Shown: one piece after another, positions 1-64,000 of the stretch
How the letters are laid out: every line of letters starts with the position of its first letter
Position numbering within the stretch: position 1 is the stretch's first letter
Virus record (IMG/VR): IMGVR_UViG_3300037261_000110
Reading direction: 5' to 3' (one strand)
Source of the DNA: a virus
Taxonomy: Duplodnaviria > Heunggongvirae > Uroviricota > Caudoviricetes
Length of the DNA: 64,000 nucleotides
The notes under the pieces: model-generated
The model's database searches: none
The model's input: only the letters and a program-made list of their open reading frames with translations
Told to the model about the DNA's origin: nothing
Position numbers and translations under genes: made by a program

Positions 1-1
1 C

Positions 2-850
2 TTTGACGGTACTTTCGTCAAGTTCAACGGTAATACCGGCGAATACACGAAGGGCCAAGATGGTACGGAGATTCCTGCTGGAACTCGTGTCGCCATCAAC
101 ATGGCTGGTGTGCATCACGGCTACATCTGTTGGGTTGAAGGTGAAGTCGTCGATCGAGCCACCGTTCTGGTCGAAGCTCCCGGCGGCGGCATCAGTAACA
201 AGCCGGACAAGAATGGTCTGGCGGATCATGGTCCGTACGAGAAGCATGACGACGGCACGCAGGACGGCTGGTCGGAACATCATCAGATTCCGATGGCTGA
301 CGAAGAGGGCGAGAAGCTGATGCTTCAGGCGTCGTCCAAGAGCGCTGTCCGCAACGTCAAGGTCTTCTACCTGGAATACGGTAAGAAGCGCTCGCAGCAC
401 GTCGACGACGATGGCAACTTCATGATTCCAGTTGTCGAGCTGGAAGTGAAGACCTTCGTTTCGAAGGCCAATCCGCGTGCCGGAAAGAAGTACGCTCCGG
501 TACTCAAGATCGTTGATTGGGTTTCTCCGACAGCTCTTGCCGACATCTTCGACGATGACGGAACTGGCGAGGAAGACAATCCGGAGAACTACGCGGCGAG
601 CGCCCAAGCGGCGGCGCCGGCAGAGAAGAAGAAGCGTGCTCCGCGCGCGGCGAAGCCCGACCCGGAGCCGGAAGCAACTGGACCAGCGCCTGCTGAGGCG
701 ATCGGACAAGCGCCAGTGGTTGAAGAGGCGCCACCGCCCGCCGAGAAGAAGCACGGCTTCGGAACGCCGGCAGTGGATCAAACGACCAAAGCAGCTGCCA
801 ATGCGGCAGCGGCTGCGGGTGCCGAAGGTCGACGCGCCAAGCGTTTCTAA
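2..850 (+). CDS. Probable phage ssDNA-binding/annealing protein (5' truncated by window edge)
   Basis: Frame is open from position 2 (FDGTFVKFNGNTGEYTKGQDGTEIPAGTRVAINM...HGYICW); low-complexity acidic/Ala-Pro C-terminal tail; lies in the replication module. Confidence 0.45.
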   Translation, partial: FDGTFVKFNGNTGEYTKGQDGTEIPAGTRVAINMAGVHHGYICWVEGEVVDRATVLVEAPGGGISNKPDKNGLADHGPYEKHDDGTQDGWSEHHQIPMADEEGEKLMLQASSKSAVRNVKVFYLEYGKKRSQHVDDDGNFMIPVVELEVKTFVSKANPRAGKKYAPVLKIVDWVSPTALADIFDDDGTGEEDNPENYAASAQAAAPAEKKKRAPRAAKPDPEPEATGPAPAEAIGQAPVVEEAPPPAEKKHGFGTPAVDQTTKAAANAAAAAGAEGRRAKRF

Positions 851-925
851 GGCAACCCCGACACTATCCGCCAGCGCGCTAACGCTGGCGGATAGACCCT
901 TTCTCGCCAACCAAAAGGTGACTAT

Positions 926-1315
926 ATGACCAACGTTAATCTCCGCAAAAATCTCGAAGCGGCTCGCGCCATCATCGACAAAGAAGTCAATGGTCAGCTT
1001 AACATGTGGGGCGACTCCAGCGAGCGCTCTGACTCGACTGAAGGTCAGCTTTTCTTTGCTGGTCTAGCACAGCTCATGGCGCTCGAAACCAAGCAAGCTG
1101 CCGGACATTGGCCTGCCATGGTTCCGGCAATCTATCCGGAGGGTTGGAGCGGTTTCCGCGACTATGGCAGCGACATTGCCAATCTGGCAGTCGGCATCGC
1201 GTTCCTGACGAATGAGATGGCGCGCAAAATTGGCCTCGGCGAAGATACCTATCGTCGTCCACGCGACAGCTCCGATACGCCGTACGCTGATCCGCAGCCG
1301 GCAGCTTTCGAATGA
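926..1315 (+). CDS. Hypothetical protein
   Basis: 129-aa ORF, ATG start, overlaps the next gene by ATGA. Confidence 0.7.
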   Translation: MTNVNLRKNLEAARAIIDKEVNGQLNMWGDSSERSDSTEGQLFFAGLAQLMALETKQAAGHWPAMVPAIYPEGWSGFRDYGSDIANLAVGIAFLTNEMARKIGLGEDTYRRPRDSSDTPYADPQPAAFE

Positions 1316-1776
1316 GCGAGGACAACAAGCCGCGCGTCGTTTGCCTTTGCGGCTCGACGCGCTTCCAGGACGCGTTCGATATTCTGAACGCCCACTTGTC
1401 GCTGCAAGGGGATATCGTCATTAGCTGTGGTTTATTCGGTCATACTGACGAGCCGCAGGGTGCGAAGTTTCTGACTTCGGACGGTAACTCGTGCAAGGAG
1501 AAGACTGCGCTCGACGAACTGCACAAGCGCAAGATCGATCTTTGCGACTGCATCTACATCGTCAATTTCGGTGGGTATGTCGGAGACTCAACGAAGAATG
1601 AAATATCGTATGCCATCAAACATAACAAGGGCATCTATTTCATGTTTCCGCCGTCCGACGAAACGCTTTGCATTGTCCGTGACGCGCGTAATGACAGGTT
1701 CGCCAACAGCAAAGCCGGTCAGGAACTGCAAGCGTCTTACGACGCGGAGAAGAATAATGCTACCCACACTGTCTGA
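1312..1776 (+). CDS. Nucleoside 2-deoxyribosyltransferase-like (DUF4406-type) protein
   Basis: VVCLCGSTRF...LHKRKIDLCDCIYIVNFGGYVGDSTKNEI motif pattern. Confidence 0.6.
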   Translation: MSEDNKPRVVCLCGSTRFQDAFDILNAHLSLQGDIVISCGLFGHTDEPQGAKFLTSDGNSCKEKTALDELHKRKIDLCDCIYIVNFGGYVGDSTKNEISYAIKHNKGIYFMFPPSDETLCIVRDARNDRFANSKAGQELQASYDAEKNNATHTV

Positions 1777-3067
1777 ACATCAGATGGGAGCAATCAACGG
1801 CGTTAAGGACTGGTACAAGGACGATCCGCTAAAGCGACACTTCTATCTCGGAGGTTTTGCTGGAACCGGTAAAAGCACCTTACTACCAGTTTTGATTGAC
1901 GCCCTTGATATCGATCCGTCTGACATCGCATTCATGGCGCCAACCGGTAAGGCGGCACGCGTCATGCGTACGAAGCTGAAAGAGGCGGACGTGTCTGCGG
2001 ATTGCAAGACGATCCACTCGTCGATTTATCTGCCGTCCAGCCAAAAAGCTGACGTGTTGGAAAAGCAGAAGCTCGCGCTCGAAATGCAGATTGATTCTTA
2101 CGGGCTCACTCAAGGCACGCAAGCACCCGACGATCTTCTCTACAAGCTTCAGGTTTTGAATGCCGAACTCGACGAAGCTTATATCGAGAATGAGGGACCG
2201 AGATTCTTTCTGAACATCGAAAGTCCGGTGTTCAATCGCAAGCTTATCATCTGTGACGAAGCGTCTATGGTCGGAGCCCGCATTGCGGATGATCTATATA
2301 AGATGGGCGTGCCGCTGGTCGCGATCGGCGATCCTGGTCAGTTACCGCCTGTCAAGGACGACGCAGGACTCACCGATCGCGATCCAGATTACTTCCTGAC
2401 GGAAATCCACCGTCAAGCCGCTGACAATCCGATCATTTGGCTTTCGAAACTGGCACGTGACGGAAAAGACATTCCAGTCGGAAACTATGGCGACGCGGTT
2501 CGTGTCGTAAGACGCCGCGATGACGATTTGACGTTCAATCCGGAAGTTAATGTCCAGATCATTGTCGGGACGCATAAAAAGCGCTGGCGTGTCAATGAAG
2601 GCGTTCGCAACATGATGGGGTATAAGTCGTCTGGTCCGTGCGCTGGCGAGCCGCTGCTTGTTTGTAAAAACTCTCGAAATACCCCGTCGCTCATAAATGG
2701 TTTGCCGGTGCTGTGTGTCGAAGATGTTGGCGATCTAACTCCCGGCATCGCTACATTTCCACTTCGCATTCAAGAAGAAGAAGGTGGGACTATCCGTTGG
2801 GTTCAAGCCTGCCAGGGTATTTTCGAGGAAACCTTCCTGAAGCAGAAGGACGGTTTTTCCTGTGACATTCAAGCTGCCTACAAGGCGAAGAAGTTTGCCG
2901 AGCACATCGATTGGGGCTGGTGTCTTACTTGCCACAAGGCGCAAGGGAGCCAGTGGGATGCTGTCGTTTTGCATGATGAAAGCTCTTGTTTTCGAGAAGA
3001 CGCGCGTAAATGGCTCTATACTGGAATAACTCGGGCCGCAGAAAAATTGATGATTGTTTACCCGTGA
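1757..3067 (+). CDS. RecD2/Dda-like SF1B DNA helicase
   Basis: Walker A GFAGTGKST, APTGKAA, DEASMV, GDPGQLPPV, TCHKAQGSQW, YTGITRA; probable start ATG 1757. Confidence 0.92.
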   Translation: MLPTLSEHQMGAINGVKDWYKDDPLKRHFYLGGFAGTGKSTLLPVLIDALDIDPSDIAFMAPTGKAARVMRTKLKEADVSADCKTIHSSIYLPSSQKADVLEKQKLALEMQIDSYGLTQGTQAPDDLLYKLQVLNAELDEAYIENEGPRFFLNIESPVFNRKLIICDEASMVGARIADDLYKMGVPLVAIGDPGQLPPVKDDAGLTDRDPDYFLTEIHRQAADNPIIWLSKLARDGKDIPVGNYGDAVRVVRRRDDDLTFNPEVNVQIIVGTHKKRWRVNEGVRNMMGYKSSGPCAGEPLLVCKNSRNTPSLINGLPVLCVEDVGDLTPGIATFPLRIQEEEGGTIRWVQACQGIFEETFLKQKDGFSCDIQAAYKAKKFAEHIDWGWCLTCHKAQGSQWDAVVLHDESSCFREDARKWLYTGITRAAEKLMIVYP

Positions 3068-3531
3068 CGACTTATTCCAAAGATAGAACGAAAGAGGAAA
3101 TACGAACCCTGAAACGTGAAAAGCAGCGAGAGTATCGTTCGAGACCAGAAATTCAAGAACGACAAGCTCGCTATTTGGAGCTACACAGGGACGAGAAAAT
3201 AAAGTACGATAAAGATCGACAAGCCAAGCCGGAAATAAAAGAAAGGCGATTCGATCTTCAGAAAAGACAAATGTACGGGATAACTGCCGAAGAGTATAAA
3301 GCTAAGCTTGTGCAGCAGAACTACGTTTGTGAAAGTTGTAAGAAGCCAGAGGAGCGTATTGATTATCGTAGCGGTAAACCGTTTAGTCTAGCGGTTGATC
3401 ACAATCACTATACTGGTGAAGTGAGAGGACTTCTCTGTACTAAATGCAACATCTCGCTAGGATTGGTCGATGATAAACCAGAAATTCTGGTTAAATATCT
3501 TGCAAAATATAACGGAAAGATGTATCCATGA
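3064..3531 (+). CDS. Endonuclease VII-type HNH (putative free-standing homing endonuclease) #1
   Basis: YGIT..Y...Q...CESC...LAVDHNH.TGEVRGLLCTKCN.SLG; A-rich codons; GTG start overlaps the helicase stop. Confidence 0.88.
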   Translation: MTTYSKDRTKEEIRTLKREKQREYRSRPEIQERQARYLELHRDEKIKYDKDRQAKPEIKERRFDLQKRQMYGITAEEYKAKLVQQNYVCESCKKPEERIDYRSGKPFSLAVDHNHYTGEVRGLLCTKCNISLGLVDDKPEILVKYLAKYNGKMYP

Positions 3532-3743
3532 TCAAGTTCAAATTATTCACTTGCAGGGAAGACGAGCTTGACGGCGAAGTCAATAACTGGTTGGGAACTC
3601 TTCGTAAGAATTTCTCGATCATCTCAACTAACCTGTTCATGTTACGCCGCGAAAGCGGAGGCTTGGGTGGCGCAGCTGGCGGCGGCGGCGGCGGTACGTA
3701 TGTAAGTTATACCGTCATGTATTTCGAAAGGAATGGCTCATGA
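3528..3743 (+). CDS. Hypothetical protein
   Basis: 71 aa, ATGA overlaps on both sides. Confidence 0.6.
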   Translation: MIKFKLFTCREDELDGEVNNWLGTLRKNFSIISTNLFMLRRESGGLGGAAGGGGGGTYVSYTVMYFERNGS

Positions 3744-3925
3744 GTGATCAATTTGCTATCCGCATGTTCAATAACTTCACGCCAGTCGATGCTTGGCTCG
3801 ATCAAGTTAGGGTGAAGCTGACGCCGGAAGAGTACGAAGAGTTTGATCGGCTCATGCGCGAGGCGAGCGAGAAAACTCAGATGGATCACTTCGAGCTGAT
3901 TGATGATGCGAAAGAACCTGGATAA
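3740..3925 (+). CDS. Hypothetical protein
   Basis: 61 aa, coupled to neighbours. Confidence 0.55.
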   Translation: MSDQFAIRMFNNFTPVDAWLDQVRVKLTPEEYEEFDRLMREASEKTQMDHFELIDDAKEPG

Positions 3926-4099
3926 ACTGCCGGTTCTAGCTGGTTTGATTGTTACGTTTACTGTGATGAATGTTGGTGCTGTAGAAACACCAAATCCACC
4001 GTTCACTGCTTTTAACGTTACTTGGATGGCAGGGACCCTGATTTCCGCTCTGCTGTTTATTCACTTCGGTATGCGGGCGATCAAAGAATGGGAAATCTA

Positions 4100-4711
4100 A
4101 TGCACGACTCCCCTCGAATGATGGAAATGTTTCGCATGTTCAATGAAGCAACGGAAAGAAAAGCCGATAAGCCTTTGGGAACCAATCCGAAGGATCGCAT
4201 CGGTAGTACAAAGGTGTCGATCACTAAATTGCCAGCTGCCGGCGTTATTCACGGCGCGCATGCCATGGTAGACGGCGCCGAGAAGTACGGTCCTTTCAAC
4301 TGGCGCGATAACAAAGTTATTGCATCTATCTATGTTGATGCTGCAATACGTCACTTGCTTAACTGGTTCGAGGGACAAGAGTTGGCTACTGATTCCGAGG
4401 TTCATCATCTTGGGCACGCTATCGCTTGTTGTGCTATTCTTCTTGACGCGCAAGAGACTGGCAATCTGGTCGACGATCGTCCTGTGTGCGGTGATCCCGA
4501 TGTTGCCGATCGTATCCTGAATCGTTTGGCTGCGATTATCAAGCGTCGCAAGGAAGCCAAGACAGTCACCATGAATTTCAAGCCAAACGATCTTGAACTG
4601 CCGATCGCAAATCCTCCGATGAAAGGTCCGGTGATCGACGCCTTAGCGAGTGGTTTCGTCGGTGCCAGCGTAAGTCCACTCGCTCTGATTGGGAATGGCA
4701 ATGCCAAGTGA
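4100..4711 (+). CDS. dATP/dGTP diphosphohydrolase (DUF5664 family)
   Basis: TNPKDRIGSTK...GAEKYGPFNWR...DAAIRHLLNWFEGQE...DSEVHHLGHAIACCAILLD. Confidence 0.85.
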   Translation: MHDSPRMMEMFRMFNEATERKADKPLGTNPKDRIGSTKVSITKLPAAGVIHGAHAMVDGAEKYGPFNWRDNKVIASIYVDAAIRHLLNWFEGQELATDSEVHHLGHAIACCAILLDAQETGNLVDDRPVCGDPDVADRILNRLAAIIKRRKEAKTVTMNFKPNDLELPIANPPMKGPVIDALASGFVGASVSPLALIGNGNAK

Positions 4712-4988
4712 ATTCAAAAGTCGCGATTACCCATTCGGTCGCGAAGGCGTTGATACTTTGATCGTGTGTCATCACGAAGGACACATGCATCAGGTCATAA
4801 AAGCCTTTGGCATGAAGGCTAAATATGTCACCTGGGGCGCAGCCTTAATGGGCTCGCGTTTCAATACAATCATTGTTTTCAGACCGTCAAGTACCGATTC
4901 CAAAGTTGAAAATGAAGCAAAAGAACGCTGGTTTCAAGAGAGCGTCCGTTGTCGACTAGCCAAAGATGGTGAGTTGTATATAGTATGA
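4689..4988 (+). CDS. Hypothetical protein
   Basis: ~99 aa between DUF5664 and thyX, coupled to both. Confidence 0.55.
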   Translation: MGMAMPSEFKSRDYPFGREGVDTLIVCHHEGHMHQVIKAFGMKAKYVTWGAALMGSRFNTIIVFRPSSTDSKVENEAKERWFQESVRCRLAKDGELYIV

Positions 4989-5920
4989 CAATCGAATCCA
5001 AAATCATCTTGGACTCAATCGGACCTGAAGGGCAACGTCTTACCACTTTTCAGCTCAAGTATCCTCGCTTTGTCCACGCCGACTTTATGACGCATCGCGT
5101 CTTCTCGCGCAATGCATCATCTTCGCGCGCGACGCCGGTGTCACGCACCATTCGTGATATCCGTGCCGATCCGGCAATTCCGATGGTTTGGGCGGCAAAC
5201 CAGAAGGGTATGCAGGGTGGCGACGAGCTGCCACGCTGGAAGCGCGCACTTTGTCGAGCTGGCTGGCTCGGCGGTATGTATGTGATGACTTCGATAGCCG
5301 GTGTGCTAGCGAAGCTCGGGCTGCACAAGCAGTATGTCAATCGCTTGACAGAACCTTGGGTTCATATCAGCGTCGTCGTTACGAGTACGCAGTGGAAAAA
5401 CTTCGTCAAGCTTCGCGCGCACGAAGCTGCGATGCCAGAACTTCAGGTTTTAGGCTCATACATTCGTCGTGATCTAACGGCGTCCGACCCGCAGATTTTG
5501 GATCACGATCAGTGGCATCTGCCTTACGTCGACATATCGTGCGACAAAATGAGTTTGGGAGCTGCCATACTATCGGGAGAGATCAGTCTCGATCAAATGG
5601 GAGCTGATCTAACCTCCGGGTTAATCAAGCTCTCGGCGGCACGTTGCGCTCGTGTTTCGTATCTAACGCACGACAAGAAAAACCCAAAAGTTGTCGACGA
5701 CATAAAACTCTACGAGCGCCTTACCGGTGGTGATCCTATCCACGCTTCACCAACGGAACACCAAGCCAAACCCGACTACCTGAATAACCTTTTTGGGTGG
5801 GCCTGCCCGCACTATCACGGCAATCTCCCAGGTTGGCAGCAGCATCGCAAATTCCTGGTCGGGGAAGATGCGGAAATCGAACGTCCAAAAAGAAAGTATG
5901 AGGACAATTATGGGAACTAA
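4985..5920 (+). CDS. thyX: Flavin-dependent thymidylate synthase (phage ThyX-like)
   Basis: TTFQLKYPRFVHADFMTHRVFSRNASSSRA, HKQYVNRLTEPW, SAARCARVSY, HASPTEHQA. Confidence 0.85.
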   Translation: MTIESKIILDSIGPEGQRLTTFQLKYPRFVHADFMTHRVFSRNASSSRATPVSRTIRDIRADPAIPMVWAANQKGMQGGDELPRWKRALCRAGWLGGMYVMTSIAGVLAKLGLHKQYVNRLTEPWVHISVVVTSTQWKNFVKLRAHEAAMPELQVLGSYIRRDLTASDPQILDHDQWHLPYVDISCDKMSLGAAILSGEISLDQMGADLTSGLIKLSAARCARVSYLTHDKKNPKVVDDIKLYERLTGGDPIHASPTEHQAKPDYLNNLFGWACPHYHGNLPGWQQHRKFLVGEDAEIERPKRKYEDNYGN

Positions 5921-6176
5921 GGCAACGATCACTCTGTTCGAGACCGAACAAGAGGACAACAAAATCATCGAGTCGATGACGATCGACTACGAAGTCGATA
6001 AGGACGCGGACGGCAATGTTATTCTTCGCTCCAACGTCATCGGCATATCTCGCGTCATCTTTGAGCTGTTCAAGTTTGGCATCCTGGATCGCATGACGGC
6101 GGCGTTCATCCCGGCACCGAAACCGCCCGAGCCTGTCACGGCAACTGACGAAGTGCAGCCCGATAATGTCAGTTAG
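5910..6176 (+). CDS. Hypothetical protein
   Basis: ATG at 5910 after AGGA, 88 aa. Confidence 0.6.
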   Translation: MGTKATITLFETEQEDNKIIESMTIDYEVDKDADGNVILRSNVIGISRVIFELFKFGILDRMTAAFIPAPKPPEPVTATDEVQPDNVS

Positions 6177-6879
6177 CTTTATCATCCCGGCGCACAACGA
6201 AGAGCACTTACTACCGACGTGTTTGCAGTCGATCTTTTCCGAAATCAAGAGGACCGAGCTGCAACACACCGAAGTCATTGTCGTTGACAACGGCAGCACG
6301 GACCACACTGCGGACATGGCACGTGCTTTCGGCGCGACGGTTATCTCCTGCGCTGAAAAGGGCTTAACCAAGGCGAAGCAGGCCGGGCATAACGCTGCGA
6401 CGAATCAGTTTGAGGCGTATATCGACGCCGATAACATACTTCCGACCGGCTGGCTGACCACTGCTTTGAAAGCCTTCAACGATCCCGCCGTCGTTGGGGC
6501 TTCTGGACCGCTGGTTTTCTATGATCTGCCCGAGTGGCATCGAAAGCTCACGCGCGTCTGGTACGGGATTGCCGATCCACTGAACAGCCTTATGGGACGT
6601 TGGCTACAAGGTGGCAACTATATTGTCCGTAAGCGTGCCATAGACAAGATTGGCGGGTATGATACGTCGATTGATTTTTATGGCGAGGATACTGCTATCG
6701 CCAAGCGTCTATCGCGTGTCGGAAAGATCAAGTTCCTGCCTGGACTTCGCATCCTATCGTCCGGTCGTCGACTGGAACATCAAGGTATTTTCAACACCGG
6801 AATGCACTACGCGCTGAACTACTTTTCCGTAACATTGTTCGGAAAGCCGGTGACGAAGAGCCACGAGGATTACCGTTGA
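6166..6879 (+). CDS. Glycosyltransferase family 2
   Basis: SFIIPAHNEE, IVVDNGSTD, YIDAD (DxD), FYGEDT, SGRR. Confidence 0.92.
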   Translation: MSVSFIIPAHNEEHLLPTCLQSIFSEIKRTELQHTEVIVVDNGSTDHTADMARAFGATVISCAEKGLTKAKQAGHNAATNQFEAYIDADNILPTGWLTTALKAFNDPAVVGASGPLVFYDLPEWHRKLTRVWYGIADPLNSLMGRWLQGGNYIVRKRAIDKIGGYDTSIDFYGEDTAIAKRLSRVGKIKFLPGLRILSSGRRLEHQGIFNTGMHYALNYFSVTLFGKPVTKSHEDYR

Positions 6880-7547
6880 AATATCGTACGCTCTTTCTTT
6901 CCGACTTTCATCTCGGAACGCAATGGTGTCGGAAGTTTGATCTGCTCAGCTTTCTCGACGAGAATACGGCTGACCGCTATTATCTCGTTGGCGATATTAT
7001 TGACGAATGGGCGCGCAATTATAAGTCCAACTGGTATTGGGATTATTGGTGCGACGAGATCATGAAGAAGTTCACTGATCCGAAACGCGATGTAATCTAT
7101 CTGCCGGGTAATCACGATCAGTACGGTATTCCTCTGACGCTGTTTCCGAACGTTCACATATCGAGTTCATATCGACATGTTACCGCAAACGGGAAATGTT
7201 TTCTTGTAACGCACGGACACCAGGAGGATATATCGGTCGTATCGATGTCCTGGATGAAGTCGCTTGGATTACTCAAGCTCGCCAATCCTCGCGTAGATGG
7301 CAGCTCGAACAAAATCATGAACATGTTCGATGATCGAGCGAAGAACAGGCTTATCAAAAAGGCGATCAATTTAGGACTAGACGGCATAATTTGCGGGCAT
7401 ACTCACCAGCCAATGATGGAGTACGTCAAGCGCGGGGAAACCATCATCACGTACATCAATTGTGGCGATTGGATCAGGAATTGCACGGCGATAGCCGAGA
7501 ACTTTGACGGCAGCTTTGAAATTTTACATGGGAACGGGGATAAATGA
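6876..7547 (+). CDS. LpxH-like metallophosphoesterase (UDP-2,3-diacylglucosamine diphosphatase family)
   Basis: LFLSDFHLG, LVGDIID, GNHD, HGH, CGHTH, YINCGDW..CTA. Confidence 0.85.
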   Translation: MKYRTLFLSDFHLGTQWCRKFDLLSFLDENTADRYYLVGDIIDEWARNYKSNWYWDYWCDEIMKKFTDPKRDVIYLPGNHDQYGIPLTLFPNVHISSSYRHVTANGKCFLVTHGHQEDISVVSMSWMKSLGLLKLANPRVDGSSNKIMNMFDDRAKNRLIKKAINLGLDGIICGHTHQPMMEYVKRGETIITYINCGDWIRNCTAIAENFDGSFEILHGNGDK

Positions 7548-7867
7548 CGCAGAACAATAAACCAACAAAAGAAGTGCTGGAAAAGCATCGCGAGATCAGA
7601 ACAAGAGAGTGGATAGCAAGATGTTTTGGTGTGAGCATTTCAACTGTACGCAGATGGGTTCAGAGTTACAACCTACAGCGTCGTCGTCGTGACATGCCCA
7701 AGCCATTGGCAATGCGCACAGACTTCGATTCTGGAATTACGATAGTTGAAAAAGCTAAACGAATTCTAGGAGTTAGACTTTGCGAACGTAGGGAAGGCTA
7801 CTTCTTGGATGGACGCCCGTGCAATATCAACGATGTGCTGAAGGCGGCAAATATAGTCGAAAAATAA
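7544..7867 (+). CDS. Helix-turn-helix DNA-binding protein
   Basis: REWIARCFGVSISTVRRWV HTH signature. Confidence 0.7.
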   Translation: MTQNNKPTKEVLEKHREIRTREWIARCFGVSISTVRRWVQSYNLQRRRRDMPKPLAMRTDFDSGITIVEKAKRILGVRLCERREGYFLDGRPCNINDVLKAANIVEK

Positions 7868-7891
7868 CTTTGGCCCTTTTTGCCTTTTCAC

Positions 7892-7920
7892 TTGCCAAGT
7901 CGGGCTCGCGGAGGTACACT
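7892..7920 (+). promoter_or_regulatory. Sigma70-type promoter upstream of nrdJ
   Basis: TTGCCA-N17-TACACT. Confidence 0.6.
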
Positions 7921-7947
7921 GCACTTTCAAAATTGGAACCCTAATGT

Positions 7948-7986
7948 ACGCCGTGCGCAGCACGTTTTGCGCACGGCGTTTTTTAT
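7948..7986 (+). terminator. Rho-independent terminator between the promoter and nrdJ
   Basis: ACGCCGTGCGCA-gcacgttt-TGCGCACGGCGT (12 bp) followed by a T-run. Confidence 0.8.
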
Positions 7987-8004
7987 TGTCAAAAAGGCAC
8001 TACA

Positions 8005-10062
8005 ATGGCTAATCGATCTGTATCCGCGCAAGTGGTAGAAGCAAGAACTTACCTCCGTCCTCTTGACACTGACGGAAAGATTTTTGAGACACATGAGCAG
8101 CATTTCGATCGCATGATCGAACATCAGAAGCATCTCTGGCAGAGAGCTAAGGGAGGCATGATTCGTAATCCTGATGGCTCTTGGAAAATTACGCCATTGG
8201 ATTTAGCTGAAGAGGCTGAATTAGCTGAGCTTCGTGCGTTGTTAGCGGAATATAAGATACGTCTTGCTGGTCGAACTCACTGGATGGGCAACGTTCCTAC
8301 TGTGTGGAAACGTGAGATTTCCAATTTTAACTGTTCAGCTCAGACACTTAAGCGTCCAGCGGATTTCGTTGATGCCTTCTGGTTGCTTCTCAATGGCTGC
8401 GGCTACGGCGGACGCCCTGAAGTTCGAAAAGGCTATATTACAGGTTTTGGGCAGCACATCGACGAAATCGTGTCTATTCCTTCAACTAATGGGCGCACCG
8501 GAGGAAACTCAAAGAACGAAGAGCACTACGATCAAGAGACAGGCGTCTGGACGATCAAGGTAGGTGACAGCGCCGAAGCCTGGGCAAAGCTCATGGGCAA
8601 ACTTTTGTCGAAGAAGATACCGGCGAAGAAGTTGGTCCTGGACTTCAGCGAGCTTCGTGGAGCTGGCTATCGTCTGAAAGGCTACGGATGGTTATGTTGT
8701 GGGGATCGCCCACTTTGGAGTGCATTGGAAAAGATTTGTGGCATTCTCAATGTTAACGTCCGTCAAAAGCTTACTGAAATTGATCTGATTGATATTCTCA
8801 ATCTTCTCGGAACCGTCCTGTCGACGCGCCGCGCAGCTGAAATCACTGTCGTGGACTACCACAATCCGATCGCGCACGATTTCGCCGAGATGAAGAAGAA
8901 CTACTACCCGGATCGGTATTGGCGCGGCCAGTCAAACAACACTCTTGGATTTTGGCACAAGCCGACTCGCTTCGAGCTGGAAGGTGTCTTCAATCTAATG
9001 ATGAACGCTGGTGGTTCCGAGCCCGGTTTCTATAACTTTGAAGCTGCAAATCGACGCACGCAGAATTCAGCTCTTCCATATTTTTGTGACATGACCAATC
9101 CGTGCGGCGAAATCTTGCTGAACGGCGACGGTACTCTCTGCAATCTCGTTGAGACAATCGTCTGTCATTTCAACGGAGATTTCTCTGGACTTTTGCGCGC
9201 TCATTATCTCGTAGCTCGCGCTAATTATAGGCAAACTTGTGTCGTTCTCGAAGATGGCATTCTTCAGCCGGCATGGGAGGATAACCAGAAGCTACTTAGA
9301 CTGTGTGGCGTTGGGCTGGATGGCGTTACCGCCTGGGAAGGTGACGGTAACGTGGACATGGTTCGTGGATTGCGTCTCGCTGCTAACGTAGGCGCCAACA
9401 CAATGGCGGACGAACTTGGCATGAATCGCGCGGCGCTGGTGACATGCATCAAGCCAAGCGGCACGGCATCGAAAACATGTGGCTACGTCAATCAAGAGGT
9501 CCCAGCCGGCTTGCATAAGCCATTGGCGAAGTACATCTTCAACAACGTAGCTTTTACGATTTCCGATCCGTTAGTTGCTAAGTTGAAGGCAGCTGGTTAT
9601 AAATGGTTTAAGCATCCGTCTGATCCGAACGCGGTCGTGATTACGCTGCCGGTGCGCTACGACAATATTGAGTTTTCCACCACCGAAGAAGGATTCGAAG
9701 TGAATCTCGAAAGTGCTCTGACACAGCTCGATCGCTACAAATTCTATCAAGACAATTATACCGATCACAACAGCAGCTGCACGATTTCCTATTCGCCGGA
9801 CGAAGTTCCGTCGATAATCAGCTGGTTGCTACAAAATTGGGATACGTACGTCGGCGTATCGTTCTTGTACCGCGTGAACCCTCTCATGACTGCGGCTGAT
9901 CTTGGGCACCCTTACCTGCCGATGACTCCAGCCAAGAAAGAAGAGTGGGAAGCATATCAGGCTTCGCTTGGTCCGGTATCGTTCGATAATAAGGACACCA
10001 ACGCTTTCCTAGAGATCACTGATCAAGAAGACTGCGCTGGCGGCGTGTGTCCTATTAGGTAA
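8005..10062 (+). CDS. nrdJ: Class II (B12-dependent) ribonucleotide reductase
   Basis: SNFNCS, TNPCGEI, LCNLVE, CIKPSGTASK, HNSSCTISY, C-terminal DCAGGVCPIR. Confidence 0.92.
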   Translation: MANRSVSAQVVEARTYLRPLDTDGKIFETHEQHFDRMIEHQKHLWQRAKGGMIRNPDGSWKITPLDLAEEAELAELRALLAEYKIRLAGRTHWMGNVPTVWKREISNFNCSAQTLKRPADFVDAFWLLLNGCGYGGRPEVRKGYITGFGQHIDEIVSIPSTNGRTGGNSKNEEHYDQETGVWTIKVGDSAEAWAKLMGKLLSKKIPAKKLVLDFSELRGAGYRLKGYGWLCCGDRPLWSALEKICGILNVNVRQKLTEIDLIDILNLLGTVLSTRRAAEITVVDYHNPIAHDFAEMKKNYYPDRYWRGQSNNTLGFWHKPTRFELEGVFNLMMNAGGSEPGFYNFEAANRRTQNSALPYFCDMTNPCGEILLNGDGTLCNLVETIVCHFNGDFSGLLRAHYLVARANYRQTCVVLEDGILQPAWEDNQKLLRLCGVGLDGVTAWEGDGNVDMVRGLRLAANVGANTMADELGMNRAALVTCIKPSGTASKTCGYVNQEVPAGLHKPLAKYIFNNVAFTISDPLVAKLKAAGYKWFKHPSDPNAVVITLPVRYDNIEFSTTEEGFEVNLESALTQLDRYKFYQDNYTDHNSSCTISYSPDEVPSIISWLLQNWDTYVGVSFLYRVNPLMTAADLGHPYLPMTPAKKEEWEAYQASLGPVSFDNKDTNAFLEITDQEDCAGGVCPIR

Positions 10063-10068
10063 GACAGG

Positions 10069-10599
10069 ATGCCATACAGTGACCCGATAAAAGCTGCTGA
10101 GTACGACAGACAGTATCGCCTAAAAAGAAGAAAAAGCGATCCTGAATTCGCTAAGAGGCAGAGAGGATATTGTAAAAAATGGAGTGCCGCAAATCGAGCA
10201 CGTGAATCAGCCAGGAGCAAACGATACAGGCAGGATAATATTGAAAAAATGCGTGAGTATGAAAATCAACGCAGCGTGCAACGTAGAGCAAAAAACCCGG
10301 AGCGTCAAAAAGCTGCAAATAGACGCTCACTTTTGAAAAAATATGGATTGTCGGCGTTAGACTACACTTGCATGCTGACTGAACAGAATTTTGTCTGTAA
10401 AAGCTGTGGTGAACCAGAAGTCGGACTTGACGCCTATGGTAATATGCGTCCTTTATCGGTTGATCACGATCATGTGACTGGCGAGGTTCGCGGGCTTCTA
10501 TGCAACGGATGTAATCGCGCTCTCGGCTTCATAAATGATTCATCTGAAAAGCTAAAAAAATTGATCAGCTATCTTGACTCCGCTAGAAAAATTTGCTAG
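10069..10599 (+). CDS. Endonuclease VII-type HNH #2
   Basis: KYGLS..Y...EQ...CKSC...LSVDHDHVTGEVRGLLCNGCNRALG. Confidence 0.88.
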   Translation: MPYSDPIKAAEYDRQYRLKRRKSDPEFAKRQRGYCKKWSAANRARESARSKRYRQDNIEKMREYENQRSVQRRAKNPERQKAANRRSLLKKYGLSALDYTCMLTEQNFVCKSCGEPEVGLDAYGNMRPLSVDHDHVTGEVRGLLCNGCNRALGFINDSSEKLKKLISYLDSARKIC

Positions 10600-10607
10600 G
10601 TAAGTAA

Positions 10608-10750
10608 GGTCATTGCAGCAAAGACATGCAGGTGGAAAAGCTGCCAGCCGTAAGAGCGGTTCTATCGGAATTCTGTTCGCAGTAACCCGTGCTCTTGTGT
10701 CGTCGGAGCGACACGTGAATGACCGTCATTCCCTAAAGGCGAAGCCTGCT
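10608..10750 (+). ncRNA. Candidate structured RNA in the HNH-dut intergenic region
   Basis: GGTCATT/AATGACC closing stem, GCAGC/GCTGC, AGCCG/CGGTT, GTGTCG/CGACAC, possible TAAGAGC/GCTCTTG pseudoknot. Confidence 0.4.
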
Positions 10751-10773
10751 TTACTCTAATTCTAGGAACCAAA

Positions 10774-11220
10774 ATGAGAGTCAAATGGAACGATCTTCGT
10801 CTCCCGGAGCATCGCACGGAATCGCCCTTCTTTATCGGTAGTGTCGAAGCGATCGGAGTTGATCTTCGCGCTTACATCCCTGGTCGTGACATGACGATCG
10901 CAAAAGGTGATCGCGTAGCAGTCCCAACTGGCTTCGCCATCGCGGTCCCGGTTGGCTACTACGGACGTGTCGCGCCGCGCTCGGGGCTTGCACTGAAAAA
11001 TGGCATCGACGTGCTCGCTGGAGTCGTCGATAGCGATTATCGCGGGGAGCTGAAGATCATCTTGATAAATCACGGCGCCGAACCATTTGTGATTCACAAT
11101 GGCGACCGTATTGCTCAGCTTGTGATGGAAGAAGCCGAGTGTTGGACGCCGGTCGAAGCATATGGTCTGTCGGACACCGCGCGTGGCGAAAAAGGCTACG
11201 GCTCAAGCGGAGTCAAGTAA
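10774..11220 (+). CDS. dut: Trimeric dUTPase
   Basis: APRSGLA, GVVDSDYRGE, GDRIAQL, RGEKGYGSSG. Confidence 0.97.
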   Translation: MRVKWNDLRLPEHRTESPFFIGSVEAIGVDLRAYIPGRDMTIAKGDRVAVPTGFAIAVPVGYYGRVAPRSGLALKNGIDVLAGVVDSDYRGELKIILINHGAEPFVIHNGDRIAQLVMEEAECWTPVEAYGLSDTARGEKGYGSSGVK

Positions 11221-11223
11221 AAG

Positions 11224-11628
11224 GTGTCATACATCGTGTCAAAACAAGGTTTCTTGTCCGACAACGAGATTGTCGACGATATAGTCCGTTGTATCGAAGG
11301 TGATCCGAAAAGTCTATCCGATTGGCTTACTTGTCCGTTTGAAGACTTGATCATGCTTCATCATGGAACCGGCACGCACATCCGCAATTACTACAAGATG
11401 TGGGCGGAAGAGAATCCGTTCAGCAACATCGATCCGCCAGCGAATACTGCGGGTATCGTAGATCATCCAGACTTCCCCGACCAAAGGTCTCAGCGTTGCA
11501 TAGAGCGCGTGTGGCAGATGATTCATCGAAAGCATGGAATCGGTCCAGGCACGAAAAAGGAACCTATTGACGTTGCTGAATTCGTTAAGCAGTTCGATGA
11601 CGAAAAAGTATCCATCTCAAACTCCTGA
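11224..11628 (+). CDS. Hypothetical protein
   Basis: 134 aa with HHGTGTHIRNYYKMW motif. Confidence 0.65.
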   Translation: MSYIVSKQGFLSDNEIVDDIVRCIEGDPKSLSDWLTCPFEDLIMLHHGTGTHIRNYYKMWAEENPFSNIDPPANTAGIVDHPDFPDQRSQRCIERVWQMIHRKHGIGPGTKKEPIDVAEFVKQFDDEKVSISNS

Positions 11629-12076
11629 AAAATGGAAACAATATAATCAACGTTGGCAAGCTAAGAATCCTGATAAAGCTAGGTGTCTTAAGAAAGCTGC
11701 CTCCGATAGATTTCGTGAGAGAAATCCTCATTACCAAAAAGAGTGGGTAAATAAGAACAAGGATAAAGTTCTACGAAGTAGAGAACGCGGAAGGATAAGA
11801 AAAGCTTTGAGGCGCCGTTGGAAGAAATATGGATTGACGCCAGAACAGTTTAACATAAAGAACGAAACACAAACCGGTCTTTGTATGTTATGTAATGAAC
11901 TGAATCAAAATGGTAGAGATTTATGCGTCGATCACGACCACGAAACGGGTAATGTTAGAGACCTTCTCTGTACTAGATGCAACCGTGGTCTAGGTATGTT
12001 TAAGGATTCTCCTGAGCTGCTAGAAAAGGCTGCGGCTTACATTAGAGGACACAAAGAGAATGTATCAGATTCCTAA
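11597..12076 (+). CDS. Endonuclease VII-type HNH #3
   Basis: KYGLTPEQF...CMLC...LCVDHDHETGNVRDLLCTRCNRGLG; start ATG 11597. Confidence 0.88.
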   Translation: MTKKYPSQTPEKWKQYNQRWQAKNPDKARCLKKAASDRFRERNPHYQKEWVNKNKDKVLRSRERGRIRKALRRRWKKYGLTPEQFNIKNETQTGLCMLCNELNQNGRDLCVDHDHETGNVRDLLCTRCNRGLGMFKDSPELLEKAAAYIRGHKENVSDS

Positions 12077-12338
12077 AAAAGGTGAACTGTTGCTTGTATT
12101 TACGGCTCCCTGGTGCGGCCCTTGCAAGCATTTTGGACCGGTGCTTGAAAAAGTGTGCGAACTCGGAAATTTACCAATTTCTAAAATACAAGTTGACGAC
12201 GATCCGGAATTCTGTCATAACCAGAACGTCAGATCGGTGCCAACGATCCGTCTCGTTAGAAATGGCGAGGTTGTCGGGACAGCGATCGGAGCAATGAGCG
12301 AAGGCCAGTTGAAGGATTGGCTGAACGAACATTCATGA
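12060..12338 (+). CDS. trxA: Thioredoxin
   Basis: FTAPWCGPCK, VRSVPT cis-Pro motif. Confidence 0.93.
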   Translation: MYQIPKKGELLLVFTAPWCGPCKHFGPVLEKVCELGNLPISKIQVDDDPEFCHNQNVRSVPTIRLVRNGEVVGTAIGAMSEGQLKDWLNEHS

Positions 12339-12348
12339 AAGGAGTCAA

Positions 12349-12636
12349 ATGATTTCACTTGAGGACTTTGTGAAGCAAAATGGCTTGGAGCTGCAACGGT
12401 CAAGCCCGATCACTGCGCGGTCATACGTGACCTCGCCAGGACTACCCTGCGAGCGAGTCGACGAGTATCATTGGGCACGAAAGCTTAATGGCTCGAAGTA
12501 CGATCAACGAGTTTACGTGTTCATGTACCATGACGGATCGTTCTCTACCTCGCTCGGGATCGACTTCATACACCGACTATTGCCCGACAAGCCGACGCTG
12601 AAGGCTTTCGTCGAAGCGATGAGTCCGGAGCGGTAA
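12349..12636 (+). CDS. Hypothetical protein
   Basis: 95 aa, GGAG RBS. Confidence 0.6.
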   Translation: MISLEDFVKQNGLELQRSSPITARSYVTSPGLPCERVDEYHWARKLNGSKYDQRVYVFMYHDGSFSTSLGIDFIHRLLPDKPTLKAFVEAMSPER

Positions 12637-12637
12637 C

Positions 12638-13159
12638 TTGCGCGATAACCAGCGCTCCAAACTCTACGGGGCTCAAGCGGTGCTTGAGCCTTACAAGGAC
12701 CCGCTGCCGACCGTCGCCGCCGTTGAGGACTATGTTCGACGGGTATGGCAGTCGAAGGTGCTTAAACGAACCTACTTGCGCGCTATGCTGCGCGCAAGTG
12801 AACCACGGGTCCGTGATGGACGCGGAACCAGGATCGCAAGAGGCGGACCTAATTCGATCAACATACCGCTTTGGGCGCGGAACACACGAGTTGTCTTGCA
12901 CGAGCTGGCACACACGATCATCGCACGGGAATATCCGGCTAGGGAACCGGCGCCGCATGGTTGGGAGTATTGTGCGGTCTACCTGAAGCTCGTGCAGACT
13001 ATGATGGGAACGGAAGCAGCGGCGGCGCTCAAGGCTAGCATGCGGGCTGAAAGGGTCCGCTTCACAGAGCCACGCAAACGTGCTCCAATGAGTGCGGAAC
13101 GGAAGCAAGAGCTGCGAGCGCAGCTCGTGCGGGCGCGAGAGGCTAAGTTAAGTGTCTGA
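12638..13159 (+). CDS. SprT-like zinc metalloprotease-fold protein
   Basis: VVLHELAH...PHGWEY (HExxH plus distal His). Confidence 0.65.
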   Translation: MRDNQRSKLYGAQAVLEPYKDPLPTVAAVEDYVRRVWQSKVLKRTYLRAMLRASEPRVRDGRGTRIARGGPNSINIPLWARNTRVVLHELAHTIIAREYPAREPAPHGWEYCAVYLKLVQTMMGTEAAAALKASMRAERVRFTEPRKRAPMSAERKQELRAQLVRAREAKLSV

Positions 13160-13346
13160 CAAGCTCCTGCTGACCGGCGCGTTCGTGGCAGCAATGTTGC
13201 TTTATTTACTGTCCACGAACAGCTGGTTGGTGAGCTGGATCATACCGCCGGACGATCCGCCGCCAGAAGGATGCGCCTTCCTGCATCTGGACTGGACAGC
13301 GGAAAAAGGCAACTATTGGGTTTGCGACAAGTGGGACGATAAGTGA
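13152..13346 (+). CDS. Small membrane-anchored protein
   Basis: N-terminal hydrophobic helix, 64 aa. Confidence 0.5.
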   Translation: MSDKLLLTGAFVAAMLLYLLSTNSWLVSWIIPPDDPPPEGCAFLHLDWTAEKGNYWVCDKWDDK

Positions 13347-13588
13347 CGACGGCGATAATCATTCTGTCAACTTGTGCGGTTGTATGGCTAATTTTCAGGT
13401 TTGGCTTTGAGGATGGATTTTTGTGAGCGAGTTCTACACGATCCACCAAGCGGTGTACGATAACCACAAGCCGCCGCCGCCGGCTTACATCTATCGAGCA
13501 ACCGACTCACCGAACTTTGGTGTGCGCGAGTTTGAGCAAGTCGCCAAGTGCGCGACACGAAGTGAAGCGGAAGCCTGGGTTAAAGAAC

Positions 13589-13927
13589 ATGAGAAAAAGT
13601 GAATATCTCCTACTCAAGCTCGCGGAAGAATGCGACGAAGTAGGACAGCGCTGCTCGAAACAAATCACTTTCGGACCAGACGAAATCCAGCCTGGACACG
13701 AAGAGAATAATCTTCAGCGCCTCCGATATGAAGTCAACGACGTGCTCGCGATGGTCTCGATACTTGGCCTGATGCCGGATGCCATCACGATCGCCGCAGC
13801 TGTCGAGCGCCGGAAGGTGAGACTGGAAAAGTATTGGATCAAGTCGACCGAGCGCGGTCATACCGATCCAGAACCGGAATTTGACGCAGCTACACTCGCC
13901 TGGATGAACGATGACAATCGGGGTTGA
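13589..13927 (+). CDS. MazG-like NTP pyrophosphohydrolase
   Basis: KLAEECDEV...K...EVNDV acidic motif. Confidence 0.6.
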   Translation: MRKSEYLLLKLAEECDEVGQRCSKQITFGPDEIQPGHEENNLQRLRYEVNDVLAMVSILGLMPDAITIAAAVERRKVRLEKYWIKSTERGHTDPEPEFDAATLAWMNDDNRG

Positions 13928-14300
13928 AGTTCTCGGGCGCGACATGCGCCTCTATCTCCTGGTCCGTCGCGACCTGAAAATGCCAGCCGGGAAGCTCGCG
14001 GCAATGGCAGGGCACGCATTCGTCGATTGTGCTGTCAAGTATGCGAGCGGATCGGAAGTACATCAAAGTGTTTTCAACGGATACCAAAGAGACGGACAAA
14101 CTAAGATCGTCTTGGGAGTCGCTGATCTCAATCAGCTGTTACGCCTTCGTGACGCTGCCGCTGCAAATTTTATCTGCACAAGCACAGTATTGGATGAAGG
14201 CAGGACAGTGTTTCCAGCCCACACCATCCCAGTCTGTGCAGTCGGTCTCTGTAGGCGAGAAGACTTACCCTTGGAGTTCGAAACATTGGGACTCTACTGA
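13911..14300 (+). CDS. Peptidyl-tRNA hydrolase type 2 (Pth2-like)
   Basis: LLVRRDLKMPAGKLAAMAGHA...QTKIVL...DEGRT...T...AVG. Confidence 0.85.
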   Translation: MTIGVEVLGRDMRLYLLVRRDLKMPAGKLAAMAGHAFVDCAVKYASGSEVHQSVFNGYQRDGQTKIVLGVADLNQLLRLRDAAAANFICTSTVLDEGRTVFPAHTIPVCAVGLCRREDLPLEFETLGLY

Positions 14301-14433
14301 TGACGACGAAAACGATCGACTATTTACCCGTACTCGATCCGAGTGACGGGAGCATCCAGCTCTACGACATCTACGTAAAGGGTTTATGGATAGGATCGCG
14401 GCGACTGCTTAGGTATTGTGAGGAAGAAGTAAG

Positions 14434-14652
14434 ATGCTACGCAATAAGACAAAAACGCCCTTCGACAAAGAAGCGGCAGAAATAGGCGTTCCGGTAATCC
14501 CACCATTATCGCCGCCGCACAAGTTTCCGAACGATCCGAATCCGGTTATGGCGATCTGTGGGAAATGTGGCCTGCACATCCTTCGGGTCATGGGCTATTG
14601 CTGCATGAGCCCTAACTGCCCGACAGGTCTCGGCAGCGGCTTTACAATATGA
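14434..14652 (+). CDS. Small Cys-rich (zinc-ribbon) protein
   Basis: CGKCG...CCMSPNCP. Confidence 0.5.
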   Translation: MLRNKTKTPFDKEAAEIGVPVIPPLSPPHKFPNDPNPVMAICGKCGLHILRVMGYCCMSPNCPTGLGSGFTI

Positions 14653-15101
14653 CGACGAAGAAGAAACCTAGCAAAATCATTTGGGGTGAGCGCACCATAT
14701 TCCCAATGTTCTACGGCTTCTGTCCGAACAAGGAAGCCTGGGACAAGGAGGTACGCGAACACATCAGTTCGCCTCTGTCGCCGGAATATCCGACCGATAG
14801 TTACGGAATGACGACACACATTACGAATAAATTCGATCACAGTAAGCAACTGTGCATCGTTACAATGAATGATCGTGTTGACACGCAATATCTCAATGAC
14901 GCGGTAAGCGTGATTCTGCACGAGTCGATGCACGTTTGGCAGTGCATGATAGCTCAAGTTCGCGAGTTTGATCCTGGTCTCGAAGTGGAGGCTTACGCGG
15001 TTCAGCACATCTTCGACAACCTGTTTTCCGGCTATCTCGAAACTCGTCGCTGCCCTATAAGGGTAGGACCGGTTTTGCCTTCTCAACACAATCCGTTTTA
15101 G
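14649..15101 (+). CDS. Hypothetical HExxH protein
   Basis: VILHESMH...EVEAY. Confidence 0.6.
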   Translation: MTTKKKPSKIIWGERTIFPMFYGFCPNKEAWDKEVREHISSPLSPEYPTDSYGMTTHITNKFDHSKQLCIVTMNDRVDTQYLNDAVSVILHESMHVWQCMIAQVREFDPGLEVEAYAVQHIFDNLFSGYLETRRCPIRVGPVLPSQHNPF

Positions 15102-15223
15102 CGCTTCAACTTGCGCTTTTTAGTTTTCGACGCACTGGTGTCGACGATTTTGACGTTAGCGTATCGAGACAGGCGCTTACGCCCGCCTCGATTTATCTTG
15201 GAGATGCTGATCTTGATCGGCAT
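15098..15223 (-). CDS. Lys/Arg-rich micro-protein (41 aa)
   Basis: MPIKISISKINRGGRKRLSRYANVKIVDTSASKTKKRKLKR; TAAATG coupling to the upstream ORF; below the ORF-track cutoff. Confidence 0.55.
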   Translation of the reverse strand: MPIKISISKINRGGRKRLSRYANVKIVDTSASKTKKRKLKR

Positions 15224-15370
15224 TTAGTACATCGCGATAGGCGCTTTTTGTGGCGCCAATCCCTTCTTCGGCTTCTTCGACTTGAGTTTGAGTTTGCGAG
15301 GGTTCTTCTTCTTCGCCTTCTGGCTCATGCCCATGCGTGTCTTGGACGCCTCCATGGAAGTGAGTGCCAT
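15224..15370 (-). CDS. Lys-rich micro-protein (48 aa)
   Basis: MALTSMEASKTRMGMSQKAKKKNPRKLKLKSKKPKKGLAPQKAPIAMY; ATG directly follows the holin TAA. Confidence 0.55.
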   Translation of the reverse strand: MALTSMEASKTRMGMSQKAKKKNPRKLKLKSKKPKKGLAPQKAPIAMY

Positions 15371-15802
15371 TTATGCTCCCTTCGCGATCGACGTGCCGGC
15401 GGGAGCAATTCCGGATACGACCGGCGCACCAACCACCTTGACAGCGGGAGTACCGACTGGGGCGAGCCCATTCGCGATACGTCCGTACAATGCCCAACCG
15501 GCGGTGACAACTGCCGTGACTCCGGCAAGCATCATCACTTGATCGCCGATTGACCAGCCGTAGATGCCTGTCGCAATACCGACGATCAAAGCACCGGTAG
15601 AGCCCTGGACGACGCGGCTCGTGTGCAGCGGCTCCAAATTCATCTGATTGACGGCGACCGGATCGGTAGCAACTGCTGTGCTAACGTCAGTTAAGACTGC
15701 GCTAACAACGTCCGGCGAGATGATGCCAGACTTTACGAGAGCTGACGAGATCAGCGGACCAAGAAAGTTCTTGATCATCTGAAAAATGAGACTGAAATCC
15801 AT
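15371..15802 (-). CDS. Probable holin
   Basis: Directly downstream of the endolysin; two to three hydrophobic segments. Confidence 0.55.
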   Translation of the reverse strand: MDFSLIFQMIKNFLGPLISSALVKSGIISPDVVSAVLTDVSTAVATDPVAVNQMNLEPLHTSRVVQGSTGALIVGIATGIYGWSIGDQVMMLAGVTAVVTAGWALYGRIANGLAPVGTPAVKVVGAPVVSGIAPAGTSIAKGA

Positions 15803-15816
15803 TGTAGTTACTCCAT

Positions 15817-16572
15817 TTAGTTCCCACGGAACTTATTGATGATCCAGATGATGAAAGACGCAAACCAGTCTGGACCGGGTGCTGGCGTTGGCGTTGGAAT
15901 GGGTAGAACTGGGATCGGCACCGGAAGCGGCACAGGGACCGGTAGAGGCACCGGAAGCGGTATCGGCAGCGGCGGGACGGGAACTGGCTCTGGCGCGGCT
16001 GCTAGAGCCTTCTGCATAGCTGCGTAGATCGTCTCGGCGTAGCCGGCAATAAGCGTCTCCTGGTCCGTGCCGTTCACTTCGTGGCGAGCATCGATCCAGT
16101 CGAAGAGCACGCCTTCGACGAGATAGCGAGACAGAGGACCAGCTGCCGGCGCAAACAGACCCTTGATCATGCCCATGACCAGAATCTTTGCTGCGACCAC
16201 CAAGTCGAGTGCCAGTTCGGGATGATTGACCAAATCCAAGCCCAAGAGCTTGCCCATGGTTACGTAGTTGTACTTCCAGGTGAGCTGAACCAGTCCGCGA
16301 CCGTAGTATGCCTTGCCGGTAACGGGATCGATAACACCATAAGGGTGTCCGCGTCCGAGACCGTATTCCGCGATAGCCGCCATCGTATGAGCGGACTCGT
16401 GGAAGGCAGTCGCCAGGATGTAGGACTGTTGTTCGTGGTCGAAGTCAGTCTCACGCGCGCACTCAGCGAGAATTGCGTTGAATCCGTCGACTTGTCCTTG
16501 TGACAGGTGTCCGCCGAAGAGATTGCTGCGAATCTCCGTGAAGAAGACCTGCATATTCATTGTCGTTGTCAT
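15817..16572 (-). CDS. GH19 (chitinase-like) endolysin with Pro-rich linker and hydrophobic C-terminus
   Basis: YILATAFHES...YYGRGLVQLTWKYNY; (PV/PI/PL)n linker; DWFASFIIWIINKF. Confidence 0.88.
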   Translation of the reverse strand: MTTTMNMQVFFTEIRSNLFGGHLSQGQVDGFNAILAECARETDFDHEQQSYILATAFHESAHTMAAIAEYGLGRGHPYGVIDPVTGKAYYGRGLVQLTWKYNYVTMGKLLGLDLVNHPELALDLVVAAKILVMGMIKGLFAPAAGPLSRYLVEGVLFDWIDARHEVNGTDQETLIAGYAETIYAAMQKALAAAPEPVPVPPLPIPLPVPLPVPVPLPVPIPVLPIPTPTPAPGPDWFASFIIWIINKFRGN

Positions 16573-16582
16573 TTTCGTTCCT

Positions 16583-18937
16583 TTAGATTATCAGCTGCGT
16601 GCCGTGATTGACTGAATCATCCCAATACGTGATCAGACCGTATGGGACGCCACCAGCGCCACCAGCGCTAGTCGAGTAAACACCAACACCAACACTCTCA
16701 ATAGTGCTCAACCAGCCCGTGTGATCGACTACAGCATTCTGTATCCAGTTTTTACCATCAAGTGACCATGAAAAGGTTAACTGGTAAGTTGCTGCTACAT
16801 ACACTGCTTTGAGCCAAACAGGACCGCCGAAATACGGGTTATAAGTAACACCAGCATGAAAGGATGTTGCGGTAGTCCATTCGGCACTTGCGATAAAGTA
16901 TCCGTTCTCGTAAAGCAGACCGTAAGTGTAAAATCCAGCGCTGGATGTTTGTCGAAAAATCATAGCAACAAGCATGTCATTTTCGTAGATAGTTGGTTCA
17001 ATACGACAAATGAATGTGTCATTACCACCAGTTATTGGTTTATACCATCCCTGTAGTATTGAGCCGTTAGCGGCGCAGGTTATTCCCATACCGACACCGG
17101 CATAATCTGTTAGCGTTGCAGTGTTGAACGCGGTTGGGAAGAACGAAGCCGATGGTGGTTTGATTTCCGGAACGTTGTAACTAGGTCCCGCCGGAGTGTA
17201 GAATTCCAGCGCGGTTTCACCGGCATTAACGCGAACTGCCTTCAGAGTTCCACCAGCGTAAGAACCTGGAACATCCGACAAACCAGTGAATGCTGTAACC
17301 GGAGCAGCTGGCGCACCTGCGTCCCACACAGCGCCGCAAACCATCGCGCCGTCACCGTTAGATGACGAACCGTTCGAAGCCGTCTCCACATGTGAGCCGG
17401 CGACCAAACTTGTTTTATGAGCGGATGACCACTCAGCGCCATTGAAGTCATCTACTGAAACGTCGAGTGAAGCAGAAGACCATGTAGTTCCACCCATAGT
17501 ATTAAGTATATAACCAGCGGCATAAAGTGCGGCACCGTCCGTAGTGTAGGTCAGGGCATTGTCTGCAATGCTAGTTTGCCCTGAGCCAGTCGTTTCTTTA
17601 TGTGCAATGCTTGACGGGGTTTCGTTAGCGTAGTTCTGGATCAGATACACATAGACGGAGTAAACTGAATTGTGCGTCGTGGCGCTTGGCGTCATTGTAA
17701 TGTCGTAAGTACCAGCCGGCATCGCATGTGTGGCAATGATCTGAACTAGCTGCGATGTGTTGACGTTTAATTGCAGGTTAGCCGCTTGAGAGCCGAAGTG
17801 TACACTGGCTGCGGTTATAGCCGAAGTACCAGAAAGTCCTGTGATTAGTGCAACCAGAAGACCAGAACTGCTAGTTGTGAAATTACCAAAATCGAACGGC
17901 GAAGCGAACGAACCATCATCGACCACAAAATGTCCGATGTAGGTAACAGTGGTAGGTATGTTAGGAGGAGAATAGAATTCTAAACCAGTGCCGCCGGCAT
18001 TGACGCGAACCGTTTTCAATCCAGCACCGGAATACGAACCCGGAACGTCCGATAGACCGGTGAATGTTGACGAGCCACCGACCGAATCGACTTCGACTTC
18101 CAAATCCCAAGTATCTGTGCCAACCTTACGGAGACGACCAACTTGATTCTGCCAATCATACACGAGATCGTCAGGTGTGTTGATTGTTACGCCGCCAGTT
18201 GCAACAATGGTTAGGACGCCAGCTCCGATTTGTTCGATCCAAATCACGTCGCCGATATTGAACGCAACCGAAGAGTTGAGCGGCACAGTTAGATTTTGCG
18301 CCGATCCGCTGTTCATTCTGATCATCTTACCAGCGTCAGTCAGAACAAAGGTGTAGTCACCAGTCTGAGTATTGAAAGTGACGTAGCCTGGATTCTGAAA
18401 TTCCAACCCGGTTTCCGCCGGGTTGACGCGAACCGCCTTGCCAGCTTGACCGGCGTAGCTCGTCGGAACGTCATCAAGGAGAACGAAGGCGCCGGCACCG
18501 CTTTGGGTGCTAACCACAATGCGAGCAAGACCCGCCGTGCCAACAGTGAACGTCCAGGTCGTACCGTCTGCAATCGTGATGCCACCGCTGCCTGTGTCGA
18601 CCACCGAAATCAGCGGACTACCGCTCGCGGTCGTATCATAAATGTAGATATAGCGGAAGTTAGCAATGTCACCACCGCTCGCCGTCCAGCTAAAATCGGC
18701 AGAACTAAAAATGTAGACGCCCGCAACTGCCGACGAGTAGGTCATACCGGTCAAAGCAACGCCGCCAGCCGTATAACCGTTTCCAGCCGCTACATCAGTG
18801 ACACTAGCGATAAGAACCTGCGTAGCAAGATTCGGTACTGTATTCGATAAGATGGCTTTGAAACCATCTGTCGAAAAATCGATCAAGCTAGCACCAAGTT
18901 CGCCAGCTACGGCATTGAATACCTGAAAGGAAGCCAT
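16583..18937 (-). CDS. Tail fibre / receptor-binding protein 1
   Basis: 784 aa, Gly/Ser/Thr-rich; three L.DVP.SY.G...K.VRVN....LEF linkers; C-terminal lectin-like domain. Confidence 0.75.
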   Translation of the reverse strand: MASFQVFNAVAGELGASLIDFSTDGFKAILSNTVPNLATQVLIASVTDVAAGNGYTAGGVALTGMTYSSAVAGVYIFSSADFSWTASGGDIANFRYIYIYDTTASGSPLISVVDTGSGGITIADGTTWTFTVGTAGLARIVVSTQSGAGAFVLLDDVPTSYAGQAGKAVRVNPAETGLEFQNPGYVTFNTQTGDYTFVLTDAGKMIRMNSGSAQNLTVPLNSSVAFNIGDVIWIEQIGAGVLTIVATGGVTINTPDDLVYDWQNQVGRLRKVGTDTWDLEVEVDSVGGSSTFTGLSDVPGSYSGAGLKTVRVNAGGTGLEFYSPPNIPTTVTYIGHFVVDDGSFASPFDFGNFTTSSSGLLVALITGLSGTSAITAASVHFGSQAANLQLNVNTSQLVQIIATHAMPAGTYDITMTPSATTHNSVYSVYVYLIQNYANETPSSIAHKETTGSGQTSIADNALTYTTDGAALYAAGYILNTMGGTTWSSASLDVSVDDFNGAEWSSAHKTSLVAGSHVETASNGSSSNGDGAMVCGAVWDAGAPAAPVTAFTGLSDVPGSYAGGTLKAVRVNAGETALEFYTPAGPSYNVPEIKPPSASFFPTAFNTATLTDYAGVGMGITCAANGSILQGWYKPITGGNDTFICRIEPTIYENDMLVAMIFRQTSSAGFYTYGLLYENGYFIASAEWTTATSFHAGVTYNPYFGGPVWLKAVYVAATYQLTFSWSLDGKNWIQNAVVDHTGWLSTIESVGVGVYSTSAGGAGGVPYGLITYWDDSVNHGTQLII

Positions 18938-18948
18938 GTTTTGTACCG

Positions 18949-20655
18949 TTAAAAGCGGGTGATAATTTGAGTCGCTTCGTTAGCATTTTTTGGCGCCGCA
19001 CGAACATTTGCCAGCGCCAGTATTTGAATCTGTGAAAGTTGAGCTTTCGTTTGTCCGGTGACAAGAAGTTGGACGAATTCTTGTGTCATCCTAGTCTTTC
19101 TTGAACCTTGTGTCAAGACCAAAATTTGCTCTTGGGTCAATTGAGCTGCAAGAATGCTCATTCCTGCGATAGATTCGGTAGCATTCTTCTCATGAAACAC
19201 TAGAGTTGCGTTGGCTCCGTTATCAATATGCCCAGCGAGATCAATGGCGCCGAAGCCAGTGAATGTAACCGAGGCAACTGCGCCTCGATCGGAAGCAGAA
19301 TCGGATTCGGTTGCTCCTTTGCCTGTAAATACAATGGAAGCATTCAGTCCAGCACTAAAAAGACCTACAATATCGTGGGCTACTTGACCAGTGTAGCTGA
19401 TCGTACCGTGTAGAACTGAGTCCTGAAAACCTAAAGTATCGGTTGCGGCTTCTCCGGTGTAGGTAATAGACGCATTGGCGCCACTGTCGGATGTTCCACT
19501 GATCGCAGCATCCCACACGGCGCCAAGCATCGCCGCACCACCGCCATTCGTGGACGAAAACGTAGCTGTCTCGACGTGCGAGCCAGCAGTTAGACCGTTT
19601 ATATCAGCTGATGACCATTTGACGCCATTGAAGTCGGTTACGTTGGCGTCTACAAAGGCCGATGACCATGAAGTCGCTCCAAATCCACTACTCATGTAGG
19701 CAGCGCAGGCATGGATCGCACCACCGCCTGTCGTGTAGGTTAAGGCGTTGTTTGCAAGGCTCGTCATGCCCGAGCCCGACGTATAGATGTGCGCGATGCT
19801 AGAAGGAATCTCGGAACTATAACCAGTGATCAGATATACATAGGCGGAGTAGATACCTCGACTGTTGGTATTAAAATTGAGGGTAATATCATACGTACCC
19901 GCCGCCATAACGTAGGTGCCGATGATGCTGACGATTAACCCACCGAAGATATCATCGAGTTGGATATTTGCTACCTGGGTCCCATACTTCAAATTGAGCA
20001 AAGGATCAGACGCACCGTTCAGTGCGCCGGTGATCAATGTGACCAGAAGTCCACCACCTGTCGGAACGGTAAAATTGCCGAAGTCATAGGTAGGGATATA
20101 GCTGCCGCTATCAATGGTAGTTTCACCAAGGTAGTTGATTATAAGCCCAGGCGGTTGGGTACCCTCAACCCACAGCATCCAAGCGGAGCTAGTCGAAGAA
20201 CCACTCCAAGTGACATCCGGCGTCGTGTTCCCAGGACTACCGGTTTCATAGTAGCCAACGCTGCTAGAGCTGCCTACACCAGTCGCATCGTCAATCTTCA
20301 TCGTACAGTCGCTGTTCGGATTCTGGAACAGGACTACGTAAAAGATAGTACCCCTTGTAATCGTCGGGGTAGTTGTTAGAGGAATCAGAAAGGTCGTGTC
20401 TGTCGCTGCTACGATACCATCTGAAAACCCAACTTCATTGGACTGCGCAAGCGGCGTGGTTGGAGTGCTAGAGTTGCCGGCATAAAGGGCAACTCGATAT
20501 TTAGAAGTGTTCGAGGCATTGATGGCATTGACACGGATGCCAACGTGATCGGCGACGAAGGTTTGATTAGCAGTTATCTGGCGCGCAATAGCGTGCCCAC
20601 CACCAATCGAGTTGTTGCCTACTGGCGTGCCTTTGCCAAGAACGACCGCGACCAT
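18949..20655 (-). CDS. Tail fibre / receptor-binding protein 2
   Basis: 568 aa; shares a ~210-aa domain with fibre 1. Confidence 0.7.
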   Translation of the reverse strand: MVAVVLGKGTPVGNNSIGGGHAIARQITANQTFVADHVGIRVNAINASNTSKYRVALYAGNSSTPTTPLAQSNEVGFSDGIVAATDTTFLIPLTTTPTITRGTIFYVVLFQNPNSDCTMKIDDATGVGSSSSVGYYETGSPGNTTPDVTWSGSSTSSAWMLWVEGTQPPGLIINYLGETTIDSGSYIPTYDFGNFTVPTGGGLLVTLITGALNGASDPLLNLKYGTQVANIQLDDIFGGLIVSIIGTYVMAAGTYDITLNFNTNSRGIYSAYVYLITGYSSEIPSSIAHIYTSGSGMTSLANNALTYTTGGGAIHACAAYMSSGFGATSWSSAFVDANVTDFNGVKWSSADINGLTAGSHVETATFSSTNGGGAAMLGAVWDAAISGTSDSGANASITYTGEAATDTLGFQDSVLHGTISYTGQVAHDIVGLFSAGLNASIVFTGKGATESDSASDRGAVASVTFTGFGAIDLAGHIDNGANATLVFHEKNATESIAGMSILAAQLTQEQILVLTQGSRKTRMTQEFVQLLVTGQTKAQLSQIQILALANVRAAPKNANEATQIITRF

Positions 20656-20698
20656 CAGATTTCCTTATGCGCTATCCCGTATAATCGGGCTTTATACG

Positions 20699-21127
20699 TT
20701 ATGGCGTATAAGAGGCTTGGAAGTGTCCGCTGGCACTAACGATCAGCGTGTAGGTCGCGCCATTGACAAGTACCAAGCCTGAGCCACGATCGTAGTAACC
20801 GATCAGGTCGCCGCTGGTGCTGTCATAGACGACAATGTAGCGGAACGAATCGAATGATGCGCCGCTCGCGGTCCAGGTAGCATTTGCCGTGGTGAACTGC
20901 CAGATACCACTGCCGGCGCCTGTCTCTGCCCAAGTCACCGAACCAGGAACATCGACAGCATAGCCGCCGGTTCCGCTGATCTGTGTGATATCGCCGATAA
21001 CTTCGTTGCCGGTCTGCGACGGAGCCGTGTTCGTCAAAGCCACCGAGATCGTATCAGCGCTGATATTCTCTTTCTTCAAGCCCAAGTTCTTGACGAACTT
21101 GTCGAATAGATGGAATGTTATGGTCAT
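20699..21127 (-). CDS. Virion protein, paralog of the fibre 1 N-terminal domain
   Basis: ALTNTAP...GY......W.ASG....FRYI.VYD.T pattern matches the first ~140 aa of 16583..18937. Confidence 0.7.
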   Translation of the reverse strand: MTITFHLFDKFVKNLGLKKENISADTISVALTNTAPSQTGNEVIGDITQISGTGGYAVDVPGSVTWAETGAGSGIWQFTTANATWTASGASFDSFRYIVVYDSTSGDLIGYYDRGSGLVLVNGATYTLIVSASGHFQASYTP

Positions 21128-21145
21128 TTTTCTTTTTCCTTGTTG

Positions 21146-22204
21146 TTAGACAGTGCGCTCTATGCCGACTTGCAGCGCATTGATGTCGGCAGGTGTCCAA
21201 GCCGCGCTGGTTGCTGGATTCAATACGAAGATTTCGCTGGTATGAACAAAATCTGAACTAAGATTTTGCGCAGCGCCGTTGGTCGTTGTGGCACCTGACA
21301 CTTGTTTTGTTCGAACTGTTACAGTTCCAGCATCGACTTTTTTGGCACAGAGTACGATAGAAATTGCATCAATGCTTTCAGGCGTATAGGCCAAATCAGC
21401 GAGACCATACAGACTGTAGAGACTAGCTGAATCTGCCTCAATATAACTGGTAGCATCCGCAAGATCGTCATTGATCAAATTCCAGCCAGTCGCTCCTGTG
21501 CTGAATGTCCAAGCAGCTGTTGCCGTATCAGCGGTTGGCATCAATGCAATGACGCGACGATCGCCGATACGCGTATCGGCGGAATCACCAAGCACATAGA
21601 GATCATCGAAAGCCCAAACGTCGCCGTTGACGCTTGAAGCACCAATACCGACCACTGTAATGGTCGCCGCAGTTTGTGATTTTGTGTTCTGCGCCGTAAG
21701 GCTCAAGGCATTGATTCCGTCAATATATATGTCAACAGTTCCAGTCGATCCGTCAACCTTTACCTTGACTTCAATGAAGTACACACGGTTGGCGGCGAGA
21801 TTGATCGATGATGTGCCGATAACCGTGCCAGAAAAAACGTTAGCACTCGCGCCAACTTTATATTGCAGAGCACCAATAGAGTTGATTTCAACCCAACCTT
21901 GATCGCCAGCTCCATTTCCAAACAAGCAAAGAATGTTGCTGTAGGATAAGCCGCCATGAGTAAAACTCACCGGGCATTCGAAGCGAAAAGCTAGAAGAGC
22001 CGTAGTCGACGATCCACCGATACTGCGACGAGCTACGTTAGCATTGTACTTAGCATAGTTGATCGCACGTCCAGTTCCATCCAAGATGCCAGGAACAAAG
22101 GTGATGCCAGAGGTATCTGTGACTGTCCAGACATTCGAAACCGAGCCGTCGCCAGTTACGGCAGAAGCGTAGTGATCGAAACCATCGATTAGGCAAATAG
22201 CCAT
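21146..22204 (-). CDS. Tail-tip-associated virion protein
   Basis: 352 aa, IDGFDHY N-terminus, beta-rich, within the tail operon. Confidence 0.65.
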   Translation of the reverse strand: MAICLIDGFDHYASAVTGDGSVSNVWTVTDTSGITFVPGILDGTGRAINYAKYNANVARRSIGGSSTTALLAFRFECPVSFTHGGLSYSNILCLFGNGAGDQGWVEINSIGALQYKVGASANVFSGTVIGTSSINLAANRVYFIEVKVKVDGSTGTVDIYIDGINALSLTAQNTKSQTAATITVVGIGASSVNGDVWAFDDLYVLGDSADTRIGDRRVIALMPTADTATAAWTFSTGATGWNLINDDLADATSYIEADSASLYSLYGLADLAYTPESIDAISIVLCAKKVDAGTVTVRTKQVSGATTTNGAAQNLSSDFVHTSEIFVLNPATSAAWTPADINALQVGIERTV

Positions 22205-22938
22205 TATCTTAATCCTACAACAGTTACGTCGACATCAGCCAAAGTTGCATCAGCCGAAGCTGGTCCAATGATCGTCAGCTCGTCGCCGGGAACGAATGAG
22301 GCACCACCAGCCAGAGTCCAGGTCGGAACGCCGCCGGTGCTGAACACCAAAGTTCCGATCGTCGCCCCATTCTTCTTGATCAAGAGCGTTGCGGTCGCGG
22401 TCGGATTCGTCAGACAGCTCGCCTGAGACAGTGCAGCGTTGACAGCGACGGTCACGTTGCGCGCAAACTTGTAGGCGAGGACAATGCAGGCGTTCGTCAA
22501 AACACCGCGCCAGAGGCCCCCCAGGTCGACCGGAGAGCCACCCGTGGTGAAGTTGAAGAGCACGTTAAGGTCGGTTCCGTCCGAATAGATCATGGCGCCG
22601 CCGCCGGGCGTCAGGGTGACAGTCAAACCGCTCAAGCCGGTGACGACCACGTTGTAAGTGACGCTCTTGTTGAGCACCGCAAACACGCGTTGACAAGGAT
22701 TCCCGACAGTAAGTGCGAGAGGAACCACTAGATTCTGATTAGCAAGCTGCCCCGAGCACTTGAAAATGAAGTTTCTCGTATAGGCTGTATTGGTAAGCGT
22801 TACATCTCCGCCAGACATGTCAACAGGCAGCGTGACTTGAGTAGCTAGCTCAACCGCCAAATCTGCATTATTGATAGTGATTTCCTTGTTGTTCTGGTTT
22901 TGCGTAACCGGAACAATGCCTAAATTTGCAGAAGCCAT
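22204..22938 (-). CDS. Tail-tip adaptor/collar protein
   Basis: N-terminus LGIVPVTQNQNNKEITINNA; C-terminal domain shared with 51386..51838. Confidence 0.6.
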   Translation of the reverse strand: MASANLGIVPVTQNQNNKEITINNADLAVELATQVTLPVDMSGGDVTLTNTAYTRNFIFKCSGQLANQNLVVPLALTVGNPCQRVFAVLNKSVTYNVVVTGLSGLTVTLTPGGGAMIYSDGTDLNVLFNFTTGGSPVDLGGLWRGVLTNACIVLAYKFARNVTVAVNAALSQASCLTNPTATATLLIKKNGATIGTLVFSTGGVPTWTLAGGASFVPGDELTIIGPASADATLADVDVTVVGLR

Positions 22939-22991
22939 TTGATTTCCTACCACTTCTAAGCTAAAAAGTCAAGATAAACTACAACAGTTCA

Positions 22992-25900
22992 TTAGTAAGC
23001 GATGTCGATCGTCTTGATGACGCCCTCGCCACGACCAATGAGCACATCATCAGAGATTTGATAGACAGCAAGAGTCATGGTTGGCGTTGCCAAGTCCTTG
23101 ACCCATATCGTCAAAGCGATATCATCGATATAGACGGAACCAGAGTGCGGCATGTTGATAATCGGACGAATAGTGCGAGTGAGAGCAGGAATAGGAACGA
23201 TCATCTCGCGATGAGTCATCGTACCAGTGCCGTTATCAATATGTTGCTGTACGCCTATGACAGTGCTTATGAGGGCTGACGAGCCATCATAGAATGCCAC
23301 GTCCATAGCAGAAGTTGCCGCCGCGTCCGTTACGCCACCATCCTGGTACCAAGAGAGCAGGCACTTCGCGTTGCCGGCGTCGATCGCCGTATCGAGGCCG
23401 GCAGCGACCGCGACGTTCTGGTAAGCGAGAGCTGGCGAAGCCGCATTCGAGAAGCTGAGCAGACCGCTATTGACTATTCCATTGGTGGCGTAAATAGCTC
23501 CCGCAGAAGCCGTCCAGTCAGTCGTGTATAACTCGGCGCCAGGGTTCAAGAGCGGCTGTATGTAGCTCTTGTGCGGAAAGATATCGGCCAAGAAGCTCGT
23601 TTCCGTGTAGTTCACCGTCTCGGCACCAGCGACCGTCAACGTCTTCGCAACTAGCCCGGTGTGCTGATCGTAGATGTCTACCTCGAAGTTTTCGGTTGGG
23701 AACTCCAAAGGCACAATACCGCTGCCATCGAGCAAAGGAGCGTCAAGTTTGGTTCGACGAGCCCAAGAGATGATAAAATGATCCGTATCGAAAACGACCG
23801 AATAATCAGCTGGACTCCACGGCTTACGTGAAGTCGTGTTAATGTTTAGTGTTTGTGTAGAGCTGATAAGGTTTTGACTACTATTTTTAGCGAAAAATAT
23901 GGCTTGTTTACCTAAATCAGACTCAGAAATAGTCTGAAGTTGAGGCATGGTTGGTTGCTGCACTGCGATAAAATAACAGCCTGATTTGTGATTCCCCATA
24001 TTGTGTTCAGTGTCTCGACGACCACGAACGATGCCGGTTAAGAGCAATGAGCCACCACCTAAGTCGGTAACATTCTTGTATTGTATAACTTCCCACGAAC
24101 CTTTATTACCGATAAGTGCCGTGTTGAGACCGGAAAGAAGATCGTCGTCAGTCGCCGAGACGAAAGCCGAACTTATTGTTGGGTCTACAAGTTGAATTGA
24201 AATTGTAGCGTTTTCGTCAGTGAAATTCTCCATTCCTGTATCAATTATTTTGGATTGAACGAACCCGACAGCGGCACCACGATTAACTGAGCCAAATATA
24301 GACGCAGGACTATTATCCACACCATAATAAAAGTTTGCCGAAGTCCAATTACTGCCATAGCCAACCAGATAAACAGCAAGCGCGGAGGTTCCAGGATCAT
24401 CCATTATAGATAGAATGGCAGAATCAATGACAATCGTTTCGACCACTTGTGGACCAGCTATTCCTGGACCTGGACCTGGACCTGGAGGAATGTCCTCAAT
24501 GCTTGGCAAGGTGACATTATCCGACCCGAGTGCCGTACCACCCAATGAAAGACTGTAATCATCGTTTATCGTTGATTCGTAGAGCGCCATCAAATACGTG
24601 ATGCCATTGACATTTAGCGAAATAGCGTCAGTTGGCTCCAAAAGCAAGAACTCGAAACCAGTGCGGAAGGTTGCTGTCAGACGCTGCGTCTCTAAAACAT
24701 ACAGCGCCTTGTAGACCTTATCAAACGCATCGCTTGGTAACATGATGATCGGAATCGTGTAACTGTTCTGAAGGTTATCCTTTTCGAGCGAAAACGGAAA
24801 AACAGTTCGTTTAGCAACTACGGTAGATGCTTGAAAATCATTAGTGAAGTCAAAGAAGGTCAATGAAATTGAGGTAGGCGTTACCGAATCTGGTTGCAAA
24901 TCTACCAGAAGTGCTTCCTGATCTGTAACAGTTTCTCCTCCACTCGTACTTCCACCAGCGGAAGGAGCGATATTGTCGATTGTAAGATTAGCCTTTATGT
25001 CCAAAGCGTCGCCAGTTGGCGTTCGAACAAATTTTATCAGCTGCTCGGACTCGAAATACTGAAAATTGAAGATAATGCCGAGAGTCTGTATGGCTTGAAA
25101 TATGTCAGTTTGTACATCAATCAAACAGCCAATGATCAAATCATCAATGGAAGGCGACACGTATATCTGATCAGGTGTGTAACCGGCGCTGAGCGCTAAC
25201 CAACGAAGAAGGCTAGCTAGTGGGACACGAACGTTGAGGATGCCATCTACATACATCAATCCGGCACTGACAACACCGCCACCGACCGATGGGCGACAAA
25301 CGAAATAACCACCAGCAGGGGCAAACGGCTGAGAACCGTCAGCTCCACCACTATCAAAAGTAAATGTGTTAGGTATAGCTGCTTCGTTTGTAGCAAAATC
25401 AGCACTATATGTGACATAGGAGCTTAATTCATAGGTACGATAGCTACCATCTTGTGTGTTAACAATGACACAGCTTGCTGCTCCACTTTCATAACCATAC
25501 ATACCTACTTCCCATTTACTGTCTTGGTGTCCGGTCTCGAAGGCGGGAACAGTTATTGAGGGAACTATTACATCGTACACTTTAGTTAAGACTGGAAAAA
25601 TACCGTTGATTCCATAGGGAGTAGGTACAATAACGTATCTAACCAAGTGCTGTTTCAAAGCGGCATCCGTATAGAAGCAAAGCATTTCCCTTGCAGCTTT
25701 ATTCCAAACGAGTTTTTGAATACCCGAACCAGCTGAGAACGTGTCAAAAAGAACAGGAATAGTAACCGCTCCATAGCGGTTCAGTGAAAAATAACCTAAT
25801 GCATCAAAGTTTGGATCGATTGTAGCCCAATACGCAACATATATACTGTTTCCGATGCCACAATAAGCACTAAAACCGTAAGTCTCGGTAAAAGATTGAA

Positions 25901-27560
25901 ATCCAAAAAGCTGTGTAGTTCCAGGAGTGGTGTTATTAGTGTAAACTTCATCAAAAAGTGCAAATGCTGAAATATTACCAGGAAAGCTTCCAGTTGTAAA
26001 CCAAAAATTGCGTAGCTGTGTGGAGCCATTTCCATAAGTTACCGCTGGAATGATAGTACCGTCAGGGCCGATCGCAAAACAAAAAATGTCGTTAAAAATC
26101 GTGGTAACAAACGCAAAATAACCAGTACCTGATGCGGAACCCATCATTAAACTGGTTCCATTCCATGTGGACATTCCAAAACGTATTCTTGTCGGAAAAG
26201 ATATTAAGTCCGGATTGCGAACGGTAGGAAACGCAAGTGAAACTGTACCAAGACGACTGGTGATGCGACCTGTATTTGGATTTATCGTAATCATCTGAAC
26301 GTTGTTGGCGGTCCCGCCATAAGTGGTGAAGATAACTCCGCTTGGTTCATGTACTTCCCAAATCCATAGATAATTTACCAGAGCTTCAGGAATCGGTGTA
26401 CCGTTCTCGTCACAGATCGTAAGACAGACGACTTCCTTCAAACCAGTTATATCGTAGACACGCAGCGTAACAAAACCACCACCATCCAAAGAAGTAAAAT
26501 AAGCACGCTGACGTGACCAATCAACAGTGATTGGTTTCATATTTGGAAGCGCATAGCTCACGCCGGTGGCTCCGGTAAGCGTTGGAGTTTTCCAAGAACC
26601 ACTAATAAGATCAGCGCTGACAGCAATTGAGTTCCCAGCAACACCGCTTAAGCGTGCTGTAATATCCATCGTTCCAGCAGCAAGCCCTGGTGCCGCCGAT
26701 ACACCCACGTTCTGTATGGTTCCGACACCATAGGTTCCAGCACCATCGTTTCCCGAGTTATTTATTGCAGCAATCAGATTGTTGAATGTTCCACTAATGT
26801 TTGTGCCGATCTTGACCTTGTTAGGCGCGTCTGAATTACCACTAACTAGCGTGTAAATTTGCCCATCAATTGTTACAGTGTTTCCGTCGTCTGGAATCAC
26901 ATCCATAGACAAAGTATCTACAGCCGACACACCGCTCTCAGCAAACGGTACAAAATAGTCAACGGGAGCATTTATGTCGACCAGATCGGCACGAAGTTGT
27001 GGAATGCTGCGCAGATTGTATTGCGCCATGTTGAATTTTTTGAAAACTACGTAAATCATTCCACGCATAGGCGGCGTCAAATCGGCGCCATTTGCCTTCA
27101 CGATAGTTTCATCTGGCATCTGTGTTTCAGTGCCAGTGTAGATCGTGAAATCGAGATTGGGCGAAAGAGCGAACCCACCGGGCGTCGTACGATCAAAAAT
27201 AAGTTGTCCGGCTGTACCGTCCGAGCTGAGCGTTGTGGAAGCTTCTATCCAGAGACGCGCGATCTGAACCTCAGAAATTTCATCCTGCGGCACACCTGGA
27301 TAGCCAAAAGCTACAGCAAAATCGCAAGTGTCAGCAACATTTCCAGATGAATCTGCCGTTACATTGAAGTTACCTGACCAGACTACGCAGCCAAAGATTG
27401 CTCGACGACCATATGAAATTGGAATATTGATTGGCGTAGCCGAACCAATATTCATAACCTGTGGGTTTGTAGGGTCCGACACTGTTCCAGTATCCAGAAC
27501 ATAGCCGGGCAATGTTCCAGGAGTAGTAGAACTAGGTATTGGAAATCCGCCAGTGGACAT
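22992..27560 (-). CDS. Central tail-tip / host-specificity protein (GTA gp15 / J-like)
   Basis: IPISYG, PMRGMIYVVF..F.M..Y...IPQL, EVIQY......L.L.GIVRGRR.TE, W.RRT; start by TAATG overlap at 27560. Confidence 0.85.
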   Translation of the reverse strand: MSTGGFPIPSSTTPGTLPGYVLDTGTVSDPTNPQVMNIGSATPINIPISYGRRAIFGCVVWSGNFNVTADSSGNVADTCDFAVAFGYPGVPQDEISEVQIARLWIEASTTLSSDGTAGQLIFDRTTPGGFALSPNLDFTIYTGTETQMPDETIVKANGADLTPPMRGMIYVVFKKFNMAQYNLRSIPQLRADLVDINAPVDYFVPFAESGVSAVDTLSMDVIPDDGNTVTIDGQIYTLVSGNSDAPNKVKIGTNISGTFNNLIAAINNSGNDGAGTYGVGTIQNVGVSAAPGLAAGTMDITARLSGVAGNSIAVSADLISGSWKTPTLTGATGVSYALPNMKPITVDWSRQRAYFTSLDGGGFVTLRVYDITGLKEVVCLTICDENGTPIPEALVNYLWIWEVHEPSGVIFTTYGGTANNVQMITINPNTGRITSRLGTVSLAFPTVRNPDLISFPTRIRFGMSTWNGTSLMMGSASGTGYFAFVTTIFNDIFCFAIGPDGTIIPAVTYGNGSTQLRNFWFTTGSFPGNISAFALFDEVYTNNTTPGTTQLFGFQSFTETYGFSAYCGIGNSIYVAYWATIDPNFDALGYFSLNRYGAVTIPVLFDTFSAGSGIQKLVWNKAAREMLCFYTDAALKQHLVRYVIVPTPYGINGIFPVLTKVYDVIVPSITVPAFETGHQDSKWEVGMYGYESGAASCVIVNTQDGSYRTYELSSYVTYSADFATNEAAIPNTFTFDSGGADGSQPFAPAGGYFVCRPSVGGGVVSAGLMYVDGILNVRVPLASLLRWLALSAGYTPDQIYVSPSIDDLIIGCLIDVQTDIFQAIQTLGIIFNFQYFESEQLIKFVRTPTGDALDIKANLTIDNIAPSAGGSTSGGETVTDQEALLVDLQPDSVTPTSISLTFFDFTNDFQASTVVAKRTVFPFSLEKDNLQNSYTIPIIMLPSDAFDKVYKALYVLETQRLTATFRTGFEFLLLEPTDAISLNVNGITYLMALYESTINDDYSLSLGGTALGSDNVTLPSIEDIPPGPGPGPGIAGPQVVETIVIDSAILSIMDDPGTSALAVYLVGYGSNWTSANFYYGVDNSPASIFGSVNRGAAVGFVQSKIIDTGMENFTDENATISIQLVDPTISSAFVSATDDDLLSGLNTALIGNKGSWEVIQYKNVTDLGGGSLLLTGIVRGRRDTEHNMGNHKSGCYFIAVQQPTMPQLQTISESDLGKQAIFFAKNSSQNLISSTQTLNINTTSRKPWSPADYSVVFDTDHFIISWARRTKLDAPLLDGSGIVPLEFPTENFEVDIYDQHTGLVAKTLTVAGAETVNYTETSFLADIFPHKSYIQPLLNPGAELYTTDWTASAGAIYATNGIVNSGLLSFSNAASPALAYQNVAVAAGLDTAIDAGNAKCLLSWYQDGGVTDAAATSAMDVAFYDGSSALISTVIGVQQHIDNGTGTMTHREMIVPIPALTRTIRPIINMPHSGSVYIDDIALTIWVKDLATPTMTLAVYQISDDVLIGRGEGVIKTIDIAY

Positions 27561-28780
27561 TATAAACCTGATTGAATTTGAGGAGTGAACGGTTCGCCGC
27601 GAAAGTGAATTACGTTGTTGAATTTGTGAAAGCACTGCTTGATTGTCTTATCACAACCTGGATATATGACACCGGTATCTCCTGTAGCAAGCTTGAAAGG
27701 AGTAGGAACGAACGTTTGAATTTGCTTGATTTTTTGAGTGTTGTTGGCAACAGTCATTACAACATTTTTGTTGAACCCGCTTGTAAATTGTAGGACGCCA
27801 TATGCGTACCATTTGTCGGGTTGATCAGACAATTCTAAGGTTGTGAACTTTTGTCCGTTCTGTATTTGATCGACTGTGAAGGTTCTCTTGTCCGGCTCAA
27901 GATTGAACAAACAGCGATAATCACCTAGCTGAGCACGGCAGTACAATCCGTAAGCTTCTATGTTGATGTAGATGGTGTTGGTAAACAGCCCAATGATGCT
28001 TATTTCCACCTTACCTAAATCGTCATATTTGATTTCACCTATTTGTCCGCCAAATATGATGATAGCTCCATTATCAGGATTTTCGTAATCGCATATCTTA
28101 AGACGACTGACTGCCTGATCAAAGTATCCTCCGTCAATACGATCTGCGGTGATTTCTCCGCCCAATGTGGTACTGATAGTCACGCCTTGCGTGAGTGAGT
28201 TTGCTGCCGAAACGACTGCCGACGCGCTGAAGCCGATCTCATTGCCATAGCGATTAGGAGCGCCACCACCGGTCAAGGTTGAGTGATCCCAGGTGGCACC
28301 GGTACCCGAACTAACCGTTATTCCGTTTCCGCCTACGCCGCCAACAATAGCTGTAACTACCATCACAGTAGCCGCGCCCGGTATGGCGGATGATTGTTCT
28401 GAGGCAACAACGTCTGCGTTTTTAACCGTACCAGCACCGAATGTCATGATCCCAGGCTGGGCTCCCGAGGCATTGATAGCGTTAATCAGATTATGACGAC
28501 TTCCACCGATATTTGATGTAGCATAAACCTTGTCAGGCGCATCGGCCTTGTCAGTGGTGAATGTGTAGGTATGCCCGTTAATTGTCACAGTTTCCGTATT
28601 TTTCGGAGGGTTTTTGAACGTAAGAATCGCCTCTGCATTTTGATCGTTGAAGATGATAGCATTATCCGCATCAGTAAATCGGATTATAGTTCCACCAACC
28701 GGTGCGATTGACCACAATCGAGCAAAGGTTCCTACTTCGTTAGGGAGCGTAGCATTGATTCCAGTGTCACCGGCTCTCAT
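27560..28780 (-). CDS. Baseplate hub protein (TIGR02218 / DUF2163-BR0599 type) with inserted domain
   Basis: IRFTDAD, CRAQLGDYRC, PGCDKT...C..KFNNVIHFRGEPFTP. Confidence 0.9.
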   Translation of the reverse strand: MRAGDTGINATLPNEVGTFARLWSIAPVGGTIIRFTDADNAIIFNDQNAEAILTFKNPPKNTETVTINGHTYTFTTDKADAPDKVYATSNIGGSRHNLINAINASGAQPGIMTFGAGTVKNADVVASEQSSAIPGAATVMVVTAIVGGVGGNGITVSSGTGATWDHSTLTGGGAPNRYGNEIGFSASAVVSAANSLTQGVTISTTLGGEITADRIDGGYFDQAVSRLKICDYENPDNGAIIIFGGQIGEIKYDDLGKVEISIIGLFTNTIYINIEAYGLYCRAQLGDYRCLFNLEPDKRTFTVDQIQNGQKFTTLELSDQPDKWYAYGVLQFTSGFNKNVVMTVANNTQKIKQIQTFVPTPFKLATGDTGVIYPGCDKTIKQCFHKFNNVIHFRGEPFTPQIQSGL

Positions 28781-28786
28781 TTCCAG

Positions 28787-28942
28787 TTATCCCTTCCACT
28801 TCATCCCTTTTGGTAATTTCATGTTCATTCTTTTCCTCCCCTTGGGAGCTTTGAATGCCAAAGTTCCCTTTGATCTTGTGCCAGTGGTGCTTTTTTTCGA
28901 CGACTTGAATGTTATTGGCGTCGCGCTTTTAGATGATCTCAT
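28787..28942 (-). CDS. Lys-rich micro-protein (51 aa)
   Basis: MRSSKSATPITFKSSKKSTTGTRSKGTLAFKAPKGRKRMNMKLPKGMKWKG; TAATG overlap with the DUF2460 stop. Confidence 0.55.
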   Translation of the reverse strand: MRSSKSATPITFKSSKKSTTGTRSKGTLAFKAPKGRKRMNMKLPKGMKWKG

Positions 28943-30699
28943 TATACATCCTCCCCCTCACGCAGCTCTCGAACGATGATAGAATCGACCGCGCCGGCAT
29001 CTACCCAATCCAGAACAAGTGTTATCTTATCAGCATCAAAACGCGCTGGAATGTCGTACTCGAAATCAGCGGTTATGATATGGGTAGCTAACGGAACGTG
29101 TCCTGTGTTAAATGCCACAATACCAGTCGTGTAGTCTACGGCGTAAGTCGCAGGATCAATAGGTGTTGCATTGTCGTACAGAACGACCGTACCAGTAACC
29201 GGACGAGTGATCTTTCGAACAAACGGTAAGATGGCATCAGCATAAACCTTAGTCAACTGAAACGGGTTGAGACCGCTTCCTGCGTCGCCCGCGTTTGCAC
29301 CACCGGTAAGTGTCGCGTGATCCCAAGTCCCGACGAGCGAAGCAAGAGTCAGAGCGTTGCCAGCGACGCCAGCAGTTCTAGCCGTCGCTATGAAATTGGT
29401 AGTCGTGGTCGTTGAGGCAGATATTGTCGGATGCACGACTGTTCCGACACCGTATGTTGTAACACCAGGAGTTCCGGTAGCGTTGACGGCATCAATGAGG
29501 TTTTGTATCGTCGCTACTGTTGTACCGGCGATGTGAACCGCGTATGGAACACTGGCACTTCCTGCAACGAATGTATAAACCTGTCCATTGAGAGTGACAG
29601 TGTTCGTATCAACGATTGGTCCAGCGGAGCCTCCTGAAAGGGGTGAGTGATCCCAGGAGCCATCGATCGTTTTACTTACCGCGATTGAGTTGCCAGCGAC
29701 ACCAGCTGTCTTAGCTGTAGCCACCATTGTATTTCCTGGTCCGACCGATCCAGCGACAGTCGGATGTACAACTGTTCCTGTCCCATATGTTAAGAGTCCC
29801 GGAGTTCCAGTACCATTTATTGCGTCAATCAAATTCTGTCTAGTTGATGGTATGTCACCGCCAATAACGTGAACTTCGTAGGCAGCGGTCGTATTCCCAA
29901 CTACGAACTCATACGCCTGTCCGTCGATCGTGACGGTAGTTCCATCAGCCGGTTCATCCACACCACCGGTAAGCGTTGAGTGATTCCAAGAACCAGCTCC
30001 ACCAATGTTCGTAGTCGTAGTTATTGCATTGCCCGAGACACCAGCTATTATAGCCGTTGCAACGATAGTGCTTCCAGCTCCGGCTGAAGCAGATACGGTC
30101 GGATGTGCAATTGTCCCAACACCATATGTCGTTAAACCCGGAGTCGCCGTCGCGTTTATTGCGTTGATAAGATTGTCAATTGTTATTGCAGCGCTAACAC
30201 CAATTTTGACTTTATACGCCGCATCAGCATTGCCGGTAGTAAATGTATAAATTGACCCGTCGATCACTACCGTCTTTGAATTGGCTGGATTAGAATCAAT
30301 TTCTAGGACGGCTGTTGCGGCTACAGACGGTATAAAAGTCAAAGACGCCGTTGCCGAACCACCGGGAGCATAGGTGAGAGTTCCTACTGCCGCTTTTGAA
30401 ACTGCGGTTCCAGTTCCAAGCACTTGCCCAACGGCAGTGTAATCTGACCAATCCTTGAAGCGAAAACCAAACGCGCGTCCACTGCGTGCATAGAAGAAGC
30501 TGAGTACCAGTTGATAGTCCTCTTGATCTCGAATGCCGTACATAATGTCCCAGGTCGCACGTGGAAGCGCCCAACGCTTGTTGCGCTGCTCTCGACCGGA
30601 AGTCATCATGATAACCGTCGTATTGAACTCTGGTCCGCCTTTCGAACCAGCTTCAATATATTCCGGCAATCGAGTGTCGTGGAACTGAGAAGTAACCAT
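28942..30699 (-). CDS. Distal tail protein (DUF2460 / TIGR02217) with ~370-aa insertion
   Basis: FHD.RLP...GGPEFNT....SGREQRN.RW, FF.AR.GRA.GFRFKDWSD, FQLTKVY, ADFEYDIPARFD. Confidence 0.92.
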   Translation of the reverse strand: MVTSQFHDTRLPEYIEAGSKGGPEFNTTVIMMTSGREQRNKRWALPRATWDIMYGIRDQEDYQLVLSFFYARSGRAFGFRFKDWSDYTAVGQVLGTGTAVSKAAVGTLTYAPGGSATASLTFIPSVAATAVLEIDSNPANSKTVVIDGSIYTFTTGNADAAYKVKIGVSAAITIDNLINAINATATPGLTTYGVGTIAHPTVSASAGAGSTIVATAIIAGVSGNAITTTTNIGGAGSWNHSTLTGGVDEPADGTTVTIDGQAYEFVVGNTTAAYEVHVIGGDIPSTRQNLIDAINGTGTPGLLTYGTGTVVHPTVAGSVGPGNTMVATAKTAGVAGNSIAVSKTIDGSWDHSPLSGGSAGPIVDTNTVTLNGQVYTFVAGSASVPYAVHIAGTTVATIQNLIDAVNATGTPGVTTYGVGTVVHPTISASTTTTTNFIATARTAGVAGNALTLASLVGTWDHATLTGGANAGDAGSGLNPFQLTKVYADAILPFVRKITRPVTGTVVLYDNATPIDPATYAVDYTTGIVAFNTGHVPLATHIITADFEYDIPARFDADKITLVLDWVDAGAVDSIIVRELREGEDV

Positions 30700-33600
30700 T
30701 ATTGCGCCTTTGCAGCGTTTGAAACGGCCTTCGCAAGACGAGCCATTATCTGCTTTTCAGAACGACGGAACGAATTAGCATCAGTTACGCCATTGATATG
30801 CATGACGATGCCTCCTCCACCGCCACCACCACCGCCACCACCGTCGCCATAGCGGACGTTTGACGGACGACTGACGTTAACTCTCTCGCCCGGTGACGCA
30901 CGGAAGTTGACCAACTGAGAATCGGGTCCACCGAAACCACCAACGTCGAACGCACCGCCAGTTGCGTAACCCAGTGGTGAGTTGTAATTTACGTTACCCA
31001 CACCAGTGTTAACGTCTATATACGGAACTGGATTCTGCGGACTATAGTTATAATTCGTTGAATACGAACCAGTCCCGTACGACCCGCCATTAGCAAGTGG
31101 GCTACCATCACCGGCAGTGCTACCATTACTATTGCTGCTACCACCACCGCCGGACGGTAAAAAACCAGACCCGTTGCCACTGACCGGAGTATTACCAAGA
31201 TCGGTAACTGTAAAGCCAGGAGAGTCCGGTATGTTAAAACCGTACATCATATTTTGAGGTACAATATGACCGTCGACCAGCTCGTACTGATAATCCGCGC
31301 TCGTGTTGGTCTTGCTGTTCCACCAACTACTTTGTCCAATAGTTTTCCCTCCTGTTAGTTGGTTAATTTGGGCTGGCGTCAGTGACATACCACTGAGCCA
31401 TTGGTCATAAGTCAGCGTAGCCGTTAGTTTTTCAACTACACGCCCAAGAGAATCCAATGTGTATGTATATTCGTTCTGATATGGAGCACTTGGATCAGGT
31501 TTAACTTGATTTCCTGTGCTTGGATCAAAACCACCCAACCCACTATCTATCGGAGAATCAACAATCGCAAAACCAAGCTTTTTAATAGTGGCTAAAATCA
31601 ACGGGTCTACATTCGTTACCAGCGAACTGGTATCAGCCGCTTGTGCAGTTGCAACCGCATTACTGAACGGACCCTTGATATCGCTATCCAGAGCTGAGCC
31701 ATAAACCGCAGCAATAAATGATTCAGCCCAAGGATACAAGTTCTCTAAGCTGCGAACATTTTCAAAGTACGGATAGAGCCCATTAGACTTTGCAGCTATA
31801 CCTACCTGTCCAGACGGGCCTTTTGTTTTATATTCGCTCCAATCCATCGAACCCATCTTCAAAATAGCATTGACCAATGTCACCTGATCGGTTGTCATCT
31901 GTCCGGCTTTCACCGCTGCCGCAAGAGTTGGCTGATATGCATCAGCATATGTCTGAATTGTTGTATCGTAAGCCTTTGGAAAATCAGCGCTCGGAGGAGG
32001 AAGAATTGCCATGTCATTCTTCGTAGCCGCTACTCCCGCAGAAGTAGGACCTAGTTGATATCCGCCTCTCTGATAACCGAACTGACTGCCGGATGAATTA
32101 GGCATAAAACCTTCAACGCCAGCCTCTCCGACCAGAGTCGGTGTTCCAGCCGGGACAGCGCCGCCAGTAGCACGATGTAGCATTGCATTCGTCTGAGAGT
32201 TGTTGAAAACATAGCCGGGCTGGCTCGTGACGATAATTTCTGGTCCTTGCTCTCCGACAAGGACCGGTCCTGGTGAAGTAAACCCGCCTGAAGCTTTCGC
32301 CGGGATTGCTCCTGTGCCACTAGGCAGAGAACCGGCAGGAAGACCAGCATCGCTCATGACCTTGGCGAGTTCTTTCGTCTTGTCAATAATAGCTTGAAGG
32401 TCTTTTATCGCCGCCGATGAATAGTTATCCATTGTCGACGTAGCTTTGTCAAGGGTTACGCCGTCGAGATTTTTAATCTCTGTTTCTGCGTCCTTTGTGT
32501 CTGGTGTGACTGCTCCTTTGAATTTGTCATCTGTTGCCTGAGCCAGTAAGTCAACAGCGGTAGTAAGAGGGGCAAAATTGATACCAGTTGCCATATTTTT
32601 CAAAGCGTCAGAAGTTTGTACTATCGGGTCCTTAACTGCTTTCGCCTTGTCGCCCATTTCCCCCAACGACTTCACATTGCCGTCGAGAGCACCTTGGAAG
32701 CCAGTAGAAAACTTCGAAGCATCAGTCATGTCGTTAGTGAAATCTTGAAGATTTTTAGTTGGTTGCGCACCGGCAGCTGCTATTGCATCAAACGCCTGCT
32801 TAATAATGTCTTTCGTCTTTGTAGCATCACCACCTGCGGCGGCTATCTTGTCTTTGAATGTTTGTGCAAACGTGTCAACCCCATCCGCCGCATCTTTCAT
32901 GCTCGCCGCCATCGCACTGCTGACCTGTTTACCAGCTGGTACGGCTGCTTGCAAATCTTCGATAAGTTTACCCTTTAGCGCGGCAGACATCTTATCGATC
33001 GAACTGGTGGCGTCATCCATGCGAATACTGTTAACGTCCTTGCCTCCCGCTACCATTGCCTTCGCAGCGTCGGCACCGGCATACAGAGCGTCCTTAAGCA
33101 ACTTCACATTATCGATCCACTTAGGGTCAACGGGATCGGCACCAGCGGATGTATCGGTTGCTGCTGGCGCACTCTTTGCTGCTTGCTTATCTTCCTTTGC
33201 CTGTAGCTTGTCGCGTATCGATTGGATTTTGTCATCTTTCTTCTGCTCGTCATCAACTGCTTTGTTTGCAGCTTTTTGACTGTTCGCAGCCGACTTGTCA
33301 TATGCCGCGTTTTCCCTCGCAGTTTTAGCATCGAGCGCTTTAGCAGCTACATCGTATCCCTTCGTTTCTGCATCAGCTTTCTTTTGTGCAGCCTCAGACG
33401 ACTTTGCAACAGATTGATCGTCTGCTAATTTTTGTTTATCTGCCGCCTTCTGAGCTGCTGAAACACTTTTACCACCAGCAGTATCCGCCGCAACAGCTGC
33501 CTTATCAGCTGCTATTTGTGCAGCATCACCACGCTTCTTATACCCTTCAGAAATTTTTGCGGTCGCATTATCGTGAGCGATTACTTCTGCATCCGAAGCG

Positions 33601-36389
33601 GCACGAGCCTTAGCAGCCATTGTGTCATGCATTTTCGTATTAGCATCGAGTTGTTTCGCGTATGCTTTTGCTGCATTGTCGGCTGTTTTGTTGTCTATTG
33701 CTTGTATCTGGTCGCTAGCCTTCTGAGCCGCAGCCACTATTTTCGCTTGAGCCTTGTCCATGACAGATGAAGCGACAGTGATGGAATTGTTTCCATTGTC
33801 CGTAACCGAAGCACCCCCGGCGCTAGTTGGGGTTGATCCGCTTTGCTCTTGCACAGTTTTTTCGTCTTGCAATGCTTTCGATAGCTTTTGAACGGAACTG
33901 GCAGCGGCATCGCTAGAATCAACTATCGTCTTGTTTCCTTTAGCAGCATCCTCCGCAGCCGTATTGTAACCAAGAAGCTCTGTGCGGATGTACTTGATGG
34001 CATCACCGATAAGCGGAATCTTTTCGATCCAGGTCAATGCCGTGTCGAAGATAATACGCATTCCCTGCCAGAAATCGCTCCAAGACTTTCCGGTAGCCAA
34101 TAGTACAGCCTGAACGCCAATAAAGAAAACGACGAGAGGCATACGAATGACGGAACTAACGAGAGTAATCAGTCCTCTCATGGCAACCATAAGACCGCCT
34201 GTAATCGCGGAACCGATCGCCTTAAATACACCAGAAAGTCCTTCGACTGCGTAAAGCTCGCGCAAGGCAATTGCAGCTGCTTTGGAGGTTGTAGCCAAAT
34301 TACTAAAAGCGTTCGCGATATTTGTAATGGTTGACGCAACATTTGCGGCAACCATATCCCACAATGCTTTAGCCGCAGTGCTAATCATCTTTGCAGCGCC
34401 ATCAGCATTGGTTGCAAGTGTCCATACTCCCTTAGCTATATTGGTGATGACATCTACGACCGAACCAACGGCGAGACCAGCAATCGCACCTGCGGTTTTT
34501 GTTACTGCCGGTGCAACCTGAACAAACGCCAGAGTAAAATCTTTGACATAGCTAATGACACTACCGAACGACTGAGCAATAGCTAGGATTGCTTTTGCGC
34601 CTTTTATAGCAAGATAGGCTTCGAGAACATCTGCAAGGACTTTAGCATTGTCACCGATGAACATGAAAACTGACTTCGCACCGTCGAACAACGTCTTCAA
34701 TGCACTACCAATGTTATCGGCAATCTTTTGCCACTTTTCGCTCAGTACAGGCAGACCAGAAGCTTGATCTATTACGTATTTTTGATCTTTTCCAACTACC
34801 AGCATGTCATTGGCTAGAGCAGTTAAATCTTGTCCAAGAGCCTTCATAGGACCAGAACCACCAGTACCAATGGTTTCTAGCATAACCTGCCAAGCTGCTT
34901 GTAGTTTTCCCACGCCTACCGACGCGCGATCAAGAGCCGCAGGTAGGCCGCTTCCGTATTCAGCAGCTAATCCTTTAGCAAATCCGATAAGTGTGTTTGC
35001 TCCAACTTCATTGTTCTTAACCATCTCCGCCAATTTATCTGTGCTTACACCAAGAGACTTAGCATAAATAGCGATAGCGCCAGGAAGTTCAGTTGCCATC
35101 TGGCGACGTAGCTGTTGACCGCTGACGTAGCCACGGTTCATAACCTGCTCAAAAGAATTCCAAACGTTTTCTGCTTGACGACTGTTTAGACCAAGAACTA
35201 CCAAGCTATCTGATAAGTCTTTGACCATGCCGTTAATATTTTCGATTGATATGTTATTTTCTTTGGCAGAGGCATAAAATCTCGCCATTGAATCTTGAGA
35301 TTCATTAGTTGCCAAGCCGAGTCGAAGAATAGTATTCTCCATAACTCCCATTTCAGTCGTAGCTTCTTGACTGTCTTTTGAAACTGCATGCATAACGGCG
35401 GAAAAATGCTGAAATTGATTAGCTGCGTTGTAGATGCCTTCGCCGATCTTCAGGACACCCTCACCGGTCAAGACAGCGAAGAAGGCTTTAACCATTGGAA
35501 TATTGGCGCTCATTGTTGAGCCGAGCGTGCCTACCTCGGTGCTTGCACCTTTAATGCCATTGGAAAGAGCACCAGCACCACCAGCGCCTCCTACCGCAGC
35601 CAGTTCAGTGCCTAGAGCCTTTGCTTCATCAGCGGTTAGAGCCATCTGAGTCTGCAAAGCCTTAAGCTCACCAGTAATACCAGCGAATCCGGAACCACTT
35701 GCAGAACCAACGGTACCAAGCTCAGTGCCGAGAATCTTTGCTTCATCAACGGTTGCAACCATCTTAGCCTGCAAAGTGGTAAGCTCGCCAGTAATACCAG
35801 CAAGACCCTTGCCGCTCGTAGAACCAATGGTATTTAGCTCAGTGCCGAGTACCTTGCCGGCATCAGCGGTTGCAGTCATTTTTCCTTGTAAAGTGGTAAG
35901 TTCGCCGCTCAAACCGGCAAGTCGAGAACCGCCCGCAGAACCAATGGTATTTAACTCAGTGCCAAGTACCTTACCGGCATCAGCGGTTGCAGTCATTTTT
36001 CCTTGCAAGGTAGAAAGTTCGGTACTCAAACCGGAAAGTTTAGAGCCACTTGATGTACCAATGGTATTCAGTTCAGTGGCGAGCACCTTAGCAGCATCCG
36101 CTACCGCAGTCATCTTTGCAGATAGTGCAGTTAGTTCACTGGTAATGGCGGAAAAACTTGGAGCCTTCAAAGATTCGAGCGCAGCGTTGAGCGCTTCGAT
36201 TTGAGAAATCGCCGTCTTTACGCCTGGAAGGTTGAAGGCAGTATTGACGGTTTGCATTGACTTTTCAGCAGAACCGCTTAGCCCTGATAGAGCTGACTGT
36301 ATAGAGGCAATAGCAGAGGATATCTCGGATGCGCCAGTCTTAGCGCCCGAAGCATCAATTGTAAAACTAACGCCCGCTGAAGTTGCCAT
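30699..36389 (-). CDS. Tape measure protein
   Basis: 1896 aa, Ala/Lys-rich; QLRRQMATELPGA TMP motif; C-terminal ATGG / GE.GPE motifs; follows the chaperone genes. Confidence 0.93.
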   Translation of the reverse strand: MATSAGVSFTIDASGAKTGASEISSAIASIQSALSGLSGSAEKSMQTVNTAFNLPGVKTAISQIEALNAALESLKAPSFSAITSELTALSAKMTAVADAAKVLATELNTIGTSSGSKLSGLSTELSTLQGKMTATADAGKVLGTELNTIGSAGGSRLAGLSGELTTLQGKMTATADAGKVLGTELNTIGSTSGKGLAGITGELTTLQAKMVATVDEAKILGTELGTVGSASGSGFAGITGELKALQTQMALTADEAKALGTELAAVGGAGGAGALSNGIKGASTEVGTLGSTMSANIPMVKAFFAVLTGEGVLKIGEGIYNAANQFQHFSAVMHAVSKDSQEATTEMGVMENTILRLGLATNESQDSMARFYASAKENNISIENINGMVKDLSDSLVVLGLNSRQAENVWNSFEQVMNRGYVSGQQLRRQMATELPGAIAIYAKSLGVSTDKLAEMVKNNEVGANTLIGFAKGLAAEYGSGLPAALDRASVGVGKLQAAWQVMLETIGTGGSGPMKALGQDLTALANDMLVVGKDQKYVIDQASGLPVLSEKWQKIADNIGSALKTLFDGAKSVFMFIGDNAKVLADVLEAYLAIKGAKAILAIAQSFGSVISYVKDFTLAFVQVAPAVTKTAGAIAGLAVGSVVDVITNIAKGVWTLATNADGAAKMISTAAKALWDMVAANVASTITNIANAFSNLATTSKAAAIALRELYAVEGLSGVFKAIGSAITGGLMVAMRGLITLVSSVIRMPLVVFFIGVQAVLLATGKSWSDFWQGMRIIFDTALTWIEKIPLIGDAIKYIRTELLGYNTAAEDAAKGNKTIVDSSDAAASSVQKLSKALQDEKTVQEQSGSTPTSAGGASVTDNGNNSITVASSVMDKAQAKIVAAAQKASDQIQAIDNKTADNAAKAYAKQLDANTKMHDTMAAKARAASDAEVIAHDNATAKISEGYKKRGDAAQIAADKAAVAADTAGGKSVSAAQKAADKQKLADDQSVAKSSEAAQKKADAETKGYDVAAKALDAKTARENAAYDKSAANSQKAANKAVDDEQKKDDKIQSIRDKLQAKEDKQAAKSAPAATDTSAGADPVDPKWIDNVKLLKDALYAGADAAKAMVAGGKDVNSIRMDDATSSIDKMSAALKGKLIEDLQAAVPAGKQVSSAMAASMKDAADGVDTFAQTFKDKIAAAGGDATKTKDIIKQAFDAIAAAGAQPTKNLQDFTNDMTDASKFSTGFQGALDGNVKSLGEMGDKAKAVKDPIVQTSDALKNMATGINFAPLTTAVDLLAQATDDKFKGAVTPDTKDAETEIKNLDGVTLDKATSTMDNYSSAAIKDLQAIIDKTKELAKVMSDAGLPAGSLPSGTGAIPAKASGGFTSPGPVLVGEQGPEIIVTSQPGYVFNNSQTNAMLHRATGGAVPAGTPTLVGEAGVEGFMPNSSGSQFGYQRGGYQLGPTSAGVAATKNDMAILPPPSADFPKAYDTTIQTYADAYQPTLAAAVKAGQMTTDQVTLVNAILKMGSMDWSEYKTKGPSGQVGIAAKSNGLYPYFENVRSLENLYPWAESFIAAVYGSALDSDIKGPFSNAVATAQAADTSSLVTNVDPLILATIKKLGFAIVDSPIDSGLGGFDPSTGNQVKPDPSAPYQNEYTYTLDSLGRVVEKLTATLTYDQWLSGMSLTPAQINQLTGGKTIGQSSWWNSKTNTSADYQYELVDGHIVPQNMMYGFNIPDSPGFTVTDLGNTPVSGNGSGFLPSGGGGSSNSNGSTAGDGSPLANGGSYGTGSYSTNYNYSPQNPVPYIDVNTGVGNVNYNSPLGYATGGAFDVGGFGGPDSQLVNFRASPGERVNVSRPSNVRYGDGGGGGGGGGGGIVMHINGVTDANSFRRSEKQIMARLAKAVSNAAKAQ
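35585..36165 (-). repeat. Five tandem 117-nt (39-aa) repeats in the tape measure N-terminus
   Basis: Near-identical units at 35839 and 35956 (offset 117); consensus L.G...EL..LQ.KM.AT.D..K.LGTEL.T.G. Confidence 0.9.
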
Positions 36390-36727
36390 TATTTTCCACG
36401 ATTACGTTTCGAGTCTTCGATTTTACGCTTTGCAAAAGCGTCCTCTATCAACACGTCGTCGAGAGTTATTACAGTCTGAAGAAGTAACTCGATATCATCT
36501 TCATTGGATATACGACGTAGCTGACAAAAAGCAAGAATCTCGGAAATAGTTGTGCTTTCCGGGAGACCATTAGATGAAAATTGTCGGGCAGAAGAAAGAA
36601 TGTTGTAGGCATCCCACAGCCAAACAACATCCTCATACATCTCCGGAGCCGGAGCCATTCTCTTGGACTTGATGCCTTTTTCCTCAAGTGACTTGAACCA
36701 CTCTCTGTCCTTCTTAGAGTATTTCAA
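36389..36727 (-). CDS. Tail assembly chaperone, T (post-frameshift) segment
   Basis: In the -1 frame of the upstream gene; no stop between slippery site and ORF. Confidence 0.8.
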   Translation of the reverse strand: MKYSKKDREWFKSLEEKGIKSKRMAPAPEMYEDVVWLWDAYNILSSARQFSSNGLPESTTISEILAFCQLRRISNEDDIELLLQTVITLDDVLIEDAFAKRKIEDSKRNRGK

Positions 36728-36747
36728 ATGGTACTTAAGGAATTCGG

Positions 36748-37167
36748 TTAGTTTTTTAAGCCTTCCTCGTCCTGCTCAGGCTTGAACGTCTCGATCTCGA
36801 TCGCAAGAGAAAAGATCGTATCGCGAAGCTCGGGAAGAGCCGTAAGTAGCTCTACCTTGTTATCGTAGGTGCAAGGAAGCTCGTTGTCGCCGGCCTTAAC
36901 ACCCTTCCAATCGACAATGACGCCCTTCGCCATTTGCTTGATAAGGATTTCCAGGCTGGTAGCGTCAGGTAGTTCCTGTCCGCGACGAGTGAGGCCGATA
37001 TACGGCTTCATGAATTCAGTGCGAGCCTTCTGGCTGACTACACTCTTGAAGCGACGAAGCTTGACGGAGATTTCTTTGGTGAGCGGGAACCAAGTTCCAT
37101 TTTCCGCCTTGTCTTCGTCGATAGCGAACGCAGTAGCGATGTTGAGAGTCGATAGATCGAGTGACAT
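36748..37167 (-). CDS. Tail assembly chaperone G
   Basis: 139 aa between major tail and TMP; ENGTWF, IVDWKGV. Confidence 0.85.
   Translation of the reverse strand: MSLDLSTLNIATAFAIDEDKAENGTWFPLTKEISVKLRRFKSVVSQKARTEFMKPYIGLTRRGQELPDATSLEILIKQMAKGVIVDWKGVKAGDNELPCTYDNKVELLTALPELRDTIFSLAIEIETFKPEQDEEGLKN
36751..36757 (-). other. -1 programmed ribosomal frameshift site A-AAA-AAC
   Basis: TTA AAA AAC TAA at the end of the G gene; -1 frame reads LTEFLKYHLKYSKKDREW. Confidence 0.85.
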
Positions 37168-37370
37168 TTTTTACTCTTCTAGTTGGTTGTTGTCGAGCAC
37201 GCCGGGTGGAGTGCAAGGTAGCCGAAGAGGATTATGAACTACACCAGCTCTTCGGGTCTGGCGTCTTGAAATGATATCAGGGAGATTTGTCAGGCGAGGG
37301 AGAACTATCTGTTCTCTTACCTACACCTATTGGACAAGTTTTCATGTCGGGTAACACTGTTAGAGAAAGG

Positions 37371-37414
37371 AGCGAAGCGACTAAGTGACCCGACAACACT
37401 TAGCACGCTTCGCT
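37371..37414 (-). terminator. Long hairpin (terminator/attenuator) downstream of the major tail gene
   Basis: AGCGAAGCG..CTAAGTG-loop-CACTTAG.CGCTTCGCT followed by CCTTTCTCT. Confidence 0.55.
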
Positions 37415-37437
37415 GATCCCGTCAAGCGGGATTTTAG

Positions 37438-39558
37438 TTATACTGCGCTCAAAGAACTGAATCGATCGATCTGAAGCATGCAGGCGGTATCCGGGTCGCG
37501 GAAACCGTTCCATGTCATCTTTTCGACGATATCTTGATCTATGCCGCCAGGACCTATTGGATCGGTAAGCAACTTGATCGCTGGAACCGTGAAGACGTAG
37601 GAGTTCTTCTCGATATCAACGAAATTCCACTCAAGCGATACTGTATCGTGGTTGAGGAAGTTCGTCCAGAAGTCCAGGTCCTCGAAGTAAGCGTCGAGCA
37701 AGCCTGTCAAGGCGAAACGACCGGTACCAATACCGTGTGGGAACTTCGAAGAAACTGCCATCTGGTTACGAAGAGTTGCGGCACCCTTGATCTGAATCTG
37801 CTGAATTGCAGTTGTGAGGGTAACACCGTTCTTCTTGATGGCGCCAACGTTGGTCGTTGCGTTCATGACTTCTGTAACTGTCGAAGCCAGCTGAACGTAA
37901 GGCGCAGCGCCGAGAATTGCCGTTGGTCCGCCAACAGTAGCCTTACCCTTGAAAGCCATTGTACCAGTGACGATAGCTCCCGAGTTGATGGTAAGATCGA
38001 ACGTGTCAACGCGAAGACCATCAGCAGTCATGTACTGACCGATATCGTTGTACGCCGTCTCGATACTGAAACTCTGCGGAATGATATTGGCGATATTGCC
38101 AGGGTTACGAAGCATCGAACCCTTGACTGTGACACCGATCGTCGAATTGTTGTTCGTGCTCGGAGCTGGCGTGACATAGATTTCGTCGTTCGAAACCTGA
38201 GTAACCTTGAACACGCCGCGCTGAGAAGCGTCACCACCAGAGAAGTTCGTGACGGTGAAGTTTGCGTCCAAGCTGAAGTTGACGACGGTTGCGACAGCAC
38301 CGGTGTCAGTCGTCTTGACGATCGTTGGTGCTACACCTGCCGCCTTGAGCGTCAGGATGGCAGCTGCGCCGCTTACGGTCACATTGAGCGCCGATGCGTT
38401 GATGGCGTTCTGGATCGCAGCCTTGAGGTTCTGTGCCGTCGCGGTAGCCGTGATGCCAGGAACGAACTGATACGGAGTAGGAGCCGAGGCAACGCAGGTA
38501 AATGCGATGGTGTTGACGCCATCGAAGATGGTTTCAACGTCACCGGCAGTGGCGATACCGCTGAAGGTGATAGTGCCGGTCTCTTCGACATCGCTAGTTG
38601 CGACGATCGAACCGCCAGCCGAATTCAGGTCCTTGAGTGTAACAGTTGCGGTTGCGACCGAAGCGCTAACGTTCAGATGACCAAGCAGACGAGCTGCATT
38701 GACAGCTGCCGCGAAGTTGACTGCTGAATCAGCTGCAACGGCGCCGACTGCAAAATCGGTTCCGGCCGTAAGTTTGACTGTGCTTACACCATCAAAGACG
38801 GAGATCGCATCGCCAACTTCTGCAACCTTGTTGAACAGAACGGTGCCGGACTCGAAGCCAAGACCCTCGAAGAAAAGGTTCTGACCAACGGAAATCTGTC
38901 CAGCCGCAATCGCCGAAGCAAATGCGTTCGTAGTGTTGGAATCGAACGAAGAATGTCCGCCTGTACCGGAACGAATCGCGACATTCTTGAGGATCATGAC
39001 ATCGTTGGCGTCCATGACCTTCGTTGTGGAAGAGCCGGCTTCCACGACGAACGGAGTGCCAGTGACGGTGATCAGCGTATCAGAGCCGCTGAGGGACGTG
39101 CCGGAGATTGACCAGTAACCGTTATTGACAGGGTTGATGAAGCCATCGGTCTTGATGTAACGATTGGCGGTCAGATAGGCGCGAACGTCTTGACCGAGAA
39201 TCTTGATGGTGTTGTTGGCAGTGATCGATACAATGGCGCCAATCCAACGATCGAAAGTCATTGGACGCGTCCAAGTGCCGAGCATGAATGCCTGCATGAA
39301 ATCGTCGTAAGAGCCCGCCGACCACTCGAAGTTGACAGTACCGTCCGACATTGCATCGGTTTCGATAATGGATGAAACCATACGATCAGCACGAATTTCG
39401 CTACTGACTTTGGTTCCCTTCGTTACAGCGATCGAAGAGTTGGTTAGACGCATCTCACGGACGTTACCGCCCGCCGGTATTACGCCCCAGGCGGAAACAG
39501 ACTCAGGAATGTATCGAAGAGATACGCGGTTGGAGTCCGCAAAAAGCTTGACAGCCAT
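37438..39558 (-). CDS. Major tail tube protein with inserted accessory domains
   Basis: S.EIRADRM, GT.NFEWS, C-terminal SFSIE..Y.DI...GL.DAYFED; 706 aa. Confidence 0.88.
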   Translation of the reverse strand: MAVKLFADSNRVSLRYIPESVSAWGVIPAGGNVREMRLTNSSIAVTKGTKVSSEIRADRMVSSIIETDAMSDGTVNFEWSAGSYDDFMQAFMLGTWTRPMTFDRWIGAIVSITANNTIKILGQDVRAYLTANRYIKTDGFINPVNNGYWSISGTSLSGSDTLITVTGTPFVVEAGSSTTKVMDANDVMILKNVAIRSGTGGHSSFDSNTTNAFASAIAAGQISVGQNLFFEGLGFESGTVLFNKVAEVGDAISVFDGVSTVKLTAGTDFAVGAVAADSAVNFAAAVNAARLLGHLNVSASVATATVTLKDLNSAGGSIVATSDVEETGTITFSGIATAGDVETIFDGVNTIAFTCVASAPTPYQFVPGITATATAQNLKAAIQNAINASALNVTVSGAAAILTLKAAGVAPTIVKTTDTGAVATVVNFSLDANFTVTNFSGGDASQRGVFKVTQVSNDEIYVTPAPSTNNNSTIGVTVKGSMLRNPGNIANIIPQSFSIETAYNDIGQYMTADGLRVDTFDLTINSGAIVTGTMAFKGKATVGGPTAILGAAPYVQLASTVTEVMNATTNVGAIKKNGVTLTTAIQQIQIKGAATLRNQMAVSSKFPHGIGTGRFALTGLLDAYFEDLDFWTNFLNHDTVSLEWNFVDIEKNSYVFTVPAIKLLTDPIGPGGIDQDIVEKMTWNGFRDPDTACMLQIDRFSSLSAV

Positions 39559-39605
39559 GATAAAAACCTTCGCTTGGGTTAGGTTAAACAGGATTCGGCA
39601 TTTAG

Positions 39606-39654
39606 AGAATAGAGAGAAATACTCGATGTGTCAATGATTTTGGTGAACGGGTCA
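39606..39654 (-). promoter_or_regulatory. Late promoter of the major tail gene with upstream TGACCCGTTC box
   Basis: TGACCCGTTC-N10-TTGACA-N17-TATTCT. Confidence 0.7.
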
Positions 39655-39660
39655 GAATTA

Positions 39661-40095
39661 TTATTGTCCTGGAAGAGCAGGTGCTTCGTCACGGTAAAAA
39701 CTAATGCTTACAGAATTTCTTGCCCAGCCTTCCAACTGACCCAAATATTTGTCATCTGCGGTTCTACAAATGACACGAGCGCCATCGGGTAGCATGAACG
39801 ATTTACGCTCAAAGACTTTGCCAACGAAATCAACTAGCCGATTCAATAACGTAGAGGTTGTATCTTCCGAGACCAAGCAATCAATCTGGATTACCCCAGG
39901 ATGACGAACAACCGCGCTCTCCTTAAGTTCTGTCTGCTTAGATGACCCGGCAAGGATGTGAAGAGAAACGTAAGCATCGTGAGGTTGATTAAAACGAACG
40001 TTCTCGAACTGTATTGGTACATTAAGGTCGCCAGCACCAGATAAAGCAAAAAGAAGCATTCCTCCGATTGTTTGTTCTAACGTAGTTTTTGACAT
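39661..40095 (-). CDS. Tail terminator-like protein
   Basis: PIQFENVRF, R.PGVIQID; position in neck cluster. Confidence 0.7.
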   Translation of the reverse strand: MSKTTLEQTIGGMLLFALSGAGDLNVPIQFENVRFNQPHDAYVSLHILAGSSKQTELKESAVVRHPGVIQIDCLVSEDTTSTLLNRLVDFVGKVFERKSFMLPDGARVICRTADDKYLGQLEGWARNSVSISFYRDEAPALPGQ

Positions 40096-40586
40096 TAAAG
40101 AAGCCCTATCATTGCCTGCACTTCAGATTCCGTTATGCGGATCATACCGCCTGGACTGCGCGAGCGCTTGCTTGTTGGAAGTTCACCGTATTCTAACATC
40201 TCTGTGCGAGGATTATCGTTCGATAGAACGTATTCATGAAATGGATCGGCTGGATTCACTAAATTACTTACCTCGGCGTCAACTGCGGCAGTTGCTTGAG
40301 CGCGCATTGGCTCTGAACCGAGTGCAGCTCCTCCGGTATGACCAAAAGTAGCAATCTGTTCTTTCGAATATTTTTGCTCAGCCGCAGCACCCTCACCACC
40401 ACCAACACCGTCCGAAGACCAGTGCCATGCGCTTATAGATTCGCCGGACCAAACAGGATGTCGACTCAAGACACCTTTATGTACCTGATTGACAACTTGT
40501 CTCACCTTTACGGAAAAGGTTGCGATAAATTCAACCTGTGCAGCTGTGAGCGCAGCAATTGCTGCTTCTATGCCTAAGACCGGCAT
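40095..40586 (-). CDS. Tail completion / HK97 gp10-like neck protein
   Basis: HPVWSG...W; position in neck cluster. Confidence 0.55.
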   Translation of the reverse strand: MPVLGIEAAIAALTAAQVEFIATFSVKVRQVVNQVHKGVLSRHPVWSGESISAWHWSSDGVGGGEGAAAEQKYSKEQIATFGHTGGAALGSEPMRAQATAAVDAEVSNLVNPADPFHEYVLSNDNPRTEMLEYGELPTSKRSRSPGGMIRITESEVQAMIGLL

Positions 40587-40948
40587 TATTTTTCTCTTAC
40601 GTGCAAGATATTCAGCAAACCATCTGGCGCCGAAAGATTTCTCATTAAGTTCCAGCTCTGTCCATTAAAATCCAATGTGTCCGTCAAAACTGGAACCAAA
40701 CCTAGAACATCTCCCGGAAAAATGACCTTGCAATCATTGTACTTGACAACATCGTTATCGATCTCTTTCAAGTCAAAAGCAACTATTGCTGCTTTTGGAA
40801 TTATTATTGAACCATCCGAACCGCTGTAGGTCCCGGTGGTAGGATTATAGGTTGTTGACTTGGTATGATAAGTAACAACGGTAGTAAGATCGCCAATAAT
40901 GCCAAAAGCCGATGTAATTGCTCTTGAAAGAGTGTTGCGCAAACCCAT
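40586..40948 (-). CDS. Head closure / head-tail joining protein
   Basis: Y..K...YNPTTG; 120 aa; position. Confidence 0.65.
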   Translation of the reverse strand: MGLRNTLSRAITSAFGIIGDLTTVVTYHTKSTTYNPTTGTYSGSDGSIIIPKAAIVAFDLKEIDNDVVKYNDCKVIFPGDVLGLVPVLTDTLDFNGQSWNLMRNLSAPDGLLNILHVREK

Positions 40949-40950
40949 GA

Positions 40951-41472
40951 TTATGCCGCACGAATTCTGCCGAAGCTACCAGTTCCGCCACGAAGGAAGC
41001 CAAGACCTTCGATAAGAAAGCGGAGAGCCATCGGAATTTGAGGAAGACGATACGTTGCTTCGAACCCGAGTTCGATCACGTCAACTTTCAAACGGATAAG
41101 TCCATCGGTCGTGCGCTCGACGGTGCGATCCTCAATCATGAGGAACCGAGCCAGTTCAGCGGTCGCCTGGACGAGCTGAAGCGGAATGGTGTTATTCCCT
41201 ATCGGGTTGCCATCAGCATCGTTCACGCCCGTTCTAGGCCAGCGCAAAGGGCTAGTGGCGAGCGTTTTCGATCCATTCCAAAATGCGTGCTGATCTAGGT
41301 AGCGTGTGCTCCATACGACAAGCGCAGCCTGATCGTCTGGCGACAAAGCAGCCCACACTGGATTGACAATGATGTTGGCGGAAATATAGGCATCAGCGTC
41401 AGCCACTGATATGTAGCTATTCGCCGTTGGATCAAGTCCACTGCCTGTTTCAACTACTACAGTTACGCTCAA
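40951..41472 (-). CDS. Head-tail adaptor (DnaT-like domain family)
   Basis: VVETGSG...ANSYISVADADAY, LRWPR.G, IP..L..AT.ELA. Confidence 0.75.
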   Translation of the reverse strand: MSVTVVVETGSGLDPTANSYISVADADAYISANIIVNPVWAALSPDDQAALVVWSTRYLDQHAFWNGSKTLATSPLRWPRTGVNDADGNPIGNNTIPLQLVQATAELARFLMIEDRTVERTTDGLIRLKVDVIELGFEATYRLPQIPMALRFLIEGLGFLRGGTGSFGRIRAA

Positions 41473-42166
41473 AGGCTTTCACCCATTCTTTTGCTGTCTT
41501 AGATCGAACAACGTCTTCGGAAGTGAATTCGATGATATCGGCGTCGATATCGTACTTCTCAATCATGTCGATGACAGTTGTCAGACCAGGATTATCGATA
41601 TCGCACTGATCCATATCACCGCAAACGATAAGCTTGGAATTCTCACCAATTCGAGTGAGAAACGTGCGAAGGTCCAACAAAGTACAGTTCTGAGCTTCGT
41701 CCAAGATCACGATTGCGTCATCGAAGGTCCGACCGCGAATGTGTTCGAAAGCAACAATTTCAATGCGACCTTGATGCTTAAGCTGATCGATCGTCGACAC
41801 TTGAGCCTCAGCTGCAAACGCATCCCAAATTGGGCGCATCCACGGCTCTAGCTTGTCGTTCGCATCGCCGGGTAGGAAACCAAGTTTGTGATGAAGTTGA
41901 GAAACTGTTGGTCTCGCAACTATAACACGGTAGAAGGCGTTATCCAGCACCTTGCGGATCGCAAAGCGCCCGGCTACGTAAGTCTTACCAGTTCCAGCGC
42001 CGCCTACTGCGAAAATTTGATCAGCTTCATTCAGACTGTCCAGGTAATCTTTCTGATTTTCAGTCTTAGGAATCAGGGTGCTTTGCTGCTTCACTCTAGC
42101 TCTTTTCACAGCCTTGCGCGAGGCTCGACGTTGAGCCTTCTCAGAGACAAGATCGGGTGCAGTCAT
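41450..42166 (-). CDS. phoH: PhoH-like ATPase
   Basis: GGAGTGKT, GFLPGD, IRGRTF, ILDEAQN, GD..Q.D. Confidence 0.95.
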   Translation of the reverse strand: MTAPDLVSEKAQRRASRKAVKRARVKQQSTLIPKTENQKDYLDSLNEADQIFAVGGAGTGKTYVAGRFAIRKVLDNAFYRVIVARPTVSQLHHKLGFLPGDANDKLEPWMRPIWDAFAAEAQVSTIDQLKHQGRIEIVAFEHIRGRTFDDAIVILDEAQNCTLLDLRTFLTRIGENSKLIVCGDMDQCDIDNPGLTTVIDMIEKYDIDADIIEFTSEDVVRSKTAKEWVKAFERNCSS

Positions 42167-42167
42167 G

Positions 42168-42440
42168 TTAGACAGCCTTGTCGGCTACCTTTGGCTTCAC
42201 GAGTGTTGTTTCTGCCGGAGCCTTCGGCGGCAGGAACGTTGTGGTTTTGCCCGGAACGGTGTCATGAAGCTTCTTCAGCTCAGCCTCTGGCTTCATATGC
42301 GTCGCCAAAGGTGATTCTGGCTTGAACAGAGGAGCTGGCTTGGCGGAGAAAGTCCAGCCATCTTGCAAAGTAAGCTTCTTTGCGAGTTCTGGCGTGACTT
42401 CGAACATATCACCCTTTGGATCAAAAACTTTCATCAACAT
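42168..42440 (-). CDS. Hypothetical late protein
   Basis: KVFDPKG...GWT motif, paralogous to the N-terminus of 42621..43070. Confidence 0.65.
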   Translation of the reverse strand: MLMKVFDPKGDMFEVTPELAKKLTLQDGWTFSAKPAPLFKPESPLATHMKPEAELKKLHDTVPGKTTTFLPPKAPAETTLVKPKVADKAV

Positions 42441-42514
42441 GGTATCACCACTACGTGAGAGGAAAAGAAGGGGCTTGCTTTCAGTATTTTGTTATCGTTA
42501 GCCCCAATATTGTG

Positions 42515-42563
42515 ATAATAGCGTAAGCGTAAATAAAGTCCAGCAAATTTATCGAACAGGTCA
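42515..42563 (-). promoter_or_regulatory. Late promoter with TGACCTGTTC box
   Basis: TGACCTGTTC-N11-TGGACT-N16-TATTAT. Confidence 0.55.
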
Positions 42564-42564
42564 A

Positions 42565-42594
42565 CAAAAAACCCGGCAAGTTACCTCGCCGGGC
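42565..42594 (-). terminator. Rho-independent terminator after the capsid operon
   Basis: CCCGGC/GCCGGG stem followed by T6 on the - strand. Confidence 0.75.
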
Positions 42595-42620
42595 TGAATA
42601 TATCATTCGTGCTGAAACCG

Positions 42621-43070
42621 TTATCCCAGGTTGTCGACCAACTTGGAGAGTTCGAGAGCCAGGGTCATCTGTGCCTTGCGACCGTCGAGCTTCGTCGAAT
42701 AGTGGTCCTCAGCGTACTTCAGAATGTCGTCCTTGGACATATTGGAAGCATCGAATGTTGGAGCGTCCGAGCCGCCGGAAAAGTCCGGAACTTCTGCGTC
42801 CGCTTGACTGTTGTCGTCGCCTTCGTCACCTTCAGCATCATCGACCGGAGCCGCAGCTGACTTGACAACTACTGTCGTTGTGCCATCGCCTTGATCGTCT
42901 GACTCTGGCGCGGCCTCCATTGCCGGCTTGTCGCGATAGACGACAACTGGTGGACTACGTGTCCACTTCAGATGCTGAACCATGTCACGCGCGTTGAGGA
43001 GCGGCATGACATGCTCTTTGCCTGTAAGGTCATAGACCTTTTCGTGCGTTGCTGGAATCTTCTTTGCCAT
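42621..43070 (-). CDS. Hypothetical late protein, acidic
   Basis: KVYDLTG...KWT N-terminus; acidic linker; C-terminal helical domain. Confidence 0.7.
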   Translation of the reverse strand: MAKKIPATHEKVYDLTGKEHVMPLLNARDMVQHLKWTRSPPVVVYRDKPAMEAAPESDDQGDGTTTVVVKSAAAPVDDAEGDEGDDNSQADAEVPDFSGGSDAPTFDASNMSKDDILKYAEDHYSTKLDGRKAQMTLALELSKLVDNLG

Positions 43071-43100
43071 TTTCGTTTTCCTTGTGTTGTCGGGTTAGGT

Positions 43101-44594
43101 TTAGTGTCCGGAGACCGGAGCTGCGTAAGCCCAAAAGGCTAGGCCGGCAGTCTGTGCAGCAACAGCCGTAACTGTTGCGACGTTACCAGAGTCAGTGTGC
43201 TCTGTGATCGATCCGTTCGTGGAGCCGAGCGCACCGTTGCGATTGACAAAGCCAACCTCAGTTGCATTCAGTTCGAAAGCCAACCACGCGTTCTTCGTTG
43301 GGTCACTGATAAGTCGATCTCCCCAAACGTGAGAAGGGTTGTTGACCGCCAGGACAAGATTGGACGCTGTGTCAGATGCACTTACACCGGTTGCAACACC
43401 AGCTACGCCGCCGGTGAAGTCAGTGACGGTGAGATAGGTGTTCGCGTCTACTTGCTTGGTGATTGTCGCACCAGCTGCATGTAGAACGTTGAAACCGACG
43501 TTGTTCGCGAGATTGGTGATCGTAAGCGTAGCGCCGGCACCGGAGACGCCAACCGAAAGATTGCCAAGGGCAACTTCGTTGAGAATGACCGCCTTCAGGT
43601 TCTGTGCGGAATCAGTTTGCGATGCGCCAACTCCTACCGAGTACGGAAGATAGAACAGCGGCGTGCTGGCATAGACAAACTGGACCGCCGGATGAATACC
43701 GTCATTGATCGTGAGTTCATCACCAGGAGACATGGCGCCAGTAGCAAATACAAGCGTAGCCGCGTCATTGGTTCCGAACAGAATGTCTGTTACCATAGCC
43801 GCCATCGCCACGCGAGTCATTGCTGCGCCGACGTTGGTTGTTACCGTTAGCGAATCTGAACCCGAGTGGAGAGAGTAGATCGACACGACGTTGGCGAGAG
43901 CAACAGCCTTCACACCGACGAGCGCGCCAGGAGTGCCGTTGACAAATGCTGCAAAGTTCGCAGCTGCGGTCGGACCATCGGTTCCAAGTGGAACCTGCGT
44001 GCCCGGCGTAGTGCCGAAAGTGAACGCAACCGAATGTGCGGCTGAGTCAACAATCGTAACCACGTCGTTTTGGATTGGAGCACCAGAGAAAGTGACTGTA
44101 CCGACATCATGCGTGGTGTCGGTCAGGTAGATTTCGTCGCCGGCAGCTGCTGCGCCAATGAAGGTATCATAGGCGACCGGATAACCGCCAGCCATGGTGA
44201 CGTAAAGGCCGAAGAATTCATCGGTTGTCGCTGCGTACTGTTGAATCTGTTCGCGCGAAACTACAACGCGAGCAACTTCCGACTGTCCATTGGCGGGAGC
44301 AGGAAATGATTCAGTTAGGATGGTGTGCGGAGAAATGGAGAGATCAGCTTGAGCGGCACTGACTACGGCAATGGTGTAAACCTCGCCATAGTGTCCCGGC
44401 AGCACGCCGAGATTGAACCAGATGCTGAATTCCTGAAGTGTGGCAACATCGCCCGGCACATTCCAGTATGCGTCAAGATCGTCTATCGGCAAAGAGCTGG
44501 AATAGAAAGCGGTAGCGATATTGGCTTGCCCGACAGCATACAACGCTGATGCTGCATCAGGTGTAAACTTGGAGCGCGATGCGTTTGCAGTCAT
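43101..44594 (-). CDS. Capsid decoration protein paralog with a large insertion
   Basis: Starts MTANASR and ends FWAYAAP, like 44684..45151. Confidence 0.7.
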   Translation of the reverse strand: MTANASRSKFTPDAASALYAVGQANIATAFYSSSLPIDDLDAYWNVPGDVATLQEFSIWFNLGVLPGHYGEVYTIAVVSAAQADLSISPHTILTESFPAPANGQSEVARVVVSREQIQQYAATTDEFFGLYVTMAGGYPVAYDTFIGAAAAGDEIYLTDTTHDVGTVTFSGAPIQNDVVTIVDSAAHSVAFTFGTTPGTQVPLGTDGPTAAANFAAFVNGTPGALVGVKAVALANVVSIYSLHSGSDSLTVTTNVGAAMTRVAMAAMVTDILFGTNDAATLVFATGAMSPGDELTINDGIHPAVQFVYASTPLFYLPYSVGVGASQTDSAQNLKAVILNEVALGNLSVGVSGAGATLTITNLANNVGFNVLHAAGATITKQVDANTYLTVTDFTGGVAGVATGVSASDTASNLVLAVNNPSHVWGDRLISDPTKNAWLAFELNATEVGFVNRNGALGSTNGSITEHTDSGNVATVTAVAAQTAGLAFWAYAAPVSGH

Positions 44595-44683
44595 GGTGAG
44601 CACTTCCAAAAAAGCGAGGAAAAGGGTGTAAACCCAACAACGGACGCTGTTAGGCGTCCGTCGTGTTTGATTAGGCGCCGGTA

Positions 44684-45151
44684 TTAGCCGAGACGACCGC
44701 CGCTGTCGGGGAACGGTGCAGCGAAAGCGTAGAACAGGAACGACTTCGTTCCGGAGCCACCGATCGTGACATACACGTCCATGAATGCGGGATCAGCTTC
44801 ACCGACTTCCGCAAGCAGTTCGCGTGCGATCGGGATGTAGTAGATACCCGGAGCTGTGATTGCCGGCATCGTGAAGACGGTGCTGGCGTTGTCCATTGCA
44901 ACTTCTTCGTCGGTACGGACTGTAACGACGTAGGATTGCGAGGAGTCGTGGAGCGATGCGCCGACGACGAGAACAATCATGAACTCTTGATTGATCGCGT
45001 ATTCGCCAGGACCGTTCCAGTAAGCCTTCAGCTTCTGAAGGTTGAGCTGAGCGACGGAAGCGCCAGACGCTGTAAGAGCTGCCTGACCACTGTCCTGAAG
45101 AATCAGGGCACTGTCAAGAGCAAAGCGGACGCGAGATGCATTGGCAGTCAT
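44684..45151 (-). CDS. Minor capsid / decoration protein
   Basis: Directly after the major capsid gene; 155 aa. Confidence 0.7.
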   Translation of the reverse strand: MTANASRVRFALDSALILQDSGQAALTASGASVAQLNLQKLKAYWNGPGEYAINQEFMIVLVVGASLHDSSQSYVVTVRTDEEVAMDNASTVFTMPAITAPGIYYIPIARELLAEVGEADPAFMDVYVTIGGSGTKSFLFYAFAAPFPDSGGRLG

Positions 45152-45199
45152 GTTTTTGTTTCCTCTTAAAGAGTTGTTGTTACGGCAGAACCGTAAACG

Positions 45200-46132
45200 T
45201 TACGCCGTGACTGCCGCGTCAGTGATGCCCCATACGCGAGCCGCAGCGCGACCGTGCATGATTGCGAGACCAACGAGCCATTCAACGCGAGTACGAAGGA
45301 CCGGCTTTGCGTTGATTTCACCGAGATCGGTGACTTCCATGGCGCCGTTCTGTAGGCCCGACACCATACCGTCGCCAAAGTTGACAACGTAGATGGAAGT
45401 GGAGACAGCGGAACCAGCAGGACCGGCTTCGTTGTAGTCGATGATACGAGCACCGGTGTCATCGTAGTCAGCGATCAGGATAGGTAGATCGTTGTACATC
45501 GTGACGCGGCGACCGAACTCGTCTTCAGCGAAATCGATATCACCACCGACTGCGATGGTACGTGCAGCTGCGGTGAGGCGACGACGCATAGCCTTCGACA
45601 TGACCAGGGCGTTCGGGCTATCGACTAGATCGATTGCCTTGTCCAGAGCCGAAAGAGAAAGCGGCGAGTTGTTGGACGGAGAAACGAGGTTTGCCGGGAT
45701 GATCTGGTTGCCGACGATGCGGACACGAAGACCATCGAACTGACGCGGGTCAATAGTGGAGTCACCGTTGATGACCTTGCCAGCAAGGTAAAGACTCATC
45801 GCCTTGACCTTCATGCCCTCATGCTGTGTGCGGACAGCCGGACCACGGGTCTTGATCAATGCCTTGTCGACATCGAGATCGCCACCAGCGATACGAAGCA
45901 CTTCAGTCTGCGGGTTCAGCACGCCGACGCTTTCCGGATAGGCTTCATTGAAACCACGGAATGCGACGCCAGGAAGAGTACCTTCCTGATTGTAGCTGAA
46001 TGAGCCACCGATAATGTCCTCGAACGGCAGAACACGGAGAACATCCGAATTTGCCGCGAACATTTCGATAATAGCAGCGCGCTTAACGTCGCCGCTGTTG
46101 ATCTTGCTCGCTTCAAGTAGAGTGACAGCCAT
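45200..46132 (-). CDS. Major capsid protein (phiCbK-like)
   Basis: GVAFRG.NE.Y..S.GV.NP..E.LRIAGGDLDVDKAL, FDGLR.RI, TRVEWL, AARVWGI. Confidence 0.95.
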   Translation of the reverse strand: MAVTLLEASKINSGDVKRAAIIEMFAANSDVLRVLPFEDIIGGSFSYNQEGTLPGVAFRGFNEAYPESVGVLNPQTEVLRIAGGDLDVDKALIKTRGPAVRTQHEGMKVKAMSLYLAGKVINGDSTIDPRQFDGLRVRIVGNQIIPANLVSPSNNSPLSLSALDKAIDLVDSPNALVMSKAMRRRLTAAARTIAVGGDIDFAEDEFGRRVTMYNDLPILIADYDDTGARIIDYNEAGPAGSAVSTSIYVVNFGDGMVSGLQNGAMEVTDLGEINAKPVLRTRVEWLVGLAIMHGRAAARVWGITDAAVTA

Positions 46133-46221
46133 TTTCTTCTCCTGTGCCGTTAGCCGGCATCTTTTTCGTTCTCTGACATTATCCCGGTCAGCTCAGGTCT
46201 ACGAAGCGAGCAAGATATTGG

Positions 46222-47019
46222 TTAAGCGTTCTTAACCTTACCTTCGTTCGCCATTCCGAGGCGGGTAAGTGCGGGAAGTCTGTTGAACTCCTCGCGCGTC
46301 ATGCCGTTGTAGTCTGTCTTGCCCTTGTTCCCGGCAGCGCCGCCACCAGAAGAGCCCTTGAAGAAGTGCGGTGCGCGCTCCTTAAGCGTCTGAATCCATT
46401 CAAACGCCGTCATTGGAGTTGTACCGTCCGCGCCGTAGATAACTGCGGATTCGCCATCCCGAGGGACAACATTCCCGTTTTCTTCGACGTGGAAAACACC
46501 GTAAGCACGGTTGAGAATATCAGGTAGAGCTTGTGTCTCTACTCCGCTCTTCTCACTGAGAACTGCGTCTGTGATACAACGATCAACCAAGCTTTGATTG
46601 AACTTGCGGTCAGACTCAGATGCCCGAACTTCGGCTGAGGCACGCTTTTTCGCCTCTTCGGCGAGCTGGCTATCGTACCCAACCTTCATTTGTTGTGTAC
46701 GCTTTGTTACCTCAGCTTCGATATCCTCAGTGGTCTTCAGCTTGCCATCTGCAACCTTCTGGTTGGTGGCACGAAGTTCGTCGATCTCTGCAAGCAGGTC
46801 TTCGAACTTCTTATCCTTTGGGATAAGCGGAACAACCTTGTCCCATTGAGCCTTCAAAGTGTCGCGTTCCTTGGAAAGTGCGATGTTGTTATCGCGGAAC
46901 TCGACCAACTTTGCTTCCGGGACCACCTTGACAACGAACTTACCAAGATCGTTTTTCGTCTGCGTTCCCTTCAAGCCCTCTGGAATAGAGGCTTCGTCGT
47001 CATAAAGAATATCAGGCAT
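46222..47019 (-). CDS. Capsid scaffolding protein
   Basis: Coiled-coil, EFRDNNI.L, W...LKE.APHFF..S.GGGA.G; upstream of the capsid gene. Confidence 0.8.
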   Translation of the reverse strand: MPDILYDDEASIPEGLKGTQTKNDLGKFVVKVVPEAKLVEFRDNNIALSKERDTLKAQWDKVVPLIPKDKKFEDLLAEIDELRATNQKVADGKLKTTEDIEAEVTKRTQQMKVGYDSQLAEEAKKRASAEVRASESDRKFNQSLVDRCITDAVLSEKSGVETQALPDILNRAYGVFHVEENGNVVPRDGESAVIYGADGTTPMTAFEWIQTLKERAPHFFKGSSGGGAAGNKGKTDYNGMTREEFNRLPALTRLGMANEGKVKNA

Positions 47020-47107
47020 TTTGATCTCCCCGAGACCTTAGTGTTAGCACCGTTCTTCTACCAGAAGTACAGCGGCAATTCGACCCGAATTGCTTTTTAC
47101 TTTTATG

Positions 47108-47157
47108 ATAATGCGCAGAAAGTTAAAATAAGTCAAGTTATCAATGCGAACGGGTCA
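47108..47157 (-). promoter_or_regulatory. Late promoter of the scaffold/capsid operon with TGACCCGTTC box
   Basis: TGACCCGTTC-N11-TTGACT-N17-CATTAT. Confidence 0.7.
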
Positions 47158-47181
47158 TTTTCTTTTCGATTTTTTCTTCAG

Positions 47182-47463
47182 TTACCCTTTCAGAGCATTA
47201 CCGATCTTGATCAAATCCGGCAGAATCTCAAAGAATTTCTGAATTCCGCCGACCTTATCAATGAGATCAGCAACATCTGCGCTGTTGTTAGCAATGAGAG
47301 ACAGAACCTGATCCATCATCGATTTGGTCTCAGGCGGCGGGATCATCGACAGAATCTTGTTAACGATAGCGAGTGCTTGGCTATCGTTCAATTTTGGACC
47401 GGTCGTGGACGCAAGCATCGTTTGAATTGCAACTACGCCAGCGGTCTTGTTAAAATCAACCAT
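47182..47463 (-). CDS. Hypothetical protein
   Basis: 93 aa, GGAG RBS, own promoter. Confidence 0.65.
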   Translation of the reverse strand: MVDFNKTAGVVAIQTMLASTTGPKLNDSQALAIVNKILSMIPPPETKSMMDQVLSLIANNSADVADLIDKVGGIQKFFEILPDLIKIGNALKG

Positions 47464-47488
47464 ATTGATTACTCCGTTTCATTTTTGC

Positions 47489-47573
47489 ATTATGATCAGT
47501 TTGCTTAAAAAATCAAGGAAAACACGAACCGGGTCATTTTTTACTTGACAAAACCAAAATTATTGGCAAGATG
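47489..47573. promoter_or_regulatory. Divergent promoter pair
   Basis: - strand TGACCCGGTT-N10-TTGATT-N16-CATAAT; + strand TTGACA (47545)-N17-AAGATG with GC immediately 5' of the -10. Confidence 0.55.
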
Positions 47574-47634
47574 GCGAAAATTCCGAGTTGGTTGGCATTT
47601 CACAATTCCGCCATATTTTAGGAGCAAAGAGCTA

Positions 47635-47871
47635 ATGGGTAACGGGTCACACCAGTCCTATAATCAAGGATATCGTGGGTATTTCAGCTCAGCTGACTTA
47701 GACGAAAATCCATACGACTACGGGACACCTGAGTTCATAGCCTGGGAAAAAGGCTGGAAAGAAGCCGAAGATGATGACAGCGCCGCAGCCGATTTCGACG
47801 GATTTGAGGAACCCGGCCTCGATTATCTCCACTATGAGCGCTGGGGAGGAGACGGAGATGACGACGATTGA
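47635..47871 (+). CDS. Ribosome modulation factor (RMF/CrpP)-like small protein
   Basis: SYNQGYRG...NPY...W..GWKEA pattern; acidic tail. Confidence 0.5.
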   Translation: MGNGSHQSYNQGYRGYFSSADLDENPYDYGTPEFIAWEKGWKEAEDDDSAAADFDGFEEPGLDYLHYERWGGDGDDDD

Positions 47872-48077
47872 AATCGAGGATACCGTCCGCGAACGAATCA
47901 AGGAAATTGAAAGGCTTCGCAAGAAGCCTGTAGTTCCCTTGGGTGAAGACGGTCTGCCGATTCCTGTGCCAGTCTTACCTCCGAGACCAGTCGAGCCGCT
48001 GCCGATCGTAGCTGACGCGAACGCCAAAGAGCATCCGGATCACGAAGTCCTCAAGCTCGCCGACGACGGCTGTCCGC

Positions 48078-48368
48078 ATGTCGACGACGAGCCTGATGCC
48101 GAGGGTTCTTAATCGCCACGACGTAGGCGTTCCACCAGGAGCAATCTACTGCGGGCGTGGCGGGCGTGGGTTGCCTCGATCTCCATACTGCAACCCATTT
48201 CCGATGCGTGATTATACTTTGGCTGAGCGCAATCGGGTCTGCGATCTCTTCGAGCGACACATCCTGCCAACGCTCGACGTGAGCGATCTCCGTGGAAAAG
48301 ATTTGGTGTGCTATTGTGCGCCGCAACGCTGTCATTGTGACGGTATTTTAAGGAAAGCCAATGCTTGA
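48078..48368 (+). CDS. DUF4326 family protein
   Basis: IYCGRG...Y.NPF...L.GKDLVCYCAP..CH.D.L. Confidence 0.8.
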   Translation: MSTTSLMPRVLNRHDVGVPPGAIYCGRGGRGLPRSPYCNPFPMRDYTLAERNRVCDLFERHILPTLDVSDLRGKDLVCYCAPQRCHCDGILRKANA

Positions 48369-49224
48369 ATCTCGGATTGTCTCGTGCAGGAAACTAGAAC
48401 AGGTAGAAGACTTTCCTGGTCTCTATATTTCCGAAGACGAAATGCTTATTCTCTTCGAAGCTCCTTCCCGTGGACAGGTCATCTATCCAGGGAGTAGCAC
48501 ATACAAAATAGGGCACTATGCTCATAATTGGGCGATGCCTCAATTCAGACGCTTCGAAGGCGAAGTAACTATCAAGCAAGCACCGAAATGGCTGGATCGC
48601 AAATGATTACACTGAAAATCGGCATCGAATACATCAACGGTGTCATCGCCTACGGCACGGAAGTGCCAACGACCGAAGCAAAGGCCGACGAGCTGGTGAA
48701 GCTTTTCATCGTTACTTGGTTCCCAGGCGCCAAGAACGACACTGGCTGGATCAAGCGTGACGGCTTGACTCTCCGCTCATGGGAATTGAACCCGAGCTTC
48801 AAGGTCGTTTTCTGGAAGAAGAAAATATGAGAAAGGCAGACGCACAGGTTCTGATAAATCGTCAGCGCTTCGTCAATAGACTCGCAGAGATGGAAATGAC
48901 TCTGCGCAGCATGGCGCGCGTGTCAAATTTTTCGAAAGACATGTGCAAAGATTTCGAAAGCCTTGCCGATCACATGCAGTCGACGATCGCGAAAACCAGA
49001 AAGCATATTGAGGAGTGCGTAACATGACCTTCAGCGAATGGAAGACGATGATCGATATCGTCGAAAAGTTTCATCCAGGCGAACGCCTATTTGATGGCGT
49101 CGAGCACGATATCGCCTATATAAACCTTACCGAAGATAATGTTTCCGAAGACTCTGAGGACGGTAAGAAGCTGGTAGCGTTCGGCTTTTTCGTCGAAGAC
49201 GACGGCTGGGCAAGATACGTATGA
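48361..49224 (+). CDS. Run of four small coupled hypothetical ORFs (48361-48606, 48603-48830, 48827-49027, 49024-49224)
   Basis: ATGA overlaps between consecutive ORFs. Confidence 0.55.
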
Positions 49225-49393
49225 AACTGAAACTTTGGCTATACTGGCACCTGCGCGATCTCGCGTTTCCTGTCTATGATTGCGAAGATTGTATAGGCAT
49301 GATTCAGCACGGTTGCCAGTGCGCCTATTATGGCGCACCAGCGCCGGGTGTCAAACCAGAACGCTGGCGTGCTTGGCTTCAGGCTCGATTGAG

Positions 49394-49597
49394 TTAGAGC
49401 CAGATAGCTTGCTGGATGCGTATCAGTCTACCTGATGGCGGTGGTGGAGTTACGCCTACTTCGGTGTAATAACCGGTGGCAAAATATCCAGAGCGCCAAT
49501 ATTGCCCGCCAAAATATCGACGAGCAAACGTTACACCGATATCCGTAAATACAGTGAAATACTTATCGGCAAAATATCGAGAGCCAAAGTATCTCAT
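49394..49597 (-). CDS. Small Tyr/Phe/Gly-rich protein
   Basis: Repeated YF(G/A)..Y(F/W) motifs. Confidence 0.55.
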   Translation of the reverse strand: MRYFGSRYFADKYFTVFTDIGVTFARRYFGGQYWRSGYFATGYYTEVGVTPPPPSGRLIRIQQAIWL

Positions 49598-49602
49598 TGG
49601 AT

Positions 49603-51384
49603 TTACGTCAAGTCAGATACAATAGCAGTTCTGTTGCCTGATCCATCAACAGTTGCAGTTACACGAGTCTTGCTATCCTGTACTGCATTTCTGAAGACTT
49701 CCGTTCCGGTTCCAGCTCCGGAAAGCTTACCACCAAGAACAGACATTGCAAAGCGCCATGCTTGACGCATTGTCAATCCAGTCTCAAGTGCATTCGCGCG
49801 ATCCAGAAGCCCATCAGCATTCTGAATTGCTGTCGGAACTGCGTCAACGTCGGTCTTAACCGCCGCGATATCAGCACTGACGCTTGCACCAGCCGGCGCT
49901 CCCAGGCGAGACATGATAGCATTAGTTGCACCAATGATAAGAGTCTCGTCAGCGGGTGCGGCTGTCAGGTTATCCGTCTTTACCTTGATCGCAGCAATGT
50001 CGGAATTATCCGGCGCAGTGTAGCCCGACGTGGCAAGACGAGACGAGACAGCGGCATCGAGATCGGCGAGGCGAGCATCTCCGAGCGCCGTGAGGCCAGC
50101 ACCAGCGTCTCCGATCGTTGCCTTAATGGCCGCGATATCGCTATTGTCCGGCGCGGTATAGCCGGACGTGGCGAGACGAGACGAGACAGCTGCGTCGAGT
50201 TCAGCGAGGCGAGTGTCGCCAAGCGCCGTGAGACCGGCGCCGGCAGCTCCGATTGTCGTGTTAGTGTCTTTTTCAAGCTTGCCAAAGGTTCCTGCCGTAA
50301 CATGTGCGGCGGTCGTAGCATCCCAAACCGCTGCCGCGATCGTTGCTGCACTAGCTGGCGCAGCGATGGCGTCAGTTTCAGCTGCAATCTCGGCAAGGTC
50401 CAGAGAGATGGAAGCGAGAACCGGCGCTCCCAGGCGCGCGAACGCGTCGCCAGTCATTGCCGGCGCTGTCGCAGATTTCCAACCGAGGACGTTCGAATCT
50501 ACTTGGTTTGTTACGGTGAACGAAAATTTATTGGTGACGACCTTGATTGCTGCCGTATCGACCTTCGCTGCTGCCACGTCAGCCGAAACCGAAGCGCCAG
50601 CGGGGGCACCAATACGCGCATAGGTTAATGACTCTTTGGCGTCAAGATTGTCACCGAATGAACCGGCAATGGTATGACGTGACTTCGGTTCATCCCAAAT
50701 CTGCTTCACAGTCGGTGCTGTAACCCTCCAACTAGAACCACCGGTTTGATTTGTAGCTGCCTGGATGTCAGCACTAATACTTGCGCCCTGTGGCGCTCCT
50801 AAGCGAGTGAATATGGCAGATGTTTGAGTATATGTCAGTGATGCTTTGGCATCAAGGAAAGAGCCAAATGAACCAGTGACATTATGAGCTGACTTTAATT
50901 CATCCCAAACTCCCGCCACGATTTGCGCCGTTGGCTGCGGGTCCCATGCCTCGAACATGAATCCGCCCCAGGCGTCTGCACCTGAAGCATCGTTTGGTCC
51001 GCCATATTTGATGTTGGTTGAAGCAACAAGAACTTGCACGGCATAGGCCGCATCGAAATTAGCTGCTCCGGCAGTAAGTCCGGTGGCAATAAATTCTGCT
51101 TCAAGCGAATAAGATATAGTAGCACCACTTCCTGTCATCGGATTGTATTTTGGAACAACACGACCAATGACAGTAGCTCCCTTCAAAACACCAAACAAAA
51201 GCGATGGCGTCGTGGTTGCTCCGGTAAGAGCACAACGAAGCTTGAAAAGGACCTTACCGTGAGCTGGAACGACCACGCTAATTCGAAGATTCGTGGTGTC
51301 AAACGCCGTCAGCGCCAGAAGCGAGGATGTTGCCTTGCTAGCTGCCGACGCTGGATCGTACAATTTTGAAGAAAGTAGATTCAC
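49603..51384 (-). CDS. Repeat-rich probable virion fibre protein
   Basis: GTG start at 51384; 44-aa tandem duplication, four RLGAP..AS.S.D repeats; C-terminal TVDGSGNRTAI. Confidence 0.65.
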   Translation of the reverse strand: MNLLSSKLYDPASAASKATSSLLALTAFDTTNLRISVVVPAHGKVLFKLRCALTGATTTPSLLFGVLKGATVIGRVVPKYNPMTGSGATISYSLEAEFIATGLTAGAANFDAAYAVQVLVASTNIKYGGPNDASGADAWGGFMFEAWDPQPTAQIVAGVWDELKSAHNVTGSFGSFLDAKASLTYTQTSAIFTRLGAPQGASISADIQAATNQTGGSSWRVTAPTVKQIWDEPKSRHTIAGSFGDNLDAKESLTYARIGAPAGASVSADVAAAKVDTAAIKVVTNKFSFTVTNQVDSNVLGWKSATAPAMTGDAFARLGAPVLASISLDLAEIAAETDAIAAPASAATIAAAVWDATTAAHVTAGTFGKLEKDTNTTIGAAGAGLTALGDTRLAELDAAVSSRLATSGYTAPDNSDIAAIKATIGDAGAGLTALGDARLADLDAAVSSRLATSGYTAPDNSDIAAIKVKTDNLTAAPADETLIIGATNAIMSRLGAPAGASVSADIAAVKTDVDAVPTAIQNADGLLDRANALETGLTMRQAWRFAMSVLGGKLSGAGTGTEVFRNAVQDSKTRVTATVDGSGNRTAIVSDLT

Positions 51385-51385
51385 G

Positions 51386-51838
51386 TTAGACCTTACTTCC
51401 CTTGAACGTAAATGATAGACCAGACAACGTGCTATCAACGACTGATGGAGCTACAAGCGTAAATACATCACCTGGATTGAAGGTAACATCGGCGGCGAAA
51501 ACGAAGTCTGCTATTGAATCCACATCGAATGTTGCAGTACCGACTTCAACGGCGTTTTGCTGTATCGAAAACACCGGTGAGCCGGTTGCGGCTAAAATTG
51601 ACTGTCCCAAACTTCCGACCAAACCGCTTGGAAACGTGACCGCCGTCGCGACGAGATATTGAATGAGGATTTCCAAAGAGCCCGGCTTGCCAGAGGCAAA
51701 GCAGGACAGATCGAACTCCACCACGCCGCTACCGTCGCCACCACCACCAGGGACGCCGGCAGGACCGCGAGCGCCACGTCGAACGGCAGACGCAGGGATC
51801 AACGATCGACGCTTGATCGGGACAATGCGAGGCTTCAC
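51386..51838 (-). CDS. Probable virion adaptor protein
   Basis: Shares the G..TF...F.PGD.LT...P...D.TL domain with 22204..22938. Confidence 0.55.
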   Translation of the reverse strand: MKPRIVPIKRRSLIPASAVRRGARGPAGVPGGGGDGSGVVEFDLSCFASGKPGSLEILIQYLVATAVTFPSGLVGSLGQSILAATGSPVFSIQQNAVEVGTATFDVDSIADFVFAADVTFNPGDVFTLVAPSVVDSTLSGLSFTFKGSKV

Positions 51839-51844
51839 GTTCCA

Positions 51845-51985
51845 TTACTTTTTCTGAAACCCAGGATTCGAGCGGGCAGCATGCGGCTGTTTCTTCAATT
51901 TGAGCCAGTTTGGCTCAAGTTTCGGACCAGTCACCTGACGGCTCGACGGCTGTGTTTTGGATTTTGTTTTGACAATCTTGACCAT
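51845..51985 (-). CDS. Lys-rich micro-protein (46 aa)
   Basis: MVKIVKTKSKTQPSSRQVTGPKLEPNWLKLKKQPHAARSNPGFQKK. Confidence 0.45.
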   Translation of the reverse strand: MVKIVKTKSKTQPSSRQVTGPKLEPNWLKLKKQPHAARSNPGFQKK

Positions 51986-52042
51986 TTTGAAACAGTTGCA
52001 TAAATGGCGAAGAAAGTAAAGAATTATGGCAATCGGGTCAAT

Positions 52043-52288
52043 TCAAGGAAACGGTGAATATCTCGGCACACCGTCCAGTAGACCGAAGAAACATTCAACT
52101 GACCGAGAAAATTTTATCGGATAGATGATTGACAAAGATTTGTACTGAACGTGCCAAATGTCCTTGTCACAATTCCAGATAAAGTCTAATATCTCGTAAG
52201 CTGTCTGTCTTACGCAATGTACCCACTTTGTTCCGATCAAATCAGGGTCAGGGACGTAGCCATTGCTATCGGGCGATAGGTAGTCCAT
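52043..52288 (-). CDS. Hypothetical protein
   Basis: 81 aa. Confidence 0.5.
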   Translation of the reverse strand: MDYLSPDSNGYVPDPDLIGTKWVHCVRQTAYEILDFIWNCDKDIWHVQYKSLSIIYPIKFSRSVECFFGLLDGVPRYSPFP

Positions 52289-52507
52289 TATGCCCTACTA
52301 CCGATAACAATACCGATGAAAAACGCCATCAAAACGAGAAGAAAAAAAGGATCAGGCATCATTTCACCGGCTTCCTGTTACGAACCCGAAAGATTTTCGG
52401 GATAGGACTTCCAGGAAATATGTCGATTTGCTTGGAAGAGATCATCTTCTTGTGATAATCGATCAGAGGACTCTTCTCAATCTTGCTAGGTTTTCTCTTT
52501 ATCGTTG

Positions 52508-53191
52508 TCATGGTTGACAAACCGAAATCTTGTTGGTGTCCAGCGTCACCGCACCAATCATAGCCATCGCCGAGCCACATTGGAGTGCAGCGCCGGTCGT
52601 TAGCGTGATGCTGGCTTCAGCCATAATGTTGCCGACGAAAACAGTGCCAGTCCCGAGTGTTGCCGAGCTTTGAACCAACCAGTAGACGTTAGCTCCCTTG
52701 GCACCATTGATCAGCTTGACTGAGGACTTGCTGGCTGTAGTGAGAGCACTGCCGATGTCGAAAATGAAGACAGCATTCGGATCGTTCTTGGCGTCCAACG
52801 TCAAAACACCGGTCAGCTGAGCTGAGCTGTCAAACTTGTACATACCGGTATGAAGAGTCATTCCGCCGAGATTCTTGCCGGTCAGATCACCAGTAGGCGC
52901 ATGAGTGACGACCATGTTGTGAAAAGTTGCAAGGTCCTTCTTGACCTGAACCGCAACCGTATCGTCAACGTGCCCGACGCCGGCAATATGCCCCGGAGGA
53001 AAACCAGTAATCGCACTGCCAGGACTGAGCCCGACGTTCCCAGTGATGACACTGTTGCCTGTATTGGTGATAGTTGATCCGGCGATGACGCCGAAACCGA
53101 ACAAGTTCGCAAACGTCATGTCTTGAGCTTGTACGGCGGTTGCCAGAAGCAACGAAGCCGCCAAAACGGCGGCAAGTAGTTTGGATTTCAT
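52508..53191 (-). CDS. Secreted ice-binding protein (DUF3494 / IBP-1 fold)
   Basis: Sec signal MKSKLLAAVLAASLLLATAVQA; FGVIAGSTITNTG, SPGSAITGFPPG, LTLDA..D.NAVFIF.IGS.LTTAS, SSATLGT, GAVTLDTN. Confidence 0.9.
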   Translation of the reverse strand: MKSKLLAAVLAASLLLATAVQAQDMTFANLFGFGVIAGSTITNTGNSVITGNVGLSPGSAITGFPPGHIAGVGHVDDTVAVQVKKDLATFHNMVVTHAPTGDLTGKNLGGMTLHTGMYKFDSSAQLTGVLTLDAKNDPNAVFIFDIGSALTTASKSSVKLINGAKGANVYWLVQSSATLGTGTVFVGNIMAEASITLTTGAALQCGSAMAMIGAVTLDTNKISVCQP

Positions 53192-53300
53192 CGGGATTTC
53201 CTATATTGTTGAAAGGCCAGGGGTGATGGATATGAACCACCATATCTCAGCATTCCTGCCGAGCGCTCTGCTTGAGCTAACCCCCGAGTGCCAACGAAAC

Positions 53301-53513
53301 TTATATCTCGCCAACGCCTTTGACGAGAACGCCACCATCGAACCCGAGACCACTGTCTCCTTCAATGATCAGCGTGCCACCATCGAGATCAAGACCGCTG
53401 TCTCCTTCGAAACCAAGCGTATCTTCGCCAGTGATCACGTCGCCGACGCCTTTGGACTTCGGTCCAGCGCCGAACCAGCCTTCATTGAGTGTCTTTGTCA
53501 TTGGATTCACCAT
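53301..53513 (-). CDS. Small acidic Gly/Asp repeat protein
   Basis: EGDSGLDLDGG / EGDSGLGFDGG repeats. Confidence 0.45.
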   Translation of the reverse strand: MVNPMTKTLNEGWFGAGPKSKGVGDVITGEDTLGFEGDSGLDLDGGTLIIEGDSGLGFDGGVLVKGVGEI

Positions 53514-53589
53514 TGGTGTTATTATGAAATTGTCGGCTCTAATTCTCTTGAATTCAGGCTAGAGCCAATCAGAACTTTGGAAGCCGGCG

Positions 53590-53787
53590 TTAGCCGGTTA
53601 CGGTAACGACAGGAGGCGCTGCCACGAGACCACCGATGTGGAAATAGCTCCAGAAAGCGGTGAAAACGGCGACGATAGAGGCGCCGATTGTCTGCGTGTT
53701 AACGACACCTGTGAAGATCGGTAGAGCGCCAGCGCCGGAAACAAACGCGATTCCGATACGCAGGACTCCAAGGATTTGAGCCCACAT
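53590..53787 (-). CDS. Small two-TM membrane protein (holin-like)
   Basis: Two hydrophobic helices, 65 aa. Confidence 0.55.
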   Translation of the reverse strand: MWAQILGVLRIGIAFVSGAGALPIFTGVVNTQTIGASIVAVFTAFWSYFHIGGLVAAPPVVTVTG

Positions 53788-53966
53788 GTGTGTTGTCTTT
53801 TCTGTGAAGTGCGGGAGCTTGCTTCCGGTGCTCCCGCGAAACCGGTATTTCCCTCAATAGCCGGCGACCAACTCCGGCAACAGGTCATTCTCTCTATATA
53901 ACGTGTTTTTCACACTACCCCCGATGCATTTTTCACAATCACCCTCGGGAGAACAGGGGTTCGTTG

Positions 53967-54068
53967 TTACTTCTTCTTCGGCGGAGCCTTCTTTGCAGCT
54001 GGCTTCTTGCCGGAATTCTTCTTCGCCATATACGCTTTCAGCGCTGGCGGTAAACCCTTCTTTACCAT
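53967..54068 (-). CDS. Lys-rich micro-protein (33 aa)
   Basis: MVKKGLPPALKAYMAKKNSGKKPAAKKAPPKKK; RBS GAAAGGAA. Confidence 0.55.
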   Translation of the reverse strand: MVKKGLPPALKAYMAKKNSGKKPAAKKAPPKKK

Positions 54069-54169
54069 TTCAGTTCCTTTCGAGAGGAAAGCGAAGCCGA
54101 GAGAGCTTCACAGACATAAGCGTCTCCACTCTTCTCGGCCTTGACGCACTGGAAGTACGTCGTGCTAAT

Positions 54170-54405
54170 TGTTGCCGGATTCTGTTTCTAGGTTCCGGCG
54201 GACCCAACTCACGTTAGGAGCTTACGCTGCCATCGCGAGAGGAAGTGCATTGTCATTGGCTGCATTTATTTAGCCACAGTATCGACACCGTAAGTCCCTA
54301 CACAATCAGTCGATCCTATTTCAGCCCCATAAGGTTTGGTGGAGCTGTCGGGTACTGCCCCCGAGTGCTCGATTGTTTCGAAAACCACAGCTTTCGTTCG
54401 TCGAT
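54170..54405 (-). ncRNA. ssrA: Two-piece (circularly permuted) tmRNA
   Basis: Acceptor piece ends TCGGG-GGCAGTA-CCCGA-CAGCTCC-A-CCA (54337); 8-nt intervening segment; coding piece starts GGGGCTGAAATAGGATCGAC (54328) with a G3:U70 pair; tag ORF 54263-54222 AANDNALPLAMAA*. Confidence 0.93.
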
Positions 54406-54411
54406 TATTTG

Positions 54412-54440
54412 ACTGTAAACTTCTTGGAACTGTATGTCAA
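54412..54440 (-). promoter_or_regulatory. Promoter of tmRNA
   Basis: TTGACA-N17-TACAGT. Confidence 0.75.
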
Positions 54441-54449
54441 GCAAAAAGT

Positions 54450-54662
54450 TTAGAGATGACCGAAATAACCGCCGCTATAGCCGCCGAACAAGGCTAATAG
54501 GACGATGATGATGATGATGATCCAGAGGAGATTGCCTCCACCGTAACCTGGACCGGGACCGCCGCCAGCAACGACTGGTCCGCGATTGTAGTTGGTGTGC
54601 CAATAGTATCCGCCGCCTCCGACGCCGAACACGAGAACCAAGATGATGATGACGAGAAGCAT
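54450..54662 (-). CDS. Small membrane protein (DUF3309-like)
   Basis: Two hydrophobic helices separated by a Gly-rich loop. Confidence 0.6.
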   Translation of the reverse strand: MLLVIIILVLVFGVGGGGYYWHTNYNRGPVVAGGGPGPGYGGGNLLWIIIIIIVLLALFGGYSGGYFGHL

Positions 54663-54709
54663 GGTGAAATGTCTTTCCAGTTTCAAAGGAAGTTTTTTCG
54701 CTTTTGATC

Positions 54710-55021
54710 TTAGTCAGAAATTGTCTTTTTGTCAAGCATAGGGTCAATTCCAGTAATTTTGGCGTAAACGCTAGGTTTTGCTATCTGAATCATCCTGAGA
54801 CGCCCGGCAAACATGGCTCCGCGCCTGAGAGCGATGAATTGTTGCTCGGGTGTAATGTCGTAGTGAGGCCAACGCTTATTGTCAAACCACTGACGCTTCA
54901 AGTGAAGCCTATCGATCGCGAACTTGTGCAGTTCGGATAGATCAACGGAGTCCGTGAACAAGTGGCACCAACGCTTGCCGCGCTTCTTGTACTTCCTCGG
55001 ATTATCCACGAAAACGGTCAT
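54710..55021 (-). CDS. DUF4031 family protein
   Basis: VFVD...WCHL..D...ELH.FA...L.R.WF...PHYDIT. Confidence 0.8.
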   Translation of the reverse strand: MTVFVDNPRKYKKRGKRWCHLFTDSVDLSELHKFAIDRLHLKRQWFDNKRWPHYDITPEQQFIALRRGAMFAGRLRMIQIAKPSVYAKITGIDPMLDKKTISD

Positions 55022-57515
55022 GTAACTCTCTGCCCACTTCGTATTCGAACTCGCCCATGGTATAGGAAGGCGGCATATCCCAGGCCAGAAAGCCAAAGCG
55101 ACCCGGCGGCTCATGACGATACTTCACCGTTCCGTGAAGAATGCGGGCGTCAAGCCGGTATAAGGTTCCGACCGGGAAATCACAGGCGCCGCAGCTGTCG
55201 AACATGAACAGATAGTCAATATCGTTTCTGAGGACCACGCCGTAAGTCAGAAGATCATCTTCCGTAGGATCGATGTGAAACTCGACCGGACCATCCGAAA
55301 TCCAGATATCGTTGTCCATCTGCGTCACCGGGTCGCCGATTGGAAAACTACCTACCAGATCAAAGAGCGGGCGCGGGACGTGAATGGCGCGTTCAAACAC
55401 TGTTATCATTGCACTCACCAACGGATATCCGACGAAAGTACGTCGCGCTCGACAGTCTTCCATCTATCACTGATCTGCCCGCTGGCAATCGCCACGCCTT
55501 TTGCATCGCGGCGATTGACAAAGCGTCCTAGAGATGTAACAAAACCTTCGACATCCCCAGGTTTGGCGATTGAATGATCATGAAGTTCTGGATTGAGCGC
55601 CTGACGAAGCTCATAATGCGATCTGAAGCCACGACTGATCACTTCGTGATCGCGAATAATTGCTACCGCTACTATACACTCCATGTCTTCCTCCAAAATT
55701 TACGCTCTTCATCGTTGTCCTGCCCTAGAAAAGTGCAAAGCATCTGATCCAAGCGCTGCACTCGCATTTCCTTCAGGTTGGCAATCTCGATCAAATTTGG
55801 GATCAGGATCATCGTGCCACGCCAGCGCTCCCATGTGTTCGACTTGCACATTGGCGATAGGATCGTGCCGGCGATCGTCGACCGACCATCGTCGCGGCTG
55901 CAAGCAATCGCTCCAAAAGGTGCTTGAACGGCGCGGTCGCCCCACAGCTCTCCGAGCACGCTCATTTCAGTTTCTCGACGTTGAAGCTATCCAAGGTTTT
56001 CAACGGAATGAACATCTGGTCGCTCGGATTCGGCCCCCACCGAACGAACGCAGTGATGTGACTAAGCCCAATCACTTCCGCGTCGTGGTGAGGACCGCCG
56101 GGCGGCTCCTGGAAGCGAATCTTGTCGTGCAGCTGAAGATCATCAGGTTTCATCGAAATCCTCCATGATAGGGGCACGGTGCTCCAATGCCCCAAGGTAC
56201 CAATATGAAGTCAGCCATTCCCAACTGTTGCTGATGGCAGGATTGAGCCTTCATGACGTAGAAGAAGGTTCCGTCAGTCGAGCATCGCGCCAGTTCCTGT
56301 GCCTTCCTGGTAGCCGCTTTCCTGGTCTTGAACTTAGCCGCGTTTCCGATAATCGGATCAGACGGACATGCAGTGCGCTCCGTGAAGACAGTATTGGTTA
56401 TTGGATTCCAGACGATCCAAAAAGGTGCTTCGGCTGTCATATGATGATCCCCAATATCAGCCCGATCTTTCGAGCGGTTTCGAACTCCATGCGACGAACG
56501 TTGATGGTGCTGGGCAGATTGCGCTGTGCTAAAGCTGTCGCGATACGACCTCTACTGAGAGTGACCGCTTCACGCACTTGATTTAGCAAGGTATCGCCTT
56601 GCATCAAATCAACGATCTCTTTGTCTGTGTAACTGGTGAAATCACGGCAACGCTTCTCTTCCAAATCAAGCAGCTCTTGCTCTATTTCTTCTTGGAATGC
56701 AATTTCCGACCATTTTTGTATAAGCTGTAAGCTATTAACATCGGCAGGTTTTATAAGGCATATCTTATTACCATCATACCCTACTGTTTCCTCTGTAAAC
56801 CTGAAATGCACCACGTCGTGATTGAACTCAACGGCTGCATCCGGGTTTGCCAATATAGGAACGGCCTGCGGCAGCATGATCGCAATTATCGGAGATGCGT
56901 CCGGTCGATAGGTGATCCATTCCTTTGCATGGTGAACCAGCATCTCCTCATAGCGCCTGACAAAGCGCCTTGGCAGCTGCTTAGAAAAGTGGATTTCCGT
57001 CATCGTCAAAACCATTGCTCAAGTTGTTGTCTCTTTCCATTGCTTCTCTGATCCCGCAATCACATGCCTCGCCACAGTAAGCGAGGCACATTTTTTCCGG
57101 ACGCGGAGCACGCTCGAAAAGCTTGTCGAGCAAATCAGCCGGTGATCCTGGAATGTTCTGTATGTTTGGACCACTTTTCCTTTCCAGCCGACCTGTTACG
57201 GTTTCAAGCGGCTTGTCTTTGTTCGGCACGACGTTCAAGCTCCTTCTGACGTGCAACAGAGTGCATATAGAGATGCCGACGCTGTTCGGGAACCCTGACA
57301 GGTGCGATGGCGGCTCGACGAAGCAGACGCAGCGCCCGACGCTCGGGGCTCGACACCGCTAGACGGCGACCAGGACCCTTCTTGGTGAAGCTCAGACTGA
57401 AGTTGTCCTTCTTTTTTGCCGGCGGCTCAGCCTGATCGAACAACAGCGGGTCTTCGCCTTCAGGAAATGGCGTGCGGAACTCGTCAACTTCAATTTCCGT
57501 GTTCATTGTCGTCAT
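55002..57515 (-). CDS. Run of coupled hypothetical ORFs (55002-55463, 55415-55696, 55672-55965, 55962-56195, 56150-56440, 56437-57015, 56981-57256, 57204-57515)
   Basis: Same-strand, overlapping start/stop codons; no recognisable families; some starts uncertain. Confidence 0.5.
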
Positions 57516-57744
57516 ACCTCTCTATACGGTACCTGATACCGTTTCTCTCAACCCGAAGATGGGTGACATCTTCGTCAAGCTCGATTTCCTCAGCTTCACG
57601 AAGCCGCTTAACAAGGCTCTCGAAAGAGATGAAGCCGTAGTCACCGCTCGGTGAATTTTCCTCAACCACTTTGTGATTAAGTAAATCGTAGAGCATCACC
57701 TGCTTAGCTCTCACGAGCGGCTTGACTTCGACGACCGTTGTCAT
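57490..57744 (-). CDS. Hypothetical protein, tandem paralog A
   Basis: YDL..HKVVEE...G..GFISFE.LV..LR motif. Confidence 0.7.
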   Translation of the reverse strand: MTTVVEVKPLVRAKQVMLYDLLNHKVVEENSPSGDYGFISFESLVKRLREAEEIELDEDVTHLRVERNGIRYRIERYDDNEHGN

Positions 57745-57932
57745 TTTCGCTCCAAGCGGAAGGTGATTCCGCGTTTGTCAATTTCAAAAAATGTAACGAC
57801 TTCATCGTCGTGAAACTCACGAGCCACACGAAGCTGTTCGACAAGCCGCTCGAAAGAGATGAAGCCGCTGAGTCCGCTCCGACTCTCTTCGACCACTTTG
57901 TGATGGATAAGATCGTAGATCATGGTGTCCAC
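57741..57932 (-). CDS. Hypothetical protein, tandem paralog B
   Basis: Same motif as 57490..57744. Confidence 0.7.
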   Translation of the reverse strand: MDTMIYDLIHHKVVEESRSGLSGFISFERLVEQLRVAREFHDDEVVTFFEIDKRGITFRLERK

Positions 57933-58244
57933 TTTTCTTTAGCAAGGATCGCCGTAAGGACGACACTCGAAAAACCTTCGACACTCGACTGAAGCCACGT
58001 AACCGAAACTTGATTGGTTTCCTTCTGAAGTGCATCAATGCGTTGATTAACACGCTTGCGGAATTTTGCTATATCATCCTTAGCAACGTCGCTGCCACTT
58101 GTCATGAGACGTGCAGTGAGGATATCGAGAATCATCATGCTGGACTCCAATGATCAGGCGTGCTGCCGCCTCCTCCTCTAAAGATGATCGCGAACAGTGC
58201 CGCTGCAACGATGACGCAAGTCAGTGCTCCGAGATCATACCACA

Positions 58245-58727
58245 TTACGCCGCTACCGGTACCGTCACCGGCTCGCCATGCAATAAATCGTGATAGTAGT
58301 GGCGGCTGGAAAAGATGCGGCGATATTCGACTGGAATGCCTTGCTCATGAGCGCGCTTGATCCCATATTCCATTCCTCTCGATATGCCGCGATCGACGTA
58401 AACAACGCTGGCGTCCGCCACGTCGCGCCATGCGAGGCCGGCGTCGATCCCGAGCTGGCGTTCTGTCGGGATCGTGTCGTCCAGAATGCCCGGTTGGGTG
58501 TAAAGGATATGACTCGCAATCGGCGCTTCTCCCCTCAAAAGGGAGTCACGCACGGCATCGCGTGCATATTCGACGTTGGCTTCGATCGTCGCTGCGTCGC
58601 CCGCGTATGGCGATTCGACAATGACGAGACGCTTGTTGGTGAGAGTTGACGGAATATTGACCATATTTCCGAGTACGAGATTGCCAGCGTGAAGATCGCC
58701 GCCTACATTGAGTTCCATCAGATTCAC
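58245..58727 (-). CDS. Nucleoside deoxyribosyltransferase-like protein
   Basis: VIVESPYAG...GEAP.ASH.LYTQ...ER..GI.AG.AW...YVDRGIS.GM. Confidence 0.65.
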   Translation of the reverse strand: MNLMELNVGGDLHAGNLVLGNMVNIPSTLTNKRLVIVESPYAGDAATIEANVEYARDAVRDSLLRGEAPIASHILYTQPGILDDTIPTERQLGIDAGLAWRDVADASVVYVDRGISRGMEYGIKRAHEQGIPVEYRRIFSSRHYYHDLLHGEPVTVPVAA

Positions 58728-58775
58728 TGCCTGTTAACCACGAATGACTTGCCTTTCATTGACACAGATCGGAGC

Positions 58776-58828
58776 GAATGTCAACTATATTCTGAAACCT
58801 TGACAAACTCGGAAATTTGCGCTACCTA
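58776..58828. promoter_or_regulatory. Divergent promoter region
   Basis: + strand TTGACA (58800)-N17-TACCTA; oppositely oriented TTGACA on the - strand. Confidence 0.5.
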
Positions 58829-58858
58829 GTAAAAAGCAGAAGCAAATTGGAGGCTCAA

Positions 58859-60669
58859 ATGGACGACAGTGAAGGACCTGATCCGGCGGTAGACGCGATC
58901 AAGCTATTGAACGATCGTGGATATTTCATCACCAAGCGTGAGAATCGCTACGATCGTCACGATATGGTCAAGCGCTGCGGCATGCTCCGTGCCGGTGCGC
59001 TACTGATCGCCGGCTACAAAGTTCGCGATCCAGAGACCGGTGAATGGAGTAAGCTTCAAATTCACATGACCTATGACAACACTGTCATGGCTGTCATGGA
59101 AGAAGAAAGCGCCAAGCTGTTCGCCCGCTTCGTCAGTGACAACATAATGCCAACCGAGCGCGAACTGAAAGCAGCAAGAATCAAGGCAGCGAGAGACCTG
59201 CGTGATTGGTTCCGCGCTTTTCCTCTTAACCCTGGCGACGGACATGCCAAGATTCTAGCAGACATGCTGGAAGCCTGTCTCCAAAATCCAGTGGTGCTCT
59301 GATGTGGCGCTGTGAATATGTCGGCGAAGACCCGCTTCTGTTCGGTCGCGAAGGTTGGGCAGATGTCGGCGACAGTGACGAAACGGTCAGAGTCAAGTTC
59401 GATGGCGAGACCGAATGGGGGATTTTTCAGCGCAGCGAGATCGACGACATCGAGCACGGCAGATAATGGACCCGTTTCGTGAAATCTACGATCTTCTCTC
59501 CGGTCGTGCCATGCGCGCGCCGCAAATCGATCTCGATCGCAGCTACATTCCTTACTTCAAGGATCAAAACGAAAAGATCAAGGAGCTGACGCGCGCGTTC
59601 GTCCTTGGCGTCGAGTGCAACGGCTGCATGGCGTCTGATCACGTCATCAAGTGGATCGGACAGGTGATCGGCTTTGGGGAAATGCCGAACAACCACGGCA
59701 CCTATGCAGAAATACGCATTCTGAAGAAAGATGCCAGCGGCGACATTCGCGACGAAGATATCGGTCGACTCTTCGAAGCTGTTGCCGACAGTAGTCTTCA
59801 GTTCATCGTACCTGGATTGTTCATAAGGTATTACTGATGTACGGCATCTTTTGGTTTTTCTTCGCATGACAACCAACAAGGAACAGTTATTCCGTCGCAT
59901 GCAAAGTGCGTACGAGTACCAGGAAAGCTACCACCTGGATAGTTTAGAGGTTGGAATCGTAAAGTGGGCGCTCCACGATTCGATCGAGCTTGACGAACTG
60001 AAGAAGCAACGTGACGAAGCAGCTCAAATCGAGCGTGACAAGAAAGCGATGGGATAAAATGACACACAATGGAGTAAAAAAAGTCGCGGCAGTAGAAGCA
60101 CGCGACATGGTAAAGCAGGCTGGCGAAATCCGCTTGAAGAAAGAAGAAGCCGCCAGAGTGCTACAGGAGAGAACCGAGCGCATGCAAGCCAAGCGTTTCT
60201 ACGAGCATGAGCTACCCAAGCTGATCCGCAAGGAAGCTGCTCTTGAACAAACGGCGATCGTCCTTCCGATCCCCGACGACTCGGACTTCTACTGCGAAGA
60301 ACTATCCAGGCTAGCGGAGATGGACGGTTTTCAAACCAACCGCCTTGTCGAGAAGCATTGCCTTGCACTACAGATCGGCTGGTACGAGTGATGGCAGAAC
60401 CACACGAAAATATTTGGATCGATAGTGAGCACTACGCACAGCTGGAAGGCGCGCGCTGGCATGTCTATGACAGCGCACGCAGAGGACTGTTCGCTATCGA
60501 TTCAAAGGACCTACCTTCCTACAAGGGAGATATCCTCGCGCCAATCTTTCGCCATTGTCTTGGCGTCTATGCCGTTGGTGTAAGAGACGGCAAGCGCGAA
60601 GGCGAGCTGAGCGCAAAGAAGCGCATGTGCGAGGCGATCGGCGCCGCACTTGCAGCGGGAGCGCAGTGA
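58859..60669 (+). CDS. Run of hypothetical ORFs (58859-59302, ~59415-59837, 59851-60057, 60011-60391, ~60391-60669)
   Basis: Same-strand ORFs with RBS and overlaps. Confidence 0.5.
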
Positions 60670-61040
60670 TGACAAACCTTTTCCAATCCGGGATGTTCAA
60701 GCTAGCATCTGGCACCGTGTCTCGGTTCAAGATCGAATGCGACGCCTTGACACCGAACGATTGGGAAGCGCTCGCCGAGCAAATTGCCAATCGCTGCGAA
60801 GAGTTCGGCGCCGTGCTTGGCGTCCCGACCGGCGGAGAGCCACTGGCGGAAGCTCTGAAGGGGTACAGGTCGCGTGGCGCGCTGTTGGTGGTAGACGACG
60901 TGCTGACGACCGGCGACAGCATCCTAGCCACGCTCAGACACCACAGGAACTATCTTGGCGGCGTCACCGGATGGGTTGTATTCGCCCGTGGACCTTGCCC
61001 TGCCGGCGTCCATGCTCTATTCCAGATGGCGCCGATCTGA
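60669..61040 (+). CDS. Phosphoribosyltransferase (orotate PRTase-like)
   Basis: FKLASG...FKIEC, GVPTGG, LLVVDDVLTTGDS PRPP-binding motif. Confidence 0.75.
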   Translation: MTNLFQSGMFKLASGTVSRFKIECDALTPNDWEALAEQIANRCEEFGAVLGVPTGGEPLAEALKGYRSRGALLVVDDVLTTGDSILATLRHHRNYLGGVTGWVVFARGPCPAGVHALFQMAPI

Positions 61041-61258
61041 TGTACCTCGAAGACGCTCTGCGCCACCTACGCGCCCACGAAGGCGACTACGCCCGTCGAT
61101 GGGCCTGGAAGCCGCTCACCTACGTTTTTTTCTATCCAGGCGACGAGCACCTTCTGTCGTTTCTCGCGGTCTCAACTCCGCAAGGGACCGCACCGTGGAC
61201 ACCGACGCGCTGCGATATGATGACAGCTGATTGGTATGTGAGAGAGAAGAGTAAATGA
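61040..61258 (+). CDS. Tad2-like (DUF2829 / Thoeris anti-defence 2 family) protein
   Basis: EDAL..L.......RR..W...Y......W.PT..DM...DW pattern, 72 aa. Confidence 0.6.
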   Translation: MYLEDALRHLRAHEGDYARRWAWKPLTYVFFYPGDEHLLSFLAVSTPQGTAPWTPTRCDMMTADWYVREKSK

Positions 61259-61324
61259 AAAAGCCTTATAATCCGGTTCACAAGCAGCCGTGGTATAAGC
61301 CTACTGCGGAAGATCATAAGCGCA

Positions 61325-61573
61325 TTGCCAAGGCTCAAGCGAAAAGAGCAAGGAAGGCGGCGCGTGACTGACCATCCAGGCGATCCGGCGAAAAAAACTC
61401 CCCTGTGCCTAGCAAAACAAGGCACCAACATTCCTGATCCGCACAATCCAGGTCACGTGCTTTGGTGGGAGTGTTTGAATCTAAAGGAAGTCGGCGGCGG
61501 GTTCGAAGGCGAGCGGTATCGCTGCGACGTTTGCGGCGAGAGCTACTTTCTCGATTATGAGGATATGAAGTAA
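61325..61573 (+). CDS. Small zinc-finger protein
   Basis: RYRCDVCG; start uncertain. Confidence 0.5.
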   Translation: MPRLKRKEQGRRRVTDHPGDPAKKTPLCLAKQGTNIPDPHNPGHVLWWECLNLKEVGGGFEGERYRCDVCGESYFLDYEDMK

Positions 61574-61579
61574 AAGTAA

Positions 61580-61957
61580 ATGCTAGATTGTCTTATCGTC
61601 GGAGATAGCATTGCCTTCGGTGTCGGCTCGGCGATGCACGAATGTCAGACCAACGCGAAGGTTGGCATTCCTTCCGCCGCCGTTGTCGATCGAGCTGCGC
61701 CGGCAAAGGTCATGGTGGTGTCAGCGGGATCGAACGACCCGCGCAATCCGAATCTGAGGACCAACCTCGAAGCGATACGGTCGAAAACTCCTGGCAAGGT
61801 GATCTGGATACAGCCGCAGGACGCGACCGCGCGCGCGATCGTCATCAGCGTCGCCACAAGGCACGAAGACGCGACTGTGGGGTTCGTCGCCGGCAGCGAT
61901 CACGTCCATCCAAAGTCGTACGAGGAGCTGGCAGCTTCAATTCGCCGGCTGAAATAA
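61580..61957 (+). CDS. SGNH/GDSL hydrolase-like protein
   Basis: IVGDSIA, SAGSND, D.VHP. Confidence 0.7.
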   Translation: MLDCLIVGDSIAFGVGSAMHECQTNAKVGIPSAAVVDRAAPAKVMVVSAGSNDPRNPNLRTNLEAIRSKTPGKVIWIQPQDATARAIVISVATRHEDATVGFVAGSDHVHPKSYEELAASIRRLK

Positions 61958-61990
61958 AACCAAAGCGCCCGCCGAGGGACGAGCGCTTTG
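61953..61990 (-). terminator. Terminator (T-tail on the - strand)
   Basis: CAAAGCGC/GCGCTTTG stem followed by GTTTTATTT on the - strand. Confidence 0.6.
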
Positions 61991-62023
61991 TGCCAAACCG
62001 GTAGTGTGGAGAAGATATGTGAA

Positions 62024-62134
62024 CCGTAAGCCCTCAAACAACCAAGGACACTTCAGGTTAGCAGCACGGTTCCACGCGCTTTTCGCTTCCAGTTTCCTGG
62101 TTGCTTAGCTGACCCTACACCTTGCACTCGCCAT
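62024..62134 (-). ncRNA. Structured RNA motif, copy B (unidentified)
   Basis: Aligns block-for-block with copy A; compensatory stem changes; GAAA tetraloop. Confidence 0.7.
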
Positions 62135-62203
62135 CCCGCGTACGCCCGTGAGGGTAGTACATTGCTTTCGGAAAGGTCTATGCTAGTTCGTCAAATTTCT
62201 GCT

Positions 62204-62313
62204 CCGTAAGCTAGCAAGCAACCGCTAACACTTCAGACAGTCGGCACGGAGCCACGCGGAGTTAATCTACGTTACCGCAGACCCTAGACTGTCCTACTTC
62301 CAGCACTCGCCAT
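62204..62313 (-). ncRNA. Structured RNA motif, copy A (unidentified)
   Basis: ATGGCGAGTGC...GTAGG-stem...CGCGTGGnnCCGTG..stem-CTGAAGTGT..GGTTGYTT..GCTTACGG; GTAA tetraloop. Confidence 0.7.
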
Positions 62314-62397
62314 TTCAGGAACACCATTTCTGGCTTTCATTGCTTCTGATAAGGTCTGTGCTAATTCAAGTCCGCCGCCTCTCTGTTTCGATGTCCC

Positions 62398-62425
62398 AAG
62401 CTACCACACCCCAAACGCCTGTCAA
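62398..62425 (-). promoter_or_regulatory. Promoter for the non-coding unit
   Basis: TTGACA-N16-TAGCTT. Confidence 0.55.
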
Positions 62426-62631
62426 CAGAAAAAGCGAGAAAAAAGTGAGAAAAAAAATTAGCCAGCTAATTCAGCACGATAGCGTAGGCAGGCTCGCGGA
62501 GATGCAGCGCGACGGCAGGCTCGTCGACCTGTTTTTTGGTGCCGGCGTGACCATCTTCTGCGTCTGCGGATGGGCGGCTTTGTGCGTTTTCTTCGTCCAT
62601 ATGAGCCACGTAGCAGCGATCGGAGTTTCAC

Positions 62632-63259
62632 ATGCCGGACTATGACGAAGACCTAAGATCGAGGCTCGCTCCTACTTTATCTGCATGGCGTGATGCGTCT
62701 GTCGTCGGCTCGAATTTCGAGCAACAGATAGAGCTGAGCACCGGTAGATGGCGCCACCGCCCGCGCATGACGTTTGCCATGCCTGGATGGGAACCGTTCC
62801 ATGAATCAATCCACCAGCACCCCGACGACGGTTGGCGTTATGGACCAGCACCAAAGTGACGACGAGCTTGTCGAGCTGTTAGCTCGTACAATCTCGCCGT
62901 ACGGCTGGCGTGACGAATGGTGGAGCACGCCATCGCGCGCCGGGCAGTATCCACGCAATCAGTTGCATGTAAAAGAAAATGCTCGCGCTTGCGCTCGGGA
63001 CGTTATCAAGGTACTATCGGAGCGCGGCATTCTGCCGCTGAAAAGGTAAGCCAAAATGAGCAAGGAATGGAATGGTCACGCCGTGACCGACGTTCGTCCG
63101 GCAGTGAAGGGCGACTCCGGCTTCGATCCCAACAAGAAGCAAGTCGTCGTTGTCCTGCCCAACGGCGCGAACAAGACCGTCCTGGAGTCCGAGGTCACGG
63201 ACAAGGTTGACGACAAGCCAGCAGCCGCTGGCAAGGAGGGTGCAGCCAAAACGATGTAG
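62632..63259 (+). CDS. Three small hypothetical ORFs (62632-62859, ~62821-63049, 63056-63259)
   Basis: Coupled + strand ORFs ending at a terminator. Confidence 0.5.
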
Positions 63260-63265
63260 TCTAAC

Positions 63266-63310
63266 ATACAAACGCCCGCCCTATGAGTGTTGGCGGGCGG
63301 GCGTTTGTAT
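63266..63310. terminator. Bidirectional terminator between convergent units
   Basis: 15-bp inverted repeat ATACAAACGCCCGCC / GGCGGGCGTTTGTAT. Confidence 0.8.
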
Positions 63311-63315
63311 AGAAA

Positions 63316-63389
63316 TGGCGAGAGTTGCAGGAATCAAACCTACGTGGGCGGTTTTGGAGACCGCTAGTCTATCACTGACCTAAACTCCC
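63316..63389 (-). tRNA. tRNA-Trp(CCA)
   Basis: GGGAGTT/AACTCTC acceptor, GCGGT-CTCCAAA-ACCGC, encoded CCA. Confidence 0.9.
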
Positions 63390-63416
63390 AAGTGTTGATT
63401 GTCCAGATTCAGTAAA

Positions 63417-63492
63417 TGGTACCGCCTGTAGGTATCGAACCTAGCTATTCCGGGGCCACAACCCGACGTGTATCCATAAACACTTAGGCGGC
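63417..63492 (-). tRNA. tRNA-His(GTG), alphaproteobacterial type
   Basis: Loop TTGTGGC; G1:U72, A73, no G-1 encoded; encoded CCA. Confidence 0.9.
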
Positions 63493-63498
63493 ATGAAT

Positions 63499-63576
63499 TG
63501 GTCGCGGAAGGTAGGATCGAACTACCGGCTGACGGTGCTTATGAGACACCCGCTCTACCGACTGAGCTATTCCGCG
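63499..63576 (-). tRNA. tRNA-CAT (elongator Met or Ile2)
   Basis: CGCGGAA/TTCCGCG (C1:G72, so not initiator), loop CTCATAA, 7-nt variable region. Confidence 0.85.
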
Positions 63577-63582
63577 TTAAAG

Positions 63583-63654
63583 TGGTAGCGGTCCTCAGTT
63601 TCGATCTGAGCACGAAAAGCTTCAAAGGCTTTTCTACCAGCCATGGCGACCGCA
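63583..63654 (-). tRNA. Atypical tRNA-Gln(TTG) with reduced D-arm
   Basis: AAAAGC-CTTTGAA-GCTTTT; CTCAG-ATCGAAA-CTGAG; U1.U72 mismatch; encoded CCA; 72 nt. Confidence 0.65.
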
Positions 63655-63665
63655 TTATTCGTTTG

Positions 63666-63775
63666 CATTCGACGCCGGCTTACGCTAGCGTCCTTTTGTC
63701 TGTGCCACCGCGTGACCCGTCGCCCACGGTGCTAGGTCTGCCAAGAACCTAGCTTCGTCCTCGCGAGCACAGGCT
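63666..63775 (-). ncRNA. Candidate structured RNA inside the tRNA array
   Basis: CTGTGC/GCACAG closing stem, GCTAGGT/ACCTAGC hairpin, GACGC/GCGTC hairpin with GTAA loop. Confidence 0.45.
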
Positions 63776-63818
63776 TGGGAGAAGTAGCAGCCAGCGAAGT
63801 TCGCTGGCTGTTGCTTTT

Positions 63819-63892
63819 TGGAGCTGTGTACGGGTATCGATCCCGTCTTTTTCGCGTGAGAGGCGAATTTCCTACCAATAGAAGAACACAGC
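63819..63892 (-). tRNA. tRNA-Glu(CTC)
   Basis: GCTGTGT/ACACAGC, TTCGC-CTCTCAC-GCGAA, encoded CCA. Confidence 0.8.
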
Positions 63893-63965
63893 GATAGTAT
63901 GCCAGGGAACAATCGACAGGGCTTCATTTGGCCGAAGTACCCCTAGTCTTCACCACTGGCAGTAT

Positions 63966-64000
63966 TGGAGCGGGATGTGAGACTCGAACTCACTTAGAAT
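63966..64000 (-). tRNA. 3' part of a tRNA (probably Gly), truncated by window edge
   Basis: GTGAG-TTCGAGT-CTCAC-ATCCCGC-T-CCA; U73 and ...CCCGCTCCA are typical of tRNA-Gly; anticodon lies outside the window. Confidence 0.6.

Follow-up and report, generated by a model that had tools for sequence, protein, structure and literature searches.

The window analyzed here, a 64-kb stretch of an uncultured 152-kb peat phage, contains a small minus-strand gene for a folded non-coding RNA that carries two diverged copies of one module. The gene occupies a 670-bp gap between divergent and convergent genes. At least 12 tRNA genes form an array 0.9 kb upstream of it on the same (minus) strand, with four small opposite-strand genes between the array and the RNA unit. 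The original prediction placed the unit antisense to all flanking genes, which is correct for the protein genes but not for the tRNA array and the tmRNA gene, which share its strand; the sequence strings that it quoted are all present where it had put them. No gene is called inside the RNA unit in any assembly. The surroundings form a strain-variable accessory region, with a Tad2-like gene ~700 nt away, and the 82-aa and 66-aa proteins coded on the right flank have no homologues outside their own clusters, an IMG/VR scan included. The 125-aa protein coded on the left flank was tried as a guide to synteny and set aside, as its homologues (≤59% identity) lie in unrelated contexts from which the RNA is absent.

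The RNA is bracketed by a promoter-like site and a T-tailed hairpin (Table 1), in agreement with the proposal of a stand-alone minus-strand unit. Sites of the form TTGACA-N15-18-TANNNT occur six times in the 64-kb window, all on the minus strand, compared with 1.7 expected; none of 100 shuffles reaches six, and one of the six sites lies at the start of the phage tmRNA gene. The site upstream of the RNA is 100% kept across all strain variants. A stock sigma-70 scan does not list it among its predictions, because TAGCTT fits TATAAT at only three of six positions. The hairpin was found by a terminator scan, 30 nt downstream of unit B, and in a strain variant it is kept through a double change from G:C to A:U together with a change from U:G to U:A. 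The arrangement is that of a bacterial-type unit, with a same-strand promoter and an intrinsic terminator around the RNA, the promoter being motif-based and the start predicted. There is no same-strand ORF downstream of the terminator, and beyond it lies only the antisense of a plus-strand gene.

Table 1. Features of the RNA gene and of one matching RNA-library contig, in window coordinates.
Feature	Position	Strand	Description and basis
Promoter-like TTGACA-N16-TAGCTT	62425-62398	-	T-rich tract 5' of the site; sequence read
Predicted transcription start	near 62390	-	From the promoter-like site
Unit A	62366-62201	-	S0, P1, S2, P2, P3, P4, P5; repeat alignment, covariance model, pair counts
S0(A)	62338-62366	-	Conserved 5' block ending AAGCAAU(G); two matches in window, none in shuffles
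P1(A)	62319-62338	-	Hairpin, GAA/UUC and GCCA/UGGU, GAAA loop; two pairs changed on both sides
S2(A)	62303-62313	-	Invariant unpaired AUGGCGAGUGC; gives the AUG of a 9-codon mini-ORF
P2(A)	62287-62294 with 62235-62242	-	5' strand GGACAGUC; 8 pairs, 4 changed on both sides, A versus B
P3(A)	62264-62283	-	8-bp hairpin, GUAA loop; four pairs changed on both sides
P4(A)	62245-62252 with 62201-62208	-	5' strand GCUCCGUG; crosses P2 as an H-type pseudoknot
CUGAAGU(A)	62230-62236	-	Invariant, after P2(A)
P5(A)	62210-62229	-	6-bp hairpin, invariant loop GGUUGCUU; three pairs changed on both sides, A versus B
Unit B	62188-62021	-	~78% identical to A, same helices; covariance match from unit A model, pair counts
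S0(B)	62160-62188	-	Counterpart of S0(A)
P1(B)			Counterpart pairs GUA/UAC and CCC/GGG
S2(B)	62124-62134	-	Same invariant 11-mer
P2(B)	62108-62115 with 62055-62062	-	
P3(B)	62085-62104	-	GAAA loop; two tandem A.A mismatches
P4(B)	62065-62072 with 62021-62028	-	
CUGAAGU(B)	62050-62056		Unit B copy
P5(B)	62030-62049	-	Loop GGUUGUUU
Intrinsic terminator	61990-61953 (hairpin 61990-61961)	-	13-pair hairpin (8 G-C) and U-rich tail; terminator scan
Sediment metatranscriptome contig	62023-62333		Separate study, run X19; 311 nt, adapters at both ends

The two modules, each about 170 nt long, stand in tandem. When a covariance model is trained on unit A only, unit B scores 90.7 bits (E 5e-22), a likeness that, judged from sequence, is not due to chance, and these are the only two copies in the 64-kb window. 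Two repeats had been predicted at a spacing of 180 nt; the repeats stand, at a spacing of 178 to 179 nt. They are also longer on the 5' side than had been seen: ahead of each ATGGCGAGTGC come a conserved block of 27 nt and a hairpin that covaries. Junctions and loops had been described as invariant, which holds for ATGGCGAGTGC, GTAGG, CGCGTG, CTGAAGT, and the GGTTGYTT loop, but not for J2/3 and J3/4, which vary in both sequence and length.

The fold comprises 44 pairs in six helices, and stems P2, P3, and P5 had been drawn correctly. The CCGTG/TACGG pseudoknot, previously only suspected, is real and forms part of an 8-bp helix, P4, of GNNCCGUG with UACGGNNC. The covarying pairs of this helix are CU/AG in unit A and AA/UU in unit B, and a third state, UA/UA, occurs in the sediment variant. 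The strands of P2 and P4 follow one another in the order 5'a-5'b-3'a-3'b of an H-type pseudoknot with covariation in both helices (four pairs changed on both sides in P2, and two between the units in P4 plus the third state in the variant), and P2 and P4 presumably pair simultaneously. A 2-nt linker separates the P4 5' strand from the P2 3' strand. The CGCG/CGTG hairpin of the earlier drawing is not retained, as it shows no covariation itself and competes with the covarying helix. Within CUGAAGU, the CU pairs in P2 and the GAA faces (A/U)GUA on the 5' side, with which it could form an S-turn or loop-E motif. The AAGCAAU of S0 is complementary to the P5 loop over 7 bp, and both units retain it, with a change from G:C to G:U.

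P4 also bears on the suggestion that the RNA binds tRNAs in the manner of a T-box, with a UGGN loop meeting the NCCA 3' ends of the nearby tRNAs. UGGN is present in both units, and the array of at least 12 tRNA genes is 0.9 kb upstream on the same strand. However, the second G and the two N of UGGN are paired within P4, in the three covarying states, so UGGN does not form a loop and the idea loses its basis. No Rfam T-box model matches the 180-nt queries at E≤10, and there is no regulated gene downstream. The covariation of P4 appears largely to refute a T-box-like role, which we regard as very improbable.

Statistical support for the fold comes from several directions. Paired cells amount to 93.9%, compared with 26 to 38% in controls with the partners slid, and 15 pairs are changed on both sides between the units. 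The covariation score is 0.432, versus 0.198 in shuffles, and none of 500 shuffles reaches the observed value, the fold being derived from the very sequences that supply its covariation. As no homologue was found beyond one phage species cluster, the covariation rests on two paralogues and close strains. Minimum-free-energy folding restricted to nested pairs gives no stability above that of shuffled sequence (z of -0.36, -0.73, and 0.01). G.U cells account for 33 of 212, and pairing drops from 93.9% on the minus strand to ~81% if the plus strand is read, which bears out the minus strand as the RNA strand. Helices are kept by compensatory changes between units and between strains, as anticipated for a structured RNA under selection for its fold.

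These same changes argue against function at the level of DNA (as repeated binding sites for a protein, as an origin, or as a packaging signal) or as a pair of leader-peptide mini-ORFs, since the compensatory and G.U-type changes are sensible only for a minus-strand RNA. The location of a tandem repeat in this 670-bp intergenic gap would suit a DNA element, as would the end base, 62029, that is shared by three assemblies, and the two 9-codon ORFs are of equal length, as leader peptides might be. However, GNRA tetraloops are present in both units, contigs occur in RNA libraries, and the common contig end coincides with the strain-variable position 62028 (U or A), for which an assembly break is the simpler account. 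The mini-ORFs exist as the original prediction described them but lack a Shine-Dalgarno sequence, and one strain change within them is non-synonymous (ACA to AUA). A DNA element or leader-peptide pair in place of a functional RNA is thus highly unlikely.

Strain variation also bears on the fold. Twelve distinct strain substitutions are seen in the two units, and six of them make three compensatory pairs, two in P4 and one in P5; the P5(A) change, from G:C to C:G (62225 with 62214), is present in three runs and five assemblies. The others are one change from C:G to U:G (C62291 to U in P2(A), giving a U:G pair), one on a terminal G.U pair (U62028 to A, by which that pair of unit B P4 is lost), one on an existing mismatch, and three in linkers. 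No internal pair is broken by any of these 12. The sediment variant has 23 differences in all, and the 13 that lay outside this comparison could include pair-breaking changes. The RNA core has four differences in ~350 nt (about 1%) between two strains, compared with 38 in 201 nt (19%) for the adjacent 66-aa gene; the left flanking gene is wholly replaced between strains, coding for a 125-aa esterase-like protein in one and an unrelated 214-aa protein in another. The comparison argues strongly for purifying selection on the RNA amid variable flanks.

The RNA is also represented in RNA libraries from two environments. A peat metatranscriptome contains a 207-nt contig corresponding to 62032-62238 at 100% identity, as well as a contig of a neighboring protein gene. 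The sediment contig, from a separate study, has 23 differences and one gap relative to the phage, at a depth of about 10 that we did not use to rank expression, and it is the only phage sequence in that metatranscriptome within the 3 kb compared; the uncovered parts of the 3-kb stretch were given no weight. Metatranscriptome contigs cannot prove transcription, strand, or ends, and DNA may occur in such libraries. The sediment contig runs unbroken across both units and lacks the terminator tail, and 62023-62333 may be a stable processed species. Overall, we place the probability that this is a real, expressed, structured phage RNA at roughly 90%.

The sediment contig is equally pertinent to the idea that each module is a self-cleaving ribozyme by which the tandem transcript is converted to unit-length RNAs. 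The pseudoknotted core and invariant junction bases resemble those of small ribozymes, and tandem units could be freed by cleavage. Yet the contig is uncut through both units and its ends are at non-equivalent positions of the repeat (310 nt apart, versus a 179-nt period), although partial cleavage would be compatible with such contigs, and the Rfam ribozyme families are unmatched. The original suggestion of a ribozyme thus found no support, and we consider it extremely unlikely.

Searches for relatives show that the RNA is, in the sequence collections covered, known from one uncultured phage lineage and matches no catalogued family. Scanning the whole window with Rfam 15 (4,227 models) at gathering thresholds identifies only the tmRNA and tRNAs. 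With the 801-nt region at E≤10, the single near-match is Hrs13, an Hfq-regulated sRNA terminator (E 0.32, 16 bits versus 52), and with the same region and each 180-nt unit at E≤10, the only match besides this terminator-like one is a 5.8-bit lncRNA match. The family had not been recognized in the original prediction, and it likewise matches none of the Rfam 15 families, among which are GOLLD, ROOL, ribozymes, riboswitches, T-box, Y RNA, 6S, and alpha-proteobacterial sRNAs. Four scans of IMG/VR with exact-block DNA patterns gave no true match, the one candidate (L001) being rejected as it lies in a coding region. Among JGI metagenome contigs there are six pattern matches, all by chance and with the other blocks absent, and the 119 among GTDB genome contigs are close to chance expectation and include none that scores with covariance model R2. 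Comparison by blastn with the INPHARED phages left the RNA unmatched, and model R2 finds nothing in five related phages (phiCbK, Karma, Kikimora, Bambus, and Microcystis phage Mwe-JY26). In 151 Alphaproteobacteria it gave two weak matches, which were rejected as the core blocks are missing. Protein searches with the open frames across the RNA unit found no homologues other than chance matches to repeat proteins; a 59-aa frame across unit B, compared with 1.8 billion proteins, matched the repeat proteins P0027 and P0028, whose contigs resemble eukaryotic satellite DNA and which we regard as chance.

The near-match to Hrs13, although far under threshold, is one of the points in favor of a base-pairing sRNA, or a pair of them, in which invariant single-stranded blocks such as AUGGCGAGUGC would act as seeds on host or phage mRNAs. 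Each transcript would then carry two seeds, with the structured parts serving only for stability. Classical sRNAs are likewise transcribed from a dedicated promoter up to a Rho-independent, U-tailed terminator, and unpaired invariant 11-mers are available here. However, sites complementary to the 11-mer are not above chance in the 64-kb window, sRNAs that act through seeds are not usually so rich in covarying, pseudoknotted structure, and the RNA contig with defined ends does not include the terminator tail. We view seed pairing as a possible but unlikely mode of action.

The terminator could alternatively be the output of a tandem riboswitch-like sensor, in which a ligand sets stopping at 61990-61953 against read-through, antisense to the convergent plus-strand gene or genes. 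Some riboswitches have tandem aptamers, for example, those for glycine and glutamine, which resemble the phage RNA in having two diverged, compact, pseudoknotted modules with invariant junctions followed by an intrinsic terminator, here 30 nt after unit B. They differ in that a family match, a same-strand downstream gene, and anti-terminator pairing are all not found for the phage RNA: no riboswitch in Rfam matches, the minus strand downstream is only the antisense of a real gene, and no pairing was found between unit B and the 5' arm of the terminator. Moreover, the convergent gene differs between strains (125-aa esterase-like versus 214-aa) and the RNA is unchanged. A sensor of this kind is distinctly unlikely.

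We think that the RNA is not a messenger, a cis-regulator, or an antisense RNA. Host RNA polymerase would most likely start near 62390 and stop at the terminator at 61953, giving a primary transcript of ~430 nt with two anciently duplicated modules. Each module would fold with P1 as a 5' hairpin and the 8-bp helices P2 and P4 as an H-type pseudoknot, with the GNRA-capped P3 inside the first pseudoknot loop and the P5 hairpin inside the third; the P5 loop could pair with the upstream S0 block. Covariation demonstrates the individual helices, all of which would presumably form at once. The never-varying bases (AUGGCGAGUGC, GUA, CGCGUG, and GAAGU) are unpaired and surround the pseudoknot junction, where they may provide a binding pocket or surface, and it is for this reason that we read the RNA as a two-site binder acting in trans. 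During infection, it might capture a small ligand or a protein of the host or phage, as a decoy or sponge, or act as a scaffold for it. Binding in trans, rather than one of the rival mechanisms, is a tentative choice to which we give somewhat less than an even chance.

Large lytic phages have long been known for stable RNAs located beside their tRNA genes, including T4 RNAC and RNAD, the T5 RNAs, GOLLD, and ROOL, and to our knowledge none of these has an established job. The RNA described here lies near a same-strand phage tRNA cluster as do those of T4 and T5, a likeness of kind and not of family membership. RNAC and RNAD of T4 (species 1 and 2) are tandem small stable RNA genes whose function is still unknown after decades, and they too are on the same strand as the tRNA cluster, at its downstream end (T4 annotation; PMC3014915, PMC9697503). 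There is no homology in sequence or structure, however; with filters off, no match of model R2 to the tRNA regions of T4 and T5 is better than E 0.1. RNAC and RNAD directly adjoin the last tRNA and share its transcript, in contrast to the peat phage unit, with its own promoter and four intervening opposite-strand genes, and resemblance within the T4 pair is weak (63% mean column identity with many gaps), whereas the peat phage modules are clear paralogues. T5 codes for RNAI, RNAIII, RNA1, RNA2, RNA2H, RNAIV, and RNAX, which are structured, located in the tRNA cluster, annotated "with unknown functions," and in some cases back to back; several are annotated as tRNA-like, which the peat phage RNA is not.

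GOLLD and ROOL (RF02032 and RF03087) are similarly ornate phage or prophage RNAs, often near tRNA genes and with many pseudoknots, and they self-assemble via loop contacts (PMC12286853). They differ in being one RNA of 500 to 800 nt, as opposed to two modules of ~170 nt, and neither family was matched at any of the Rfam thresholds used. By analogy with their assembly, the S0/P5-loop complementarity could conceivably link one module, or one molecule, to another. ToxI provides a precedent for tandem pseudoknot repeats that bind a protein, and a phage pseudo-ToxI copy can be a decoy (PMC3475682). In ToxI, the near-identical 36-nt repeats lie immediately 5' of the toxin gene, whose product cuts them into single units, in contrast to the peat phage units, which are ~178 nt, 78% identical, not cut at equivalent sites, and followed by no same-strand gene. 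The short repeats (~36 to 45 nt) and downstream toxin gene of type III antitoxins (ToxI, CptI, and TenpI) are thus both absent, and the neighboring proteins contain no Pfam domain of a type III toxin endoribonuclease.

The peat phage RNA is a compact new example of these phage RNAs, small enough for structure determination, and being internally duplicated, it brings its own covariation evidence. It is under strong purifying selection between variable flanks and is visible in environmental RNA data, and a binding partner, if found, could show the purpose of the whole class. Should the partner be a defense component or signaling molecule, the RNA would be a new type of anti-defense agent. Such a stand-alone two-site aptamer, made in bulk and soaking up a host immune signaling molecule or defense protein, would be the RNA counterpart of the protein "sponges" Tad1, Tad2, and Acb2, but we consider this specific role improbable. 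We note that a compact pseudoknot with invariant junctions and with neither an expression platform nor a downstream gene is compatible with it, as is the position of the RNA in a strain-variable accessory region, ~700 nt from the Tad2-like gene.

All of the sequences quoted in the original prediction are found on the minus strand at 61953 to 62425, where a promoter-like site and a terminator bracket two direct repeats (units A and B) spaced 178 to 179 nt apart. The number of repeats stands at two, with no third copy found in the 64-kb window, but their length had been underestimated; 5' of each ATGGCGAGTGC there is a conserved block of 27 nt and a hairpin that covaries, and the units thus extend further 5', to ~166 to 168 nt. 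The promoter-like site is absent from the stock promoter scan list because TAGCTT agrees with TATAAT at only three positions. The window has six TTGACA-N15-18-TANNNT sites versus 1.7 expected, a count that none of 100 shuffles attained. All six lie on the minus strand, one at the tmRNA gene start and one ahead of the major tail gene, and they are probably host-type promoters of the phage.

Features of the RNA locus and its surroundings (window coordinates unless stated)
Feature	Coordinates	Strand	Description
TTGACA-N15-18-TANNNT sites	19088, 39606, 51275, 54412, 54707, 62398	minus	motif count in window
Phosphoribosyltransferase-like gene	60669-61040	plus	123 aa
Tad2-like gene (Thoeris anti-defence 2)	61040-61258	plus	72 aa; PF11195, 32 bits
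Esterase-like gene	61580-61957	plus	121-125 aa; SGNH/esterase-like, real homologues; convergent with RNA terminator
Terminator	61990-61953	minus	13-pair hairpin and U-rich tail; terminator scan
Unit B	62188-62021	minus	repeat alignment
Unit A	62366-62201	minus	repeat alignment
Promoter-like site	62425-62398	minus	perfect TTGACA, 16 nt, TAGCTT
66-aa predicted membrane protein gene	62445-62645	plus	divergent from RNA promoter
Four small genes between RNA unit and tRNAs		plus	66, 75, 82, 67 aa
tRNA array, running beyond the window	contig L011 3516-6145 (= window 63316 to ~65945)	minus	at least 12 tRNA genes
P1		minus	5' hairpin; model alignment
P2		minus	8 bp, GGNNNNNC with GNNNNNCU; model alignment
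P3		minus	8-bp hairpin, loop GUAA in A, GAAA in B; model alignment
P4		minus	8 bp, GNNCCGUG with UACGGNNC; model alignment
P5		minus	6-bp hairpin, invariant loop GGUUGYUU; model alignment
S0-P5 loop pairing (predicted)		minus	7 bp, upstream block AAGCAAU with P5 loop; model alignment

A covariance model trained on nothing but unit A and a close strain variant of it recovers unit B with a score of 90.7 bits (E 5e-22), each helix aligned to its counterpart, and a six-helix structure was counted on the unit A/B model alignment. P2 is crossed by P4, and only 2 nt link the P4 5' strand to the P2 3' strand, such that the core is predicted to be an H-type pseudoknot with P3 in the first loop and P5 in the third. 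Standard pairs fill 93.9% of cells versus 26 to 38% with partners slid by 1 to 3 columns, both-sided changes occur in 15 pairs, and the covariation score is 0.432 versus 0.198 when shuffled (0 of 500 shuffles as high), all from five distinct rows only and with a structure derived from the very sequences on which it is scored. Because there are 33 G.U cells and a plus-strand reading would drop pairing to ~81%, the strand of the RNA is the minus strand. The pairing of S0, the conserved 5' block of each unit, with the P5 loop shows no covariation, its sole change being G:C to G:U, and is proposed as a possibility. Nested energy folding finds no unusual stability, as expected if pseudoknots matter, and gives the fold no support either.

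Thirteen contigs of other samples, reached through the neighbouring 82-aa protein, provide two further RNA versions. These have C62291 changed to U in P2 (C:G to U:G), the 62225/62214 pair of unit A P5 swapped from G:C to C:G, and U62028 changed to A in unit B P4, with loss of a terminal G.U pair; the terminator stem is retained in a strain variant, where one pair goes from G:C to A:U by a double change and another from U:G to U:A. The distant version from sediment, on a contig aligned to the window, differs at 23 positions over 311 nt and has one gap. Among the 10 listed substitutions, an incomplete tally of the 23 differences, four make up two compensatory pairs in unit A P4 (CU/AG to UA/UA), two are the P5 swap also found in other strains, three lie in linkers, and one is at a pre-existing mismatch; the single insertion is placed in J2/3, the P2/P3 junction.

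When two full strains are compared, the RNA core differs at four sites in ~350 nt (~1%) and the promoter at none. The 66-aa gene is hypervariable (over its 201 nt, 38 nucleotides and 20 amino acids differ), with no homologues found outside its own cluster, and the three genes after it show only 0 to 1 aa differences between strains. In three assemblies (L016, L017, and L019) the esterase-like gene is swapped for an unrelated 214-aa gene whose product has no Pfam match. The RNA thus forms a conserved island amid divergent or replaced neighbour genes. The region of the swapped gene looks like an accessory-gene hot spot. We note that three independently assembled contigs (L018, L020, and L023), one of 152,899 bp, end identically at 62029, inside unit B and adjoining position 62028, where strains carry U or A; an assembly break at a polymorphism is the simplest explanation, the alternative being a real genome end.

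Phage DNA is present in peat and permafrost metagenomes from ~12 studies, and the RNA unit is partly present in two metatranscriptome runs from separate studies. In the peat run, one contig of 207 nt (62032 to 62238; 0 differences) falls in the RNA unit and another of 170 nt lies within the 75-aa gene (62657 to 62826), the latter reflecting either expression of that gene in situ or phage DNA in the library. The sediment run contributes a contig of 350 nt composed of adapter, 62023 to 62333, and adapter, at a depth of ~10, with no other phage sequence across the 3 kb compared. By the orientation of its adapters, read 1 is plus-strand, and the RNA would be from the minus strand if the library is dUTP-type. 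These contigs, which by themselves do not prove transcription, weigh moderately in favour of an abundant discrete RNA of ~311 nt. The 311-nt stretch begins within unit A P1 and stops 2 bases before the end of unit B P4, and would therefore be a processed form without the terminator. As this one contig covers both units and ends at non-equivalent repeat positions, a ribozyme that cleaves every unit is unlikely. Ribozyme activity, one of the roles originally suggested, is very improbable.

The data establish a duplicated pseudoknotted fold under purifying selection, bracketed by a promoter-like site and a terminator and present in RNA libraries. We tentatively propose (probability roughly 0.4 to 0.45) that the RNA acts in trans, with invariant unpaired bases near the pseudoknot junction (AUGGCGAGUGC, GUA facing GAA, and CGCGUG) forming a binding surface, and that each transcript, with its two modules, would be bivalent and would serve during infection as a decoy, sponge, or scaffold whose partner is a protein or ligand. 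A seed-type sRNA seems unlikely, and a tandem sensor governing read-through antisense transcription slightly more so. Binding of tRNA, for which an unpaired UGGN loop had been invoked, was rejected since these bases are paired and covary in P4, and is highly improbable. A type III antitoxin was also rejected, since units of this length and divergence do not fit and a downstream toxin gene is absent, as was a coding role, as no gene is called inside the RNA unit in any assembly. The mini-ORFs have no ribosome-binding site, open frames across the unit have no homologues found, and a DNA element or leader peptides are very improbable. A translated frame across unit B matched two repeat "proteins" (P0027 and P0028) on ENA contigs resembling eukaryotic satellite DNA, one with a period of 59 aa (177 nt), the RNA repeat length; we judged this a coincidence.

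The RNA, whose family the original prediction did not recognize, indeed matches no Rfam 15 family, either with the window at gathering thresholds or with each 180-nt unit at E <= 10. Scanning IMG/VR, JGI metagenomes, and GTDB genomes for exact sequence blocks yielded chance matches only, and a covariance model built on both units found nothing in five related phage genomes, 151 Alphaproteobacteria, or the T4 and T5 tRNA regions. Within the reach of these tools, the family is restricted to a single phage lineage, from peat, permafrost, and sediment, which limits both the covariation evidence and functional inference. Its nearest known counterparts are stable RNAs, still unexplained, that are encoded next to tRNA clusters in phages, namely those of T5 and the T4 RNAC and RNAD, a tandem pair closing the T4 tRNA cluster; GOLLD and ROOL (PMC12286853) are a looser likeness. 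It belongs to none of these, and a shared working mode is not demonstrable; it represents a new RNA family, of a kind that is known but still mysterious.

The source phage is uncultured, ~152 kb, and assembled from peat, the window being part of its genome. Its major capsid protein is 62 to 70% identical to those of phiCbK-like Caulobacter/Brevundimonas phages and a Microcystis phage, and it has an alpha-proteobacterial two-piece tmRNA on the minus strand. The tRNA array (Trp, His, Met, Glu x2, Gly, Ser, Arg x3, Cys, and Pro) ends 0.9 kb from the RNA unit, which lies downstream. Its gaps are 200 to 450 nt and might hold further RNAs; one, at 63660 to 63815, had been flagged originally. The Tad2-like gene sits near the RNA unit, immediately 3' of the phosphoribosyltransferase-like gene.
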